Shown here piece after piece: positions 1-64,000 of a stretch of DNA of 64,000 nt. Source of the DNA: Syntrophales bacterium (GTDB lineage: Bacteria > Desulfobacterota > Syntrophia > Syntrophales > PHBD01). The position numbers were made by a program, and so were the translations under genes. Each line of letters opens with the position of its first letter. The stretch's first letter is position 1. The stretch covers positions 1,952,001 to 2,016,000 of the forward strand of contig OY764159.1 in the NCBI GenBank assembly GCA_963668175.1, in the 5' to 3' direction. A model generated the notes under the pieces. It did not search any database. It saw only the letters and a program-made list of their open reading frames with translations, and had not been told where the DNA came from.

Positions 1-2
1 GC

Positions 3-776
3 GCCGCCGAATGCCCCGTGGGCCTGATCGAAAGGCCGGACAAGACGACGTTCCCGAAAGCTGCGGAAGATGCCGAGTCGCTGTGCGTCCGGTGCGGCCA
101 TTGTGTGGCCGTCTGCCCGCACGGAGCCCTAGCGCTCCGCGGCATGCGCCCGGAGGACTGCGACCCCGTCGACGATCGCCTCCGCCCGAGCGCCGCGCAG
201 GCCGAATATTTTCTCCGGAGCCGGCGTTCCATCCGCTCATACAAGGACAAACCGGTCGGCCGGGAGACCGTCGCGAAGCTCATCGACATCGCCCGTTATG
301 CCCCTTCGGGCCATAACAACCAGCTGACGGAGTGGCTCGTCATCTACGACAGGAAAGACGTTCAGAGGTACGCCGCCCTGGTGGTCGACTGGATGAGGCA
401 CATCGTCGGGAACGACCCGGAGATGGCCGACCGGCTTCACGCGGACCTGATCGTCAAAATATGGGAGAACGGCTACGACCGGATCTGTCGGAACGCCCCC
501 CACGTTGTCGTCGCCCACGGGCCGGAAGACAACCCGATGCTCCAGTCCACCTGTACCATCGCCCTGACCTACCTGGAACTGGCGGCGGCGTCCATGAACG
601 TCGGGGCCTGCTGGGCGGGATACTTCCACCGGGCCGCCGTGGACTGGGCGCCCATGAAAGAGGCCCTGGGGCTGCCTGCGGGCAACGCCGTCTTCGGCGC
701 CATGATGGTCGGCTACCCGAAATATGCCTACCGCCGCATCCCTCTCCGCAAAGAGGCAAAGATCATCTGGAAGTGA
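3..776 (+). CDS. 4Fe-4S dicluster + nitroreductase family protein (5' end outside window)
   Basis: Frame is open from base 3 (AAECPVG..., the tail of a first Fe-S motif); second motif CVRCGHCVAVCP; nitroreductase motifs RRSIRSY, APSGHN and GACWAG. Confidence 0.9.
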   Translation, partial: AAECPVGLIERPDKTTFPKAAEDAESLCVRCGHCVAVCPHGALALRGMRPEDCDPVDDRLRPSAAQAEYFLRSRRSIRSYKDKPVGRETVAKLIDIARYAPSGHNNQLTEWLVIYDRKDVQRYAALVVDWMRHIVGNDPEMADRLHADLIVKIWENGYDRICRNAPHVVVAHGPEDNPMLQSTCTIALTYLELAAASMNVGACWAGYFHRAAVDWAPMKEALGLPAGNAVFGAMMVGYPKYAYRRIPLRKEAKIIWK

Positions 777-846
777 GAGGGAACGGAGGTGACGATGACG
801 GCCGTCCGGCGGGGAAGCGGAACGGGAGGGACGGCAGGATTTGTTG

Positions 847-1815
847 TTACCATTTACGCCAGCGGTGCCAGCGGCCGGCCAGGGGAATGTCCCCCGGGCC
901 CCCGTAGGTGAAAACGATGTCCGCCTCGCCCGTGCCGTGGGAGTTCTTCAGATAGAAACGCGACTCGCCCGGCCGGTAAACGCCGACGGTGTCGTAGCCT
1001 TTCCCCGTCCAGTCGCCGACGATCGGGATGTCTCCGGGGACGCCGTAGGAAAAAACGATGTCGGGCCGGCCGGGACCGTTCCTGTTTTTCAGGTAGAAGC
1101 GCGACTCGCTCGGCCGGTAGACGCCGATGCTGTCGTAGCCTTTTCCCGTCCAGTCCCCGGCCAGGGGTATGTCCCCCGGTTTGCCGAACTCGAAGCTGAT
1201 ATCCGCGTTCCCTTCGGAATTGTCGTATCGCAGGAAGAATTTGGCCTTTTGAGGCCGGTAGACGCCGGCGCTGACGGCGCCCTTGGGCCGCCATTTGCCG
1301 ACAATCGGGATGTCACCCGGTTTGCCGAACTGGAAACGGATATCGGCGGTGCCCCCGGTGTTGCTGTTTTTCAGGTAAAACATCGACTCGTCGGGTTGAT
1401 AGACCCCGACGGAATCGTACCCCTTGCCGGTCCAATCCCCCACGAGGGGGATATCCCCCCGCATGCCGTAATCGAAATCGGTGTCCGCGATGCCCGTCGC
1501 ATTGTTGTACTTTAAGTAAAATCTCGTCTCGCTGGGGCGGTAGACGCCGACGGTGTCCATGTTCTGCGATGCGGCCAGGACCGGCTGGCACATGGCTGAA
1601 AGCAGCAGGCTTGCGGCGGCAGCCGCAACGAAGCGCCGTCCCGGCCCGAGAAGAGTGCGAAGGCGGCCGTCCCGTTTTCCATGTGCATCGGGGCGCTCCG
1701 GGAATATACCTTCCCGGTCATTACTTATCTTGTCTCCGCCGGCAAAGGCGTAAGCGGCGGGATGATCGTTCCTCCGGGGGAGGGTCGCGTCGGTCTTTGA
1801 CATGATCTTCATCAT
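847..1815 (-). CDS. Secreted beta-propeller repeat protein (five 47-aa FG-GAP/VCBS-like repeats)
   Basis: Five repeats DxVGVYRPxExRFYLK...GDIPxxGDWTGKGY follow a signal-peptide-like stretch (RRFVAAAAASLLLSAMCQPVLA). Start codon uncertain. Confidence 0.75.
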   Translation of the reverse strand: MMKIMSKTDATLPRRNDHPAAYAFAGGDKISNDREGIFPERPDAHGKRDGRLRTLLGPGRRFVAAAAASLLLSAMCQPVLAASQNMDTVGVYRPSETRFYLKYNNATGIADTDFDYGMRGDIPLVGDWTGKGYDSVGVYQPDESMFYLKNSNTGGTADIRFQFGKPGDIPIVGKWRPKGAVSAGVYRPQKAKFFLRYDNSEGNADISFEFGKPGDIPLAGDWTGKGYDSIGVYRPSESRFYLKNRNGPGRPDIVFSYGVPGDIPIVGDWTGKGYDTVGVYRPGESRFYLKNSHGTGEADIVFTYGGPGDIPLAGRWHRWRKW

Positions 1816-2033
1816 ACCAAGAATGACATGACGGTCAAGGCCTTATTTTGCGACGGCTGGCGGCAGCTGATGCAGAGGCGAACTATGCGGAAACAGGACA
1901 TCTCCGACGGAACCTACGCCTGACGCCGGTCCCGGATGTATGCTGTAATGCCTGTGACGCCGTAGAAAGGGCCCGTCATCCGGCCGGGCCGCGGCTTCCG
2001 GGTACGGGCCTCTTCTTCCTGCGACGGCAGTTG

Positions 2034-3857
2034 CTAAAAATCGTCGTCCAGCGGCAATTCGGGTTGGCGTGGCCGGACGGATTTTTCTTTTCCCCGCGCC
2101 GGCGGCGCTGCATCGAGGACCGCATCCCGGGTGACGACCGCACCGGTATTGCCGCCCAGGACCAGGGACGACATATCCAGCACCATACCCTTCATCGTCG
2201 CGGCCTGGGAGGACAGCTCCTCGGCCGCCGCCGCCGATTCCTCGGCGCTGGCCGCCGTGTCCTGGACGACCTTGTCCATGGCGGATACGGCCTTGTTGAT
2301 CTGGTCGATCCCCTGGGATTGTTCCTGGGAAGCCGTCGCGATCTCGTCGACGAGGCTGCCGACCTTGCCGGCGATCTCCACGTTCTCCTTGAATATCTCC
2401 TGCGTCTGCGTGGTCAGCTCGTTGCTCTTGCGCACAACCTTGATCGTGTTCTCGATCAGCACGGTCGTGTTCTTGGCGGCATCCGCCGCGCGCATGGCGA
2501 GGTTCCTCACTTCCTCGGCGACCACGGCGAAACCCGCCCCGGCTTCCCCCGCCCGGGCCGCTTCCACGGCGGCGTTCAGGGCGAGGAGATTCGTCTGGAA
2601 GGCGATCTCGTCGATCGTCCTGACGATCTTCGACGTCTCTTCGCTGGTCTTGGTCACTTCCTGGATGGCCGATGCCATATCGGTCATACGGTCGTTGACT
2701 TTGGAGACGATGGCCCTTGTTTCCGCCATCAGCGATTTGGCGGCTACGGCGTTCTCGGCGTTGCGCTTCGTCATGGAGGACATCTCTTCCAGCGACGACG
2801 AGGTCTCCTCGATGGCGGAGGCCTGCTGCGCGGCGCCGTCGGCCAGGGACTGGCTCGTCATGGCGACCTCGGAAGAAGCGGAGGCCACCTGATCGGCGCC
2901 CGCGTCGAGACCGCCGGATATCCTTGTGATCGGCCCGACGACGGATCGGACGATGAGAATGAGCAGGGCCATCAGAACGGCCACGCCGCCGACCAGGAGG
3001 ACCAGATTAACGACGGTCATCCGGTTCGCCGCGGCGAGCACTTCACTCGTGGGCGCCACCACCAGCACGGTCCATCCTACGTTCCGGCAGGGGTATAAAT
3101 AGGCCGTCCTCTTCGTATTCTGAAAGGTGTAGCTGATTTGTCCCTGCTTCTGCTTCATCATCTCCCGGCCGAACTCCTGATCCTTCAGGTTCAGTTTCAT
3201 GATCAGGCTCTTGTCCTTGTGGGCGAAGACAAGCCCGGTCTCTTCGTACAGGGCGACGTAGCCGGTGGTGAATACCTTCGCCCCCTCCACGAGACTCTCG
3301 CTGAACTTCACCAGATCCGGCACGCCGACCAGGACGCCGATCACCCGGTCGCCGTCCGTGATGGGCGAGGCGATGGCCAGGGACGCTTGACCGGTGGTGC
3401 GGGAGAGATAGACCTCGGAGACGTTGGTCTCGCCCTTCATGGCCTTCTGGAAGTAGGCCCGGTCCGGGACCTTGACCTTGCCGATGGCATCCGGCATCGA
3501 CGATGCGACGACATTGCCTTGCTGGTCGGCGATATTGAAGTAGGCGAACCCCGAGGTGGCCTTGACGATTTCAGCCATGGCGGCGTTCGCGATGCCCACC
3601 GACTTTTCGTCCCCCGATTTCAGGACGTTCCTGAAGACGTCCCGCGGGGCCTGCGTACGCACCGTGGACATGGCATTGGCCACCCACAGGTCGACCAGGT
3701 TGGCCCTCGCTTCGCCGATCGTCCGGAACATCTCGGTCGCATTGTCGCTGAGCGTCCGGGACGAGATCCAGTAAGTGACGCCCGTGGATACGCCCATGGC
3801 GAGAACGACCAGTAAAAACGTCGGTATCAAAACCCTCTTCTGCAGACTCCAGCGCAT
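2034..3857 (-). CDS. Methyl-accepting chemotaxis protein with dCache sensor (tandem copy 1)
   Basis: Two TM helices, Cache-like periplasmic region ([11 protein letters not shown]), signalling tip [33 protein letters not shown]. Confidence 0.95.
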
Positions 3858-4297
3858 AGAACCTCCTTATTTTCCTGCGGCCGACACATGTGGCTTCCGC
3901 CGGTCGCCGGGGCTCGGCGAAACGGCCCTCCATCTTTTCCACCGCTTCGTGTGTTTCAAATGCGGAATGACGGAAACGCAGGTCAACCGCAAGTTGGCCG
4001 GCGGCATGGGGCCGCCGGGACCTGCTGAATATGATGATGGATAAACGGTTGGTTGATGAACGACGTTCGCTTGTCTACGGCCTTAAGAGAGATTCGGAAA
4101 CAACCGGGGAAAAGTGCGGGGAAAAGCAGGCTTTATATCGCTTCTGGTTGCGCGCGCAAGGGGAACGGGACCGATGCCCTCCTGTTTGTAAAATGGGGTC
4201 CGGCAAGTGCCTCCCCGGTATCGTGACCGACACCGGAAAATGCCGGCAACCGGCTGTCGAGGCGTCCCCCTCCGTGAATCGCCGCTACGTATTTTAA

Positions 4298-4326
4298 TTA
4301 ATAGGGAAAGTGCCCGCGCCTGTCAA
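4298..4326 (-). promoter_or_regulatory. Putative sigma70 promoter of MCP copy 1
   Basis: TTGACA-N17-TATTAA on the minus strand; an equivalent element lies at the same relative position upstream of copy 2. Confidence 0.45.
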
Positions 4327-4425
4327 GCGGAATATCGTTCTTTGCCTATCCGCCGCCGGGCGGAAGCGTCCTGGGTCGCTCCCGGTCCGTTTTCGCAAGT
4401 GAGCGGACCGGGACGGAGCATGATG

Positions 4426-4458
4426 AAGGGCGCCGGCCTGTCGGAGGCCGGCGCCCTT
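4426..4458 (-). terminator. GC hairpin downstream of MCP copy 2
   Basis: AAGGGCGCCGGCCT-N5-AGGCCGGCGCCCTT inverted repeat; weak U tail. Confidence 0.5.
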
Positions 4459-4596
4459 GGCGGATTAATAGGTTTATCAGGGAAAATTTAAGGGATCCTC
4501 AACGCTGTTGCAGCTGTCGTTGGGACTCCCGCCTCTTTCATGGCAGCCGAGAAACGGTTCGGGTATTCGTTTCCCGAAGGAGGCCGTCCGCTTTTT

Positions 4597-6420
4597 CTAA
4601 AATTCGTCCCCCCCCGGCAGTGCCTTTTGAGGCGACCGGACGGGTTTTTTCTTGTCCATCTTGGACGGGGCGGCGGGAACGGTCGCATCCCGTGTGACGA
4701 CCGCACCGGTATTGCCGCCCAGGACCAGGGACGACATATCCACCACCATGCCCTTCATCGTCGCGGCCTGGGAGGACAGCTCCTCGGCCGCCGCCGCCGA
4801 TTCCTCGGCGCTGGCCGCCGTGTCCTGGACGACCTTGTCCATGGCGGATACGGCCTTGTTGATCTGGTCGATCCCCTGGGACTGTTCCTGGGAGGCCGAC
4901 GCGATCTCGTCGACGAGGCCGCCGACCTTGCCCGCGATCTCCACGTTCTCCTTGAATATCTCCTGCGTCTGCGTGGTCAGCTCGTTGCTCTTCCGCACGA
5001 CCTTGATCGTGTTCTCGATCAGCACGGTCGTATTCCTGGCAGCGTCGGCCGCCCGCATGGCGAGGTTCCTCACTTCCTCGGCGACGACGGCGAAGCCCGC
5101 CCCGGCCTCCCCCGCCCGGGCCGCTTCCACGGCGGCGTTCAGGGCGAGGAGGTTTGTCTGGAAGGCGATCTCGTCGATCGTCTTGACGATCTTCGACGTC
5201 TCTTCGCTGGTCTTGGTCACCTCCTGGATAGCGGCGGCCATACCGGTCATATGGTCGTTGACTTTGGACACAATGGCCCTCGTCTCCGCCATCAGTTCCT
5301 TGGCGGCGCTGGCGTTCTCGGCGTTGCGCTTCGTCATGGAGGACATCTCCTCCAGCGACGACGAGGTCTCCTCGATGGCGGAGGCCTGCTGTGCGGCGCC
5401 GTCGGCCAGGGACTGGCTCGTCGTGGCGACCTCGGATGAGGCCGACGCCACCTGATCGGCGCCCGCGTCGAGACCGCCGGATATCCTCGTGATCGGACCG
5501 ACGACGGATCGGACGATGATAATGAGCAGGGCCATCAGGACGGCCACGCCGCCGACCAGGAGAACCAGGTTGACGACGGTCATCCGGTTCGCCGCGGCGA
5601 GCACTTCACTCGTGGGCGCCGCTGCCAGCACGGTCCATCCCACAATCCGGCAGGGGTATATATAGGCCGTCTGCTTCGCGCCCTGAAAGGTGTAGCTGAT
5701 CTGGCCCTGCTTCAGCTTCATCATCTCGCGGCCGAACTCCTGATCCTTCAGGTTCAGCTTCATGATCTGACTCTTGTCCTTGTGGGCGAAGACGAGGCCG
5801 GTCTCTTCGTACAGGGCGACGTAGCCCGTCGTGAAGACCTTGGCCTTGTCTACGAGACTCTCGCCGAATTTCGTCAGGTCCGGCACGCCGATCAGTACGC
5901 CGATCACCCTGTCGCCGTCCTTGATGGGAGAGGCGAGGGCCAGGGACGCCTGCCCGGTGGTGCGGGAAAGAAATACGCTGGAGACGTTGGTCTGCCCCTT
6001 CAAGGCCTTCTGGAAATACTCCCGGTCGGGAACCTTGATCTTGCCGACGGCATCCTTCACGCCCGAAGCGATGATGTCCCCCTTCGGATCGGCAACATGG
6101 AAATAGGCGAAGGCCGAGGATATCTTGGCAAGTTCGACCATGGCGGCATTCGCGGCGGCGACGTTGTGTTCGTCCCCGGATTTCAGGACGGTTTTAAAGA
6201 TATCCCGCGTCGATGCCGCAATCATCGTTTCCGTGGCATCGTTCACCCACAGGTCGACGAGATTGGCCCTGGCCTCGCCGATGGTCCTCAGTATCTCTGA
6301 CGCATTGTCGTTGAGCGCCCGGGACGACATCCAGTAAGTGACTCCCGTGGAAATGCCCATGGCGAGAACGACGAGTAAGAATGTTGGTATTAAAACCCTT
6401 TTTTGCAGACTCCAGCGCAT
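4597..6420 (-). CDS. Methyl-accepting chemotaxis protein with dCache sensor (tandem copy 2)
   Basis: Same length (607 aa) and architecture as 2034-3857, with a near-identical signalling domain. Confidence 0.95.
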
Positions 6421-6868
6421 AGAACCTCCTTCTATTCTTACGGCCGGTACAGCCTGTTCCGTCGATCGTCAGGTCTCGACGAAAGAATGCCCCCCCTCTT
6501 CTCCACCGCTTTGACGCGCCTTTGGCAGGCACGCCCCTGATACGGAATGTCAGAGATGCATCATAGCCGTATATCGGCCGGCGGCGGAAAGCCGCCGGGA
6601 CCGGCTTACGTTATGTTTGATTAACGGTTGATTGATTCATGGCGATCGCTTGCTTGCCGCCCGAAGAGAGATTCGGGAAAACCGGGGTAAGTTGCGGGGA
6701 TAAACGGCCCTTGTCTCGCTACCGGCTGAGCGTTTGCAGGATCTATACTCTCCTTTCGCTGTTTGTATCCGACAGGGCCTCTCCGGTGCTGAAACGAACG
6801 CCGGAAGATGCGCAATGCCGGATGTTGGCGCGTCCCGCCCCTCAATCGGGAACGCAGCTACTGTGCCT

Positions 6869-6898
6869 ATTTTATAGGGAAAATGACGGTGCTGTCAA
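6869..6898 (-). promoter_or_regulatory. Putative sigma70 promoter of MCP copy 2
   Basis: TTGACA followed by TATAAA at 16 nt or TAAAAT at 18 nt on the minus strand; homologous to 4298-4326. Confidence 0.45.
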
Positions 6899-7001
6899 GA
6901 AGAATAAAAGTGTAGGGTTTTTCAGACGCTTTATGGGCGGGCCTTTCCGGCTTTTCGCAGCGCTATTACCGCGTGGATACAGGGCTGCGACGGGCGAGAG
7001 G

Positions 7002-7042
7002 AAAGGAAAAGGGCGCCATCCCGTCCGGCAACCGGCGCCCTT
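7002..7042 (-). terminator. Intrinsic terminator of the alaC-like gene
   Basis: Minus strand AAGGGCGCC...GGCGCCCTTTTCCTTT, just after the stop codon. Confidence 0.55.
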
Positions 7043-7076
7043 CAAGGGGTTAAAAAAGTATGCTCCGGGAAACGCT

Positions 7077-8387
7077 TTAGGAGGCCCGCGTCGCCGTCCC
7101 GGCATTCGTCACATTCTCTGAGGGGTTCATGGCGGCGGCTGGCAGGTCCGGATGTTTGGCTTCCGGCGGCAGGCGGAGGCCGCGCGAGGGGATGACGCCG
7201 CCCTGCATCCGCCTTATCTGGCGGACGGCCTGGCGGATGCGTTCTTCGTTTTCCACCAGGGCGATGCGGAGCCAACCCTCGCCCTCCGGCCCGAAGCCGA
7301 TGCCCGGCGCGACGACGACGTTGGCCTCCTCGATGAGCCTGATGGAGTAATCCATGGAGCCCATGGCCCGGTAAGGCTCCGGGATCTCGGCCCAGACGAA
7401 CATGGAGGCCTTTGGCTTCTCCACGGTCCAGCCGATGGCGGCGAGTCCGTCGCAGAGGCAGTCGCGGCGGCTCTCGTAAATGGCCGCCTGCCCGCCGATG
7501 AAGTCGTCGCAGTCCCGGACGGCGATGATCGCCGCGATCTGGACGGCCTGGAAGAGGCCGTAGTCGTAATAGCCCTTGATCTTCCCCAGGGCCTCGACGA
7601 TCCGCGGGTGCCCGGCGCAGTAGCCTACGCGCCATCCCGCCATGTTGTAGCTCTTGGAGAGGGTGCCGAACTCGACGCCGACGTCCTTCGCGCCTTTCGC
7701 CTGGAGGAAGCTCGGGGCCTCGTAGCCGTCGAAGGTCACGCGGCCGTAGGCATGGTCGTGGACGACGATGAGCTTGCGGCGCTTCGCGATCCTCACCATC
7801 TCCTCGAAGAAGGCGAGATCGACGGTCTTCGTCGTCGGGTTGTGGGGATAGTTCAGCATGATCGCCTTCGGCGCCGGCGTGAGCGTGCGGCAGAGGTCGT
7901 CCACGCTCTGCAGGAAGGCTTCGTCTTCGACGATGGGGACGCGGACGATGGAGGCCCCGGCGATCGTGCACGAATAGATATGGATGGGGAAGGCGGGCAC
8001 GGGGACGAGGGCGGTGTCGCCCGGCCCGAGCAGGACGAGCGACAAATGGGAGACGCCCTCTTTGGAGCCGATGGTGCAGAGGATTTCGCCCGCGGGGTCC
8101 AGGGAGACGCCGTAATGCCTCTCGTAGTAGCGGCCGATCTCGCGCCTCAGGTTGTAGATCCCCGAGGCCACGGAGTACCGGTGGTTCCGCGGGTCGTTCA
8201 CGACCTCGCAGAGCTTGTCCACGACGGGCTGCGGCGTCGGGTCGCTGGGGTTGCCCATGGCGAAATCGATCATGTCGATCCCCGCCTTCCTCTTCTCCAG
8301 TTTGATCTTATTGAGCCGCCCGAAGAGATAGGGCGGCAGCATGTCCATGCGGTCTGAAAATGTTACGAAGTCTTCTGTATCGTTCAT
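7077..8387 (-). CDS. alaC: Class I/II PLP aminotransferase, AlaC-like glutamate-pyruvate (alanine) aminotransferase
   Basis: Motifs as I recall them from E. coli AlaC: LPPY, DFxMGNP, TIGSKEG, PIHIY, TLSKSYNMAGWR, IKxYxDYG, PKASMxVWAxIPEPY, PGIGFG, ALxENxxRIRQA. Start moved to ATG 8387 (RBS AGGAG). DapL-like specificity is not formally excluded. Confidence 0.8.
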   Translation of the reverse strand: MNDTEDFVTFSDRMDMLPPYLFGRLNKIKLEKRKAGIDMIDFAMGNPSDPTPQPVVDKLCEVVNDPRNHRYSVASGIYNLRREIGRYYERHYGVSLDPAGEILCTIGSKEGVSHLSLVLLGPGDTALVPVPAFPIHIYSCTIAGASIVRVPIVEDEAFLQSVDDLCRTLTPAPKAIMLNYPHNPTTKTVDLAFFEEMVRIAKRRKLIVVHDHAYGRVTFDGYEAPSFLQAKGAKDVGVEFGTLSKSYNMAGWRVGYCAGHPRIVEALGKIKGYYDYGLFQAVQIAAIIAVRDCDDFIGGQAAIYESRRDCLCDGLAAIGWTVEKPKASMFVWAEIPEPYRAMGSMDYSIRLIEEANVVVAPGIGFGPEGEGWLRIALVENEERIRQAVRQIRRMQGGVIPSRGLRLPPEAKHPDLPAAAMNPSENVTNAGTATRAS

Positions 8388-8464
8388 GGCCGTTGTTCTC
8401 CTGAAAAATCGTCCCTCCGTTCGCCTGCCCTTTCGCCGCCGGAGGGGGGCGGGGAGAGGAAATG

Positions 8465-8495
8465 AAAAAAGCCCCGGACATATGCCGCCCGGGGC
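8465..8495 (-). terminator. Attenuator terminator in the alaC leader
   Basis: Minus strand GCCCCGGGC-GGCATAT-GTCCGGGGC-TTTTTT: 9-bp stem plus U6, 78 nt upstream of the alaC start. Confidence 0.85.
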
Positions 8496-8566
8496 CCTGA
8501 AAGCAGGAAGGCCATGGACGGCACGAATGCGACCGCCCATGGCCTTTGATGTCTTATGTGAAAAAG

Positions 8567-8653
8567 TTACAGGAAGGCATCACCAGCCATGGGCGGAAGA
8601 GCCCTGGCGGCCGCTGCTGCCGCTGCGAAATGGATCGTTCCCGTAACGTTCAT
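8567..8653 (-). CDS. Alanine-rich leader peptide MNVTGTIHFAAAAAAARALPPMAGDAFL (28 aa)
   Basis: SD AAGAAAGG 6 nt before ATG; GCA GCG GCA GCA GCG GCC GCC at 8606-8626; lies between the promoter and the terminator of alaC. Below the ORF-track size cutoff. Confidence 0.8.
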   Translation of the reverse strand: MNVTGTIHFAAAAAAARALPPMAGDAFL

Positions 8654-8666
8654 CTCATGCCTTTCT

Positions 8667-8844
8667 TAGCAGGCTGTTGAAAAACGCCCATCTGTCGCGT
8701 TGCGCTGCAAGCCGCGTCAATCGACATACTTCTATGTATGCCTCATTCCTTGGCTTTTGCGCGCCTTACATCTGGACATTTTTGAACAGCCTGCGTGCCC
8801 CCTGCATAGGGGGTTCAAAAGCGAGTTTTTCCACAAGCTGTTAG
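8667..8844 (+). mobile_element. MITE/REP-like non-coding repeat, copy A
   Basis: IR GCAGGCTGTTGAAAAA...TTTTTGAACAGCCTG plus outer end TTTTTCCACAAGCTGTTAG; a homologous inverted copy lies at 35137-35333. Confidence 0.8.
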
Positions 8845-8857
8845 AGTAACTTACAAT

Positions 8858-8886
8858 ATTAAATATCAGAAACCGCCGGTTGTCAA
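8858..8886 (-). promoter_or_regulatory. Sigma70 promoter for the leader-alaC transcript
   Basis: TTGACA-N17-TTTAAT on the minus strand. Confidence 0.65.
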
Positions 8887-9105
8887 TTTTTTTGTGACGG
8901 CGACAAGACGCGGCGGAATGGCACGTGCTGATGACCCGTGCCCAAGTCTTGCTTGCGTTGCCGTGTACACCTACAAGTCGATGACTTTGTAAATCTTTGA
9001 GAATAATGAACATCAGTAGAAATGTTAATCTAACGTCATCGATATTCTATTTTTGCAACGCATTCTTTTTTATATATATCTTCAGATCATGTTATTGGAT
9101 AGCTT

Positions 9106-10092
9106 TCATTTTACGGTAGATTGACAATTGGTTATGTTTTCAATTGCAGCCTTGATTTCATGCTCTGCCTCATTCCATTGATTATCCCAAGTTACCCTTG
9201 AATCCGCACTAAATGCCTCTGAAGCGAGCAGTTGAATCGATTTTAGTTGTTCTTTTAAAGCCGATATAATCTTTTCTCTGTTCGTCGCAGACATGAAACA
9301 AGGGGCAAACGAATCGCCTGTGTATCCATTGCCCAAAATGCTAACAACAGAACGTACTGTTTCAACTCTCTTTAATCCCTTGAATAGCTTGTCTAGATTA
9401 CGCTCTAAAGGTTTTATGTAGAGATCGCCCTCAGAATCATTAGATGTATAAAAGCTGCTAAGTGAATATCCAGCACTTGCTCTTACCTCTGAATTCGGAT
9501 CATTCGCTATTATATTGATTATCATGGGCACGAAGCGATTTGGCTTACCCCTTAGGAAAAATGCTGCCGTCTCCCTGACAGCGGGAGACTTATCTTTTAA
9601 CCCAAGCTCATTGTATTTATCCCTATCCTCACGCAACTGAAGATTGATTTTATGTAAGGCTTCTTGCCTAGCTTTTCCTGTTTTTCCATGAATGAACTTT
9701 ACAGTCTGGTCTTTAGCCGTAGATGGATCAACTTTTAGGTAGACGCAATAAACGCTGTAATTGTCTGACAAAGCTTTTTGTGCGTCGTCGTATAATTTTA
9801 CTCCGATACTTTCGTTAAACGTCTGACCACGTTCTATCCTGACAAATTTAAATTCGCATTTTGATGATGGTCTTCTAAGTTCAATAACTGAATATTCGCT
9901 TTCTGAACGGATTATTTTGTATGATGCCTTTTTGCATTCCTCTATACTTATTTTGTCTTTATCAAGAACAATGAATGATGACTGGCAGCCTCGTGAAAAG
10001 CCTTGATAGACGCCAAAGAAGGTATCCGTTGATCCTGCATAACAGGTAAGAGGCATGAAAACCAAACAACAAAAGATAATGTATTTTTTCAT
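9106..10092 (-). CDS. Secreted protein with C-terminal HEAT-like repeats, AT-rich (likely acquired)
   Basis: Signal peptide MKKYIIFCCLVFMPLTCYA; repeats LKDKSPAVRETAAFFL and ANDPNSEVRASAGYSL; markedly AT-rich DNA. Confidence 0.7.
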   Translation of the reverse strand: MKKYIIFCCLVFMPLTCYAGSTDTFFGVYQGFSRGCQSSFIVLDKDKISIEECKKASYKIIRSESEYSVIELRRPSSKCEFKFVRIERGQTFNESIGVKLYDDAQKALSDNYSVYCVYLKVDPSTAKDQTVKFIHGKTGKARQEALHKINLQLREDRDKYNELGLKDKSPAVRETAAFFLRGKPNRFVPMIINIIANDPNSEVRASAGYSLSSFYTSNDSEGDLYIKPLERNLDKLFKGLKRVETVRSVVSILGNGYTGDSFAPCFMSATNREKIISALKEQLKSIQLLASEAFSADSRVTWDNQWNEAEHEIKAAIENITNCQSTVK

Positions 10093-10442
10093 GGCAATAC
10101 TCTTATTAACGCTGATCGAAGATTTCCATAAACAGACTTGAAGCATTTCGTTGGTTGCAGATGAAATATCCTTTACTCATGAAAGACTGAAAATTCAATA
10201 GCAAAAAATATTAGCAAAAATATTAGAGTGCTGTTTCGGAATGGACTGAATTAGCAAGAGACTCAGTGCATGGCTATTTAAGAATACTATTTGAAAGGTT
10301 CTACGCCAGTTGTTAAACCATGTTTATTGAGTATAGGAAGAAAGTAATGAATGTGCCATCGCCGCCGCAATCGCTGTCAAGGTTATCCCGCTTAAAGAAA
10401 ACGCGGACGTTCCTTGCTCCGGCCTGCCGGCCCCGCTTCTCC

Positions 10443-10627
10443 TTACCGGCCCGGGCCTTCGCCGTAGACGGCGCATTCGAGGAACGCCTTGGCTGCGGAG
10501 GTCATGTACTTGTCCTTCCTGTAGGCGAAATAGAAATCCCTCGTCATGTCGACGCCGTCAAGGCGCAGCGATTTGATCACGCCCGGATGTTCTTCGCGGG
10601 CGATCGCCGCCCGGGAGATGGCGGAGA
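10443..10627 (-). pseudogene. Duplicated 3'-terminal fragment of the LysR gene
   Basis: Aligns without gaps to 12151-12335; encodes ...SRAAIAREEHPGVIKSLRLDGVDMTRDFYFAYRKDKYMTSAAKAFLECAVYGEGPGR*. Confidence 0.9.
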
Positions 10628-10696
10628 CGACCGATCCCGGGAGCAGGCAGCGACGAAGGCCGCCAAATTTTCACATTGCGCCCGCTTGCGACCGCA

Positions 10697-11713
10697 TTAC
10701 AGGAAGTTCTTGTAATCCGCCCAGTTCTCTTCCAGAAGCTTCGGCGTATCCAGTCCATAAGGGCAATGATCGCTGCAATGGTCGCAATGAATGCAGTCGT
10801 CGATCTTCTTCATCTTTTCCTTCCATTCGTCGTTCAGATAGATGGATACGGGCGCGCGGCGGATCATGAGCGACATCCGGGCCGACGTGGGAATATCGAT
10901 TTCGGCGGGGCAGGGCAGGCAATAACCGCAGCCCCGGCAGAAATTCCCGCCAAGTTCGTCACGGTCCTTTTTAATCACCGCCTTCAGTTTCTTCGTCAGG
11001 GACGGCGGATGATCGATATACCGGATGAACTCGTCCAATTCCTTCTCCCTTTGTACGCCCCAAATCGGCAGGACGTGATCGTATTGTGCCAGGTAGGCAT
11101 AAGCAGCCGCCGAGTCGGCGATAAGGCCGCCGGCCAGGGATTTCATGGCGATGAATCCGATCCCTTTTTTCTTGCAAAGATTGACCAGGGCAAGGTCCTT
11201 CTTCGCGGCCAGGTAGCTGAAAGGAAACTGGATGGTCTCGTACAATCCGGACTCGGCGGCCTCCAGCGCGACGGGAAGACGATGATTCGTGATGCCGATG
11301 TGTCTGATCATCTTTTTCTTCTTCGCCTCCAGCATCGCCTCGTATAAGCCCGTGCCGTCGCCGGGCTTCGGACAGGATTTGGGATTATGGAACTGATAGA
11401 TATCGAGATAGTCCGTCTTTAATAATTGCAGGGATGTATGGAGCTGGTCCCAGAACTCCTCCGTCTTGGTGCACATGGTCTTGGTGGCGATGAAGACGTG
11501 TTTTCGCACGTCGCTCAGGGCATAACCCAGCTTTTCCTCGCTGTCGGTATAAAACCTGGCCGTGTCGAAAAACGTGATGCCGCTCCGGTACGCCTTCTTC
11601 AATAACAGCGCCGCATCTTCCCTATCGATCCGCTGTATCGGAAGCGCACCGAAACCGTTCTTGTTCACCGTAATTCCTGTCCTGCCCAATGTTACCTGAT
11701 CCATAGTCGTCAT
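10697..11713 (-). CDS. Aldo/keto reductase with C-terminal 4Fe-4S dicluster domain
   Basis: LGRTG, FDTARFY, IATK, DYLDIYQFH, IAMKSLAGG; CRGCGYCLPCP and CIHCDHCSDHCP. Confidence 0.9.
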   Translation of the reverse strand: MTTMDQVTLGRTGITVNKNGFGALPIQRIDREDAALLLKKAYRSGITFFDTARFYTDSEEKLGYALSDVRKHVFIATKTMCTKTEEFWDQLHTSLQLLKTDYLDIYQFHNPKSCPKPGDGTGLYEAMLEAKKKKMIRHIGITNHRLPVALEAAESGLYETIQFPFSYLAAKKDLALVNLCKKKGIGFIAMKSLAGGLIADSAAAYAYLAQYDHVLPIWGVQREKELDEFIRYIDHPPSLTKKLKAVIKKDRDELGGNFCRGCGYCLPCPAEIDIPTSARMSLMIRRAPVSIYLNDEWKEKMKKIDDCIHCDHCSDHCPYGLDTPKLLEENWADYKNFL

Positions 11714-12150
11714 TTTCCTCTGTGTGATAAGAAATAAAATTCGCGCCCCCGGTTTGTTCGATCATAACGCCGGAAAATACCGGGGCGGCTGTCCTTCCGG
11801 CATGCAACGCGGGTATTCCGGCGCCGTTATTATTACATCATTCGCATCCGCTTTGCATGCTTTTCAATCGGTCTTTTCCGTTCAGGGGATGTCCTGTTCC
11901 CATGAAATGCAGTCAGCGGCGGATCGCCGGGGATATAGTATTATCCCCGGAACAACCGCATGCCGAGAGAAGTTTGCCGCGGCTTTCTTCCTGCCGGAGA
12001 CGGATTTTTTGCCGAAGACGTTTTCCTGCGGCATCGCGATGCAGGCATTCCCCGAGACGCCGATTCGGCCTGTTCGGAAGTTGGCCGAATCTTGCCGCCA
12101 TGCTGAACGCTTTCAGCGGAAAGGCGAATCATGTCTCGTGCCGCCGCGTC

Positions 12151-13050
12151 CTACCGGCCCGGGCCTTCGCCGTAGACGGCGCATTCGAGGAAAGCCTTGG
12201 CCGCGGAGGTCATGTACTTGTCCTTCCTGTGGGCGAAGTAGAAATCCCGCGTCATGTCGACGCCGTCGAGGCGCAGCGATTTGATTACGCCCAGATGTTC
12301 TTCCCGCGCGATCGCCGCCCGCGAGATAATGGAGATGCCCAGGCCGGACTCGACGGCCTTCTTCACCGCCTCCGTGTGGCCGAACTCGATGCAGTTCTTA
12401 AGGACGACCCCCGCCCGGCCAAGCCTCTCTTCGACGATGCGCCTCGTTCCCGAGCCGCGCTGGGAGATGATGAAGGGCTGCGCCGCGAGGGCGTGGGGCT
12501 CGACGGCGTCTTTCCGCGCCCAGGCGTGTCCTGCCGGGACGATCAGCACCAGCTCGTCCTTCATGAACGCGCCGGAACGGAGTTTCCCGTCGGCGACGGG
12601 GGCCCCGAGGAAGCCGATGTCGATGGCGTTGTCGAGGATCATGTCCGCGACCTGGCGGTTCAGGACGATGTCGAGGCTCAGTTCGATGCGGGGATGGAGG
12701 TGCCTGAACCGGCTCATGATCCCGGGCAGGATGTAGATGCCCAGTGTGATGCTCGCGCCGATCCTGAGCGACCCGCGCTCGAACCCCTGGAGTTCGTCGA
12801 TCTCGACCTTCGACTGGTCGATGGCGTTGAAGATCGTCTCCGTCCGGGCGTAAAGGACCTCGCCCGCCTCCGTGAGGACGACCTTCTTGCCCAGGCGGTC
12901 GAAGAGCCTGACGCCGTAGTAATCCTCCAGGTCCTTGATGTGCTTGCTGATCCCCGGCTGCGTGAGAAAGAGGGCCTCGGCGGCGCGGGTGAAGCTCTGA
13001 AGCTTCGCCGCCACGTGGAACACCTTGAGCTGGTTCAGGTTGACATCCAT
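12151..13050 (-). CDS. LysR-family transcriptional regulator (CysL-like)
   Basis: HTH NLNQLKVF...SFTRAAEALFLTQPGIS; SQRGSGTR; EAVKKAVESGLGIS; divergent from 13144 across an AT-rich spacer. Confidence 0.95.
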   Translation of the reverse strand: MDVNLNQLKVFHVAAKLQSFTRAAEALFLTQPGISKHIKDLEDYYGVRLFDRLGKKVVLTEAGEVLYARTETIFNAIDQSKVEIDELQGFERGSLRIGASITLGIYILPGIMSRFRHLHPRIELSLDIVLNRQVADMILDNAIDIGFLGAPVADGKLRSGAFMKDELVLIVPAGHAWARKDAVEPHALAAQPFIISQRGSGTRRIVEERLGRAGVVLKNCIEFGHTEAVKKAVESGLGISIISRAAIAREEHLGVIKSLRLDGVDMTRDFYFAHRKDKYMTSAAKAFLECAVYGEGPGR

Positions 13051-13143
13051 AATTTATCCTTATGGTTATAATTATAATAATTCATTTGATTTATATCATG
13101 CAGGCGCTCATGGTATCAATTAAAAAAAGAGGAGGTGGGCGTT

Positions 13144-13590
13144 ATGAACAAAGCGGAAAAAACGGCCGATTTGCATCGAAACGGCGGCTTGAGCTGTTCC
13201 CAGGCGTTGCTGACCGTTTTCGGGGAAGCGTACGGTATCGATCCGGACAAGGCGAGAATCCTTGGCCGGACGCTGGCGGGCGGTATCGGAGGGCAGGGGG
13301 AAGTCTGCGGGTACGTCACGTCGGCGCTTTTGATCCTGGCCCACGCCTGTAACGATCCGGACGAAGCGCAGGCGAGAAAGCAGACCCATCCCGCCGTCGA
13401 ATCCCTGCTCCGTCAGTTCCGGGAGCGGCGCGGAACCCTGCTGTGCAAGGAACTTCTGGGCGCGGACTTCGGCACGCCGGAGGGGAAAAAGAAGATCGTC
13501 GAGGAAAAACTGGTCGCCGGGAAGTGCCATTGCGGCGGCGGAATCGCTCACGATGCGGCCGCCATCCTGGAATCGCTGCTGCCCGGGTGA
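13144..13590 (+). CDS. C_GCAxxG_C_C family putative redox protein
   Basis: CSQA, GGIGGxGEVCG, LLCKELLG and KC motifs; RBS GAGGAGG. Confidence 0.85.
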   Translation: MNKAEKTADLHRNGGLSCSQALLTVFGEAYGIDPDKARILGRTLAGGIGGQGEVCGYVTSALLILAHACNDPDEAQARKQTHPAVESLLRQFRERRGTLLCKELLGADFGTPEGKKKIVEEKLVAGKCHCGGGIAHDAAAILESLLPG

Positions 13591-13774
13591 TGCCTCCCGT
13601 CTACGACCGAGAAGGCTGTCCTGCGGGTTATCGTGACTCGTATTGCGGGGTCGCCGCCGTCCGAACGGGGTGGACTTCCCGCCGGCACCCCGGCCGGCGA
13701 ACGGAAAATGCGAGGGGACTGCGCGAAAGAAGACATTCGCGCAGCCTCCCGAACGTGTACGGGTTTAGGGTTTG

Positions 13775-14344
13775 TCAGAAGAGATGGATGGCCGTCGGCG
13801 CCAGGAAACCCACAAGACTGAGAATGACGGCCACGATGCCGAGTCCTCCGGAGATCCAGATCAAGGCGGCCACGCCGGTGATAATCTGCGCCGAAGCGAG
13901 GACGATGGCGATCTGCAGGGCCGCCGAAGACAGCTCGTAATAGTGATACGAGGCCATGGCGCGGACACGGTTCTTTTCGGCCTCTTTCGCCCGCACGGCC
14001 AGCTCCTTGCGCCCCTCCCTGGTTTCCGGTTCCGAATCGTAGGTTGCCGCAACCTTCCTCCAGTCTTCAACCCGCTTCTTGAGCGCTTCCGCTTTGGCCG
14101 GGTTCTTTTCGTGCTTCAAGTCGACGTCGGCGGCGTCCGCGGCGGTCCGCAGCGTCGTCATGCGAATCGTCTTCGCCTGAAAGAACGCCCAAAGGTTGGA
14201 TGCTTCGATGTTGTAGCTGAGCGCCGACGTTTGGGCGCTCTTGGCGAAGGTTTCGCTCAGCGCCAGAAAAAGCGCCAGAACGGATATGAGCAATGCAATT
14301 TTCTTGTTGGCCGGATCGACATGGCCGGCACCGTGCCCTGACAT
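13775..14344 (-). CDS. DUF4337-like membrane protein
   Basis: ASNLWAFFQAKTIR and ALQIAIVLAS motifs; three TM segments; RBS AGGAGG. Confidence 0.8.
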   Translation of the reverse strand: MSGHGAGHVDPANKKIALLISVLALFLALSETFAKSAQTSALSYNIEASNLWAFFQAKTIRMTTLRTAADAADVDLKHEKNPAKAEALKKRVEDWRKVAATYDSEPETREGRKELAVRAKEAEKNRVRAMASYHYYELSSAALQIAIVLASAQIITGVAALIWISGGLGIVAVILSLVGFLAPTAIHLF

Positions 14345-14599
14345 AGATACCTCCTTTTTCGCATCGGGGACGCGATGTCTTTTGAATAATCTTGAATGAC
14401 GATTGCTTTCGACGGCGGGATTATAGGCGGGGGCGTGTTTCCTGTCAAAGTAAATCTATCGCACAAAACATCCGGCGGAAAGAGACATGCTATTGACATG
14501 CGCACGCTCTCTTCATATACTGCCCACGACGAACAAGCGGATGACGCGGTATCGAGGAATCCGGGCATTCCCTTTCGGGGGGCCCGCCGGGAGGACGGT

Positions 14600-15970
14600 A
14601 TGGTCGGCAATCTCAGGGAAGGCCGGTGCCTGGCGATAGCGGCGCAGGCGATCCTGCTCTCTCTTCTTTTTCAGCTGGCAGGGTGCGAAAACGTATCCAA
14701 TTATCTCGGCTACATGTCGCGAAAGAGCACGCTGTCCAACACGTTTCACGACCGCCCGAGCCTCCAGGTGCTGCGGGACCTTGCCCCGGAGAATTGCTAT
14801 TCCCTGGACGGGACGATCGAGGCGGAGAATTTTTTTGAAGAGCCCGTTCTCGTCGTCGCCGTTTCCGACCGGTACCAGTCCCGCGAGATCGTCGCCTCCC
14901 GTATCGTCCGCGCCCCGGCGCTCTACTATTCCATCTTTCTTCCCGAAGGCGATTACGACATTTATATCTTCGCCGATCTGAACAAGAACGGCATATTCGA
15001 ACAAAACGAGCTTGTCGGCCGGACGGCGCCCGGCAAGCCCGTTACCGTCGCCAGGGGCAGGGCGGTGGATAATATCCTGGTCAACGGCCCGCCTATTAAG
15101 CTGGACCTCCGCCGGCCGGCGACGGCGGACATTCCCGTAAACGCTCCGGTTGCCGTGTCGGGCTACCGGTACGACTCCCTCGACAACGATTTCTTCGACG
15201 CCCGCTGGGGAACCATGGGCATCTACCGGCCGACGGAATTCCTGGCCCACACGCAGGGCGCGTTTTTCGCGCTGGACGAATACGATCCCGACAAGACGAT
15301 GGTCCTCTTTGTCCACGGCGTCGAAGGCACGCCGCAGGACTGGAAATACCTCGTCGAGGGCCTCGACCGGAAGCGTTTCCAGCCGTGGTTCTATTTCTAC
15401 GCGTCGGGACTTCCTCTCGACAAGCTGGGATCGATCCTGGGCGGCTCCATCGAGGTCTTCGACGAACTCAGGGAATACCGCCTGAAGCGTCTGGTCATCG
15501 TGGCCCACAGCATGGGCGGCCTCGTGGCGCGCTCGGCCATCGACAAGGTCTGCCGGAACGGCAAACCGCCCTATCTCAAGATGTATATCTCCCTGTCGTC
15601 GCCGTACGGCGGCGTCGAGGACGCGAACGAGGGGATCAAGACCGCGCCCGTCGTCGTCCCGTCCTGGCGCGACGTGGCGACGGAGAGCCTTTTCCTTCAG
15701 AACATCTACCAGCGCGACCTGCCGCCCGACGTGCCCTTCCACATGTTCTTCGGCTACCGCAACAAGTCTGGGGTGAGCAGCGACGGCACGATCACCCTGC
15801 GGAGCCAGCTCGACTACCGGGTCCATCTGAAGGCCGTCAAGACCTACGGCTTCGACGTCACCCATGTCGGCATCCTGAACGACGAGGCCGTGCGCAAGGA
15901 GTTCTACCGGCTTCTCGATACCGTCGCGCCTCGGGAACGTTCGGCGGGCAATCCGGGAGGTGCGAAATGA
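14600..15970 (+). CDS. Lipoprotein alpha/beta hydrolase (lipase/esterase-like)
   Basis: Lipobox LAGC; VLFVHG, nucleophile elbow AHSMGG, SSPYGG, SDG and TH; RBS GGAGG before ATG 14600. Confidence 0.8.
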   Translation: MVGNLREGRCLAIAAQAILLSLLFQLAGCENVSNYLGYMSRKSTLSNTFHDRPSLQVLRDLAPENCYSLDGTIEAENFFEEPVLVVAVSDRYQSREIVASRIVRAPALYYSIFLPEGDYDIYIFADLNKNGIFEQNELVGRTAPGKPVTVARGRAVDNILVNGPPIKLDLRRPATADIPVNAPVAVSGYRYDSLDNDFFDARWGTMGIYRPTEFLAHTQGAFFALDEYDPDKTMVLFVHGVEGTPQDWKYLVEGLDRKRFQPWFYFYASGLPLDKLGSILGGSIEVFDELREYRLKRLVIVAHSMGGLVARSAIDKVCRNGKPPYLKMYISLSSPYGGVEDANEGIKTAPVVVPSWRDVATESLFLQNIYQRDLPPDVPFHMFFGYRNKSGVSSDGTITLRSQLDYRVHLKAVKTYGFDVTHVGILNDEAVRKEFYRLLDTVAPRERSAGNPGGAK

Positions 15971-17160
15971 AGAAGCGGTTCATCGTCCTGTGCCTGATTC
16001 TTGCGGCGGCGGCCGCCCCGGCGGCGGGGCAGGATAATGCCGTGCCGCGAAACGGACAAGCGGCCGTGCGGGAGGCCGAGCGGGTGACGATGGCGTTCAT
16101 CGGGCCTCTCAGCGGGCCGTATCGACAGGTCGGGAAGGAGGCGGCGCAGGTCCTCAGGCTTCTCGTCGCCGACGTCAACGCGAAGGGCGGCGTCCTCGGG
16201 CGGCCGGTGGAGGTGTTCTACGCCGACGACGGGGACGATCCCGGAAAGGCGTTGCAGGCAGGGAAGGCCATGGTCGGCCGGGGGATCGTTGCGGCCGTCG
16301 GCTCCCTGCAATCGGGCGCGACGGCGGCGCTCCAGGGCGTCTTCAACGACGCGAAGATCGTCCATGTCTCGTACGGTTCGACGGCGCCGTCCCTCACGGA
16401 GAAGGGTTACCGGTACTTCTTCCGCACGTGCCCCCAGGACAACGAACAGGCCAGGGTCGTCGCGAACCGGATTCGCCGGGCGGGGGTCAAGAAAGCGGCC
16501 CTCCTCCACGACGGGAGTCTCTACGGCAGGGAGCTGGCGGACAGAATCGGCAAATACCTTTTCGATTTCATGATCGACGTGGTCTACCAGGGCGCCCTGA
16601 CGCCGGGGCGGGCGGACTATGCGCCGGAGCTTGCGAAGGTCAGGGCGGCGGGGCCGGAGGTGCTCTTCTATGGGGGCTACTACCCCGAGGCGGCGGCGCT
16701 TCTTAAAAGCCGGGAACGGATGCAGTGGGACGCCGTCTTCGTGGGCGGCGACGGCACGGACAATCCGGAACTCGTCCGGCTTGCCGGCCGGAAGGCCGCC
16801 GAGGGCTTCTACTTCATCGGCGCGCCCGCGCCTTCGGACCTCAAGTCGACCAGGGCGAAATCGTTCCTTGCCCGCTACCGGGAGGCCTACGGGGAAGACC
16901 TTACGTCCGTCCATGCCCTTTTTGCCGGCGACGCCTTTCTGGCCCTCGTGGCCGCCGTCGAAAAGACGGGGACGACCGCGGCGGAAAAGGTGGCCGATTA
17001 CCTCCACCGGACCTACGTCAATCCCGCGGGACTGACGGGAAACCTCTACTTCGATTACAAGGGCGACGTCGTGGGAGACCTCCAGGCCGTCTACAGGATC
17101 GACGCCGAAGGCCGCAGCGTCCTGCAAAGGTTCATGGAAAAGGGTCGGTCCGTCGAGTGA
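15967..17160 (+). CDS. Branched-chain amino-acid ABC substrate-binding protein (LivJ/LivK-like), orphan
   Basis: GPLSG, VNAKGGVLGR, YFFRTCPQD, FYGGYYPEA; ATGA overlap with the hydrolase stop. Confidence 0.9.
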   Translation: MKKRFIVLCLILAAAAAPAAGQDNAVPRNGQAAVREAERVTMAFIGPLSGPYRQVGKEAAQVLRLLVADVNAKGGVLGRPVEVFYADDGDDPGKALQAGKAMVGRGIVAAVGSLQSGATAALQGVFNDAKIVHVSYGSTAPSLTEKGYRYFFRTCPQDNEQARVVANRIRRAGVKKAALLHDGSLYGRELADRIGKYLFDFMIDVVYQGALTPGRADYAPELAKVRAAGPEVLFYGGYYPEAAALLKSRERMQWDAVFVGGDGTDNPELVRLAGRKAAEGFYFIGAPAPSDLKSTRAKSFLARYREAYGEDLTSVHALFAGDAFLALVAAVEKTGTTAAEKVADYLHRTYVNPAGLTGNLYFDYKGDVVGDLQAVYRIDAEGRSVLQRFMEKGRSVE

Positions 17161-17287
17161 AGAGACATGCCTTCCGCCAGGTCGGTGTGCGGCGCTTTGC
17201 CGAAGCGAGAGATTATACCTACCGTTTCACTGCCTAAAATATATTATAACAATATTAAGCATGTGATAATGTCTGTAGCGAAAAATC

Positions 17288-17495
17288 TGTAAAATAAACC
17301 GACATTGCCATTCTTTCTTACATCCCCTGCTCTATCTGAAAATATCAATATAATAGTATGGTTAGTAAGGAAGCACGCACGTTCCGGGTCGCCGGGATGT
17401 AAAGAGATATTACACAAATGCGAAGGTGCAAGACAGGTCGAATCTTAATTAAACGTTTATAATCGAGGAGTTATTTGATTGGTACTGTTTGTGCT
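17288..17495 (+). promoter_or_regulatory. Sigma54 promoter with two TGT-N11-ACA enhancer boxes (PEP-CTERM/PrsR-type)
   Basis: TGTAAAATAAACCGACA 17288-17304; TGTAAAGAGATATTACA 17398-17414; TTGGTACTGTTTGTGCT (GG-N10-GC) 17479-17495. Confidence 0.7.
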
Positions 17496-17602
17496 CCAAG
17501 TTATCGTTATCATCGGCGCGACGTGCCGAGAAAAGGGAGGGGCTTTCGAGGCCGCTCGAAGCTCTCGATAAAACAGATAATCACCGAAAAAGGAGCATAG
17601 AC

Positions 17603-18238
17603 ATGAAAAAGGTAATTGTCGTGTGTATCATGATCTGCCTGGCGCTGTGCGGTCAGGCTTCTGCAGCGTCTCTCAGCCCGACGGACGACGCCTATGTCCT
17701 CAGCAAGTACCCCACCACCGTCACCGGCAACAGCGAAACGTTCAGCATAGGTGCGACGGCCGCATCCGGTTATATAAGGACGTTTTTGAAGTTCGATTTG
17801 ACGGGTTATACAAATATTGAATCAGCGACATTATGGCTGTATAACTTTTACGGTGCCACCGGTACGCCGGTTACCGTAAGCGTTTATTCGGCTTCAAACG
17901 CCTGGAGCGAGACGACGCTGACTTATAATAATCAGCCTGCTTATTCAGGCGCCCCTGTTAACGCTACACTGGGCATCACGGGCGGTTGGTTTTCATGGGA
18001 TGTCGGTTCGTTGGCGCAAGCTGCGGCCGGGAATCAATTATCTTTGGCTATGATTATGCAACTGGGGGGATACGGATCGCAGAATTTTTATTCCGACGAA
18101 TATACCGGCAATATCGCTCTCAGACCTTATCTTGACGTAACCGCTGCCGCACCCGTTCCGGAGCCTGCGACCATGCTGCTCCTCGGCCTCGGTCTGGCCG
18201 GCATTGCGTTAGCGAGGAAGTCTAAGAAAAGATCATGA
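17603..18238 (+). CDS. PEP-CTERM sorting-domain protein with DNRLRE/CBM96-like domain
   Basis: Signal peptide; DDAYV, FLKFDL, WSETTLTYNNQP, RPYLDV; C-terminal VPEPATMLLLGLGLAGIALARKSKKRS. Confidence 0.9.
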   Translation: MKKVIVVCIMICLALCGQASAASLSPTDDAYVLSKYPTTVTGNSETFSIGATAASGYIRTFLKFDLTGYTNIESATLWLYNFYGATGTPVTVSVYSASNAWSETTLTYNNQPAYSGAPVNATLGITGGWFSWDVGSLAQAAAGNQLSLAMIMQLGGYGSQNFYSDEYTGNIALRPYLDVTAAAPVPEPATMLLLGLGLAGIALARKSKKRS

Positions 18239-18260
18239 AACAAGGGATTGACGACATGCT

Positions 18261-18299
18261 GAAGGGCAGGGCGATCATCGACCCTGCCTTCCCTTTTTT
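18261..18299 (+). terminator. Intrinsic terminator
   Basis: GAAGGGCAGGG...CCCTGCCTTC followed by a T-run. Confidence 0.65.
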
Positions 18300-18832
18300 C
18301 TCCGGAGCGCGAATGGCGTTAACCCCGCTTCGGGGCATCGTCTTTTAAAATACTGAAAAAACGCGTCGGCTCACCCCGACCGCAGCGGCGCCAGTCCGAT
18401 GCTCCGCTGTCCCGCTTGAATCCGTCGTCATTCTTGCCGTCGCCCAATCTCCATATCATGAGCTGAAAATCTTCATTTGACAGCCGGCATTTTTACACAT
18501 TATTTTCGTTTTCTCGGCAACAAGTTGTCCATTGACGGTATGACCGGCGTTCGGGTGTTATGCTAACCAATCGCGCAGATATATCCATGCGTTGGAAAAT
18601 GGCACCCATAACGCTTCCTATGGCGTATCAAAGATCATCGCATGATCACCGCGTTGATGTCGCTTCTGCCTGACGGAATCCCCGCAGAAAAGAGGGGGCT
18701 AAGCGAAATAAGCCCTGCGAATGTGGGGTCTTATAAACCGTGGTTCTTGCCGTGGGAGGGGAAGGCTGAGTGTTACGTGAATCTGCTTTAAGCTTTCCTG
18801 CGATCTCCATGTGGCGCGGTATGTGAGGGGAT

Positions 18833-19513
18833 TTAAACCGGGATGCCATCCCGCTCCAGCGTGTAAATATTCACGGGATTGTTCTTCACGGAGATGGCGT
18901 CGACGCCGCTCAGCTTCGCCGGCTTGCGCAGTTGCTCCCTCGTGAATTCCGAAAGAAGGATCTCCGTTCCATACCGGCCGTTGAACCCCGCCAGGCGTGA
19001 GGCCAGGTTGACCGCGTCGCCCAGGATCGTGTACTGGAAGCGGGTCGGTGTGCCGAAGTTGCCCAGCATTACCCTGCCGCTGTTGATGCCGATCGCCACG
19101 TCGAGGGGCGGGATGCCCTTGGCCTGCCATTTCCTGGACAGGTTCCTGCCCCGCTCGACGGCGTCCATGGCGCAGGCGCACGCATTGTCGGCATGGTCGG
19201 TTTCGTCGCGGGCGCCCCAGAACGCCACCATCGTGTCCCCGATGCCGATGGTGCGGTCGACAATGCCCTTGCGGCTTTCGATCGTGGCGGTCATGACGGT
19301 GAGGTACTCGGTCAGAATATGGACCAGCATCTCCGGCGGCAAGCGTTCGGCGATCTCGGCGAAGCCGCCGATGCGCTGGAAGTAGACCGTCATCTTCTTC
19401 ACCTGGCCGCCGAGGTGCAGGGCGTCTTCGCCGTGTTGCAGCACCCTCTCGAGGACGTGTTCGCCGTTGTAGGCCGCCAGCGCTTTCTTCAGAAGCTTAT
19501 CCTTGAACAGCAC
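18833..19513 (-). CDS. Stand-alone class III nucleotidyl cyclase domain protein (degenerate)
   Basis: IGINSG, GNFG, YTILGDAVNLASRL; the first metal-binding motif is altered (VYFQRIGGF). Confidence 0.85.
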   Translation of the reverse strand: MLFKDKLLKKALAAYNGEHVLERVLQHGEDALHLGGQVKKMTVYFQRIGGFAEIAERLPPEMLVHILTEYLTVMTATIESRKGIVDRTIGIGDTMVAFWGARDETDHADNACACAMDAVERGRNLSRKWQAKGIPPLDVAIGINSGRVMLGNFGTPTRFQYTILGDAVNLASRLAGFNGRYGTEILLSEFTREQLRKPAKLSGVDAISVKNNPVNIYTLERDGIPV

Positions 19514-19692
19514 GGTGATCCCCCCTTGACGGAATGAAGATACACTATCGCCGCCGCCGATTCAAAGGTTAAATTGCCGGGAGCCGGCCCGACGGCCGGT
19601 CCGGAAGGATGTGCGGCAGAGGAAAGACGGGTCTGTCCGCCGACTGCCGGTGCTGCGGCGGAAAGCGAAAATACACGGCGCCGAATCGTCCT

Positions 19693-22104
<2,412 letters not shown>

Positions 22105-22952
22105 GCTTCCTCCCCTTTTACGAACAGCGGCGGACGCCGTCGCCATGAAACTATTGCAGTCGAATCAAGGACCGGATTCAGGGCCTGTTCCGCCCGGATA
22201 CCTCCTGACGTGCGGGGTCACCCGGCTTGATCTCCCCCTGTTACCAAAAATCGTGCCAGATCGGATGCTTACGGGGAAATAAAGCAGTATGCATATAGTA
22301 ATCATATACTTAGATGACTGATTCGCGTATCTCCGCGGCCGGAAAGCGGAATCGCCGGGGCCGCCATTCCCGTCGTTCCGGAGCCCTTTGTCCGGAAAAT
22401 CGGACAAATAAACAGGAATGCCGGACGGTTGGCATGGGTTGTTCCGGCGATAAAGAAGGGAGCAGGCGATGGGTAAGGAATAGGAAGCAGTGGGGTTCGG
22501 GGCCGTCACGTCGAACAGTGGCAGGCAGGGCCGTTCCCGGTCGTTCCATCGTCCGGAAATGCGCCAAGCCTCCCTTACGCGGACTCTTATATGCAAAAGC
22601 TATCGAATTAAGTCTAATGATATATTTTTAATTTTGGGAAGCGGGGATTAGGGTGACGTCCGAGCCAGGGATCATGCCGTCCGGAGGCGAATGGATCGCG
22701 GCGCAACCTTGCGTTGCGCGCGGGCTCGGGCAGGTTGCGAGGGAGCGCCCGGGGCAGGCGGGCAATGAGAGCCGGCCCTTGAGCGAATAGCGCCGCTCCG
22801 GAGGAGAAGGAAGAGGGACGATCGGGTGGCGGTCGAGGGGGTCGTCGCGTTCCTCCCTAGCTTGTCCAAACGGGAGGTTCCCGGAGTGTTCGCACCGAAT
22901 CGGGCCCTCCCGTTTTTCTTCAGAAAAGAACCGTCGTCCGTTTCTTCCCGCC

Positions 22953-23828
22953 TTACGTCTCTTTCAAAAAAGCGATCAGCTCCCGGTTGAACTTCGCGGC
23001 GTCCTGGATGTGCAGGGCGTGGCCGCAGTCCGCGAACGGGACGATCCGGGCCCTGGGTATCATCTCCTTCATGTACTCGTAGTTCTCCGGCGGATAGTAG
23101 TTGCTCTCCAGGCCGTACGTGAGCAGGCAGGGCGCCGTGATGTACGATAGGTAAGGGCGGTAGTCCTGGACGGACATGGATATCCAGAAGGCGATGATGA
23201 CGTGGGGCGTGTTCCTTTTCGCCTCCTCGTAGAGCCAGGGGAGGTCCGCCTTGCCAGGAAAATCGGCCCGGTCGTCGAATTCCATTTTCGCATTCATGAG
23301 GGACCTGTTCAGGATGCGCTGGGCGACGATGCGGCTGTAGGCATCCCAGCTGCCCAGCATGGCGGCCAGGATTCTCAGATTGTCTTCGTGGCCGAAATCC
23401 CCCGCTTGTCCGTTCAAGAGTCCCGGAAGTCCGAAGGACCAGTCGTCGGCCTTCATGATCTTCGGAGCCATATCGATGACGCATATCTTCTCCAGCCTGT
23501 CGCAGGAGAACTGCTTCACGAATTCGAAGATGACGTGCGTCCCCATGGACCAGCCGACGGCGGAGAACGTCCCCACTTCAAGGTAGTCAAGCAGTTCCCT
23601 GATGTCCTGGGCCAGGCGGCCGATCGTCAGGCCGTGCTCCGGGACCTCCGAATCGCCGTGCCCCCTGAGGTCCAGCGTGATGACCCGGAAGTGTTCGGCG
23701 AGTTCCGGCGTCTGCTTCCTGAAATGCCGCCTGTTCGCCGTGAGCCCGTGGATCAGAAGGACCGGTCTGCCTTTCCCCTTCTCTTCGTAATAGAGCCGCA
23801 CATGGTCGTCCGTGACAAAATAGGGCAT
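22953..23828 (-). CDS. Alpha/beta hydrolase (non-haem haloperoxidase/arylesterase-like)
   Basis: LLIHG, DLRGHGDS, GWSMG and CGH motifs. Confidence 0.9.
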   Translation of the reverse strand: MPYFVTDDHVRLYYEEKGKGRPVLLIHGLTANRRHFRKQTPELAEHFRVITLDLRGHGDSEVPEHGLTIGRLAQDIRELLDYLEVGTFSAVGWSMGTHVIFEFVKQFSCDRLEKICVIDMAPKIMKADDWSFGLPGLLNGQAGDFGHEDNLRILAAMLGSWDAYSRIVAQRILNRSLMNAKMEFDDRADFPGKADLPWLYEEAKRNTPHVIIAFWISMSVQDYRPYLSYITAPCLLTYGLESNYYPPENYEYMKEMIPRARIVPFADCGHALHIQDAAKFNRELIAFLKET

Positions 23829-24071
23829 GGTTGTATCCTTTCTTTCAATCAGTCAATGCGGCGGAAAACGGCCCGCCCGGCCTTTTCTCTCCGGGGCGGC
23901 CAAGCCCCGGAATGCCTCACGGATACGGATTTTCCGGCGCCGGTTGCCGGAAGTTCCCGGATTTACATATTTTCACCTATGTTAACTTTATTCCCGCATA
24001 CGCCTCCTATATAACATACCCAGACCGCAAGACAGAAACAGATAATGTTTCGGCACAAAAGGAGGTTCGTT

Positions 24072-24605
24072 ATGAAAAAAATCATCGTTGCGATACTCGC
24101 GGTTCTCGTTGTGTCGCTTTCGGCACCCGGCTTTGCAGGCGGCGGTCCCCCGCCGTTTCCCTGCCCCGAAGAAGGCCGCCAGGCTCCTCCGGGATTCATG
24201 GGCGTCATGGCTCCCCCCGGTTCCGATGTCCCGATGCTTTTGCATCCCGCGCTGGTCCGGCATCTCAACCTGTCTTCCGATCAGAAGGCCAGGATGGCTG
24301 CATTGAAGGATAAGGCTGACAAGGAGGCGAGGGAACTGGCGTACAGACTTGCCCACAGGCGTCTGGAGATGCGCGAGCTTTTCTCCGACCCCCGTGTAAA
24401 GGAGGCCGCCCTTATTGAAAAACAGAAGGAACTGGGCGCCATAGACGGAAAACTGAACGCCGTCAGAGCGCAGGCGGCGATCCGGATGAGGTCGATCCTG
24501 ACGGCCGAACAGATCGCCAAACTGGACCGGCTGGCTCCGCCGCCGCCCCCTCTCCCTTACGATATTCTCGGCTTGGACCCGATGGAAGAACCTTTCGACG
24601 AATAG
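24072..24605 (+). CDS. Spy/CpxP/ZraP-family periplasmic protein
   Basis: Signal peptide; LNLSSDQ and ILTAEQ (LTxxQ) motifs. Confidence 0.85.
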   Translation: MKKIIVAILAVLVVSLSAPGFAGGGPPPFPCPEEGRQAPPGFMGVMAPPGSDVPMLLHPALVRHLNLSSDQKARMAALKDKADKEARELAYRLAHRRLEMRELFSDPRVKEAALIEKQKELGAIDGKLNAVRAQAAIRMRSILTAEQIAKLDRLAPPPPPLPYDILGLDPMEEPFDE

Positions 24606-25077
24606 GGGATACCCCGATCCGGCCCTTTCGACGAAGGAGCGGGACGGCGGCGGCAGTCACGCGCCGCCGCCCTGCTCCGCATTTTTCCCCCTTTTCCCTG
24701 AAATGACAAACCGTGTATGTTTTTATACGGGCTCTGCGCCTGCGGAGGGATTTTCTTTGTCTTGAGTCAGTCCCCATGCGGTCATTTTCTGTAGGAAAGA
24801 GTGATAAAATACAATGCATTACTGGATTTTCTGTGCGCAGTGTGGTAGTCAGTTACGCAGGAAAGGCCGGTGAATGACTCCATGCTGGAAAAACTGCTGA
24901 AACGCCGATGCGATCCGGTTCGTGAAACCCCGCTTCTGTTTTATAGAGAGGAGGGGTTTTTTTTCGGCTGAAAGCGTATGCCCCGCCTCGCCGGGCGGGA
25001 TCGTGACATTTCGGCTCCGGGAACGGACGACGCCCCGGGAAGCTGTCGGATTTCATAAGGAGGAGAAACAAGGAAGG

Positions 25078-27261
25078 ATGGAAAAAGACAGGAAAACAGC
25101 GCGCAAAAAGTCGACGGACAGGCAAAAGGAGATGCAGTGGGCGATCGATTCGTTTCAGGTCGCCAACCTCGAAGTTCTGCTGAGGCGGATTCCCATCGTG
25201 ATCGGCAAGGGATTCAAATGTCCCGTCTGCGTCCTCTATCTTCTCGAAAGGGACCATCTCAGGTTCGTTTCATCCGTCGGCCTCGATGCCGGCGTCGCCG
25301 TCGCCGAAAAGATACCCGTGGGCCAAAGCTTTTCCGGGCGGCTCCTTGAGCGCGGGGAGCCGAGACTTTTTGCGGACATCGCGCCGTTCCTCGCGGAAGT
25401 TCCCGACAACCGGGAGCCTTACTTCAACGGGTCCGTTGCGGCGAGTCCCCTCATCTTCAACCAGCAGATCATCGGTCTGATCGTCATCTGCCGGCCCGCT
25501 CCGCTTCCGCCTTTCACCGTCGAGGACCGCGACTGGCTGATCACCTACGCCAACCAGGCCGCCTTCGCCGTCGAGTGCCAGAGGCTCGCCGACAAGCGCA
25601 GCAGCCAGCTGGTGAAGGCCCAGTCCGAGTTGACGAAACTCAACGAGCAGCTCCGCCGGGACATCCTCCGCCGCAAGAAGGCCGAAGATGTGCGGCGGGA
25701 ATCGGAACGAAGGCTCGCCGACATCATCGAGTTCCTGCCCGACGCCACGATCGTCATCGACAGGGACAGCAAGGTCATCGCCTGGAACCGGGCCATGGAG
25801 GTCATGACCGGGGTCCCGAAGGGGGAGATGCTCGGCAGGAACGACAATGCCTACGCGGTGCCCTTTTACGGACACAAGAGGCCCATGCTGATCGACTACG
25901 CCCTCCATCCGGAGCTGAAGATCGGGAACGAATACACCGCCGTCCGGAGAACGGGGGACACGCTGACCGGCGAGTGCTTCGTCTCTTCCATCCCGCCCGG
26001 CGACGTCCACATGTCGGCGACGGCGTCGGTCCTGCGCGACTCCCACGGCGGGATCATCGCCGCCATCGAGTGCATCCGCGACAGCACGGAACGGAGGAAA
26101 CTCGCGGAGCGCCTGAACAGGGCGGAGAAGATGGAAGGCCTGGGCAGGCTGGCGGGCGGCGTGGCCCACGACCTGAACAACGTCCTCGGCGTTCTCGTCG
26201 GGTACTCGGAGCTTCTTGCGGCCAAGCTGCCCGGGGACAGCCCCCTGCGCAAGTATGTCGACAACATCCACCGCTCCAGCATCCGCGGGGCGGCCATCAT
26301 CCAGGATCTCCTCACCCTGGCCCGGCGGGGCGTGACCATCTCGGAAGTGGTCGATCTCAACCGCGTCGTCGCCGACTATTTCCGCACGCCCGAGTTCGAG
26401 AAGCTCCGTTCTTTTCATCCGAACGTGAAGATCGAAACGGACTTCGATCCCGGGCTCCTCAATATCAAGGGCTCGCCCGTCCATCTGGGCAAGACGCTTA
26501 TGAACCTCGTCTCCAACGCGGCCGAGGCGATGTCCGGTCCCGGCGAGATCGCGATCCGCACCGAAAACCGGTACCTGGACCGCCCCCTCCAGGGATTCGA
26601 CGAGATGAAGGAAGGGGAGTACGTGGTCCTTACCGTATCCGACACGGGAAGCGGGATATCCGAACAGGATATCGGGAAGATCTTCGAGCCCTTCTACACG
26701 AAAAAGGTCATGGGACGGAGCGGCACGGGCCTCGGGCTGGCCGTCGTCTGGGGGACGGTGAAGGACCACAACGGCTGCATCGACGTCCGGAGCGAGGAAG
26801 GGAAGGGGAGCACGTTTACCCTCTATTTCCCCGCCACGAGAGAGAGGCTGCCCGCGGCCAGGGAACCGGCGTCGATGGCCTCCTATATGGGCAAGGGCGA
26901 GGCGATCCTGGTCGTGGACGACGTCGATGCCCAGAGGGATCTCGCCCTCACGATGCTGGAGACGCTGGGGTACCGTGTGGATGCCGTGGACTGCGGCGAA
27001 GCGGCGATCGACTACCTGAAGGAGAACAAGGCCGACCTCGTGGTTCTCGATATGATCATGGACCCCGGGATGGACGGCCTGGAGACCTACCGGAGGATTA
27101 TCGAGATCGTCCCCGGCCAGAAGGCGGTGGTCGTGAGCGGATACGCCGAAACGGAAAGGGTCAGGCAGGCGGGGAAGCTCGGGGCCGGCCCCTTCGTGAA
27201 GAAGCCTTACAGCCTGGAGACGATCGGTCTCGCCCTGAGACACGAGCTGGACCGGGAATGA
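25078..27261 (+). CDS. Hybrid histidine kinase (GAF-PAS-HisKA-HATPase-REC)
   Basis: AGGVAHDLNN, SDTGSGI, FEPFYTKK, GTGLGL and a REC domain; start uncertain. Confidence 0.92.
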   Translation: MEKDRKTARKKSTDRQKEMQWAIDSFQVANLEVLLRRIPIVIGKGFKCPVCVLYLLERDHLRFVSSVGLDAGVAVAEKIPVGQSFSGRLLERGEPRLFADIAPFLAEVPDNREPYFNGSVAASPLIFNQQIIGLIVICRPAPLPPFTVEDRDWLITYANQAAFAVECQRLADKRSSQLVKAQSELTKLNEQLRRDILRRKKAEDVRRESERRLADIIEFLPDATIVIDRDSKVIAWNRAMEVMTGVPKGEMLGRNDNAYAVPFYGHKRPMLIDYALHPELKIGNEYTAVRRTGDTLTGECFVSSIPPGDVHMSATASVLRDSHGGIIAAIECIRDSTERRKLAERLNRAEKMEGLGRLAGGVAHDLNNVLGVLVGYSELLAAKLPGDSPLRKYVDNIHRSSIRGAAIIQDLLTLARRGVTISEVVDLNRVVADYFRTPEFEKLRSFHPNVKIETDFDPGLLNIKGSPVHLGKTLMNLVSNAAEAMSGPGEIAIRTENRYLDRPLQGFDEMKEGEYVVLTVSDTGSGISEQDIGKIFEPFYTKKVMGRSGTGLGLAVVWGTVKDHNGCIDVRSEEGKGSTFTLYFPATRERLPAAREPASMASYMGKGEAILVVDDVDAQRDLALTMLETLGYRVDAVDCGEAAIDYLKENKADLVVLDMIMDPGMDGLETYRRIIEIVPGQKAVVVSGYAETERVRQAGKLGAGPFVKKPYSLETIGLALRHELDRE

Positions 27262-27362
27262 AGCGCCGTCCCTCCGCGGCGGGCGGCCGCTGCCTGATGC
27301 GCGTTCGATGCCTCAGCCGGGAAGATGCGCCGTTGCGGTGAAGACGAACCGCGTAAGGTCCC

Positions 27363-27563
27363 TCACCTGGGCTGGGCCGGAGTGAATGCGTCGCAGGGGC
27401 TGTCGTTGCGGCAGTATTTATCGAAGATGCATTCCATCTCGCAGGCGTTCATGAGCTTGCGCACCTCATCCGCAGTATTGCCGATGAAAGAGGCGCATTG
27501 GGCGCATTGTTCTTCGTAACGGTCGAATGCCTCCGTCAACGTCGGTACCTCCCTCCATCTCAT
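27363..27563 (-). CDS. Small Cys-rich hypothetical protein
   Basis: CAQC...CEMEC...C...C; GGAGG precedes an alternative TTG start at 27539. Confidence 0.5.
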   Translation of the reverse strand: MRWREVPTLTEAFDRYEEQCAQCASFIGNTADEVRKLMNACEMECIFDKYCRNDSPCDAFTPAQPR

Positions 27564-27701
27564 GCGCGGCGGCCGGACCCGGGTAAGCGATCCTGCCGTT
27601 TCGTTCCATACGTCAAGCCTGGTTGCCGGTATGATTAGAGAAACGGCGGGATCGTGTCAATATAGAAAGACTATTCATAAAAGGAGTAGAAATTCTCTAC
27701 C

Positions 27702-29507
27702 CTAGGCCAGCGTCAGCAGGTGCGACTGCAGGTTGATGCCTCTGTTGCGCAGGTCGAGCTTGCGTCTCAGATTGTTCCGGTGCGTCTTCACCGTGCCCAG
27801 GGCGATATTCAGGATCGACGCCATCTCCTGCGACGATTTGCCATGCCTTACCATTTCGGCGACCTGGATCTCCTGCGGCGTCAGTTTCTGATACGAGGCG
27901 GCCAGGTTCTGCATGAAAGGCGAGACGATGTTCTGCAGGTTCGATTCGAGCATGTCCAGGTACGTCGCGCATTGCTTCCCCGGGTTGTGCTGCCGGAGTT
28001 TCCTCACATAGGGGATGACGAATTCGTTGACGTTGTAAATGAGCTTCTCCTCGATCTTCTTCTGATCCTCGGCGTGGCGTTTGAAGAAGAACCGAAGTGC
28101 CGTGTTGGCCTCTTCCAGCTCCAGCGCCCTCTGGTGCATGGCCTCTTCGTGCTCCTTCAGGTCTTCCTCGGCGATTTTCCGCTCCGTGATGTCGTGGGTG
28201 ATGACGGAGACATGCGTCGTCTCCCCGCCCGTCTGCGAATAGGGGTAATAGCCGATGACGAAGTAGCGGCGACCCAGGCGGGGAAAAACGATCCAGTCTT
28301 CATCCCTCACCGTTTCCCCGCTCAAGCAGCGGTCCATCTTGGGTTTGATGAAGGCGGTGAAACGCCGGCGGCCCCACATCGCCGCCATGGAGCGGCCGAC
28401 GATCTCCTCGCGCGCCTTCCCCACGGCCCGGCAGTAGGCCTCGTTGACGGCCTCATAGACGTAACTGCGGTTGGCGAGGGTCATCATCTCCCGGGCGCTG
28501 TTCACGACGAAGGCCATCTTCTTCAGGCTCTCCGCGATACGCCGGTGCTCCTCGATTTCGGCGGTCAGGGTCCGCGTCCGCTCCGCGACGCGCGCCTCCA
28601 GTTCGACCCTGCTTTTCAACAGGGCCTCCTCCGCCTCCTTGCGGTCCGTGATGTCCTGGAAAGAACCCTCGTAATAGAGTATCTCCCCGCGGGCGTCCCG
28701 CACCGCGCGGGCGTTCATGACGCACCACCTGGTGCTTCCGTCCTGACGGGCGAACGCCGCTTCGTAATCCCGGACGTAGCCCCGCTTTTTCAGGAGACGG
28801 GCCATTTCGCGGCGGTCCTTCGGATTGCGGTAAAGCTGCCGGCCGATGTCGTCGACCGACCGGATCATATCCTCCGGCGATTCGAACCCCATGAGCCTGG
28901 CGGTAAAGGGGTTGACGGCGAGAATCCGCCCTTCCGGCGAGGTGCGCCAGATGCCGATGGGGATTTTTTCGAACATGTCGCGGTATTGTTTTTCCGAAAG
29001 CGTCAGGGCCTCTTCGAGGCGCTTGCGGCCGGTGATGTCGCGGACGACGACCAGGAAGATCCTGCCGCCGCCGTACCGGACCGGCGTGAACGAAACCGTG
29101 ACGGCTACGGCGGCGCCGTCCTTTCTTAAGGCCTTCGCCTCCAGGCTGTAACGCCGCCCGGACCTGCCGTAGGCCCGCATCGTCCCGCCCCGCGCCTCCC
29201 TGGAAAGGAGCGCCGCGAATTCTTTTCCGAAAAGCTCTTCCGCCGCGTAGCCGAGAAGCTCTCCCGCTTTCCGGCTCGCGTCTACGATCGTCCCGCCGCG
29301 GTCCGTGACGAAGACGGCGTCGGGGGCCTCGCGGACGATGGCGCGGTATCGCCCGCCGTCTCCGCCGCCGCCTTGATCGCGCCGTGCCGCCTCCTTCTTC
29401 AGTTTCCCGATGGTCCGTTTAAGCTCTTCGATTTTCCCTTCAAGCTGTCCGCTGTCGCCTCGCCGCTGCCGCCCGGTCCTCGCCTCGCTTCCCATCTTGC
29501 CCAACAT
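27702..29507 (-). CDS. Multi-PAS LuxR-type HTH transcriptional regulator
   Basis: Three PAS domains; LTPQEIQVAEMVRHGKSSQEMASILNIALGTVKTHRNNLRRKL. The start may be 29495. Confidence 0.92.
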   Translation of the reverse strand: MLGKMGSEARTGRQRRGDSGQLEGKIEELKRTIGKLKKEAARRDQGGGGDGGRYRAIVREAPDAVFVTDRGGTIVDASRKAGELLGYAAEELFGKEFAALLSREARGGTMRAYGRSGRRYSLEAKALRKDGAAVAVTVSFTPVRYGGGRIFLVVVRDITGRKRLEEALTLSEKQYRDMFEKIPIGIWRTSPEGRILAVNPFTARLMGFESPEDMIRSVDDIGRQLYRNPKDRREMARLLKKRGYVRDYEAAFARQDGSTRWCVMNARAVRDARGEILYYEGSFQDITDRKEAEEALLKSRVELEARVAERTRTLTAEIEEHRRIAESLKKMAFVVNSAREMMTLANRSYVYEAVNEAYCRAVGKAREEIVGRSMAAMWGRRRFTAFIKPKMDRCLSGETVRDEDWIVFPRLGRRYFVIGYYPYSQTGGETTHVSVITHDITERKIAEEDLKEHEEAMHQRALELEEANTALRFFFKRHAEDQKKIEEKLIYNVNEFVIPYVRKLRQHNPGKQCATYLDMLESNLQNIVSPFMQNLAASYQKLTPQEIQVAEMVRHGKSSQEMASILNIALGTVKTHRNNLRRKLDLRNRGINLQSHLLTLA

Positions 29508-29813
29508 CCTCCCCCATGCCGGCTCGAATACAGAAACGCCGTTTCTCCCCCCGGGGGCCTTATACCATTATTGCATGCAGGATCACAGCGATTTGACGGG
29601 CGTATGAGCAGCACATTTTTGTCATACATGCGCTTGCGGGAGCGGGCGCGGCGGTTTAGACCGGGAATATGAAAGGGAAGGGCGGCGGGATACGGCTTGC
29701 CGTTTTTGTCCGGCGGAAATGTCCGGACGGTCGTTTTTCCGGTTATGTCCGACGCCGGGACGAATGGGGTACGGCCCCGTTCCGGCGGCGGACCGCCGGA
29801 ACGGGACACGGCC

Positions 29814-29993
29814 TTATCGGCCTTTTCTTACCTTCTCGATACGGCCGGCGTCCATGCCGAGCCATTCGAGGAAGTTCTGATGCGCCGCGGGATATTCGGC
29901 CTCGAAGAGGCGGTGCCATTTCTCCATGGCCTCGTCCGTAAGCCCGATCTCGCGGAACATGCCGACCCACTGTTCGACTGTCACTCTGTCCAT
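29814..29993 (-). CDS. 59-aa protein resembling the C-terminal domain of certain MerR-family regulators
   Basis: MDRVTVEQWVGMFREIGLTDEAMEKWHRLFEAEYPAAHQNFLEWLGMDAGRIEKVRKGR; RBS AAAGGA; downstream hairpin 29776-29805; absent from the ORF track. Confidence 0.8.
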   Translation of the reverse strand: MDRVTVEQWVGMFREIGLTDEAMEKWHRLFEAEYPAAHQNFLEWLGMDAGRIEKVRKGR

Positions 29994-30437
29994 GTTTTTT
30001 ATCCTTTCGATTTGAGAATTTCCCCATGGCCATGGGCAGCGGACTTCCTAATCTATAAAGCGGTAGACGGGTCAAGGGATTTTTTTCGGGGTGCTAAAAT
30101 TATTTTAACGGCGGCCGGCAAAGGTCGGCCCGAAATGCCTGTTCGCGCCGTCGGCGCATGTACGCCGCAGGCCTACTCCTGCCCGGAGAGGGGACGGGTT
30201 TTGTGCTTCGGCTGGGCAGCGCCCGGAGCGTTTCGCCGCAATTTTCCATTGACCGCACCGAGGGTATCCGCTAGACAAGGCGGGAGGACATTCACAGAGA
30301 CAAACGGAGCTATCGCTGCCGCGCATGCATCCTATCGGCTGCCTGCGGGACGGCTTGGCAGGCGCGACCTGCGGGTTGTTGTCGGACCGCAGACGGCGTC
30401 GTATATTCATTTGCATACAGGAGGACAGAAAGAAGTC

Positions 30438-31028
30438 ATGCTCATTTTCGGAAAGCCCATGGGGGAAAAATATCACACGAGAAGCATCGAGACGGGAACA
30501 TACGATTACGACGAAACACGGTTCGTCACGGAAGGCGTCCTGACGGACCGCCGCTTCAAGGAATTCCATCTGGCCACGGGGGACGTGAAGAAACCCGGCG
30601 TCCTGCACCAGATGGTCGTACGCCTCCTCGTGAACAAGGCCGACCTTGTCATCGAGGACCTGGAGACGGAGATGCGCGCCGTGCCGCGCGAGGAATGCCG
30701 GGACTGCACCCATTGCCTCGACGGCATCAAGGGCGCGCGCGTCGTCGGAGGCTTCACGGCGAAGGTCAAGGAGATCGCCGGGGGCGTCAAGGGATGCAGC
30801 CATCTGGCCGCCCTGCTCACGGCGATGGGACCCGCCGTTATCCAGGGATACGGCGCCTATTGCGACCACAACATCCCCGACTTCGTCCTGGATCATTACG
30901 AGTTCCTCGTGAACACCTGCCGGAACTGGCGCGAGGACAGCCCCATCGTCGCCATGCTGAAAGAAAAGAGAGAGGCCAAACGGAAGGCCGGGGGACAGGG
31001 CGGCGGCGACGGCCGTCCGGAGCGCTGA
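30438..31028 (+). CDS. DUF2889-like protein
   Basis: HTRSI, LHQM, VPREEC, GGVKGCSHL and NTC motifs; RBS AGGAGG. Confidence 0.8.
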   Translation: MLIFGKPMGEKYHTRSIETGTYDYDETRFVTEGVLTDRRFKEFHLATGDVKKPGVLHQMVVRLLVNKADLVIEDLETEMRAVPREECRDCTHCLDGIKGARVVGGFTAKVKEIAGGVKGCSHLAALLTAMGPAVIQGYGAYCDHNIPDFVLDHYEFLVNTCRNWREDSPIVAMLKEKREAKRKAGGQGGGDGRPER

Positions 31029-31123
31029 CGCGGGAGGCCGGCATGAAGGCGGTAATGGCTGCACGGCTGCAATGTGCGGGGCAAGGTGTCCCGGCGGCGG
31101 CCGGCTTTTAACGGGACGGGGGC

Positions 31124-31741
31124 ATGATGGATGCAGGGCGGATAAGGGACAAGTTCGGCTGCGATTATACGGCGGACGATCGTACGTTCAAGATGGGCAT
31201 CGATAGGCGGTTCGCCGCCCATATGGCGGAGCGATTCCGTGGGCGCAATGTGCTGGAGACATGCACGGGCGGTGGTTTCACAACCATCGCCCTGGCACAG
31301 GCTGCGGCGCGGGTGACGACCGTGGAGATCGAGCCGCGCCATCAGGCCCAGGCCAGGGAGAACTTGCATAAGGCCGGCCTTCTTGACGCCGTGGCGCTCG
31401 TTTCCGGCAGTATCCTGGATGCGGAAATCTTGTCCGGGCTGCCGCCTTTCGATGCCGCCTTCCTCGACCCGGACTGGGCCGTGACCGGCCCCGACCACGT
31501 ATACCGATTTATCGGCTCCAACACGCAGCCGCCGGCGGACGTCCTGTTCAGGACGATCCTGGGGCTTACGGAACATATCGCCATGGTGCTGCCGCCGTGC
31601 CTGGGTACACGCGAATTCGCAGGCCTGCCGCCACATGAATGCGAGCGGCTTTACCTGGGGGACAGCCACGAACTCTATTGCCTCTACTTCGGAGACCTGG
31701 CGTCCGGCTTCGCGGAAACCTCTTTTCGCGCGGCGCCGTGA
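31124..31741 (+). CDS. SAM-dependent methyltransferase (Tgs1/RsmD-like)
   Basis: VLETCTGGG motif I, VEIEP, FLDPDW motif IV. Confidence 0.8.
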   Translation: MMDAGRIRDKFGCDYTADDRTFKMGIDRRFAAHMAERFRGRNVLETCTGGGFTTIALAQAAARVTTVEIEPRHQAQARENLHKAGLLDAVALVSGSILDAEILSGLPPFDAAFLDPDWAVTGPDHVYRFIGSNTQPPADVLFRTILGLTEHIAMVLPPCLGTREFAGLPPHECERLYLGDSHELYCLYFGDLASGFAETSFRAAP

Positions 31742-31913
31742 TGCCGCCGGCCGGCGCGGGGCCGAATCCTCCGTTCTTTCGACGGTGCGCGTCTGTGTCG
31801 ATAGAGCGGCGTAAGACGGGTTTATTATGTAACACGGCCATTCCATATACGGTAGCGGGCCGGGCGAGGGGCGTGTCCGGCGGATCTTTCAAAGCACGAT
31901 AACGGAGGTTGCC

Positions 31914-32483
31914 ATGAATGCCACGAGGGCCGCATGCATCGGCTTGTGCCTGTGCGTGTGGATGGGGGGTTGCGTTACGAGGCCGGCGTCCTGGGAGCAT
32001 CGGGACCATTCCGACACATACAGGCTGCAGTCGGACGAGGAATACTGCAACCGCGTCGCGGAGCGGTCCGTCCGCAAGAAAAGGACCGAATACGAAGAGA
32101 GACGCAAGACCGACGGCTGCAAGGACTGTTCGTTCGGCCAGAGCCTGGCGTACTCGCTGGTTTCCGACTTCGTCGACGCGGCCTCCCTGGACCTGCACGC
32201 GGACATAACGTTCAATACCTGTATGAGGGACCTGGGCTACCGGGCGGTCGAGGCGCGTCCGGCCTCGTACGGCGCGGCGGCGGAGAGAGATGAAGCCGGT
32301 GCGCCGGAGCGGTACGAAACGCCGGATGCGGCTGCGGAACGCAAGGAAACCGGCCCGCCGCGGCGGTCGAGCACCTACGACCGGCGGAAATGCGAGAGTG
32401 ACTGCCGGTCCATGTATGAAAAGAGGCAGCTGAAGGTCGGCATCTCCATCGACAGCTGCATCTCCATCGTTTGTACGGACTAG
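31914..32483 (+). CDS. Cys-rich lipoprotein, hypothetical
   Basis: RBS GGAGG; lipobox-like MGGC; CMRDLGY motif; C-terminal CxxxC...CxxxxC. Confidence 0.65.
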   Translation: MNATRAACIGLCLCVWMGGCVTRPASWEHRDHSDTYRLQSDEEYCNRVAERSVRKKRTEYEERRKTDGCKDCSFGQSLAYSLVSDFVDAASLDLHADITFNTCMRDLGYRAVEARPASYGAAAERDEAGAPERYETPDAAAERKETGPPRRSSTYDRRKCESDCRSMYEKRQLKVGISIDSCISIVCTD

Positions 32484-32528
32484 CCGACCCCCGGCGGCAT
32501 ATCCTCGGATTCCCGCGCCGCATTCCTT

Positions 32529-33272
32529 TCACCCCGCGATGTCCTTCCGCAGCCTGACCGGCTCCGTCTGTTTCTTCCGCATGCGCAGGTTGAGCATCTC
32601 CACCGTGACGGAAAACGCCATGGAGAAGTAGATGTATCCCTTCGGGACATGGACGTCGAAACCCTCCATGATCAGCGTGACACCGACGAGGATGAGGAAG
32701 GAAAGGGCCAGGATCTTGATGGTCGGATGCTGGTCCACGAAGTCCGAGATCGGCTTGGCGGCGAACAGCATGACCCCGACGGATGCGACGATCGCAATCG
32801 CCATGATCGAGATCTGCCGGGCGAGCCCGACCGCCGTGATGACGGAGTCGAGGGAGAAGACGATGTCGAGGATGGCGATCTGGAAAAGTACCGCCGCCAG
32901 CGTGACCTTCTTGATGACGGGCATGTGCTCCTCCACCCCTTCCAGGCTGCCGTGGATTTCGTGGGTCGCCTTGGCGAGGAGGAACATGCCGCCCCCGATC
33001 AGGATGATGTCGCGCCCGGAGATGTCCTGGCCGAGGACGGAGAAGAGGGGCTGCGTCAGGCCGGCCACCCAGACGAGGGAGAAGAGCAGCGCCAGGCGGG
33101 TGAGCATGGCGAGCATCAGGCCCACGTTGCGGCCCAGGTTTCTCTTTTCGGCGGGCAAGCGGCCCACCAGGATGGAGATGAAGATAATATTGTCGATACC
33201 GAGGACGATCTCCAGGGCCGTCAGGGTCCCCAGTGCCGCCCATCCTTCCGGGGTCGTGATCCATGCGAACAT
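32529..33272 (-). CDS. TerC family integral membrane protein
   Basis: LEIVLGIDN, DIVFSLDSVITAVG and PKGYIYF motifs. Confidence 0.95.
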   Translation of the reverse strand: MFAWITTPEGWAALGTLTALEIVLGIDNIIFISILVGRLPAEKRNLGRNVGLMLAMLTRLALLFSLVWVAGLTQPLFSVLGQDISGRDIILIGGGMFLLAKATHEIHGSLEGVEEHMPVIKKVTLAAVLFQIAILDIVFSLDSVITAVGLARQISIMAIAIVASVGVMLFAAKPISDFVDQHPTIKILALSFLILVGVTLIMEGFDVHVPKGYIYFSMAFSVTVEMLNLRMRKKQTEPVRLRKDIAG

Positions 33273-33539
33273 AGTATGCTCCGTTGCGAATGGTTGAAGG
33301 TCTGCCGGTCCGTTTGCCGGAAACGCGGACAATCGGACGGGATTATTCCATATTTCGAGGCGAACTTCAACGGCATCCGTTCCGTCGGCAGGCGGTTTCC
33401 GTGCGGCTGCGGCGGCGAAAACCGCGCGATACGGACAAAAACGGCTGCGGAGAAATGGGCCGGGACGGCGGGCAAGCGCTTGCGCAGGGAAACGGACGCA
33501 CGGCGGGACGCACGATTACAGGATTGTAAGGAGGAGAAG

Positions 33540-33980
33540 ATGAGCGGATCGGGAATCCGAATGACGGAGGGCGGCAGCCGCCCCGGCGACGCCGACGTTG
33601 CGGCATGGATCGGCGCCGGGGCTTATGAACGCTGGCGGCAGGTCTAAGGGCTGATCGCGGAGGCGTATCCCGGCGTCTTCGTCCCCGAATGGCTCTTCGG
33701 GGGGAAGAAGCACGGCTGGACCCTCCGGTACAAGAAAGGCAAGTCCTTCTGCACGTTCGTTCCGGAGAAGGGGCGCTTTTTGCTCCTGATCGTTTTCGGA
33801 GCCGCGGAGCGGGCCGGGGCGGATGCCCTCAGGGAATCGCTGTCGTCTCCGATCCGGGAGGCGTACGACCGGGCGGCGACCTATCACGACGGCAAATGGG
33901 TCCTTTTCGATATCGACGGCGAAAGGGCCGCGGCGGATGCCATGAAGCTCCTGGCGCTGAAGCGCAAACGGAAGAAGTAA
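33540..33980 (+). pseudogene. DUF3788-like gene interrupted by an in-frame TAA (33645-33647)
   Basis: RBS AGGAGG; the frame continues past the stop: ...WRQV*GLIAEAYP...GWTLRYKKGKSFCTFVP...YHDGKW. Confidence 0.8.
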
Positions 33981-34062
33981 GAAGGACGTGCGGCGACGCC
34001 GGGGGCGACGCCCGCGGGAAAGAGGTCGGGGCGAAAAAGGGATGAAACAGGCGCGGCAGCCG

Positions 34063-34677
34063 TCAGGCGCGCTGCACTTCGCTAAGGGCGTCTTCCAGAT
34101 CGACGGCCATGGCGGCCCTGATCTTCTTTTCCACTGCGCCGGCCGTCTGCCGGTTCCGCCGGATGGAGGCAACGGCGGCCTCCGTGACGCCGTAGCGCAG
34201 GATGAGGTCCTCCACGCGCTCGTCGAGGCTGACGACCCTGTCGTGCATCACCCTCTTGTCGGCGTAGTTGACGATTTCCCGTTCCGAAAGGGTGGCCTCC
34301 GGATCGAAACCGGTCAGGATCACATGCTGCTCGACGATCTCGCCGACCCGCGGAAATCCGAGTTCGCGCAGTAGTGTGCCCCCGGTCCGGTCGTGCGATT
34401 CCTTCGTTTCCAGCGCCCGCGTCTTCGTGATGTCGTGAAGGAGCGCCGCGGCCATGACGAGGTCCCGGTCGACGGCCGCGCCGTTGCCCATGTTGTCCGC
34501 GATGGCGAGCGCCACCCGCATGACCTGCCGCGAGTGGGCGACGATGTTCGGCAGCATGCCGTACCGGGCCATGAGGTCGTCGCATTCGCGCAGGTTTGGT
34601 ATTCCGTCTCCGGGAAACATGGATGTGTTCGTTAATGCCTTCTTTGGGACCCGCCTTCCGGGGGGAGCTTCATTCAT
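34063..34677 (-). CDS. HD-domain (HDIG-type) phosphohydrolase
   Basis: HS, AALLHDITK, EQH and YADKR motifs. Confidence 0.9.
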   Translation of the reverse strand: MNEAPPGRRVPKKALTNTSMFPGDGIPNLRECDDLMARYGMLPNIVAHSRQVMRVALAIADNMGNGAAVDRDLVMAAALLHDITKTRALETKESHDRTGGTLLRELGFPRVGEIVEQHVILTGFDPEATLSEREIVNYADKRVMHDRVVSLDERVEDLILRYGVTEAAVASIRRNRQTAGAVEKKIRAAMAVDLEDALSEVQRA

Positions 34678-35122
34678 CGGACAGGGGAAAGATCATCACC
34701 CTCGCCGCCCGCCTGCCCAGGAAGCCTAATCTGGCCGCGGCGGCCCTTGTCAGGTCGATAAGTTCGTAGCCGTGGTCCCGGCAGCGGTCGTTGACGGTAA
34801 CGACGACGGACCGGTCGTTGGCGAGGTTGACCACCTTCACGCGGGTGCCGTGCGGGATCGTCGGGTGGGCCGCCGTGAGCTTCCTGTGGTCGAAGACCGC
34901 GCCGGAGGCCGTCCTTCTTCCCTGATAGCGCTTCCCGTAATAAACGGCCAAGGCCTTTACGCCTTCCGGTTCCTGCTGCTTTGGAGCCGCCTTCTCCTCC
35001 GCCTCGCCCGCTTCGACCTTTGCCGGTTCCTCCGCCCGTACGGGGCTGCCGGCGACCGCGAAGGCCAGATGGCCGATCAGCAGCAGCCCCAGCACATGTC
35101 TCGTCGTCTTTTTCAATGCCAT
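34670..35122 (-). CDS. rlpA: RlpA-family lytic transglycosylase (DPBB domain)
   Basis: YYG...TASG...TAAHPTIPHGTRVKVVNL...VNDR...IDLT. Confidence 0.85.
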   Translation of the reverse strand: MALKKTTRHVLGLLLIGHLAFAVAGSPVRAEEPAKVEAGEAEEKAAPKQQEPEGVKALAVYYGKRYQGRRTASGAVFDHRKLTAAHPTIPHGTRVKVVNLANDRSVVVTVNDRCRDHGYELIDLTRAAAARLGFLGRRAARVMIFPLSDE

Positions 35123-35136
35123 CGTCCTCTCAAGCA

Positions 35137-35333
35137 CTAACAGCTTGTTGAAGAACTCGATTATGAACCCCCTATGCAGGGGGCATACAGGCTGCTTGCC
35201 CCTTTCAGGGGGTTCAAAAACGTCCAGATGTAAGGTTTATCCCCTTTAGGGGACGCGCAAGACCCCCTGCGGGGACGCAACCCCCTATGCAGGGGGCACG
35301 CGCGACAGATGGACTTTTTTCAACAGACTGTTA
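35137..35333 (-). mobile_element. MITE/REP-like repeat, copy B, carrying five mini-hairpin inserts
   Basis: The reverse complement aligns to 8667-8844 (CTGTTGAAAAA, CATCTGTCGCG, CCTTACATCTGGAC, TTTTTGAA, CAAGCTGTTAG). Confidence 0.85.
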
Positions 35334-35666
35334 TCCTCCTTCAAAACGGTCCCGCCTGTCAAGCCTTTCCTGCCCTCGGCGCCGCGCAGTCCTCTGTAAA
35401 TGCGGCATATAACGGGTAATTATGCGTTCATCCTCGGCGCCCGAAGTCCCCGCCGTGAATGTGTCCCCATGATATACCGAAATATTGCTTGACAATACAA
35501 TCTTCAGATAGTACATACAATACTGTCGACAATAATCAGGACATCAAGGCGGTCTCCCCGGACCGATACAGGGGCCGATGGGAGGAAAGCGCCATAGATA
35601 CAGGTACTTTGGTGGATATCCATATTCAACCGGGTCGGTTCCGTTGGGGCCCCAGGGAGGAAAACG

Positions 35667-35813
35667 ATGTCACCCAGAGCATACAGAAGGTACTACAAGG
35701 CATTGGACCGCATCAGGTATCTCGGCGGGAATGCTGCGGGGCGTTGCCGCCTCCGGTGGTCCATTCGCGAATTCGGCTATGAAGCAGCAATCCTCCTTCT
35801 CATGACCGAATAA
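35667..35813 (+). CDS. Putative 48-aa small protein
   Basis: GGGAGG-N6-ATG; MSPRAYRRYYKALDRIRYLGGNAAGRCRLRWSIREFGYEAAILLLMTE. Confidence 0.4.
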   Translation: MSPRAYRRYYKALDRIRYLGGNAAGRCRLRWSIREFGYEAAILLLMTE

Positions 35814-36233
35814 CCTTCTCCGTACATGGCGTTCCTCCTTCCGTCGGCCCCCCTGAATTGAAACAGGGGTGCGGCGGGCCGGGAGACGGGCTTTTCCCGG
35901 GCGGTTGCCGGATGAATCATTTCCATCGGATGTGTAGGAAATGCATCACGGCCTTCATCGCTTCGTCCGCAATCGAAAGAGGAAGCAATAAAGCCGCAGC
36001 GACGGCGGCGGATATTTAGAATAGTTCGATAATATTGATCTTTTATATAAACGGTGTGCGGACCGGGTGTTTACGTGTGTCTCGTTCGTGTCCGTCGTCC
36101 GGCATAGAGCGCATGCAGACTGTCCCTGGGTATGAATCAAATAAGGCAGGCGGGAGAAGGCAGGAGAGACCCATATTGAATATTAATCAGCAATATCCAT
36201 GTGATATGCTTGCAAAGGGGCGCAGGGTCCAAT

Positions 36234-36250
36234 CTGGCACGCCGCTTGCA
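36234..36250 (+). promoter_or_regulatory. Consensus sigma54 promoter
   Basis: CTGGCACGCCGCTTGCA = TGGCACG-N4-TTGCA, with an AT-rich region upstream. Confidence 0.8.
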
Positions 36251-36261
36251 AATTTTTCATT

Positions 36262-36610
36262 ATAAGAGATGGACGTATCGTTGTCCCCTTAACCCGGCAC
36301 CTTCTTTACAGGATGACAAGCCGGAGGCATCGGATTCGGCAAGCGGCCGGATGGACCGGATAAGGATGAAGCCTTCCGGATTTGTCGGGAAGGGGAGATG
36401 CTCGATAGCCGGATTTACAGATTTCTCCACTCTGCGGCCAGCCGCAGATCAAACCATGGGACCAGGTTTGTTCCACCTGGTCCTCCTCATGGTTTCCCGG
36501 CCGGACAGGGACCGCATCGGACCTGGATCTGCCGCACACGTTGACGATGTTGTAAAGGGGTGCCGGAAGGAGTCGCACCCGATGATCCGAGTGGGATACA
36601 GGGGAACACG
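36262..36610 (+). ncRNA. Candidate GGA-rich sRNA
   Basis: Begins at the sigma54 start site; 11 GGA motifs in 36311-36413; no convincing ORF. The 3' end is undefined. Confidence 0.3.
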
Positions 36611-37212
36611 GGGTAAGCGTACAGGCAGCCTTTACGTAGAAATTTTCGGAAGAATTGTGCTTTATCACAACTGGACCGAGTAGAAGAGACTCTCATAAAC
36701 GGTGGCAAAGTTTTCTTCTGCTCTAACATAGGGACCGGTCGCCATAAGCCGGTCCCTCCTCTTCTCTTCTGAGCATAACTGCCTTATACGCCCATCCACG
36801 TTCCTTCATCGCGGAAAGAGATTGCATGTCCGTTTCTCCGCCGGGCGCTTCCGCAGACTGCGCGGGTTCCCACGGGAGAAACCGGCCTTTATAACCCTGC
36901 GCCTGCGGGAGGAGAGCGGCTTTCGGCCTGCTTCCGGGAGGCTTATGCGGTGAAAAAAAGAGACACAGGATCTGCGTGCGGACTTCGGGCCGCCGACGAA
37001 GCCGGAGCGGTTTTCCTGCCGCCCCGGATGGAAGGCAATACCGGGACGGGCGGCCTGCCTCAAGCCCGTTCCGGACGCCGCCCGAAAGATTGAATCGGTA
37101 AAACGGCCCGCCGGCGGGAATCAACAGCCCGCGGGCCTGAGCAAGGAGGGGAGTTCGTGCAAGGGGCACGGACCCACAAGAAAAGAAGAACATAAACCCT
37201 TGGAGGAAAGAG

Positions 37213-38469
37213 ATGAGTAAGAGAGAAGCTGTTATTGTTTCAGCATGCCGGACGCCCGTAGGGTCGTTCGGCGGAACATTGAAGGGAGTGCACGCTTACA
37301 AGATTGCCGCGACGACGATGAAAGAGGCGATCGGAAGGGCCGGAATCCCGGCGGATATCATTGACGACGTCCGTTACGGCTGCTGTCTTGAGCCGTACGA
37401 TGCCCTGAACATCGCCCGCGTGGCGGCGCTGGAGGCCGGTATTTCCGACCAGAGCACGGCAGTGACGATCAACCGGGTCTGCATATCGGGAATGGAAGCG
37501 GTCGTATCGGGGATGGCGATGATCGAGGCCGGCCTGGCCGACGTCATCCTGGCAGGCGGCGTGGAACATATGTCGGGCGTCGCCTACGCGGTGCCCGGTG
37601 CGCGCTGGGGATGCCGCCTCCAGAGCCAGAGCTTCGACGACATGATGATCGAGGCCCTGCACTGCGGCTCCAAGCTGCTGCCCGGGCCGGAGAAGGGCCC
37701 CTTGAAGGAGGGCCTGCCGATCGATCTGTATAAGGGAAAACCATACATCATGGGCCATACGGCGGAGTTCGTCGCCCAGATGTACAACATCAGCCGGGAG
37801 GAGATGGACGAAGTCGCGCTTCGGAGCCATAACAACGCCGAATGGGCCACGAAGGAAGGGGCGTTCCGCGACGAGATCGTTCCGGTGGAGGTCCCCCAGA
37901 AGAAGGGGAAACCGCCGGTTATGTTCGACAAGGACGAACACTTCATGCCGGGTCTCACGATCGACAAGCTGGCGGCGCTGCCCCCGGCCTTTATTCCGAA
38001 AGTCGGCAAGGTGACGGCCGGCAATTCTTCCGGGCTCAACGACGGCTCGAGCGGCATGGTGATCATGTCGGCCGACAAGGCGAAGGAGCTGGGCGTTGCG
38101 CCCATCGCGCGGATCAAGGCCGTGGGATACGGCGGCTGCCATCCCTCCGTCATGGGGATCAGCCCCGCCCCGGCGGTCAGGTCCCTGATGGGCCGTTCGG
38201 GACTCCGGATCGCCGATTTCGAGCTCATCGAATTGAACGAGGCCTTTGCGGCCCAGTACCTGGGGGTGGAGAAGGAGCTGGGCCTCAACAGGGAAATAAC
38301 GAATATCAACGGTTCGGGAATCGGCCTGGGCCATCCGATAGGATCGACGGGATGCCGGATCATGGTAACGCTGCTTCATGCCATGAAGAAACGCGGCAAG
38401 TCCCTCGGGCTCGCGGCGCTTTGCGGCGGCGGCGGCGTGTCCATGGCCTGCGCTCTGGAGATGATGTGA
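37213..38469 (+). CDS. Acetyl-CoA acetyltransferase (thiolase)
   Basis: RTPVG, INRVCISG, TAGNSSGLNDG, ELNEAFA, GHPIGSTG and LCGGGG motifs. Confidence 0.97.
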   Translation: MSKREAVIVSACRTPVGSFGGTLKGVHAYKIAATTMKEAIGRAGIPADIIDDVRYGCCLEPYDALNIARVAALEAGISDQSTAVTINRVCISGMEAVVSGMAMIEAGLADVILAGGVEHMSGVAYAVPGARWGCRLQSQSFDDMMIEALHCGSKLLPGPEKGPLKEGLPIDLYKGKPYIMGHTAEFVAQMYNISREEMDEVALRSHNNAEWATKEGAFRDEIVPVEVPQKKGKPPVMFDKDEHFMPGLTIDKLAALPPAFIPKVGKVTAGNSSGLNDGSSGMVIMSADKAKELGVAPIARIKAVGYGGCHPSVMGISPAPAVRSLMGRSGLRIADFELIELNEAFAAQYLGVEKELGLNREITNINGSGIGLGHPIGSTGCRIMVTLLHAMKKRGKSLGLAALCGGGGVSMACALEMM

Positions 38470-38591
38470 CATGGATCCGATGCGGGAAAACCCGTCGGTG
38501 TGAAAGAAGGATTGAAGACGAATCCGTTTCCGGACGGACGGCGGGTCCTTCCGGGACGCAAGGTAATTCCCGGCTGAACGATCAGGTGACA

Positions 38592-38625
38592 GGGGCGGTT
38601 GTTGCACAACAACCGCCCTTTTTTT
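38592..38625 (+). terminator. Intrinsic terminator after the thiolase
   Basis: GGGCGGTTGTTG-CA-CAACAACCGCCC-T7. Confidence 0.85.
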
Positions 38626-38749
38626 ATCCGCCGCTTTCGGCTGTCCCTGCGGCGGCGCCGAAGTCCGCCCGCGGCTCCGGGACGCCGCCCGGTCCGGTGA
38701 AAGGACCCGCGGGAGAGAGGGCGACGCGACGTTTCGCGGCCGTGATAAC

Positions 38750-39232
38750 ACTGCCGCATTTATTTCGAACGTCGGCAAAACGGCGTCCGGTAATTCTTCT
38801 GGACTTCATGACGGCTCCAGCTGTATAATAGCCGCACTTTCAGACATGGTAAAGGCGCTCGGCCTTGCGCCGTTATAGGAATCAAGGCCGGGTACTGCGG
38901 CGGCCGCCACCCGTCGGCGACGGGGAACGTCCCGGTTCTGGCGGTCAGGCCCCTCAAGGACCACCCGGGATATTGGACCGCCGATGTCGATCTGATCGAA
39001 TGTAACGAGGTCTTTGCTGCCCGGTCCCCGGAGATTGTGAAGGAACCGGGCTTCGGCAGGGAAATAGCGGGATGTGAAGTCCGGGCAGCGGCCCGGACCG
39101 TCCTTTCGGATCAACGGGATGCTGGATCATGGCAACACTGCTTCATACGATGAAGAAACGTGGGAAAAACCCTGGGACTCGCGGCAATTTACGATGGCGG
39201 CGTGTCCATGGCATGCGCCCTGAAGATGATAT
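38750..39232 (+). pseudogene. Decayed duplicate of the thiolase 3' third
   Basis: Colinear with about 37980-38469, with indels and stops; ends [23 protein letters not shown] versus [24 protein letters not shown] in the intact gene. Confidence 0.9.
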
Positions 39233-39261
39233 TAAATTCATTGATGGGGGGTTTTACAAGC

Positions 39262-41163
39262 ATGATGGGAGGTTTTTCTTTTAGAACAGGCGGATTGAAG
39301 GCGAAATTGGTGCTGGGCGGCTGTCTCATGGCCATGATTCCGGTGATTGTCCTCGGGGCCGTTGCCGTCTTCAACGCCAAGACTTCCATGGAGAAGGCAA
39401 CAGACGAACAGATTGTAATGATTTCCAAGAGTATTGCGGACATGGTCGACGGCGTGCTGACTTCCGAGTCCAGCGCCATTGCCATGCAATCCCGGCGCGC
39501 GGCGGTGATCCAGGCCGTCCGGGACAAGAACGCAGGCGACACCGCGAAGGCGGATTTGTTGCAGCAGGATTTGAGCGGACTCCAGGCCATTACCGAAGGC
39601 CGGTACGAGGGGATCGTCGTCACGGGCCGGGACGGCGTCGTCATCGCCGACAACCTCAAGGGGGCGTCGAAGGGCCTCAACCTGGCGGACAGGGAATACA
39701 CCAAGAAGGTCCTCCAGGGACAGAGCAGCCTGAATCAGGTCGACATATCGAAGCGGTCGAACGCACCGATCCTGACCCTGGCCCATCCGGTGAAGGACGA
39801 AAACGGCCAGGTCATAGGCATGGTCGCCGGCATCCTCAACGTTCCTTACCTCGCGGCGAAAATCAACGAGATCAAGCTGGGCAAGTCGGGTTACGCCTTC
39901 GTCGCCAACAAGGAAGGGACGATCATCGTCTATCCGGACGCCAAGCAGGTCCTGAAAATGAGCATCATCCAGCCAGGCGCGGAAGAGATGGCCAAGAAAG
40001 CGATGGCCGGAGAGACGGGCGTCCAGAGATTGACGCTGAGGGGCGTCGAGAAGTACTCGGGCTTCGCCCCGGTCAAGCTGAACGGCTGGAGCGTCATGAC
40101 GACCGTGCCGGTGGACGAAATGCTGGCGTCGGTCAATTCGACGCGGACGATCATCATCGGCGGCGTCCTCTTCTTCGCTCTTATTGCGGCCGTGGTGGCC
40201 TATCTCTTTGCCCGGGCCATCGCCGTTCCCATCCAGAACGCCGCGGACAGGCTTTCCACCGGCGCAAACGAAATCACGTCCGCTTCCGGCGAAGTGGCGA
40301 CGGCAAGCCAGAGCCTCGCCGAAGGGACTTCCGAACAGGCGGCGGCCATCGAGGAGACGTCGTCGTCCCTGGAGGAGATGTCGTCCATGACGCAGCAGAA
40401 TGCCGACAACGCCAACGCGGCCAACAAGCTGACGGAAGAGGCCAAGAACGTCATGGACCGGGCCAACGGCACCATGAAGAACCTCACCCTGTCGATGGAC
40501 GAGATCTCGAAGGCCAGCGACGAAACCTCGAAGATCGTCAAGACCATCGACGAGATCGCCTTCCAGACGAACCTCCTCGCCCTTAACGCCGCCGTGGAAG
40601 CGGCGCGGGCCGGCGAGGCGGGGGCGGGATTCGCCGTCGTCGCGGAAGAGGTCCGTAACCTGGCGATCAGGGCGGCCGAGGCTGCAAAGAACACCTCCGG
40701 CCTGATCGAAGACACGATCAAGAAGATCAAAGGCGGCTCGGATCTGGTCGCCCAGACGAACGCGGATTTTTCGCTGGTTGCCGAGTCTGCGCGCAAGAGC
40801 GCGGAGCTCATGAGTGAAATCGCCGCGGCTTCGGCCGAGCAGGCCCAGGGCATCGGCCAGGTCACCAAGGCCGTCCACGAGATGGACAAGGTCGTTCAGC
40901 GGAACGCCGCCAACGCGGAAGAATCGGCCTCGGCCTCCGAAGAGATGAACGCCCAGGCAGCCACGATGCAGGAGGTGGTCCGGGAGCTCGTCGCCGTCGT
41001 CGGCGGCAGCGGGAGCGGCAGAGCTGTGGTCGCTGCGGCCGGACCGGCCGCCGGAACGGGCATGAAAATGACCGCCGCGGCGCCTTCCCACGCCGTGGTA
41101 TCGAAGAAAGCCGTTTCCGAACGGCTGATCCCCTTCGAGGGGAGGGACGGCGAAACGTTTTAA
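39262..41163 (+). CDS. Methyl-accepting chemotaxis protein with dCache sensor
   Basis: TM-Cache-TM-MA architecture; [20 protein letters not shown]. Start moved past the thiolase remnant. Confidence 0.93.
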
Positions 41164-41268
41164 CCGACGTTTTTCGGGCCGACCGGACGGCCGTTCGTGA
41201 AAGGCGGACGGATGGTCGGCGATTCCGTCCGGGATGAATAATCATTCCTCTTTGAATGATCCATAGAC

Positions 41269-41303
41269 GGGGCGGCCGTTGCAGGACGGCCGTCCTTTTT
41301 TTT
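41269..41303 (+). terminator. Intrinsic terminator after the MCP
   Basis: GGGCGGCCGT-TGCAGG-ACGGCCGTCC-T8. Confidence 0.85.
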
Positions 41304-41572
41304 GTATCCGGCGGCTTCCGCCGTTCCTCGCCCATGCCGATCCCCCTCCCGAAATCCGGGAAACACCCTCCTCGCCGCGATTGCCGGCGAACAACCCTGT
41401 TCCCCGTCATCCGTTGCGTCACAGGAATAATTCCGTTCCTCTTATTCCGGACAATGAAGATGCCGTCTTTCAGGGGAGGTGAAGGGTTTCCGGACGGGGC
41501 CGTTCCCCGAAAAGCCATATACGACGTATATTTCCGCCGTACCCTGCTGCCGGCCGACGGTGCGGTTTCATT

Positions 41573-41589
41573 CTGGCATGTATCTTGAA
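41573..41589 (+). promoter_or_regulatory. Sigma54-like promoter
   Basis: CTGGCATG-N4-TTGAA (variant -12), 65 nt before 41654. Confidence 0.55.
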
Positions 41590-41653
41590 AATATCCATGG
41601 ATGGAGCAGCAAAACGGTCTTAGTTCAATCAATGAGGAAAGGAGAGAGAGTAT

Positions 41654-41941
41654 ATGATGATGGACCCGATGCAGATGAGCAAGCAGGTTGTCGATTTCAA
41701 CAAGAGGGCTTTCGGGAGTTCGTTCACCGCAGTGAGCATGATGCAGGACAACATGATGAAGGCCATGGACGCTTTCATGAACCAGTCCCCGCTCTGCCCG
41801 GCGGAAGCCAAGAACCATATGGCTTACTGGATGAAGGCCTGCACCGATTGCCGCGACAAATTCAAGACGGCCATGGACGACAACTTTACGAAGTTTGAAA
41901 GCTGGTGCAACGGCCATATGGGAGAAAAAACGGCCAAGTAG
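41654..41941 (+). CDS. Phasin-like helical protein
   Basis: Pattern Q..KQ.V.FNK.AF...F......Q.....P.EAK.....W...; purine-rich RBS. Confidence 0.6.
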   Translation: MMMDPMQMSKQVVDFNKRAFGSSFTAVSMMQDNMMKAMDAFMNQSPLCPAEAKNHMAYWMKACTDCRDKFKTAMDDNFTKFESWCNGHMGEKTAK

Positions 41942-42447
41942 GAATCTCGCGGACCGCGCCTCCATGGTTACAGAAGATGAGCCCCCTCTTCGCCGGAAAC
42001 GTCCGTTCATCTTCCTGATTATTGCAAAACCCGTCTGGTGGCGCGTCGCCGCTGCAAGGGAAACATGCGGGTTGAAGCCGGAGCTGCCCCTGTCATAGGG
42101 AGCGGCTCCGGCGGCGGGCCGGACGCGATCTTATGCGCCGGCCTGATCGATATCGTCATCTTCGCGTTCTCAATCCGTTTCCAGCCCCACCGGAACTGTG
42201 ATTTGCCGCACATCGGCATCTCCGGCATCAGCAAATCAACGATCTTCCAACGGTTCCTGCCCTGCAAGCCTCTGCGTTCCCGCAGGACGAGCGGTCCGCG
42301 TCCACAGCGGATGGACAAAGTCCGACTTCCCCGGACGACATGTCCGGCGCACGCGTTCCTGTCCTCGCTTTCCTCCCGCATGCGACGCCGTCTAAAGTCC
42401 TGATTTTTAACGACCGGCCGCCTATTGTTTCGGGCTCGTACGGCGCA

Positions 42448-42463
42448 TGGCATGGTTCTTGTG
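42448..42463 (+). promoter_or_regulatory. Sigma54-like promoter upstream of the chemotaxis cluster
   Basis: TGGCATG-N4-TTGTG (variant -12). Confidence 0.45.
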
Positions 42464-42549
42464 TAATGATGGTTATGCCTCTTCCGGGTATCCGTTCCAA
42501 AGCATGCCGGGATGGCGGAAGAGGTGGAAAAGAAGAGGTAAAACGGATA

Positions 42550-42936
42550 ATGCAGATTCTTTTTTATACGTCCGACGAAGACGGAAGCGCGAGACTTTCC
42601 CGCTTCATCGAAGTGATCGTTTCCAGAAAAAACATCACCTATATTCACACGCCTGAAGACCTTTTTCTCCGCCTGCACCATCCTCTAGGCGATCAGGCCA
42701 TCATCGTCGTCTACGTCTCGGCGCAGGAAGAGCTGGCGCACATTGCGGAGATGCAGGACCTTCTCAGCGATTTTCGCAGCATCATCATCCTGCCGGACAG
42801 GGACAAGGCGTCGATGGCCATGGCCTATACGCTGCGGCCGAGATTTATAGGTTACGCCGACGACGACTATCTGGACATCGTCACGGTAGTCAGCCGTCTG
42901 GTCGGCCGCGGAAGCGGCATGGTATGCCAGGGTTAG
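42550..42936 (+). CDS. Degenerate receiver-like (REC-fold) hypothetical protein
   Basis: Alpha/beta pattern of REC size, with IIILPD and LRPRF but no phospho-Asp or Lys; RBS GAGG. Confidence 0.6.
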   Translation: MQILFYTSDEDGSARLSRFIEVIVSRKNITYIHTPEDLFLRLHHPLGDQAIIVVYVSAQEELAHIAEMQDLLSDFRSIIILPDRDKASMAMAYTLRPRFIGYADDDYLDIVTVVSRLVGRGSGMVCQG

Positions 42937-43046
42937 GGAACCCGCACCGCCTCGCATCGGAGGGGCGGACGGGCAGGAAGGGAGTGAACAGCCGCGGAAC
43001 GGCGTGAACGGTCGGCGGTATCGAGACGGATGAAAAACGGAAAACC

Positions 43047-43478
43047 ATGAAGACGGAAATGATAGTGCCGGCGGTCTACGGGCTTGTCCCCCGGGCGCTT
43101 CCCGACGAGGATGAGCATGGCAGGGAGAGAAGAAAGGCCGTGCGGTTTGCCCTCGCGGTCCCCGTGAGGATCAGGATATTGGAAAGCGATGATGCGATCG
43201 AAGCAAGGGCCATCGGCGGGCATACGATGAATATTTCGACAGGGGGCGCCTTGTTGAAAACGGATTGCGCCATACCGGCGGGAACGCGGATCAGGATGGA
43301 ACTGATGTTCTCCTCCCTGTGCTATCTCGGAGGGGCGGACAACAGTGCGATGTCGGTCGTCGCCATAGGAGGCCGCGTTATCAGATGCTGGTCCCGGGGG
43401 ATCGCCGTGGCCTTCGACGGCCGCTTCTCCGTCACGGCCGGCTGCGGCCCCGGATGGACGGGGGGACGGCAGGTTTAG
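43047..43478 (+). CDS. PilZ domain protein
   Basis: c-di-GMP motifs ERRKAVR (RxxxR) and NISTGG ([D/N]xSxxG). Confidence 0.85.
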   Translation: MKTEMIVPAVYGLVPRALPDEDEHGRERRKAVRFALAVPVRIRILESDDAIEARAIGGHTMNISTGGALLKTDCAIPAGTRIRMELMFSSLCYLGGADNSAMSVVAIGGRVIRCWSRGIAVAFDGRFSVTAGCGPGWTGGRQV

Positions 43479-43496
43479 GGCCGGCCGGCTGGCAGC

Positions 43497-45362
43497 ATGA
43501 TCCGAAGCGTGAAGAAATACCTTTCCTTCCGCCGCAACCCGTCCGCCGGCTGGATAGGCAGGATCCATTCCGCCACGGGGCACCTGTCGAGGCTGAATGC
43601 CTCCACGGAACAGGAGTTCCTGGCCGTCGGCGAGCGCCTTCAGGATTTTTACGCCCGCGCCCGCCGGATCGCGTCCCTGACGTCCGACGTCGCAGCGCGT
43701 ATGTCCGGCAGGGAGCTCGACGCCCTCGTGGAGGAACTTACCGCCGTGGCCGCCGACCTCAAGGCCATGGGCGACGACTCGCGTCAGGGGGTCGATATCC
43801 TGAACGTGATCGTCAGGGGCTTCGAGAATATCCAAGGCCCCTTGAGCAATTTCGAAAAGATTGTCAAAAACCTGCAGGTTTTAGGCAACTTCGTCCGGAT
43901 CGAAAGCGCCAGGATGCGCGACCGGGACAGCGGTTTCGTCACGCTTGTCGAGGATATCAAGAAGCTGGCGGTCAACGTCGAACTGCAGTCGAAGGAACTG
44001 ATCGACCAGGCGGGGTCGCTCCGCATCCGCATCCAGGAAGACCTCAACGGCATCACCAGGATGAAGGCGGATCTGGATGCGCAGACGCGCGATATCATGG
44101 CGGACACGGAGGCCAAGATCGAATCCCTGACCAGGAGGCACGCCTGGTCGCTCAAGACGGTCCGGGATTTTGCCGGGCGGTGGGAAACCATTACGGGAAG
44201 CATCGGGGAAATCGTCATGTCCATCCAGTTCCACGATATCACGCGGCAGCAGATCGAGCACGTGAGCGAGGCCCTGGGGGATGTCGCGGGCGCCATGCAG
44301 CGGCCGTCTTCCGGCGAGAACGGCCGACGCCGGCCGCTCGGAAAGGGCGGTGCGCCGTCCTCCCGTTACGATTCCATGGGAACCGTGGCAGCCGTCTGTG
44401 AACTGCAGTCGGCGCAGCTTGAGCACGCGGGCGAAGAGATGGAGGCGGCGGTGGGGCGCATCCTCTCGAACCTCGAAGGGGTGGCCGGACAGATCAAGTC
44501 CATGTCGGAAGATATCAGGAGGCTGGCGGGATCGGGCGAAGACGAGGGCCGATCCTATCTTGCCGGGCTGGAGGAAGGGCTGGTGAGGATGACCGGAGCC
44601 CTCGGGCGGTATGCCGGGGTCAGCCGGGAACTCAGGAAGGCCACCGGACGTATTCCGGAGACGGTGGCCAGGATGTCGGCGCTTGTCGCCGTCATCGACA
44701 AGATCGGCATCGACATGCAGATCGTGGCGCTCAACGCCTATATCCGCGCGGAGCATATCGGCGCGGGCGGCATCGCCCTGGGCGTTCTCGCCGATTCCCT
44801 CCACGGGATGTCGAAAAGCACGATCGCGGAGATCTACGCCGTATCCGGCGAGCTTAAGGGCCTCTTCCAGGCGACGGCGTCGCTTTCCCCGGGCGACGCC
44901 GGGAAAGCCGACGAAGAGCGCGCCGTCGCGCGTCACCTGGCCGATATCCTGAAGCCGCTTCATCGCCTCGACGACGAAACGGCCGGGCTCATCGCCGATA
45001 TCGATGCATCGGGGAAGGCGTTCGCCGACGATATCGAATCGGCCGTCGCCGGTTTTACGGTTCATGAAAAGGTGCGCCGCGTCATCGACGGCGTAAGGAG
45101 CGAACTCGCTTCCGTCGCGGCCGGTATTCGCGGCCTGCTTCCCGCGGAGGTCCTGGCCCGGCAGGACGCGGAACTGGACCGGCTGGCGGGGCGCTATACC
45201 ATGGCCAGGGAGAGGGACATCCATCAAACGCTCCTTGCCGCGGACGGTGCTGCGGCGGAATCGGTTCCCGGCGAAACCGTCCTTTTCGGAGACGGGGAGG
45301 ATACGCCGCAAACGAAGGAGAAGGATGCCGAAGAACTGGGGGACAATGTCGAATTGTTTTAA
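43497..45362 (+). CDS. Soluble atypical chemoreceptor-like coiled-coil protein
   Basis: Two degenerate MA tips, QFHDITRQ motif and C-terminal NVELF; no TM segment. Confidence 0.75.
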   Translation: MIRSVKKYLSFRRNPSAGWIGRIHSATGHLSRLNASTEQEFLAVGERLQDFYARARRIASLTSDVAARMSGRELDALVEELTAVAADLKAMGDDSRQGVDILNVIVRGFENIQGPLSNFEKIVKNLQVLGNFVRIESARMRDRDSGFVTLVEDIKKLAVNVELQSKELIDQAGSLRIRIQEDLNGITRMKADLDAQTRDIMADTEAKIESLTRRHAWSLKTVRDFAGRWETITGSIGEIVMSIQFHDITRQQIEHVSEALGDVAGAMQRPSSGENGRRRPLGKGGAPSSRYDSMGTVAAVCELQSAQLEHAGEEMEAAVGRILSNLEGVAGQIKSMSEDIRRLAGSGEDEGRSYLAGLEEGLVRMTGALGRYAGVSRELRKATGRIPETVARMSALVAVIDKIGIDMQIVALNAYIRAEHIGAGGIALGVLADSLHGMSKSTIAEIYAVSGELKGLFQATASLSPGDAGKADEERAVARHLADILKPLHRLDDETAGLIADIDASGKAFADDIESAVAGFTVHEKVRRVIDGVRSELASVAAGIRGLLPAEVLARQDAELDRLAGRYTMARERDIHQTLLAADGAAAESVPGETVLFGDGEDTPQTKEKDAEELGDNVELF

Positions 45363-45371
45363 AGGAGGCCT

Positions 45372-45722
45372 ATGAAATACAGACTGGAAGACGCGGGCGA
45401 TCCGGTTGTCCTGACGCTGGAAGGACCCCTCGACATTCAGAACGCGAAGGAACTCAGGGACGCCTTCGTTGCGGCCGCGCAGGGGAAGAATCTCGTCCTC
45501 GACCTCGGCGGGGCCGGAGCGGCGGATGTGTCGGCCCTGCAGCTCTTTTGCTCCCTGCACCGGACGATGACGCGCGCCGGGCGGGGCTTTGCGATCCAGG
45601 GCCCGGTAAGCGACGCTTTCCGGCAGTCGGTCGCCGATGCGGGGTTTCAGAGAGAACACGGCTGCGCCCTGGACGATCAGGGAACATGCCTCTGGTCCAA
45701 AGGGGGTGAATGCTATGAGTAA
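45372..45722 (+). CDS. STAS domain protein
   Basis: LTLEGPLDI, LDLGG and DVSALQL motifs. Confidence 0.9.
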   Translation: MKYRLEDAGDPVVLTLEGPLDIQNAKELRDAFVAAAQGKNLVLDLGGAGAADVSALQLFCSLHRTMTRAGRGFAIQGPVSDAFRQSVADAGFQREHGCALDDQGTCLWSKGGECYE

Positions 45723-46077
45723 GACGATCATGGCGGTCGACGACTCGGCCAGTGTGCGGCAGATGGTGAGCTTCACCCTGAAGAACGCCGGCTACGAGGT
45801 CATCGAGGCCGCTGACGGCCGTGAGGCCCTCGCCAAGGCGAAAGGCCCCGTGAGCATGGTCATTACGGATCTCAACATGCCCAATCTGGACGGCATCGGC
45901 CTGATCCGGTCGCTGCGCGCGATGCCCGATTTCAAATACGTGCCGATCGTCATGCTCACGACCGAGTCGCAGGCGGATAAGAAAATGGAAGGCAAACAGG
46001 CCGGGGCGACGGGATGGATCGTGAAGCCCTTCAAGCCCGAACAGCTGCTGGCCGTCGTGAAGAAGGTGATCGGATGA
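45715..46077 (+). CDS. cheY: Chemotaxis response regulator CheY
   Basis: VDDS, TDLNMP, LTTES and VKPF; lies directly before cheA. Confidence 0.93.
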   Translation: MSKTIMAVDDSASVRQMVSFTLKNAGYEVIEAADGREALAKAKGPVSMVITDLNMPNLDGIGLIRSLRAMPDFKYVPIVMLTTESQADKKMEGKQAGATGWIVKPFKPEQLLAVVKKVIG

Positions 46078-48200
46078 CGGACCAGTACCGCGATGCATTC
46101 AGGGAAGAGGCCCAGGAACTCCTCGTCGAGCTGGAGGAATCGCTCCTGGAACTGGAGAGGACGCCCGACGACCTGGACCAGGTGGGGCGCGTCTTCCGGG
46201 CCATGCACACGATCAAGGGATCGGGAGCCATGTTCGGCTTCGACGAAGTGGCGGCCTTCACCCACGACGTCGAAACGGTCTACGATCTCGTCCGGAACAG
46301 GAAGCTCGCGGTGACGAAGCATCTCGTGAACCTGACGCTGTCGGCCTGCGACCAGATCCGCCGGATGGTCTTCTCGGCGGAAGAGGCAAGCGGCGAGGAC
46401 CGGCGGATCGCCGGGGAGCTTACGGCTTCCTTCCGGGAGTTTCTCGCCGGCGGCGAGGCGGATACGGTAACGTCGAAGGCTTCCGTATCTTCGGCGCCGG
46501 CGGAATCGTCGGCCGCGGGAGTCGTCACGTACCGCATCCGGTTCCAGCCCGACGGCGGCATCTTCGCCTCCGGCACGAATCCGGTGCTGCTTTTGAACGA
46601 ACTGCGCGGCCTGGGCCGCTGCGACGCCTTCGTCTGCACCGATGCCGTCCCGTATCTGGACGAGATCGACCCGGAGCAGTGCTACACTTTCTGGGACATC
46701 ATCCTGACGACGGGAAGCGGCATCGACGCCGTCAAGGACGTTTTCATCTTCGTCGAGGACAGCTGCCGCCTCGCCATCGACGTCATCGACGACGAACAGA
46801 GGCTGACCGAGGAGGCGGATTATAAGAGAATAGGGGAGATCCTGGTGGAGCGGGGCGACGTCACGAAAAACGACGTGATGAAGGGCCTCGATTCCCACAA
46901 GAAACTCGGACGGCTGCTGATCGAAAGCGGCGTTGTCGGCCCGGACAAGGTGGGCTCGGCGCTGGCGGAGCAGGAGCACATCCGGGAACAGAGGAAAACG
47001 AAGCAGGCGGCGGAAGCGCAGACATCCATCCGCGTGCCGACGGGTAAGCTCGACAGCCTCGTGAACATGGTCGGGGAACTCGTCACGGTCCAGTCGCGGC
47101 TGAGCCGGGTGGCGCTCTCGTCGGGAAACGTGGAGATCGTACAGATCGCCGAGATCGTGGAACGCCTGACGGCGGAACTGCGCGACAACACGATGAGCAT
47201 CCGCATGCTTCCCATCGGCACGACCTTCAGCAAGTTCCAGCGCCTCGTGCGGGACCTGTCGTCCGAACTGGGCAAGGAGATCGTCCTCGCCGCCGAAGGG
47301 GCGGAAACCGAGCTGGACAAGACGGTCATCGACCGCCTGAACGATCCCCTCGTCCACCTGATCCGCAACAGCATCGACCACGGCATCGAGATGCCCGACG
47401 CGAGACGCGACGCGGGAAAGCCGCCGTGCGGCACCGTGCGCCTGTCGGCGGTACATTCGGGGGCCAACGTGCTGATCCGGGTGGAGGACGACGGCGCGGG
47501 CCTCGACCGGGACGTGCTTTACAGGAAGGCGGTGGAGAAGGGACTGATCCCGTCCGACGCGAACCTGACGGAGAAGGAAATCTTCTTCCTGATCTTCGCC
47601 CCGGGCTTTTCCACGGCGGCCAAGGTGACCGGCGTGTCGGGACGGGGCGTCGGCATGGATGTGGTCAAGAAAAGCATCGACGCCCTCCAGGGGACGATCG
47701 ACATCGCAAGCGAAAAGGGCCGGGGGACGACCGTCACCCTGAAGCTGCCCCTGACGCTCGCCATCATCGACGGCCTGCTCGTCCGGATCGAAGGGGCCTT
47801 CTTCGTCATGCCGCTTTCGGCCGTGGAGGAATGCGTCGAGCTTTCTCGCGAGGAGGCGGAGAAGTCCCACGGACACAACCTGGCGTCGATCCGCGGGGAG
47901 ATCGTGCCCTACGTCCGTCTCCGGGAACGTTTCCGCATAGAAGGGGCGGCGCCTCCCATCGAGCAGATCGTGACGACGGGGATCGACGGCTACCGCGTCG
48001 GCCTGGTCGTGGACGAAGTGGTCGGGGAGCACCAGACCGTCATCAAGTCGCTGGGGCGCATCTACCGGTCCGTCCAGGAGGTGTCGGGCGCGACGATCCT
48101 GGGCGACGGCAAGGTGGCCCTGATTCTCGACCTGCCGAAACTGGTCCGGAACGCCGAGATGGACGAAAAGGCGAGGCACAGGGAAAGGAGGGTCAACTGA
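46074..48200 (+). CDS. cheA: Chemotaxis histidine kinase CheA
   Basis: Hpt FRAMHTIKG, HLIRNSIDHGIE, FAPGFST, SGRGVGMDVV, LPLTLAI and a CheW domain. Confidence 0.97.
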   Translation: MTDQYRDAFREEAQELLVELEESLLELERTPDDLDQVGRVFRAMHTIKGSGAMFGFDEVAAFTHDVETVYDLVRNRKLAVTKHLVNLTLSACDQIRRMVFSAEEASGEDRRIAGELTASFREFLAGGEADTVTSKASVSSAPAESSAAGVVTYRIRFQPDGGIFASGTNPVLLLNELRGLGRCDAFVCTDAVPYLDEIDPEQCYTFWDIILTTGSGIDAVKDVFIFVEDSCRLAIDVIDDEQRLTEEADYKRIGEILVERGDVTKNDVMKGLDSHKKLGRLLIESGVVGPDKVGSALAEQEHIREQRKTKQAAEAQTSIRVPTGKLDSLVNMVGELVTVQSRLSRVALSSGNVEIVQIAEIVERLTAELRDNTMSIRMLPIGTTFSKFQRLVRDLSSELGKEIVLAAEGAETELDKTVIDRLNDPLVHLIRNSIDHGIEMPDARRDAGKPPCGTVRLSAVHSGANVLIRVEDDGAGLDRDVLYRKAVEKGLIPSDANLTEKEIFFLIFAPGFSTAAKVTGVSGRGVGMDVVKKSIDALQGTIDIASEKGRGTTVTLKLPLTLAIIDGLLVRIEGAFFVMPLSAVEECVELSREEAEKSHGHNLASIRGEIVPYVRLRERFRIEGAAPPIEQIVTTGIDGYRVGLVVDEVVGEHQTVIKSLGRIYRSVQEVSGATILGDGKVALILDLPKLVRNAEMDEKARHRERRVN

Positions 48201-48206
48201 AGCGTT

Positions 48207-48809
48207 ATGGCTTTCACCTTCTTTTTCCGGGATATCGATACGCTGGCGCGGGCCGTCGAGTACATGATTCCCGGCACCAGCGGCCGCAGCCGGGTCAAGG
48301 TATGGGACGCGGGATGCGCCATGGGGCAGGAGCCCTACTCGCTGGCGATCCTCCTTGCGGAAAACATGGGCCATTTCGCCTTCCGGAACGTTCAGATACT
48401 GGCCACGGACTACGACGAGCCCCTGCTCAGCGTCGTCCGGCAGGCCACCTATCCGGGGGACGAATTGCAGCGGATTCCCCGCGACCTGTTCGAGAGGTAT
48501 TTCGAGCCGGCGGGGGACGACGGCCGTTACCGCGTGGTCGAGAAAATCAGGAACTGCGTCCTGCCGCAGTTCCACGATCTCCTTTCGTTTACGCCCGTGC
48601 GGGACGGCTTCAGCCTGATCGTCTGCAAGAACGTGCTCCTGCATTTCCAGTACGGGGAACGCGTCGAGGTTTTCAGGATGTTTCATCAGGCGATGGAGCC
48701 GGGCGGGCTCCTGGCGACGGAGCACACGCAGAAGCTGCCCGACGAGGTCGCCCACCTCTTCCGTCAGGTGGTGAACAACGGCCAGCTCTTCCAGAAGCTG
48801 GAGGCGTAG
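48207..48809 (+). CDS. Short CheR-like methyltransferase lacking the N-terminal domain
   Basis: FFFRD, WDAGCAMGQEPYSLA, ATD and CKNVLLHF; only 200 aa. Confidence 0.85.
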   Translation: MAFTFFFRDIDTLARAVEYMIPGTSGRSRVKVWDAGCAMGQEPYSLAILLAENMGHFAFRNVQILATDYDEPLLSVVRQATYPGDELQRIPRDLFERYFEPAGDDGRYRVVEKIRNCVLPQFHDLLSFTPVRDGFSLIVCKNVLLHFQYGERVEVFRMFHQAMEPGGLLATEHTQKLPDEVAHLFRQVVNNGQLFQKLEA

Positions 48810-48810
48810 C

Positions 48811-49473
48811 ATGAAAGTGATCGATATCAAGGGGCGCAACAACGTATACAGTTCCAACGTCTACCTGGTGACGGGAGACTGGAAGAAGCTCGAAGACCTC
48901 AACACGCTGATCGACGTCGGCGGCGATCCCTCGATCCTGGATACGATCGACAGGACCAGCACCGGCGTCGGGAAGAACAAGATCGACCAGGTCATCCTGA
49001 CGCACAGCCATTCGGACCATACGTCGAACCTGTCCCTGATCCGGGAACGTTACCGGCCGAAGGTCTTCGCTTATTCGCCGTTTATCGAAGGGGTGGACCA
49101 GCTTTTGAGCCACGGGGAACGGATCAGGATCGGGGACCGGATGTTCGAGGTCATCCACACGCCCGGCCATTCGAGCGATTCCGTTTCCCTCTTCAACGAC
49201 GACGAAGGGGTCCTGTTCGTGGGCGATACGCCGGTTGTGATCAGGACGGCGGGCGGCAGCTACGAGGCCAATTTCATCACGGCCCTGAAGATGCTCTGCC
49301 GGCGGCGCGTTCACACCATCTATTTCGGCCACGGCGAGCCGATCACGAAGAATGCCCATGCGGTGCTCCTCGCCAGCCTGAAGAACGTCCACCGGAGCAT
49401 GATGGCGAAGGCCATGGCCCTGGCGCATCCGGAAGGAAATGTGGAAGAATCGCGGCCGGCGGGACAATCCTGA
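48811..49473 (+). CDS. Metallo-beta-lactamase-fold metalloprotein
   Basis: [15 protein letters not shown] and FGHG metal-ligand motifs. Confidence 0.9.
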
Positions 49474-49540
49474 ATTCGGGACGCCGCGCTGCAGGGATAA
49501 ACGGAATCGATCGGGTATTTGCTCAAGGAGGTCCGTTCTC

Positions 49541-52402
49541 ATGACAGATAAAACGAGAAAAAGCATCATCGAAAAGGCTACGGCGTCTTTGCTCGCCGAC
49601 AGCAGCGTGCTTTCGGAATTGACGGCCGATAACGGCAGAGGAAAGGGAAAACCCATGAAGAATATGGAAGACACAAGGAAAAGCGCAGGCTCGAACGGAT
49701 CGGAGGCAGGCGAAAGGATCGGGGACCTGCTGGCCGCTTTCAGGGAAGGCCGCCTCGACCGTCGCGCCGACGTAAGCGGGATGAAAGGCACGGACAGGGA
49801 TATCCTGGCGAACGTCAACGAGCTCATCGATACGGTCGTCATGCCCCTGAACGTGGCCGCCGCGCATGTCGAAGACATCAGCAAGGGCGTCATCCCCGCC
49901 AGGATCACCGACCCCTGGCACGGCGAGTTCGATACGATCAAGAACAACATCAACAAGCTCATCGACGTTCTGGAGAGCCGCGGCCGGGACGTGCACGGCC
50001 TCATCGAGGCGGCGATCGAGGGAAAGCTTGCAACGCGGGCCGACACGAGCGCTTACCAGGGCATCCACAAGCAGGCCATCGACGGCGTCAACCGGCTCCT
50101 CGACGCCATCATCGGGCCCCTGAACGTATCGGCCGAGTACGTGGACCGGATCGCCAACGGGGAGATTCCCCCGAGGATCACGGACACCTATAAGGGCGAC
50201 TTCAACGAGATCAAGAACAACGTCAACAAGCTCCTCGACGTGCTGACAAGCCGGGGCAGGGACGTGGACGGCCTCATCAGCGCGGCGATCGAGGGGAAAC
50301 TCGCGACAAGGGCCGATTCCGGCTCCTACCAGGGCGTCCACAAGCAGGCCATCGACGGCGTCAACCGTCTTCTCGACGCCATCATCGGGCCCCTGAACGT
50401 GTCGGCCGAATACGTGGACCGGATCGCCAACGGCGAAATCCCGCCGCATATCACGGACACGTATAAGGGCGACTTCAACGAGATCAAGAACAACGTCAAC
50501 AAGCTCCTCGACGTGCTGACGAGCCGCGGGCAGGACGTGGACGGCCTCATCAGCGCGGCGATCGAGGGGCGGCTCGCGACAAGGGCCGATTCCGGCTCCT
50601 ACCAGGGCATCCACAAGAAGGCCATCGACGGCGTCAACCATCTTCTCGACGCCGTCATCGGGCCTCTGAATGTGTCGGCCGAATACGTGGACCGGATCGC
50701 GAACGGCGAAATCCCGCCGCATATCACGGACACGTATAAGGGCGATTTCAACGAGATCAAGAACAACGTCAACAAGCTCCTCGACGTGCTGACGAGCCGG
50801 GGCCGGGACGTGAACAACCTCATCAGCGCGGCGATCGAGGGGAGGCTGGCGACGCGGGCCGATACCGGCGCCTACCAGGGCATCCACAAGAAGGCCATCG
50901 ACGGCGTCAACCAGCTTCTCGACGCGGTGATCGGGCCTCTGAACGTCGCGGCCGAGTATGTGGACCGGATCGCCAACGGCGAAATTCCCCCGAAGATCAC
51001 TGACGCTTACAACGGCGACTTCAATATGATCAAGGACAACATCAACAAGCTCCTCGACGTGCTGACGAGCCGGGGCCGGGACGTGAACAACCTCATCAAC
51101 GCGGCGATCGAGGGGAGGCTGGCGACGCGGGCCGATACCGGCGCCTACCAGGGCATCCACAAGAAGGCCATCGACGGCGTCAACCAGCTTCTCGACGCGG
51201 TGATCGGGCCGCTGAACGTCGCGGCCGAGTATGTGGACCGCATCTCGAAGGGCGACATCCCCCCTCCGATCATGGACAACTACAAGGGCGACTTCAATGA
51301 GATCAAAAACAATATGAACATGCTGATCGAATCGATGAACGAAATAACCCATGTGGCCAGGGAAATCGCCGGCGGCAACCTCACGATCGAGATCAGGGAG
51401 CGTTCGGCCCAGGACCACCTGATGCAGGCCCTGGTCCTCATGGTGAAAAATCTGACGGAGGTGGTCGGCAACGTCCAGGCGGCGGCCGCCACCTTCGCGG
51501 AAGAAAGCGAGGAGATGAATTCCCGTTCCCTTACCCTATCCCAGGGGGCGACAGAGCAGGCGGCTTCGGCCGAAGAGGTGTCCGCGTCGATGGAAGAGAT
51601 GGCCTCCAACATCATGCAGAACGCCGACAACGCCCAGCAGACGGAAAAGATCGCCGTCAAGTCGGCGGAGGATGCGAAGGACGGCGGAGGAGCCGTCGCC
51701 GAGACGGTGAAGGCGATGAAGGAGATCGCGAGCAAAATATCCATCATCGAGGAGATCGCCCGCCAGACGAACATGCTGGCCCTCAACGCGGCGATCGAGG
51801 CGGCGCGGGCCGGGGAACACGGGAAGGGATTCGCCGTGGTGGCCGCGGAAGTCCGCCGCCTGGCCGAGCGCAGCCAGACGGCGGCGGGCGAGATCAACCG
51901 CCTGTCGGCGTCGAGCGTGCAGGTCGCCGAGAAGGCCGGGGATATGCTGACGAGGATCGTTCCGGCCATCCAGAGAACGGCCGACCTCGTCCAGGAGATC
52001 AACGCCTCGAGCAACGAGCAGAAGAACGGCGCCGACCAGATCAACCGGGCCATACAGCAGCTGGACCAGGTCATCCAGCAGAACGCGGCGGCGGCGGAAG
52101 AGATGTCGTCCGCATCCCAGGAACTATCCAGCCAGAGCGAAGTCCTCCTCGATGCGGTGGGGTTCTTCAGGACGAAGAACGGTTACGGCCGGGAAGAACG
52201 CGAAGGCGTACGCCTCCACGGAGGCGGACCGGCCCGCAAGGGCGCCGCCCCGGTGCGCAGGATCGCCGACAAACCGGCCCCCTCGGCGGGCCGCCCGCCC
52301 CGCCGCGGCGCAAGAACGGGAAAACCCCCGGGGTTCTCGCTCGACATGTCCGAAGCCTTATCGATGCGGGACGATGAGGACAGCGAGTTCGAGAAATACT
52401 GA
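49541..52402 (+). CDS. Soluble poly-HAMP methyl-accepting chemotaxis protein
   Basis: RBS AAGGAGG; tandem 91-aa HAMP-pair repeats; [21 protein letters not shown]-terminal EFEKY. Confidence 0.93.
49844..51330 (+). repeat. 273-bp intragenic tandem repeat (5 full units plus 1 partial)
   Basis: The PLNV codon block recurs at 49844, 50117, 50390, 50663, 50936 and 51209. Confidence 0.95.
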
Positions 52403-52419
52403 AGGGAGGTGAAGGGAAG

Positions 52420-52956
52420 ATGAGTGTGGCAGGGATTGCGGAGTCGGCCCAATATCTCACCTTCAAGCTCCTCGACGAGAATTTCGCCGTGGACGTGGCC
52501 AAGGTGCGGGAGATTCTGGACTATACGCCGGCGACAAAGGTTCCGGGGACCCCCGATTACATGCGGGGCGTGATCAACGTCCGGGGGAACGTCGTGCCCG
52601 TCCTCGACATGCGTCTGAAATTCGGCCTCGATAAAACGGACCGGACCGTCGATACGTGTATCGTGGTGATGGAAATCGCGGTGGACGGGGATACGGCTGT
52701 CCTGGGCGCCCTGGTCGACTCGGTCCAGGAGGTGTTCGAGATTGACCCGGGCCAGATCGAGCCTCCGCCCCGGATCGGGACGCGCTGGCGCACGGAGTTT
52801 ATCAAAGGGATCGGGAAGCGCAACGGCGAGTTGATCATTATCCTGGATATCGACCGCATCTTTGCAAGCGACGAAGTCACCCGGATCCACGATGCGTCCG
52901 GGAACGGGAGCATGGCTCCCGGTGCGGCAAACGCACCGGCCGAGAATCCGGCGTGA
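52420..52956 (+). CDS. cheW: CheW coupling protein
   Basis: QYLTF, VREI, GVINVRGNVVPV and LVDSV motifs. Confidence 0.95.
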   Translation: MSVAGIAESAQYLTFKLLDENFAVDVAKVREILDYTPATKVPGTPDYMRGVINVRGNVVPVLDMRLKFGLDKTDRTVDTCIVVMEIAVDGDTAVLGALVDSVQEVFEIDPGQIEPPPRIGTRWRTEFIKGIGKRNGELIIILDIDRIFASDEVTRIHDASGNGSMAPGAANAPAENPA

Positions 52957-53017
52957 CCGCGTATACGTTCCCGCGCGGCCGAACGGCGCCTCCGGGAAAT
53001 GCAGGAAAATTTACGAT

Positions 53018-54995
<1,978 letters not shown>

Positions 54996-55038
54996 CGGGC
55001 CCCGAAAACGGGGAAGATGAAGAGACAAAGATGAACGG

Positions 55039-55599
55039 GTGAGCAGCATGAATCGGATCAACGAGGAAAAGCCCGCAAACGGCGGAACGGAGCAGGACGG
55101 AAAACATAGCGGCGGCGAAAACGCGCATGTCGTCAAGACGAGAATTCTGGTCATCGACGACAACGAGCAGGTGCGGAGCATGCTCGAGCAGATGCTGACC
55201 AAGCGGGGCTTCGAGATCGAAGTCGCGCCGAACGGGGAGAATGCGGCCGAAATGCACAGGCGCAAGGCCTTCGATGTCGTCATCACCGACATCATCATGC
55301 CGGGCAAGGAAGGCCTGGAAACGATCGGCGAGTTCCGCCGTCTCTTTCCGGACGTCAAGATTATCGCCATCTCCGGAGGCGGCCGGATAGGCCTCGCCCA
55401 TTACCTGGAGACGGCCAAGAGGATAGGCGCCCATAAGACGATGGCGAAGCCTTTCCGGTCGGCCGAACTGGTCAAGGCGATCGAAGATCTGCTGGAAGGC
55501 CGGGGCAATACGGGCGTCGACGCCCACCCGGGCGTAAATCAAGGAGAAAGAAGGGGAAAGAAAAATGATAGCGTGTCAGGTCCCGGTCCAGGGGAATGA
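55039..55599 (+). CDS. Single-domain response regulator
   Basis: VIDDN, TDIIMP, ISGGG and KPF; start uncertain. Confidence 0.88.
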   Translation: MSSMNRINEEKPANGGTEQDGKHSGGENAHVVKTRILVIDDNEQVRSMLEQMLTKRGFEIEVAPNGENAAEMHRRKAFDVVITDIIMPGKEGLETIGEFRRLFPDVKIIAISGGGRIGLAHYLETAKRIGAHKTMAKPFRSAELVKAIEDLLEGRGNTGVDAHPGVNQGERRGKKNDSVSGPGPGE

Positions 55600-56692
55600 A
55601 GAAGACAAATACGGCGTACTCCGCGCCAGGATCCACGAACTCGAACTATCGGAAATGGAGCTGAAGAGCGCATCGGTGGTGCTCGACGAGAACCGCCGGA
55701 CGATTTCCGCCCTGATGAACAACCTGCCCGGCATGGCCTACCGGTGCCGGCACGACCGGAGCCGGACCATGGCCTTCGTCAGCCAGGGGTGCCTGAACCT
55801 CACGGGCTGCAGCGACGCCGAACTGACGGGAGGCCGGGGCAACCGGTATTCGAGCCTCATCCACCGGGAGGACCGCCGGCATGTCTTCGGGGAGATCGAG
55901 CGGGCCGTGGCCGCCGGGACCCCTTTCAACATTGTCTACCGGATCATGAGCGTGGGCTGCGGCGAAAAATGGGTGTGGGAAAACGGCCATGCCGTCTACG
56001 AGCCGACCGGCGAACCCTACATGCTGGAAGGCTTCGTTATGGATATTACCGAGCACAAGATGACGGAGCTTACCCTTAAGCAGAAATCCCTGGCGCATGA
56101 AAAGGCCATGATGGGCACCATAGAGGCCGTCTCGAGGATGGTCGCCATGCGCGACGCTTACACGGCCGGCCACGAGGAAAGGGTGGCCGAACTGGCGGCG
56201 GCGACGGCGGCGGAGATCGGCATGGACGGAGGGCAGATCGAAGGCATCCGGGCCGCCGGCCTGATCCACGACATCGGAAAGATCAACGTCCCCGTGGACA
56301 TCCTGAACAAGCCGGGCAAGCTGAACCGCATCGAGTATCATTTTGTCAGGGAGCATGTCCGGACGGGCTATGAAATCCTGAAGGGGATCGACTTCCCCTG
56401 GCCGGTTGCGGACATCGTCTGGCAGCATCACGAGAGGATGGACGGTTCCGGTTATCCCCGCGGGCTCCGGGGCGACGACATCCTCACCGAGGCCCGCATC
56501 ATTGCCGTTGCGGACGTCGTCGAGGCCATGGCTTACGACCGGCCTTACCGTCCGGCGCTGGGGCTCCCCGCCGCCATTGAAGAAATATCGAAAAACTGCG
56601 GACGGCTCTACGACGCCGACGCCGTGGCCGCCTGTCTCCGGGTCATCGGGGACCGCCGTATCGACTTTCTGAAAGGCGGCGACCGGAAATGA
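55565..56692 (+). CDS. PAS + HD-GYP cyclic-dinucleotide phosphodiesterase
   Basis: YTAGH, HDIGK, HHERMDGSGYP, ADVVEAM and RPYR motifs. Confidence 0.93.
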   Translation: MIACQVPVQGNEEDKYGVLRARIHELELSEMELKSASVVLDENRRTISALMNNLPGMAYRCRHDRSRTMAFVSQGCLNLTGCSDAELTGGRGNRYSSLIHREDRRHVFGEIERAVAAGTPFNIVYRIMSVGCGEKWVWENGHAVYEPTGEPYMLEGFVMDITEHKMTELTLKQKSLAHEKAMMGTIEAVSRMVAMRDAYTAGHEERVAELAAATAAEIGMDGGQIEGIRAAGLIHDIGKINVPVDILNKPGKLNRIEYHFVREHVRTGYEILKGIDFPWPVADIVWQHHERMDGSGYPRGLRGDDILTEARIIAVADVVEAMAYDRPYRPALGLPAAIEEISKNCGRLYDADAVAACLRVIGDRRIDFLKGGDRK

Positions 56693-59600
56693 CCGCCGAA
56701 CCTTACGGCAGGGAACGGAAGACTCAAGACGGGGTCAGGTTGCGTTCGTGGTCCCTGCGGCGGCACCTCATCGCCGTGGTCGTCGTTTCCCTCCTGCCCG
56801 TGCTGGGTATTCTCCTCTATACGAATGCGGAGTTGAAACAACGCGCCGTCGAGGATGCCGACGCTTCCGCCCGCGGCCTGGCCCGCAACGTCGCCCGGCA
56901 GCACCAGCAGAACACCGAAAGCACGAGACAGCTCCTCATGACCCTGAGCCGGATTCCCGCCGTGCAGCAGGGAGATATAAAGGCCTGTAACCGGGTCTTC
57001 AGGGATATCAGGAACGCCAATCCCCTCTATCTGGATATCCTCCTGGTTACGCGCGGAGGCATCGTCGTCGCTTCAGCACTCTCTCCCGCGAGGCGCGACG
57101 TCAGTCGCAGAAAATACTTTCTCGATGCCGTCAGAACCGGAGGCTTTTCCTCCGGGGAGTATGTCGTAGGTCTTGTCTCCAGGATTCCCGCTTTCCATTA
57201 CGCTTATCCGGTCCGCGACGCTCACGGAAACCTGAAAGGGGTCGTGGCCGCTTCCATGGATCTCACGTCCTATGGAGGCAATTTTTCTGCGGCGAATCTG
57301 CCGGAGGGATCGGTGATCGTGATGAGCGATTACCGCCACCGCAATGTGCTGAGGCTTCCCGACGGCGCCGGCTACGTGGGGTCGACCGACCGGGACGAGA
57401 TGATCACGCTCATGGCGGGCGGAGATGACGAGGGCACCTTTGTGTTGCCCGGACGCGACAGTATGATCCGCCTTTATGCCTTTCAACGCCTCCGCCTGAG
57501 TCCCGGTCAACCTCCTTATCTCTACATCCGCGTGGGCATCCCCCGGGAGACGGCGCTCGTGCCGGTGGCCCGCATCGAACGCAGGAACATTCTGCTTCTG
57601 GCGGCCGTTTTCGTTCTCTCCCTCTCTCTGGCCTGGCTGATGGCCGATTACATGATCATGCGGCGGTTCAACCGCCTCGTCGAACTTGCCCGGAAGCTCG
57701 GCCGGGGGGAACTGGCGTCCCGTTCCGGCCTGGATTATGCGGGCGGAGAAATCGGCCTCCTCGCCGAGTCCCTGGACGGGATGGCGGCGGACATCCAGGA
57801 GAGGCGGCAGAAGCAGCTTCGGTCGGAAGAGGCTCTGCGGTTGAGCGAGGAGACGTTCCGCAGCCTCGTCGAGGCCACGCGGGACCTGGTCTTCACGATA
57901 GACCGCGAAGGTCGGTGCACGTATCTCAATCCGCGTTTCGAGGCCGTCACAGGTTTTGCCGCCGGCGAGATGATGGGGCAGCCCTTTTCGGCCATCGTCG
58001 CCCCGGAATACGTTCCCGAAGTGCGGGCGCACTTCCGCAGGGAGTTGGAAGGCGAGCACATGCCGCCGTACCGGGTCGATCTCATCGGCAGGCATGCCGG
58101 CCGGGTTCCCGTGGAGTTCCTGACGGCGGCCCTGTTCGACCGCGAGGGGAACGTCATCGGCCGCTGCGGCGTGGGGCGCGACGTTTCGGAGCGGATCGAG
58201 GCGGACAAGAACCTCCGGGAATCGGAGGAGAAATACCGGACCCTCTTCGAGCGGATGGCCCAAGGGGTCGTCTACATGAACGCCGACGGGGAGGTGTTCT
58301 CCGCCAATCCGGCGGCGGAGGCCATCCTCGGAAGGACGGCGGATGAACTCCGGGGAAAGACCCCCCGGGAACTGGGCTGGCAGGCTTTCCGCGAGGACGG
58401 TATGTCCTGTCCCGGCGACGAGCATCCGGCCCTGACGGCCCTCAGGACAGGCATGGCCGTTCGGCAGAATCTGACGGGGATAGCGAATCCGCGGGACGGC
58501 AGGGTGCACTGGATTCTCGTCGACGCCGTGCCCCGTATCGATGCTGTCGGGAAGCGGCCCCGGGAAGTTTTCGCCACCTTTACCGACATTACGGCCCTCA
58601 GAGAGGCCGAGGAGGCGGCAAGGATGAGCGAACAGCGTTTCGGCCTTCTCGTGAACAATATGGCGGAAGGGGTGGCCGTGCACCGGTTGATCTGCGACGA
58701 CTCCGGGCGGCCGGCAGATTACGAAATCCTGGACGTGAACCCCCGGTACGAGCAGATTCTTTCCATGGAGAAGGCATCCGTCGTCGGCCGGAGAGCGTCC
58801 GCCGTCTACGGGACGGGCGAGGCCCCCTATCTTGCCGAGTACGCCGCGGCGGCGCGATCCCGGAAACCCCTGCGGTTCGAGGTCTACTACACGCCCCTCG
58901 ACAAGCATTTCAATATCTCGGTCATTGCCCTGAAAGAGAACGAATTCGCCACGATATTTCTCGATATCAGCGACCGGAAGCGGTTCGAAGCGGAGAAGGC
59001 GGAGATCGAAAAGCGCCTCCTCCAGTCGCAGAAGATGGAGGCCATCGGGACCCTGGCGGGAGGCATCGCCCACGACTTCAACAATATCCTGTCCGCCATG
59101 ATAGGCTATGCGGAGATGGCCCAGGAAGAGACGGAGAGGGAGGCGCAGGAGAACTATATAGGGCAGGTCCTTTACGCCTGCGACCGTGCCCGGACGCTGG
59201 TGGCGCAGATACTCGATTTCAGCCGCCAGGCCGAGCAGAAGCACGGACCGGCGGATATCGTCGCCGCCGTCCGGGAAGGCATGGGGCTCCTGCGCGCTTC
59301 CCTGCCGACCACGATCAGGATCGAAGAGGCCCTGCCGGATGAGCCCCTTTTCGCGTCGTGCGATGCGACCCAGGTCCACCAGGTGCTCCTCAATCTCTGC
59401 ACGAATGCCGCCCACGCCATGCGCGACCGGGGAGGTTTGCTCAAAGTGGAGCTTACCGATGCCGACTTCGCCGAAGACGACCCGCAAAAACCGCCGGAGA
59501 TCGCCCCCGGCGGCTATGCGGTCCTGACCGTTACCGACAACGGGCCGGGGATACCCCAGGACATCATGGGCAGGATATTCGATCCCTTCTTCACGACAAA

Positions 59601-60225
59601 GGGGCCCGGCGAGGGAACAGGGCTCGGCCTCTCGATGGTGTACGGCATCGTGAAGGGATACGGCGGGGCGGTCGCCGTCCGGAGCGACCCCGGCCGGGAA
59701 ACGGCGGTCACGGTATGGCTGCCGCGCCTTTCCGCCCCCGTCTCCGACTCCGACTGGACCGAGCCGCAGCCGGCGGCTCCGACGGGCCAGGGGCGGATCC
59801 TCTTCGTGGACGACGAGGAGGCCCTGGTCGATATCGGCGAGAAAATGTTCACATCCCTGGGGTATGAAGTGACGGCGACGGCAAACAGCATCGAGGCGCT
59901 GGAGCTTTTCCGGTCGGACCCGGACGGGTTCGATCTCCTCATCACGGACCTGACCATGCCCGGCCTGACGGGAATCGACCTCGCCCTGAAAGCCCGGGCC
60001 GTCCGTCCTTCCCTGCCCGTGATCCTCTGCACGGGATTCAGCGAGAGGATCAGCGGCGACGTGCTCCACAAAGCCGGTATCAGGGAGGTCCTGTCCAAGC
60101 CCGTGCCGAAAGCCGAGTTCGCCAGGGCGGTCAAAAAGGTCATGGATAGCCCTGAAGGCCGGGATTCCGGGAGCGATGTCCATGCTGCGGGAAACGGCCT
60201 GAACGGGGCGGCGGCCGGACTCTGA
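56689..60225 (+). CDS. Membrane hybrid histidine kinase (Cache-HAMP-3xPAS-HisKA-HATPase-REC)
   Basis: Two TMs; AGGIAHDFNN, FDPFFTTK, GTGLGL and a REC domain. Confidence 0.95.
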   Translation: MTAEPYGRERKTQDGVRLRSWSLRRHLIAVVVVSLLPVLGILLYTNAELKQRAVEDADASARGLARNVARQHQQNTESTRQLLMTLSRIPAVQQGDIKACNRVFRDIRNANPLYLDILLVTRGGIVVASALSPARRDVSRRKYFLDAVRTGGFSSGEYVVGLVSRIPAFHYAYPVRDAHGNLKGVVAASMDLTSYGGNFSAANLPEGSVIVMSDYRHRNVLRLPDGAGYVGSTDRDEMITLMAGGDDEGTFVLPGRDSMIRLYAFQRLRLSPGQPPYLYIRVGIPRETALVPVARIERRNILLLAAVFVLSLSLAWLMADYMIMRRFNRLVELARKLGRGELASRSGLDYAGGEIGLLAESLDGMAADIQERRQKQLRSEEALRLSEETFRSLVEATRDLVFTIDREGRCTYLNPRFEAVTGFAAGEMMGQPFSAIVAPEYVPEVRAHFRRELEGEHMPPYRVDLIGRHAGRVPVEFLTAALFDREGNVIGRCGVGRDVSERIEADKNLRESEEKYRTLFERMAQGVVYMNADGEVFSANPAAEAILGRTADELRGKTPRELGWQAFREDGMSCPGDEHPALTALRTGMAVRQNLTGIANPRDGRVHWILVDAVPRIDAVGKRPREVFATFTDITALREAEEAARMSEQRFGLLVNNMAEGVAVHRLICDDSGRPADYEILDVNPRYEQILSMEKASVVGRRASAVYGTGEAPYLAEYAAAARSRKPLRFEVYYTPLDKHFNISVIALKENEFATIFLDISDRKRFEAEKAEIEKRLLQSQKMEAIGTLAGGIAHDFNNILSAMIGYAEMAQEETEREAQENYIGQVLYACDRARTLVAQILDFSRQAEQKHGPADIVAAVREGMGLLRASLPTTIRIEEALPDEPLFASCDATQVHQVLLNLCTNAAHAMRDRGGLLKVELTDADFAEDDPQKPPEIAPGGYAVLTVTDNGPGIPQDIMGRIFDPFFTTKGPGEGTGLGLSMVYGIVKGYGGAVAVRSDPGRETAVTVWLPRLSAPVSDSDWTEPQPAAPTGQGRILFVDDEEALVDIGEKMFTSLGYEVTATANSIEALELFRSDPDGFDLLITDLTMPGLTGIDLALKARAVRPSLPVILCTGFSERISGDVLHKAGIREVLSKPVPKAEFARAVKKVMDSPEGRDSGSDVHAAGNGLNGAAAGL

Positions 60226-60446
60226 ACCGGGCCGGCGCCGATACGGGGCGGGGCGACCGCAGCGAAGTCATTGCGGAAATTAATAAATAACTTGAATTGC
60301 CGCCATCCTTCCATTAATAATGGATGCGGAGGGGGGGCGGCGAGAAGGCGGAATTCATAGTCCTGCCTTGAATCGAGATTCCGGGGAGAAGGCGGCTCTG
60401 AATGCCGCAGCCCTTTTTTGTCCGGGGGGATCGGACGAGTGAGGCC

Positions 60447-63400
60447 ATGTACCGAATCCTGATTGCAGACAACGACGATGCGTCCCGGGAGGCCCTGACA
60501 GGGATCGTAAGCGGCCTGGGGTACGAACTCGCCGGATCGGCCTGGGATGGAAGCACCGCCGTTCGTCTCGCAGGCGAACTGAGGCCCGACCTGGTGCTCA
60601 TGGATATCGTCATGTCCGGAGATTCGGACGGCATTGCCGCGGCGGGGACCATCCATAAGGAGTTCGACATTCCCGTGGTCTTCATGACGGGTTCGGCGAA
60701 CGCCGACTCCGCCGTCAGGGCCGCCGTCGCCGACGCTTACGGATACCTGGTCAAGCCCTTTCCGGGGGAGGCGCTGGGGGGCGCCGTCGAGATCGCCGTC
60801 AGAAGACACGGCGAAATGCGGCGGCTTGCCGACGGGAACAAGTTCTTCCGGATTTTCAACAACGCCCCTCTGTCCATGACCATGAGCACCGTCGACGACG
60901 GCACCTTCATCGACGTGAACGAGAAGTTCGGCCAGGTGACGGGATACAGCCGCGAGGAAGTCGTCGGCAAGAGCATGGCGGCCCTGGGGTGGATGTCCGA
61001 GAAGGTCCGGGGCCGCATCGCCGCCGGCATCAAGTCCAGGGGAAGGGTCGAAAGCCTGGAGTTTTACGTCAAGGCCAAAAACGGCAAGCAGCTCTGTTTC
61101 CTATACAGCGGCGAGGTGATCGAGATCGAGGACAGGCCGCTGATCCTCTCCATCGCCCAGGATATTACGGACCGCAAGAAGATGGAGACGGCGCTGCGCG
61201 ACGCCGAGACCAAGTTCCGGACGGTGGCGGACAACACCTACGGCTGGGAATTCTGGCTCGACGAACACGGCCGGTTCCTGTACAATTCCCCGTCCTGCCT
61301 GAACGTTACCGGATACGGCGCCGCCGAATTCAGGAGGGACCCGCAACTCTTTTTCCGCATCATCCATTCGGACGACAGGGAACTGTTCCGCATCCATATC
61401 CTGGAGGCGGAATCGCGGGCCGCAACGGAAGGCATCGATTTCCGCATCATCCACAAGGACGGTTCGGTCCGGTGGATCGCCCATGTCTGCCAGCCGGTCC
61501 ACGACCGGGACGGTGCGTATCTCGGCATCAGGGGAAGCAACCGCGACATCACCGACCGGAAAAGGCTGGAAGAGGAGTGGCGGAAGAGCGATTTTATCAT
61601 CAACGCGGCGGGCGAATTCATCACGATGATCAACCGCCGCTACGTGTATGAACTGGTCAGCGATTCGTACTGCCGGGCCATGGCCCGAAGCCGGCAGGAG
61701 ATCGTCGGCCGGACGGTCGGCAAAATCTGGGGCGAGGAGCGATTCCGGAACGTCATCAAGGAGAAGCTCGACCGCTGCTTCGCCGGCGGCGCCGTCAGCG
61801 ACCAGGACTGGCTGGACCTGCCCAACGGGGGGCGCCGTTATTTTCATATTCATTACTATCCCTATGCGGAGCCGGGCGGCCGAACCACCCACGCTATCGT
61901 CATTTCCCACGACGTGACCGAATTGAAGCAGGCCGAACTGGGCCTGAGCGAAGCGGAAAAGAACTACCGGGACATCGTGGAGCATGCGGAAGAGGGGATA
62001 TTCCGGACGGCGCCGGACGGCCGTTTCCTGATGGCGAACAAGGCCATCGCCGCCATGCTCGGCTACGACTCCCCCGAGGAGCTGCTGAACGCGGAGGCGG
62101 ACATAAGCGAACGGATGTACGTCCGTCCCGAAGACCGCGACGAGGCGCTCCGGACCATCAACGAGAAGGGCGCGGTCCGCGGTTACGAGACGGAGCTCTA
62201 CCGGAAGGACGGAAGCCGGATCTGGATTTCCATGAACATGCGCGCCGTCCACGATGCCGGCGGGAACCTGCTCTGCTATGAAGGTATCAACCAGGACGTC
62301 ACCGCGCGCAAGCAGGCGGACGAGGACCGCCTGAGGATCGAGGCGCAGCTCCTCCAGTCGCAGAAGCTGGAGACCATCGGCCGGCTTGCGGCGGGCATGG
62401 CGCACGACTTCAACAACCTGATCGCCCCGATCAGGGGTTTCGCCGAGATCATGATGGACGAATGCACCCCCGGGGACCCGCACCAGGACGACCTGAAACA
62501 GATCAAGCTTGCCGCCGAGATGGCCGGGAACCTGACGCGGCAGCTCCTTGCCTTCGGGAGCAAGCAGATCCTGTCGCTGAAGCCCTTGGACATGCGGCAG
62601 GTCGTCCGCGGCGTCGAAAAGCTCCTGCGCCGCACCGTCCGGGAGGACATCGACATCAGGATCAAGGTGCCCAAGTCGCTCAAAAAGATCAACGCCGACA
62701 TCAGCCAGATCGAGCAGATCATCGTCAACCTGGCGGTCAACGCCCAGGACGCCATGCCGGGCAAAGGGCTTTTCGCCATCGAGCTGAAAGGCATCCGCAT
62801 CGACGCGGACGTGCCCGACAAGGACCCCCGGGCGGCGCAGGGCGACTATGTCCTCCTGTCCATCAGCGACACGGGGTGCGGCATGGACCAGGAGACCATG
62901 GAGCACATCTTCGAACCTTTCTTCACGACGAAGGAGAAGGGCCGGGGGACGGGACTCGGGCTGTCCACCGTCTACGGCATCATCAAGCAGCACGGCGGTT
63001 TCATCAACGTTTATTCGGAAGTGGGCCGCGGCAGCACGCTGAACATATACCTGCCCTGCATGAGGGGGGGCAGGGACGCGGAGCTGATCGTTCCCGGCGA
63101 GGAAGAGGTGGTCAAGGGCGGCTCCGAAACCCTCCTCATCGCCGAAGACAACGACATGGTGCTCAGGATGACCCGCCGGGCCCTCGAGCGGATCGGCTAC
63201 CGGGTCGTGGCGGCCAACGATCCCGAGCAGTGCCTGAGGATGGTGGCGGCGTATCCGGACACGATCCATCTCATGCTCATCGACGTCATCATGCCGGGCA
63301 TGAACGGGAAGGAATTGTACGAGCGCCTGTCGGTCCTGCGGCCGGGCGTGGACGTCATCTACATGTCGGGTTACAGCGAAGACGTCATCAGTCATCACGG

Positions 63401-63494
63401 CGTCCTCGACGCCGAGGTCAACTTTATTCAAAAACCGTTCTCCACGCGTGATCTGGCCCGTCTGATCCGGATTGTGCTGGACGGCAAACGCTGA
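60447..63494 (+). CDS. Hybrid histidine kinase (REC-4xPAS-HisKA-HATPase-REC)
   Basis: N-terminal REC (LMDIVM, KPF), AAGMAHDFNN, FEPFFTTK and a C-terminal REC. Confidence 0.95.
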   Translation: MYRILIADNDDASREALTGIVSGLGYELAGSAWDGSTAVRLAGELRPDLVLMDIVMSGDSDGIAAAGTIHKEFDIPVVFMTGSANADSAVRAAVADAYGYLVKPFPGEALGGAVEIAVRRHGEMRRLADGNKFFRIFNNAPLSMTMSTVDDGTFIDVNEKFGQVTGYSREEVVGKSMAALGWMSEKVRGRIAAGIKSRGRVESLEFYVKAKNGKQLCFLYSGEVIEIEDRPLILSIAQDITDRKKMETALRDAETKFRTVADNTYGWEFWLDEHGRFLYNSPSCLNVTGYGAAEFRRDPQLFFRIIHSDDRELFRIHILEAESRAATEGIDFRIIHKDGSVRWIAHVCQPVHDRDGAYLGIRGSNRDITDRKRLEEEWRKSDFIINAAGEFITMINRRYVYELVSDSYCRAMARSRQEIVGRTVGKIWGEERFRNVIKEKLDRCFAGGAVSDQDWLDLPNGGRRYFHIHYYPYAEPGGRTTHAIVISHDVTELKQAELGLSEAEKNYRDIVEHAEEGIFRTAPDGRFLMANKAIAAMLGYDSPEELLNAEADISERMYVRPEDRDEALRTINEKGAVRGYETELYRKDGSRIWISMNMRAVHDAGGNLLCYEGINQDVTARKQADEDRLRIEAQLLQSQKLETIGRLAAGMAHDFNNLIAPIRGFAEIMMDECTPGDPHQDDLKQIKLAAEMAGNLTRQLLAFGSKQILSLKPLDMRQVVRGVEKLLRRTVREDIDIRIKVPKSLKKINADISQIEQIIVNLAVNAQDAMPGKGLFAIELKGIRIDADVPDKDPRAAQGDYVLLSISDTGCGMDQETMEHIFEPFFTTKEKGRGTGLGLSTVYGIIKQHGGFINVYSEVGRGSTLNIYLPCMRGGRDAELIVPGEEEVVKGGSETLLIAEDNDMVLRMTRRALERIGYRVVAANDPEQCLRMVAAYPDTIHLMLIDVIMPGMNGKELYERLSVLRPGVDVIYMSGYSEDVISHHGVLDAEVNFIQKPFSTRDLARLIRIVLDGKR

Positions 63495-63518
63495 TATACT
63501 GAAAAGGGAGAAGGTTCT

Positions 63519-64000
63519 ATGTCTAAGATCCTGATCGTCGACGACGAAGAGCTCATGTGCCGCGCCCTGACCCGCAAGGTGGTCAGCATGGGCCACGAAG
63601 TCGCCTGCGCCTACACCCTGAAAGACGGGGCCAAGAAGGCCAACTCGGGCTATTACGACGTCATTTTTCTCGACGTCCGGATGCCCGACGGCAACGGGCT
63701 CGACGCCATCACGCCGATGCGGTCGACGAGCTCGCAGCCCGAGGTCATCATCATCACCGGCGCCGGGGACCCGGACGGCGCCGAACTGGCGATCCGCAAC
63801 GGCGCCTGGGACTATATCGAGAAGAACGCGTCCATCAACATGATGGTTCTCCCGATGGTGCGGGCCCTCCAGTACCGGGAGGCGGCCAAGATCAAGAACC
63901 CGCTGCCGGCCATGAAGACCCACAACATCGTGGGATCGAGCGCAGCCATCCGGAACGTCCTGGACCTGGCCGCCCAGGCGTCCCAGACGGACGCGAACGT
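63519..64000 (+). CDS. NtrC-family sigma54-dependent response regulator (3' truncated)
   Basis: MSKILIVDDE...LDVRMPDGNG...GAWDYIEK...IVGSSAAI, the start of an AAA+ domain; runs off the window. Confidence 0.88.
   Translation, partial: MSKILIVDDEELMCRALTRKVVSMGHEVACAYTLKDGAKKANSGYYDVIFLDVRMPDGNGLDAITPMRSTSSQPEVIIITGAGDPDGAELAIRNGAWDYIEKNASINMMVLPMVRALQYREAAKIKNPLPAMKTHNIVGSSAAIRNVLDLAAQASQTDAN

Follow-up and report, generated by a model that had tools for sequence, protein, structure and literature searches.

The locus analysed here raises the question of whether alanine can be sensed by a ribosome that translates a short leader peptide ahead of a biosynthetic gene. Attenuation by leader peptides is familiar for Trp, His, Phe, Leu, Thr and Ile/Val, and alanine is regarded as an amino acid controlled chiefly at the protein level. 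The window, by which we mean the whole 64,000-nucleotide stretch of Syntrophales DNA under analysis, carries on its minus strand a small open reading frame with seven consecutive Ala codons, a set of competing RNA pairings and a gene for an AlaC-like aminotransferase. We propose that this arrangement is a his-type, ribosome-mediated leader-peptide transcription attenuator tuned to alanine, controlling a monocistronic AlaC-like transaminase gene, and we put the probability of this reading at roughly two in three. The leader probably switches on the predicted alanine-making enzyme only under alanine shortage.

From 5' to 3', the locus consists of a ribosome-binding site, a 28-codon upstream open reading frame (uORF), the pairing segments 0 to 5 with a U6 tract behind them, and a spacer of 77 nt that leads to alaC. 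In window coordinates, the elements of the leader are:

8660 to 8667, minus strand: Shine-Dalgarno-like (SD) site AAGAAAGG, 6 nt 5' of the uORF ATG
8567 to 8653, minus strand: leader ORF of 28 codons plus a stop codon, translated as MNVTGTIHFAAAAAAARALPPMAGDAFL
8606 to 8626, minus strand: run of seven consecutive Ala codons (GCA GCG GCA GCA GCG GCC GCC), which is also segment 0, the 5' arm of a protector helix
8585 to 8596, minus strand: segment 1 (CCGCCCAUGGCU), within the uORF and 9 nt past the Ala run, with the Ala-run region or segment 2 as its partner
8532 to 8546, minus strand: segment 2 (AAGGCCAUGGGCGGU)
8508 to 8524, minus strand: segment 3, which makes a 15-bp anti-antiterminator hairpin with segment 2 and the antiterminator with segment 4
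8482 to 8499, minus strand: segment 4, shared by the terminator (as its 5' arm) and the antiterminator (as its 3' arm)
8465 to 8481, minus strand: segment 5 with the U6 tract (8470-8465), which complete the intrinsic terminator as its 3' arm and its tail

An earlier, sequence-only reading had described an SD and a 28-aa minus-strand ORF at 8653-8567 with seven consecutive Ala codons, and both are found exactly there; Ala occupies 10 of the 28 codons in total. The same reading had proposed five segments with the pairings 1:2, 2:3, 3:4 and 4:5. These pairings hold, with helices slightly longer than it gave. Helix 1:2 has 12 bp (11 claimed) and an energy of -23.3 kcal/mol, and helix 2:3 has 15 bp (14 claimed) and -26.9 kcal/mol. 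Helix 3:4, described as 14 of 16 pairs, consists of 9+6 bp flanking a 2x2 internal loop (-24.1 kcal/mol), and the terminator 4:5, described as 9 bp, extends to 13 bp when pairs into the U tract are included (-22.7 kcal/mol). The four helices of the window are balanced in energy, and the antiterminator and terminator helices of the leader overlap. In addition, there is a sixth segment: the Ala run pairs with the segment-1 region as the protector 0:1, with a local fold of -30.3 kcal/mol. A consensus scan places the terminator at 8498-8468, followed by a T-rich tail, and 77 nt separate the U6 tract from the aminotransferase start. The 211-nt leader is more stable than shuffled sequences (z = -6.17), none of 200 shuffles being equally stable.

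The gene behind the leader determines what such a switch would be for, and two further features define it:

7077 to 8387, minus strand: AlaC-like class I/II aminotransferase of 436 aa, named by its NCBIfam match, with its own SD AGGAGA at 8402-8397
7014 to 7030, minus strand: weak terminator-like hairpin 3' of the aminotransferase stop codon

The AlaC-like aminotransferase expected downstream is what family comparison points to: the best NCBIfam match is PRK08175 alanine transaminase, at 512.5 bits against a cut-off of 647, and the enzyme lies below every NCBIfam cut-off. Its identity to enterobacterial loci is 49-50% over residues 13-404. One of these loci (L038) is 84% identical at the nucleotide level to the annotated E. 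coli alaC, and the enterobacterial alaC-group loci and the window enzyme fall in one protein tree. Relatives are labelled 'alanine-synthesizing transaminase' in their source annotations. The exact 436-aa protein is present in a public protein collection, and a protein search returns homologues that are 70-96% identical. An LL-diaminopimelate aminotransferase was also considered; models of that name score at most 470.8 bits, below both the AlaC model and their own cut-offs, and by profile score this identity is the less likely one. The gene is suggested to be monocistronic because the weak terminator-like hairpin follows its stop codon; the next promoter-like site, at 6898-6869, comes after this hairpin.

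Runs of GCN codons might arise by accident at this base composition, and we therefore estimated the chance expectation with first-order Markov sequences of 283 nt and a GC content of ~0.60, counting Ala runs inside a closed ORF. At least five consecutive Ala codons occur with P ~5e-4 per 283-nt leader, and at least seven with P <= 1e-5. On both strands of the 64-kb window, the run described here is the sole one of at least seven GCN codons in a small ORF, its own antisense image aside, and small-ORF runs of at least five Ala codons elsewhere than in the leaders discussed below number only 4 per 1.17 Mb of strand. A scan of the window returned no other stand-alone homopolymer-codon uORF before a terminator-like site; the remaining homopolymer-codon matches look like C-terminal ends of longer ORFs clipped by the 260-nt slice. 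Exact look-up of seven small, antisense or N-terminally extended ORFs overlapping the leader found none of them in the protein collection, and the N-termini of 18 homologues, inspected for translated 5'-UTR extensions, gave nothing usable.

The sequence-only reading had staked its proposal on the presence of Ala-run uORFs in orthologous leaders, and such uORFs, each with a terminator, do occur. The comparison set comprised 80 alaC-like loci among the matches listed, of which 79 were examined, because one (L061) was without upstream DNA; the best identity to the window enzyme among the matches listed was 61%, and none of these was a Syntrophales orthologue. A uORF with at least five consecutive Ala codons precedes the gene at 2 of the 79 loci among the matches listed, one from Syntrophobacteraceae (L004, leader peptide MMIPVVLLAAAAAFRSAWVPVGV) and one from Desulfosarcina (L010, leader peptide MNLHHAAAAATDSVH). 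Both uORFs start with ATG, contain five consecutive Ala codons and lie 150-222 nt upstream of alaC, and both are followed by a GC-rich hairpin and a U tract. In L004 a scan places the terminator at 2912-2936, followed by T8; that of L010 is apparent only in folds and was missed by both terminator scans.

In the protein tree, the window gene, L004 and L010 group together in a six-gene Desulfobacterota clade (support 100/96), so that, of the five clade members besides the window gene, two have the Ala-run leader. L004 and L010 are also the nearest GC-rich orthologues among the matches listed. The leader is absent from the clade genes L001-L003, L002 being examinable over only 176 nt upstream. 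The three instances amount effectively to two or three independent observations, because L004 and L010 are sister genes. The proteins of the Ala-leader genes are only 60-72% identical. Their leader peptides, 15-28 codons long, share the Ala run as their sole common feature, and the differences within the run are at third codon positions. RNAalifold recovered the protector, 2:3 and terminator hairpins in all three leaders, with an unfavourable covariation term of +1.44. Cross-matches among the three leaders were non-significant (nhmmer E 0.17-0.95), and nhmmer with profile and single-sequence queries found no further leader in the 80 loci among the matches listed plus the window.

These data bear on one alternative, namely that the window holds a chance ORF in GC-rich DNA beside an ordinary terminator or palindrome, or a relic cut from its promoter by a repeat insertion. 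The GC content of ~0.60, a repeat element 14 nt before the ATG with an AT-rich island just beyond it, and the missing leader in L001-L003 would all suit such an origin. Against it stand the chance values per leader given above for the 7-codon and 5-codon runs and the recurrence of the arrangement, in the same place, at two of the 79 listed orthologous loci, both in the window's clade. In addition, the uORF, the SD and all five segments of the window are intact. We consider an accidental or decayed leader improbable. We favour instead, at odds a little better than even, an alanine-specific classical attenuator with a leader peptide, 'alaL', before alaC, which would have been present in the ancestor of a Desulfobacterota alaC clade and would later have disappeared from the AT-rich lineage of Desulfobacula, and which would be the first direct in-cis control of alanine synthesis by ribosome stalling on an Ala run.

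In the proposed attenuator, the position of the ribosome would select between two sets of helices. Without translation, helix 0:1 would form, or, with a ribosome at the uORF stop codon, segment 1 would be occupied by the ribosome; in either case 2:3 and 4:5 would form as well, and RNA polymerase would terminate at ~8465. At low levels of charged tRNA-Ala, the first ribosome would stall within the Ala run, melt the protector 0:1 and leave segment 1 free just past its 3' edge. Segment 1 would then grab the emerging segment 2, and segment 3 would pair with segment 4. The 3:4 pairing would block the terminator, so that alaC would be transcribed and alanine restored.

Ribosome-mask folding, an equilibrium model evaluated over combinations of stalled codon and footprint edge, agrees with this scheme in part. 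For the window, before segment 5 emerges, the antiterminator is the minimum free energy (MFE) fold in 24 of 49 Ala-codon combinations and in 0 of 7 at the stop codon, and it is not the MFE fold without a ribosome. At full length, the terminated fold is the MFE fold in all 49 combinations; therefore, the attenuator model needs co-transcriptional kinetics. In L010 at full length, the antiterminator forms in 27 of 35 combinations on Ala codons versus 0 of 7 at the stop codon. The decision-point model of L010 discriminates poorly, with the antiterminator also in 5 of 7 stop-codon combinations, and the fold of this leader is no better than shuffles (z = -1.14). In L004, the antiterminator is the MFE fold in 0 of 35 combinations, and the helices are weak (1:2, -7.3 kcal/mol; 3:4, -10.0 kcal/mol). 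The 2:3 hairpin of this leader has a U5 stretch behind it and might act as an initial terminator. An Ala stall moves the energy balance by ~4-9 kcal/mol toward the antiterminator in all three leaders. The switch as first claimed, in which a stall on Ala codons gives 1:2 plus 3:4 and otherwise 2:3 plus 4:5 form, is the outcome of equilibrium mask folding for the window and L010, and L004 shows no switch in this model.

The same helices could serve a terminator leader that is switched by a protein, a small RNA or a metabolite, in which a GC-rich nucleotide motif would owe its conservation to its role as RNA and the ORF would be a by-product. The three leaders have GCGGCCGCC in common at the nucleotide level, and in each of them a conserved helix has the Ala run as its 5' arm. 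Runs of GCN are rich in GC and include the palindrome GCGGCCGC, which would fit a role for the run at the RNA level, and the anti-SD duplex of the window's AAGAAAGG is worth only -3.3 kcal/mol, a modest match. Yet each of the three leaders has its run in the same frame as an ATG with an SD-like site in front of it, the uORF stop precedes segment 2, and the Ala frame is the sole one so equipped, the other two frames being without ATG and SD-like site across the leaders; in the window, no other frame across the run has a start codon. The third-position differences in the run speak against this alternative too. In addition, a cmscan of positions 8000-9300 at E <= 10 gave nine weak matches, none to an Rfam leader or T-box family; all nine are below their gathering scores (the best, Spot_42, has 22.7 bits versus 80) and are terminator-driven sRNA look-alikes with E >= 0.11. 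Control of this leader by something other than a translating ribosome is, in our judgement, quite unlikely.

The proposed ribosome-mediated attenuator has a close model in the his leader (hisL) of Salmonella and E. coli. This leader encodes a short peptide with seven consecutive codons for the pathway amino acid and forms three successive hairpins that can re-pair as two, the last hairpin being an intrinsic terminator and termination the default. Like the his leader, the window has seven consecutive codons for the pathway amino acid, three hairpins (0:1, 2:3, 4:5) that could exchange with two alternatives (1:2, 3:4), and a terminator as the last hairpin with termination as the predicted default; the protector 0:1 has its parallel there too. 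The window differs from the his leader in the amino acid, alanine, in regulating a single transaminase gene and no operon, in its lack of sequence similarity and in its Desulfobacterota host. The trp, leu, thr, phe and ilv attenuators follow the same logic, with the ribosome position selecting antiterminator or terminator, and the window leader has two pairing segments beyond the four-segment trp design. T-box leaders read uncharged tRNA through a terminator/antiterminator choice. The would-be signal of the window, tRNA-Ala charging, and the choice between terminator and antiterminator are the same as in a T-box, but the window leader lacks both a specifier loop and a T-box sequence, and sensing is proposed to be by a ribosome on the uORF.

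Leader-peptide attenuators as a class are treated in PMC2965389, where no alanine case appears and the word 'alanine' occurs 0 times. The nearest precedent is the whiB7 uORF of mycobacteria. According to PMC10274678, this uORF is Ala-enriched and responds to alanine starvation, stalling on it lets transcription pass a Rho-independent terminator, and alanine is replenished through the alanine aminotransferase aspC; the authors term the mechanism an 'Ala leader'. The whiB7 uORF is also cited in PMC13236596. Both systems have Ala-rich uORFs, in different phyla. In PMC10274678, the whiB7 uORF controls a transcription factor that activates aspC from aspC's promoter, whereas that of the window would act directly in cis on the transaminase gene. 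The whiB7 uORF is also longer and compositionally diverse and senses antibiotics and many starvations, whereas the uORFs of the window, L004 and L010 have 5-7 consecutive Ala codons. Set beside a whiB7-type leader, the window has an aminotransferase as its downstream gene and a uORF of 28 codons.

The whiB7 case suggests one more alternative, an attenuator that, like whiB7 or the erm leaders, reacts to translation stress in general. Any slowing of uORF translation, whether antibiotics or a shortage of several amino acids caused it, would then produce read-through, with the Ala run merely adding some alanine sensitivity. With this anatomy, a stall anywhere upstream of segment 1 would have the same effect, and the whiB7 uORF is Ala-enriched yet answers many starvations and ribosome-targeting drugs (PMC10274678). 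The very short uORFs of 15-28 codons, with 5-7 consecutive Ala codons as their sole common feature, speak against such breadth, as does a downstream gene that encodes a putative alanine-synthesising transaminase and no stress regulator. We regard a general stress response as an unlikely description of this leader.

The claim that no alanine attenuator had been characterised needs qualification. It may hold for control in cis on an enzyme gene; it does not hold for the whiB7 Ala uORF, which acts via a transcription factor (PMC10274678). Other than whiB7, no Ala-run attenuator on an alanine synthesis gene was found in print in the full texts of about 8.1 million PMC papers and 0.36 million preprints, a search that had subscription-only papers, including older comparative-genomics attenuator surveys, outside it. 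If the alanine attenuator is real, leader-peptide attenuation would reach another amino acid as well as Desulfobacterota, and alanine would join the few amino acids for which his- or trp-type attenuators are known. The attenuator would provide independent regulatory evidence for an alanine-synthesis role of a poorly assigned aminotransferase subfamily, and would have a counterpart in the whiB7 circuit recently described in mycobacteria, which senses Ala indirectly. In addition, tRNA-Ala charging would be a monitored quantity in syntrophic anaerobes, and the leader would be a compact Ala-responsive genetic switch.

Upstream of the ribosome-binding site, two more features complete the locus:

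8858 to 8886, minus strand: putative promoter-like hexamers TTGACA (8886-8881) and TTTAAT (8863-8858) with a 17-nt spacer, recognised by eye
8667 to 8844, minus strand: MITE-like repeat with terminal inverted repeats, ~178 nt, flanked by the putative promoter on one side and the ribosome-binding site of the uORF on the other

Consensus scans found no convincing promoter adjoining the uORF of the window, L004 or L010. The promoter-like pair of the window is absent from the consensus scan because the scan demands A at position 2 of the -10 hexamer; -35-like TTGACA hexamers were spotted by eye. The pair lies just 5' of the repeat element, at the edge of the AT-rich island, and the first A of the SD marks the precise end of the repeat. 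The repeat element and the AT-rich island have remodelled the promoter side of the window. Both the protector helix and the repeat near the SD had been missed by the earlier reading. A second copy of the repeat lies at 35137-35333 on the opposite strand, with blocks that are 88-90% identical.

The minus-strand leader of the AlaC-like aminotransferase gene combines a small upstream reading frame (uORF), overlapping helices and a terminator, and leaders of this anatomy recur upstream of orthologous genes. The Shine-Dalgarno (SD)-like site and the 28-codon uORF with its seven consecutive Ala codons are present on the minus strand (8667-8567). The five downstream segments described in the sequence-only reading were all found, and their helices overlap by stem search and constrained folds.

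Features of the window leader and the gene behind it
8667-8660, minus: SD-like AAGAAAGG (sequence reading)
8653-8567, minus: uORF of 28 codons, ATG at 8653, peptide MNVTGTIHFAAAAAAARALPPMAGDAFL (sequence reading)
8626-8606, minus: run of 7 consecutive Ala codons within the uORF
8498-8468, minus: terminator stem with T-rich tail (consensus scan)
8465, minus: end of the terminator U tract
8387, minus: start of the aminotransferase ORF, 436 aa, its own AGGAGA ahead

Helices of the window leader (stem search and constrained folds)
1:2, 12 bp, -23.3 kcal/mol
2:3, 15 bp, -26.9 kcal/mol
3:4 (antiterminator), 9+6 bp around a 2x2 internal loop, -24.1 kcal/mol
4:5 (terminator), 13 bp including pairs into the U tract, -22.7 kcal/mol

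In the minimum free energy (MFE) structure, the stretch containing segment 1 is paired with the Ala-codon run (local fold -30.3 kcal/mol), which brings the segments of the leader to six (0 to 5). The four pairings of the sequence-only reading were recovered, but this protector helix, 0:1, was missing from its list. Segment 1 begins 9 nt past the Ala run. The default state consists of three hairpins (0:1, 2:3, 4:5) and the alternative state of two (1:2, 3:4). The fold of the 211-nt leader has an energy of -102.5 kcal/mol, compared with -73.1 +/- 4.8 in 200 dinucleotide shuffles (z = -6.17), none of which was equally stable (0/200). An Rfam search of the leader gave 0 family matches and nine sub-threshold hits (E >= 0.11), none of them a leader or T-box family. 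By eye, CCCTCCG (8446-8440) and CGGAGGG (8419-8413) on the minus strand could form a 7-bp helix (8413-8446) in the stretch that separates the terminator from the alaC SD, a short way 5' of that ribosome-binding site.

Searching genome contigs with an alignment of the 436-aa enzyme and 27 homologues yielded at least 80 alaC-like loci; among the matches listed, the top identity was 61% and none came from Syntrophales. Leaders were examined over 400 nt 5' of the start codon at 79 loci, with shorter upstream DNA at L002 (176 nt) and L049 (299 nt); L061, whose match begins at a contig end, was dropped. The check proposed with the sequence-only reading, a search of alaC orthologue leaders for Ala-run uORFs, turned up a uORF with at least five consecutive Ala codons in 2/79 loci among the matches listed, each with a terminator.

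Ala-run uORFs in orthologous leaders (positions relative to alaC)
-222 to -150: L004, Syntrophobacteraceae bin, peptide MMIPVVLLAAAAAFRSAWVPVGV
-206 to -158: L010, Desulfosarcina cetonica, peptide MNLHHAAAAATDSVH

Both carry GC-rich hairpins and U tracts between the uORF and alaC. The L004 terminator was called by scan (2912-2936 + T8), and that of L010, which has a 10-nt loop, is visible in folds and absent from both scans. Under a looser criterion (>=4 Ala in any 8 residues), ORFs appeared in 18/79 loci, without a run of five except in L004 and L010; the others look like upstream-gene ends or long GC-rich frames. The AT-rich leaders of the related loci L001 and L003 were searched for an Ala-rich uORF, and none was found. 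About 110 nt 5' of alaC, leaderless L001 has a GC-rich hairpin, GCAGGG...CCCTGC, with a T7 tail (~2850-2900), preceded by a 14-codon ORF with 0 Ala codons. The L010 alaC frame (2983-4202) breaks after 340 codons, with the rest of the gene in a second frame (ORFs 2983-4005 and 3912-4202); this is a frameshift or else an error in the draft assembly.

Such runs are rare by chance. In 283-nt first-order Markov sequences trained on the window (100,000 trials each), an Ala run in a closed ORF had a per-sequence probability of 0.0005 for five or more codons and at most 0.00001 for seven or more. Across 1,172,714 nt of strand there were 30 GCN runs of at least five codons, eight of them in ORFs of up to 70 aa; the leaders of the window, L004 and L010 account for three of these eight, and a fourth is the window run read antisense. 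In each of the three leaders, an ATG after an SD-like site occurs in the Ala frame and in neither of the other two; the anti-SD duplexes are -3.3, -6.4 and -3.2 kcal/mol.

In a maximum-likelihood protein tree built from the window and 79 loci (80 rows, without L061), the window gene groups with L004, L010 and L001-L003 in a six-gene Desulfobacterota clade (support 100/96), where L004 and L010 are sisters (100/89). These two share 72% protein identity, and each is ~61% identical to the window protein. To explain the three instances of the Ala-run leader, two of them in sister genes, the tree requires two changes; one such history is a single gain with a single loss in the AT-rich Desulfobacula lineage. 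Sequence-level homology among the leaders is weak (nhmmer cross-hits, E 0.17-0.95). RNAalifold on the three recovered the protector helix (Ala run with downstream uORF), the 2:3 hairpin and the terminator, with a slightly unfavourable covariation term (+1.44) on a shaky alignment.

Ribosome stalling was modeled at equilibrium by keeping unpaired an assumed footprint that extended from 15 nt 5' of the A-site codon to 9-15 nt 3' of it, on full-length transcripts and on transcripts cut just ahead of segment 5 emergence.

Codon position x footprint edge combinations with the antiterminator state as MFE
Window, before segment 5: Ala stalls 24/49; stop codon 0/7; no ribosome, terminator path
Window, full length: Ala stalls 0/49; stop codon 0/7; no ribosome, terminator state
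L010, before segment 5: Ala stalls 35/35; stop codon 5/7; no ribosome, antiterminator state
L010, full length: Ala stalls 27/35; stop codon 0/7; no ribosome, terminator state
L004, before segment 5: Ala stalls 0/35; stop codon 0/7; no ribosome, terminator path
L004, full length: Ala stalls 0/35; stop codon 0/7; no ribosome, terminator state

The structure in the window's 24 combinations is 1:2 + 3:4. In this equilibrium model, a stall-dependent exchange between 1:2 + 3:4 and 2:3 + 4:5, as first proposed, appears in part of the combinations for the window before segment 5 and for full-length L010, and in none for L004. The L004 helices are weak (1:2, -7.3; 3:4, -10.0 kcal/mol). Its 15-bp 2:3 hairpin (2871-2910) lies before the main terminator and is followed by UUUUU, placing two terminator-like hairpins in tandem. 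Because U5 is directly 3' of it, the 2:3 hairpin may be a first terminator, with segment 1 capturing its loop-proximal arm. In forced-state energies, with the same equilibrium and footprint assumptions, the balance shifts towards the antiterminator on an Ala stall in 3/3 leaders: in the window from +4.5 (no ribosome) and +3.4 (stop codon) to -4.3 at Ala codons 5-6, in L004 from +9.0 and +10.4 to +3.8 to +4.0, and in L010 from -4.3 to between -10.1 and -6.7.

We propose that, with ample Ala-tRNA, the ribosome would reach the uORF stop codon, leaving segment 1 covered, or directly behind the ribosome and unable to close a helix around it. Helix 2:3 would form first, then 4:5, and transcription would halt near 8465. 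With scarce Ala-tRNA, a stall within the Ala run would melt the protector and free segment 1, which would pair with segment 2 on its emergence, so that segment 3 would take segment 4 and alaC would be read through. Without translation, termination would be the default. This proposed switch would follow the six-segment logic of the his leader and not that of the trp leader with its four segments.

The sequence-only reading knew of no characterised alanine attenuator. In the full-text literature available to us on alanine leader-peptide attenuation, none acting in cis on an enzyme gene was found, but mycobacterial whiB7 is a precedent, and the sole relevant one found there. According to Poulton et al. 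(PMC10274678), who word it as an 'Ala leader' mechanism, the whiB7 uORF is specifically alanine-enriched, alanine starvation induces whiB7 by antitermination, and WhiB7 activates the alanine aminotransferase gene aspC; PMC13236596 repeats these findings. The word 'alanine' has 0 occurrences in an attenuator survey (PMC2965389). The window element differs from whiB7 in that it would act in cis on the enzyme gene rather than through WhiB7 on aspC, in the consecutive Ala-codon run within a very short peptide, and in its host, which belongs to Desulfobacterota and not to the mycobacteria.

An alanine transaminase role for the 436-aa enzyme is putative. Its exact sequence is an entry in a public protein collection. 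The AlaC-like assignment stands insofar as PRK08175 alanine transaminase is the top NCBIfam family, ahead of models named LL-diaminopimelate aminotransferase (470.8 bits and lower, also below cut-offs), but its 512.5 bits fall below the cut-off of 647. Homologues up to 96% identical occur in Syntrophales metagenome bins, and several sources name Syntrophales homologues 'alanine-synthesizing transaminase'. Identity to enterobacterial genes is 49-50% over nearly the full length; one of these loci, L038, is 84% nt-identical to annotated E. coli alaC. The nearest solved structure, 2x5d, is an unnamed 'probable aminotransferase'. The gene looks monocistronic because scans place a weak terminator-like hairpin (7030-7014) behind it and, further on, a new promoter-like site (6898-6869).

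The promoter side of the leader is remodelled by a repeat element.

DNA upstream of the uORF and the second repeat copy
8844-8667, minus: repeat of ~178 nt with terminal inverted repeats, final base the first A of the uORF SD
35137-35333, plus: second repeat copy
9106-10146, minus: ORF of 346 aa in an AT-rich island

The copies are MITE-like and roughly 180-200 nt long, with terminal inverted repeats TAACAG..TTGAAAAA, internal CCCCCTATGCAGGGGG palindromes, conserved blocks 88-90% identical and a variable middle. The first ends exactly at the uORF SD and therefore is now part of, or interrupts, the 5' region of the alaC leader. Immediately before it, TTGACA and TTTAAT with a 17-nt spacer were noted by eye (8886-8858); this pair was not listed by the promoter scan. 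Past the repeat, the AT-rich island (~8900-10300; GC 0.35-0.40 vs ~0.6 elsewhere), directly upstream of the alaC leader, looks like acquired DNA. Just beyond the island lie 200-nt direct repeats of 90% identity (10433-10632 and 12141-12340). Elsewhere in the window, two tandem arrays, of five 141-nt units (868-1572) and five 273-nt-spaced units (49813-51204), with 60-79% identity, are presumably repeat-domain coding sequence.

Follow-up and report, generated by a model that had tools for sequence, protein, structure and literature searches.

The window, by which we mean the whole 64,000-nucleotide stretch analysed here, carries on its minus strand an AlaC-like aminotransferase gene preceded by a short alanine-rich leader ORF and a series of segments that can pair in alternative ways. 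The parts of the locus, with the evidence on which each was placed, are the following.

8886-8858, minus strand: putative sigma-70 promoter, TTGACA (8886-8881), a 17-nt spacer and TTTAAT (8863-8858), its function predicted from the sequence
8840-8670, strand unassigned: MITE-like repeat of ~171 bp whose terminal inverted repeats match imperfectly, with CTAA flanking it at each end (8844-8841 and 8669-8666), lying between the promoter and the leader SD
8667-8660, minus strand: Shine-Dalgarno sequence (SD) of the leader ORF, AAGAAAGG, 6 nt 5' of the ATG (sequence)
8653-8567, minus strand: leader ORF of 28 aa with seven consecutive Ala codons and 10 Ala in total (sequence; an Ala-run uORF is kept in relatives)
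8626-8606, minus strand: Ala7 codon run, the putative sensor (sequence)
8621-8601, minus strand: segment A, the last Ala codons plus AGGGC, partner of segment 1 (MFE fold and duplex tests)
8596-8586, minus strand: segment 1 (B), within the leader ORF, partner of A or of segment 2 (duplex tests)
8546-8533, minus strand: segment 2 (C) (covariation of the 2:3 helix)
8523-8508, minus strand: segment 3 (D) (covariation of 2:3 and of the antiterminator 3:4)
8498-8483, minus strand: segment 4 (E), which contributes the 5' arm to the terminator and the 3' arm to the antiterminator (covariation)
8479-8465, minus strand: segment 5 (F, 8479-8471) and U6 tract (8470-8465), forming a predicted intrinsic terminator with segment 4 (fold, terminator scan and covariation)
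8387-7077, minus strand: PLP class I/II aminotransferase, AlaC-like paralogue of 436 aa, the putative regulated gene (NCBIfam, PDB match and tree)

An initial annotation had described the leader ORF with its Ala codons, the SD, segments 1 to 5, the U6 tract and the four pairings 1:2, 2:3, 3:4 and 4:5, all of which are present in the sequence where it had placed them. Its list lacked a sixth segment, A, and it overlooked both a conserved -35 box and the repeat 5' of the leader SD. The minimum free energy fold of 8680-8440 contains 2:3 together with 4:5 (-109.3 kcal/mol, z -5.42, 0 of 200 shuffles as good), and the 4:5 hairpin is picked up by a terminator scan. We further note a GC-rich, hairpin-capable stretch at 8410-8460, between the terminator and the aminotransferase SD, that is absent from the closest orthologues. 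Elsewhere in the window, two tandem and very similar methyl-accepting chemotaxis proteins of 607 aa (2034-3857 and 4597-6420, minus strand) point to a recent duplication.

To place the aminotransferase among its relatives, 80 homologous loci and 23 further regions were gathered, and a tree was made from 102 proteins, leaving out L053 (internal stop) and L085 (duplicate of L017). The window protein falls in a clade of 43 Desulfobacterota proteins (FastTree support 1.0, midpoint root), separate from a widespread AlaC-like group that often has downstream a gene which, from its N-terminus, we take to be that for homoserine dehydrogenase (hom). Absence of Ala-rich uORFs from orthologous leaders had been named beforehand as a possible refutation, and such uORFs were found: when loci with 300 nt or more of upstream sequence are counted, 22 of 42 clade genes and none of 58 homologues outside the clade have before them a short ORF with at least five Ala in eight codons. 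These counts come from related genomes and are not independent samples. Any other residue reaches the same criterion in at most 3 of the 42 clade genes, and upstream GC content is 47% in the clade vs 53% outside it. The four genomes that hold both paralogues (L084/L094, L085/L095, L086/L097 and L087/L096) have the leader before the clade copy only. The leader is absent in about half of the clade, including two sub-groups that mostly or wholly lack it (L003, L004, L006-L012, L018, L019, L027 and L089; L016, L020-L022, L024 and L065).

A covariance model built from 25 leaders found 16 further full-length strong matches in 151 genomes of the order, 15 of them before genes of this aminotransferase family and one interrupted by the end of its contig. 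The Ala criterion (at least five in eight codons) is reached by 13 of these 15; five of the 15 are, or look identical to, training sequences, and eight of the other ten qualify. Among metagenome loci with enough upstream DNA (67, a further 13 of the 80 being too short), 38 have an Ala uORF, one of them probably by chance, and 44 match the model (some of them duplicates), leaving 23 without a match.

The pattern of conservation within the leader ORF bears on how it might act. Third positions of the Ala run vary among GCA, GCC, GCG and GCT in orthologues, while Ala itself is mostly kept. The peptide 3' of the run is variable and often ends early in relatives, and segment 1 is retained also in L081, L184 and L053, where the uORF ends short of it or inside it, which suggests that segment 1 is kept as RNA and that no arrest peptide is involved. 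A sensor of the arrest-peptide type (SecM, TnaC, ErmCL) was accordingly rejected, as there is no conserved C-terminal motif and some ORFs stop within a few codons of the run. Stalling at Pro-Pro (EF-P) was also rejected, as the 'PP' after the run is not kept in the orthologues seen.

The helices themselves are conserved to differing degrees. Across the 25-sequence alignment, 90.9% of the cells of 2:3 and 4:5 are paired, with two-sided changes in 13 of 20 pairs; none of 500 shuffles reaches the score, and slid controls give 29-50%. The same helices in 44 distinct held-out sequences, in an alignment fitted to the model, are 92.9% paired with two-sided changes in 14 of 20 pairs. The core of the 3:4 antiterminator is 80.9% paired and six of its seven pairs show two-sided changes; its covariation score is reached by 0 of 500 shuffles and its pair-count measure by 62 of 500. 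In six of the 25 sequences MAFFT places segment 1 out of register, and 1:2 was therefore counted in the remaining 19; there 86.5% of cells are paired with weak covariation (the score is reached in 20 and the two-sided pair count in 83 of 500 shuffles). The covariation that the initial annotation had proposed to look for in orthologous leaders is thus present in 2:3, 4:5 and 3:4, and 1:2 is conserved but only weakly covarying.

Pairing between A and segment 1, whose register differs between sub-groups, was assessed by duplex tests, in which each sequence's own partner was compared with the median foreign partner. The own partner wins for A:1 in 23, 1:2 in 22, 2:3 in 24, 3:4 in 23 and 4:5 in 21 of the 25 sequences, and in 34, 40, 36, 32 and 37, respectively, of the 44; non-adjacent control pairs do so in 11-17 of 25 and 16-29 of 44. 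These comparisons show that six segments with the potential to form A:1, 1:2, 2:3, 3:4 and 4:5 plus the U-tract are conserved in relatives of the window leader.

The switching direction had been proposed as stalling on Ala codons giving 1:2 and 3:4, and ample alanine giving termination. Footprint folding, an equilibrium approximation in which the ribosome footprint is forced single-stranded and the transcript ends before segment 5, agrees with this direction. A stall in mid-run leaves 3:4 formed in 20 of 25 leaders, and a ribosome at the stop codon leaves it in three (all upstream sequence blocked) or nine (28-nt footprint). The window leader has 12.7 expected 3:4 pairs when stalled vs 0.0 with the ribosome at the stop. 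At full-length equilibrium, 17 of the 25 stalled models, among them that of the window leader, still form the terminator; switching would therefore have to depend on kinetics, which is the rule for attenuators. The leaders share the sequence marks of a classical attenuator (an SD and consecutive codons for a single residue, a predicted intrinsic terminator and a mutually exclusive antiterminator), and also its spacing, as in the footprint models most sequences switch before segment 5 emerges.

In the mechanism that we propose, RNA polymerase would transcribe the leader with a ribosome following behind. When Ala-tRNA is low, the ribosome would stall on the Ala run and cover A, leaving segment 1 free to pair with 2; segments 3 and 4 would then pair, no terminator would form and the enzyme gene would be transcribed. 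With ample Ala-tRNA the ribosome would reach the stop codon, and segment 1, either covered or re-paired with A behind the ribosome, would be unavailable, so that 2:3 and 4:5 would form and transcription would end near 8465. A leader that is not translated would fold into A:1, 2:3 and 4:5 and would likewise terminate. The enzyme, once made, would replenish alanine from pyruvate. We consider it highly likely, from sequence comparison and folding, that the leader is a ribosome-coupled attenuator responding to the availability of Ala-tRNA(Ala), and that its target is an AlaC-like aminotransferase which probably forms alanine and which the leader very probably switches on at alanine shortage.

Upstream of the leader, the putative promoter is missing from the promoter scan because its -10 element has no A at position 2. 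A TTGAC[AT] motif, the conserved -35 box, lies 71-138 nt 5' of the Ala run in all 23 orthologous leaders checked. The distance from promoter to Ala run is ~260 nt in the window and ~85 nt without the repeat, inside the orthologue range, which suggests that the repeat entered a conserved leader at a later time. A further 46 blastn pieces of this repeat occur in the genome, the flanks of four other copies were compared, and loose contig ends fall at the repeat boundaries, 8670 and 8845. The end of the repeat can pair with the leader SD, whose GG has an unpaired probability of 0.06 and 0.03 in the equilibrium fold; the insertion may thus partly mask the SD in the window genome. A 25-codon ORF (8727-8650, minus strand) starts in the repeat and ends on the leader start codon with an ATGA overlap, and could couple translation into the leader ORF. 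At one other locus (L044:2096-2500), ~200 extra nucleotides separate terminator and gene, possibly another repeat insertion.

The identity of the enzyme is approached through family models. The best NCBIfam match, in line with the AlaC-like label of the initial annotation, is to the alanine transaminase family PRK08175 (NF006033), at 512.5 bits; this is below the AlaC cut-off of 647, and we therefore infer the activity of the enzyme. Other clade members score similarly on the AlaC model (L002 536.3 and L014 511.9 bits). A point against the proposed role is that of the leaderless hom-linked paralogues L100 passes the cut-off, at 680.7 bits, and L094 reaches 632.7. The best PDB match is 2x5d (E 1e-125). 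The C-terminal tail of the protein extends ~40 aa beyond homology, matches ending near residue 394 (window 7077-7200). On the same strand, no long ORF has its start within 450 nt of the end of the aminotransferase gene. Related large ORFs lie directly downstream of the aminotransferase in L002, L081 and L083, with a stop/start overlap in two of them.

Weak matches to the leader model, at 43 places in 151 genomes of the phylum, extend these observations beyond alanine; 30 of them were fetched as loci and two more were read. Most of them resemble the model in the sequence pattern of 2:3 and 4:5 but have other codon runs in place of Ala. Among the 28 fetched loci outside the Ala clade, the sensor matches the NCBIfam-named downstream gene in 17, with Trp runs before TrpB-like genes, Phe/Tyr/Trp runs before DAHP or ADH synthase and Leu runs before leuB. 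The remaining 11 include four that, outside the NCBIfam scan, appear from their sequence to show such a match too, two that precede transporter binding proteins, two aromatic runs before PRK06836 aminotransferases (L119 and L127) and two with no clear sensor (L129, which precedes an unassigned gene, and L130). At L106 a Trp run precedes a TRAP binding protein, and at L112 an Ala run precedes a PRK06855 aminotransferase. The window's own genome holds four candidate attenuators of this kind:

G000:C1:71413-71558: L135, Phe/Tyr/Trp run before DAHP synthase
491460-491603: L136, Val run before ilvB
1715105-1715264: L138, Leu run before leuA
3384886-3384957: L134, Phe run before an ABC-type binding protein, possibly of a phenylalanine transporter

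The L112 protein is only 23% identical to the window protein over 197 residues, and the structures closest to it are 1xi9 and that of E. coli AlaA. Relatives of L112 with enough upstream DNA have an Ala uORF in six of eight loci and a model match in five of eight. The presence of an Ala run before so distant an enzyme supports alanine as the signal, and the strongest indirect argument that AlaA-like and AlaC-like enzymes both make alanine is that genes of both kinds carry the sensor. L170-L175, from a single family of the phylum, have Ala-run leaders in front of PRK06855 aminotransferases of the AlaA-like type. The idea that the two enzyme families with Ala leaders are distributed in a complementary way was rejected: an AlaA-like gene is present in 39 of 41 Syntrophales genomes, the window genome included, and none of the 30 such loci fetched has an Ala leader before it (L153 had only 30 nt upstream, and the best uORF of L146 has four scattered Ala). 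Possibly there are two alanine transaminases, of which the window gene encodes the inducible one. The shared pattern suggests common descent of the scaffold. We lean, by somewhat more than even chances, towards a single portable scaffold in Desulfobacterota with a swappable sensor (Ala, Trp, Phe/Tyr, Leu or Val), of which a dedicated Ala version acts directly on enzyme genes before the AlaC-like and AlaA-like families.

Several other readings of the locus have to be weighed against an alanine attenuator. GCN runs are common at high GC, and the 4.57-Mb genome has 164 runs of at least five GCN codons on both strands, so that such a run could lie by chance beside an ordinary terminator. Only nine rows of that scan fall within a short ATG ORF, and the two with a T6 tract downstream are both this locus, one being its antisense mirror; seven other short Ala-run ORFs of the genome were inspected and had no attenuator context, most lying inside or antisense to other ORFs. 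The conservation of the Ala-run leader among relatives, confined to the clade, together with synonymous variation in the run and covarying helices, refutes chance, to which we give a negligible probability. Control through translation or mRNA stability in at least some members, or a window copy disabled by its repeat, is quite improbable. No U-tract follows the last hairpin in L033, L057 and L090 (3 of 25), nor in L216 and L217, and in L033 and L090 that hairpin lies near the gene's SD; such leaders may act on translation instead. Of the aligned leaders, on the other side, 22 of 25 and 44 of 49 have a tail of at least five T, and the window terminator is a 9-bp GC stem with U6 some 60 nt from the aminotransferase SD. 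As for a disabled copy, the possible pairing of the repeat end with the leader SD speaks for it, whereas a contig from a second study agrees with the leader (8303-8699) letter for letter. It is a shade less probable still that the attenuator is real and serves as a general sensor of translation stress (antibiotics, broad starvation or trans-translation load), the Ala run merely biasing its response. Any stall inside the run would free segment 1, and the Ala-rich uORF of whiB7 answers many stalling signals (PMC10274678; bioRxiv 10.1101/2025.10.10.681568). Here, however, the uORF is short, the Ala run alone is conserved at a fixed distance to segment 1, the target is an enzyme and no stress regulator, and the sister scaffolds carry codons matched to their pathways.

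The alternative with the largest remaining weight, though still unlikely, is that the switch senses alanine and the enzyme is no alanine synthase, being for example DapL or another transaminase that tracks the need for alanine or pyruvate. The LL-DAP aminotransferase models score close to the AlaC model on the window protein (470.8 and 467.3 bits, no cut-off passed), the hom-linked AlaC-like genes form a clade from which this one has diverged, and a separate, leaderless AlaA-like gene is present in the genome. Against this, the DapL model TIGR03540 (cut-off 593.25) gives the window protein 436 bits and gives 584 to a paralogue at genome positions 929,936-931,084, adjoining a gene that from its N-terminus we take to be dapF. 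This weakens the DapL reading of the window enzyme, and the dapF-linked paralogue is, by these scores, the better DapL candidate. An alanine-forming enzyme is further favoured by the Ala leaders before the AlaA-like family, and by the observation that a search of the genome with TIGR00518 found no alanine dehydrogenase.

The classical attenuators known so far mostly respond to Trp, His, Phe, Thr, Leu and Ile/Val. That of the his operon consists of six segments, pairing as A:B, C:D and E:F or as B:C and D:E. The initial annotation had likened the window leader to this multi-hairpin attenuator, and the addition of A:1 strengthens the likeness by completing a his-type layout. In hisL, as at the window locus, a short ORF with seven consecutive regulatory codons governs a choice between terminator and antiterminator (PMC3896937). 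The his attenuator of E. coli and Salmonella differs in sensing His, whereas the window leader carries Ala codons before a single aminotransferase gene in Desulfobacterota. None of 4227 Rfam families, which include His_leader, Trp_leader, Leu_leader, T-box and the riboswitches, matches the window at its gathering threshold, and there is therefore no detectable homology to the his leader.

The closest precedent for alanine is mycobacterial, and the earlier suggestion that no alanine attenuator had been characterised was too strong. The 'Ala leader' of whiB7 is an Ala-rich uORF that switches between terminator and antiterminator, with feedback on the alanine aminotransferase aspC (PMC10274678; bioRxiv 10.1101/2025.10.10.681568; PMC13236596); why it should be an 'Ala leader' is an open question to its authors (PMC10274678). 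It thus resembles the window type in its switch and in having an alanine aminotransferase at the end of the loop. Its uORF is long and diverse, however (83 aa with 24.1% Ala in M. smegmatis; bioRxiv 10.1101/2025.10.10.681568), and it responds to many amino acids and antibiotics and acts indirectly, through a transcription factor (PMC10274678; bioRxiv 10.1101/2025.10.10.681568), whereas the window type has a block of 4-7 Ala codons in a short ORF directly on an enzyme gene. The three-hairpin ilvBNC and ilvB1 attenuators of actinobacteria also combine a uORF of regulatory codons with mutually exclusive hairpins 5' of a biosynthesis gene, but they sense branched-chain amino acids and belong to another phylum (PMC11857589; PMC13236596).

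E. coli AlaC represents the best family match of the window enzyme (PRK08175), although the latter scores below the cut-off and its clade stands apart from the hom-linked AlaC-like genes. We know of no leader-peptide control of E. coli alaC. The gene (yfdZ) encodes a glutamate-pyruvate aminotransferase and is activated by SgrR (PMC4021124). In the main text of openly searchable papers we found no case of a compact Ala attenuator placed before an enzyme gene, alaC and alaA included, and none in Desulfobacterota. For delta-proteobacteria, surveys by the Lyubetsky group reportedly predicted attenuators of trp, thr, ilv, leu and phe genes. The main text of PMC2965389 does not mention alanine, aminotransferase or Desulf-, and that of PMC4833913 does not mention Ala or aminotransferase. 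Alanine-tuned attenuation therefore has a precedent in whiB7, and the compact Ala-run form directly on an enzyme gene is a new variation of a textbook mechanism.

If the alanine attenuator is real, cells would gauge Ala-tRNA charging as a stand-alone signal. The leader is conserved across Syntrophales and other Desulfobacterota, and would give a function to a clade of aminotransferases; it would also supply a small biosensor part for alanine. It would open a set of leader attenuators without an Rfam match (as judged in the window) in a phylum for which no papers on them were found. If the scaffold is indeed portable, its sensor codons would predict the function of this clade, of PRK06855 and PRK06836, and of the TRAP and ABC binding proteins that follow such leaders.
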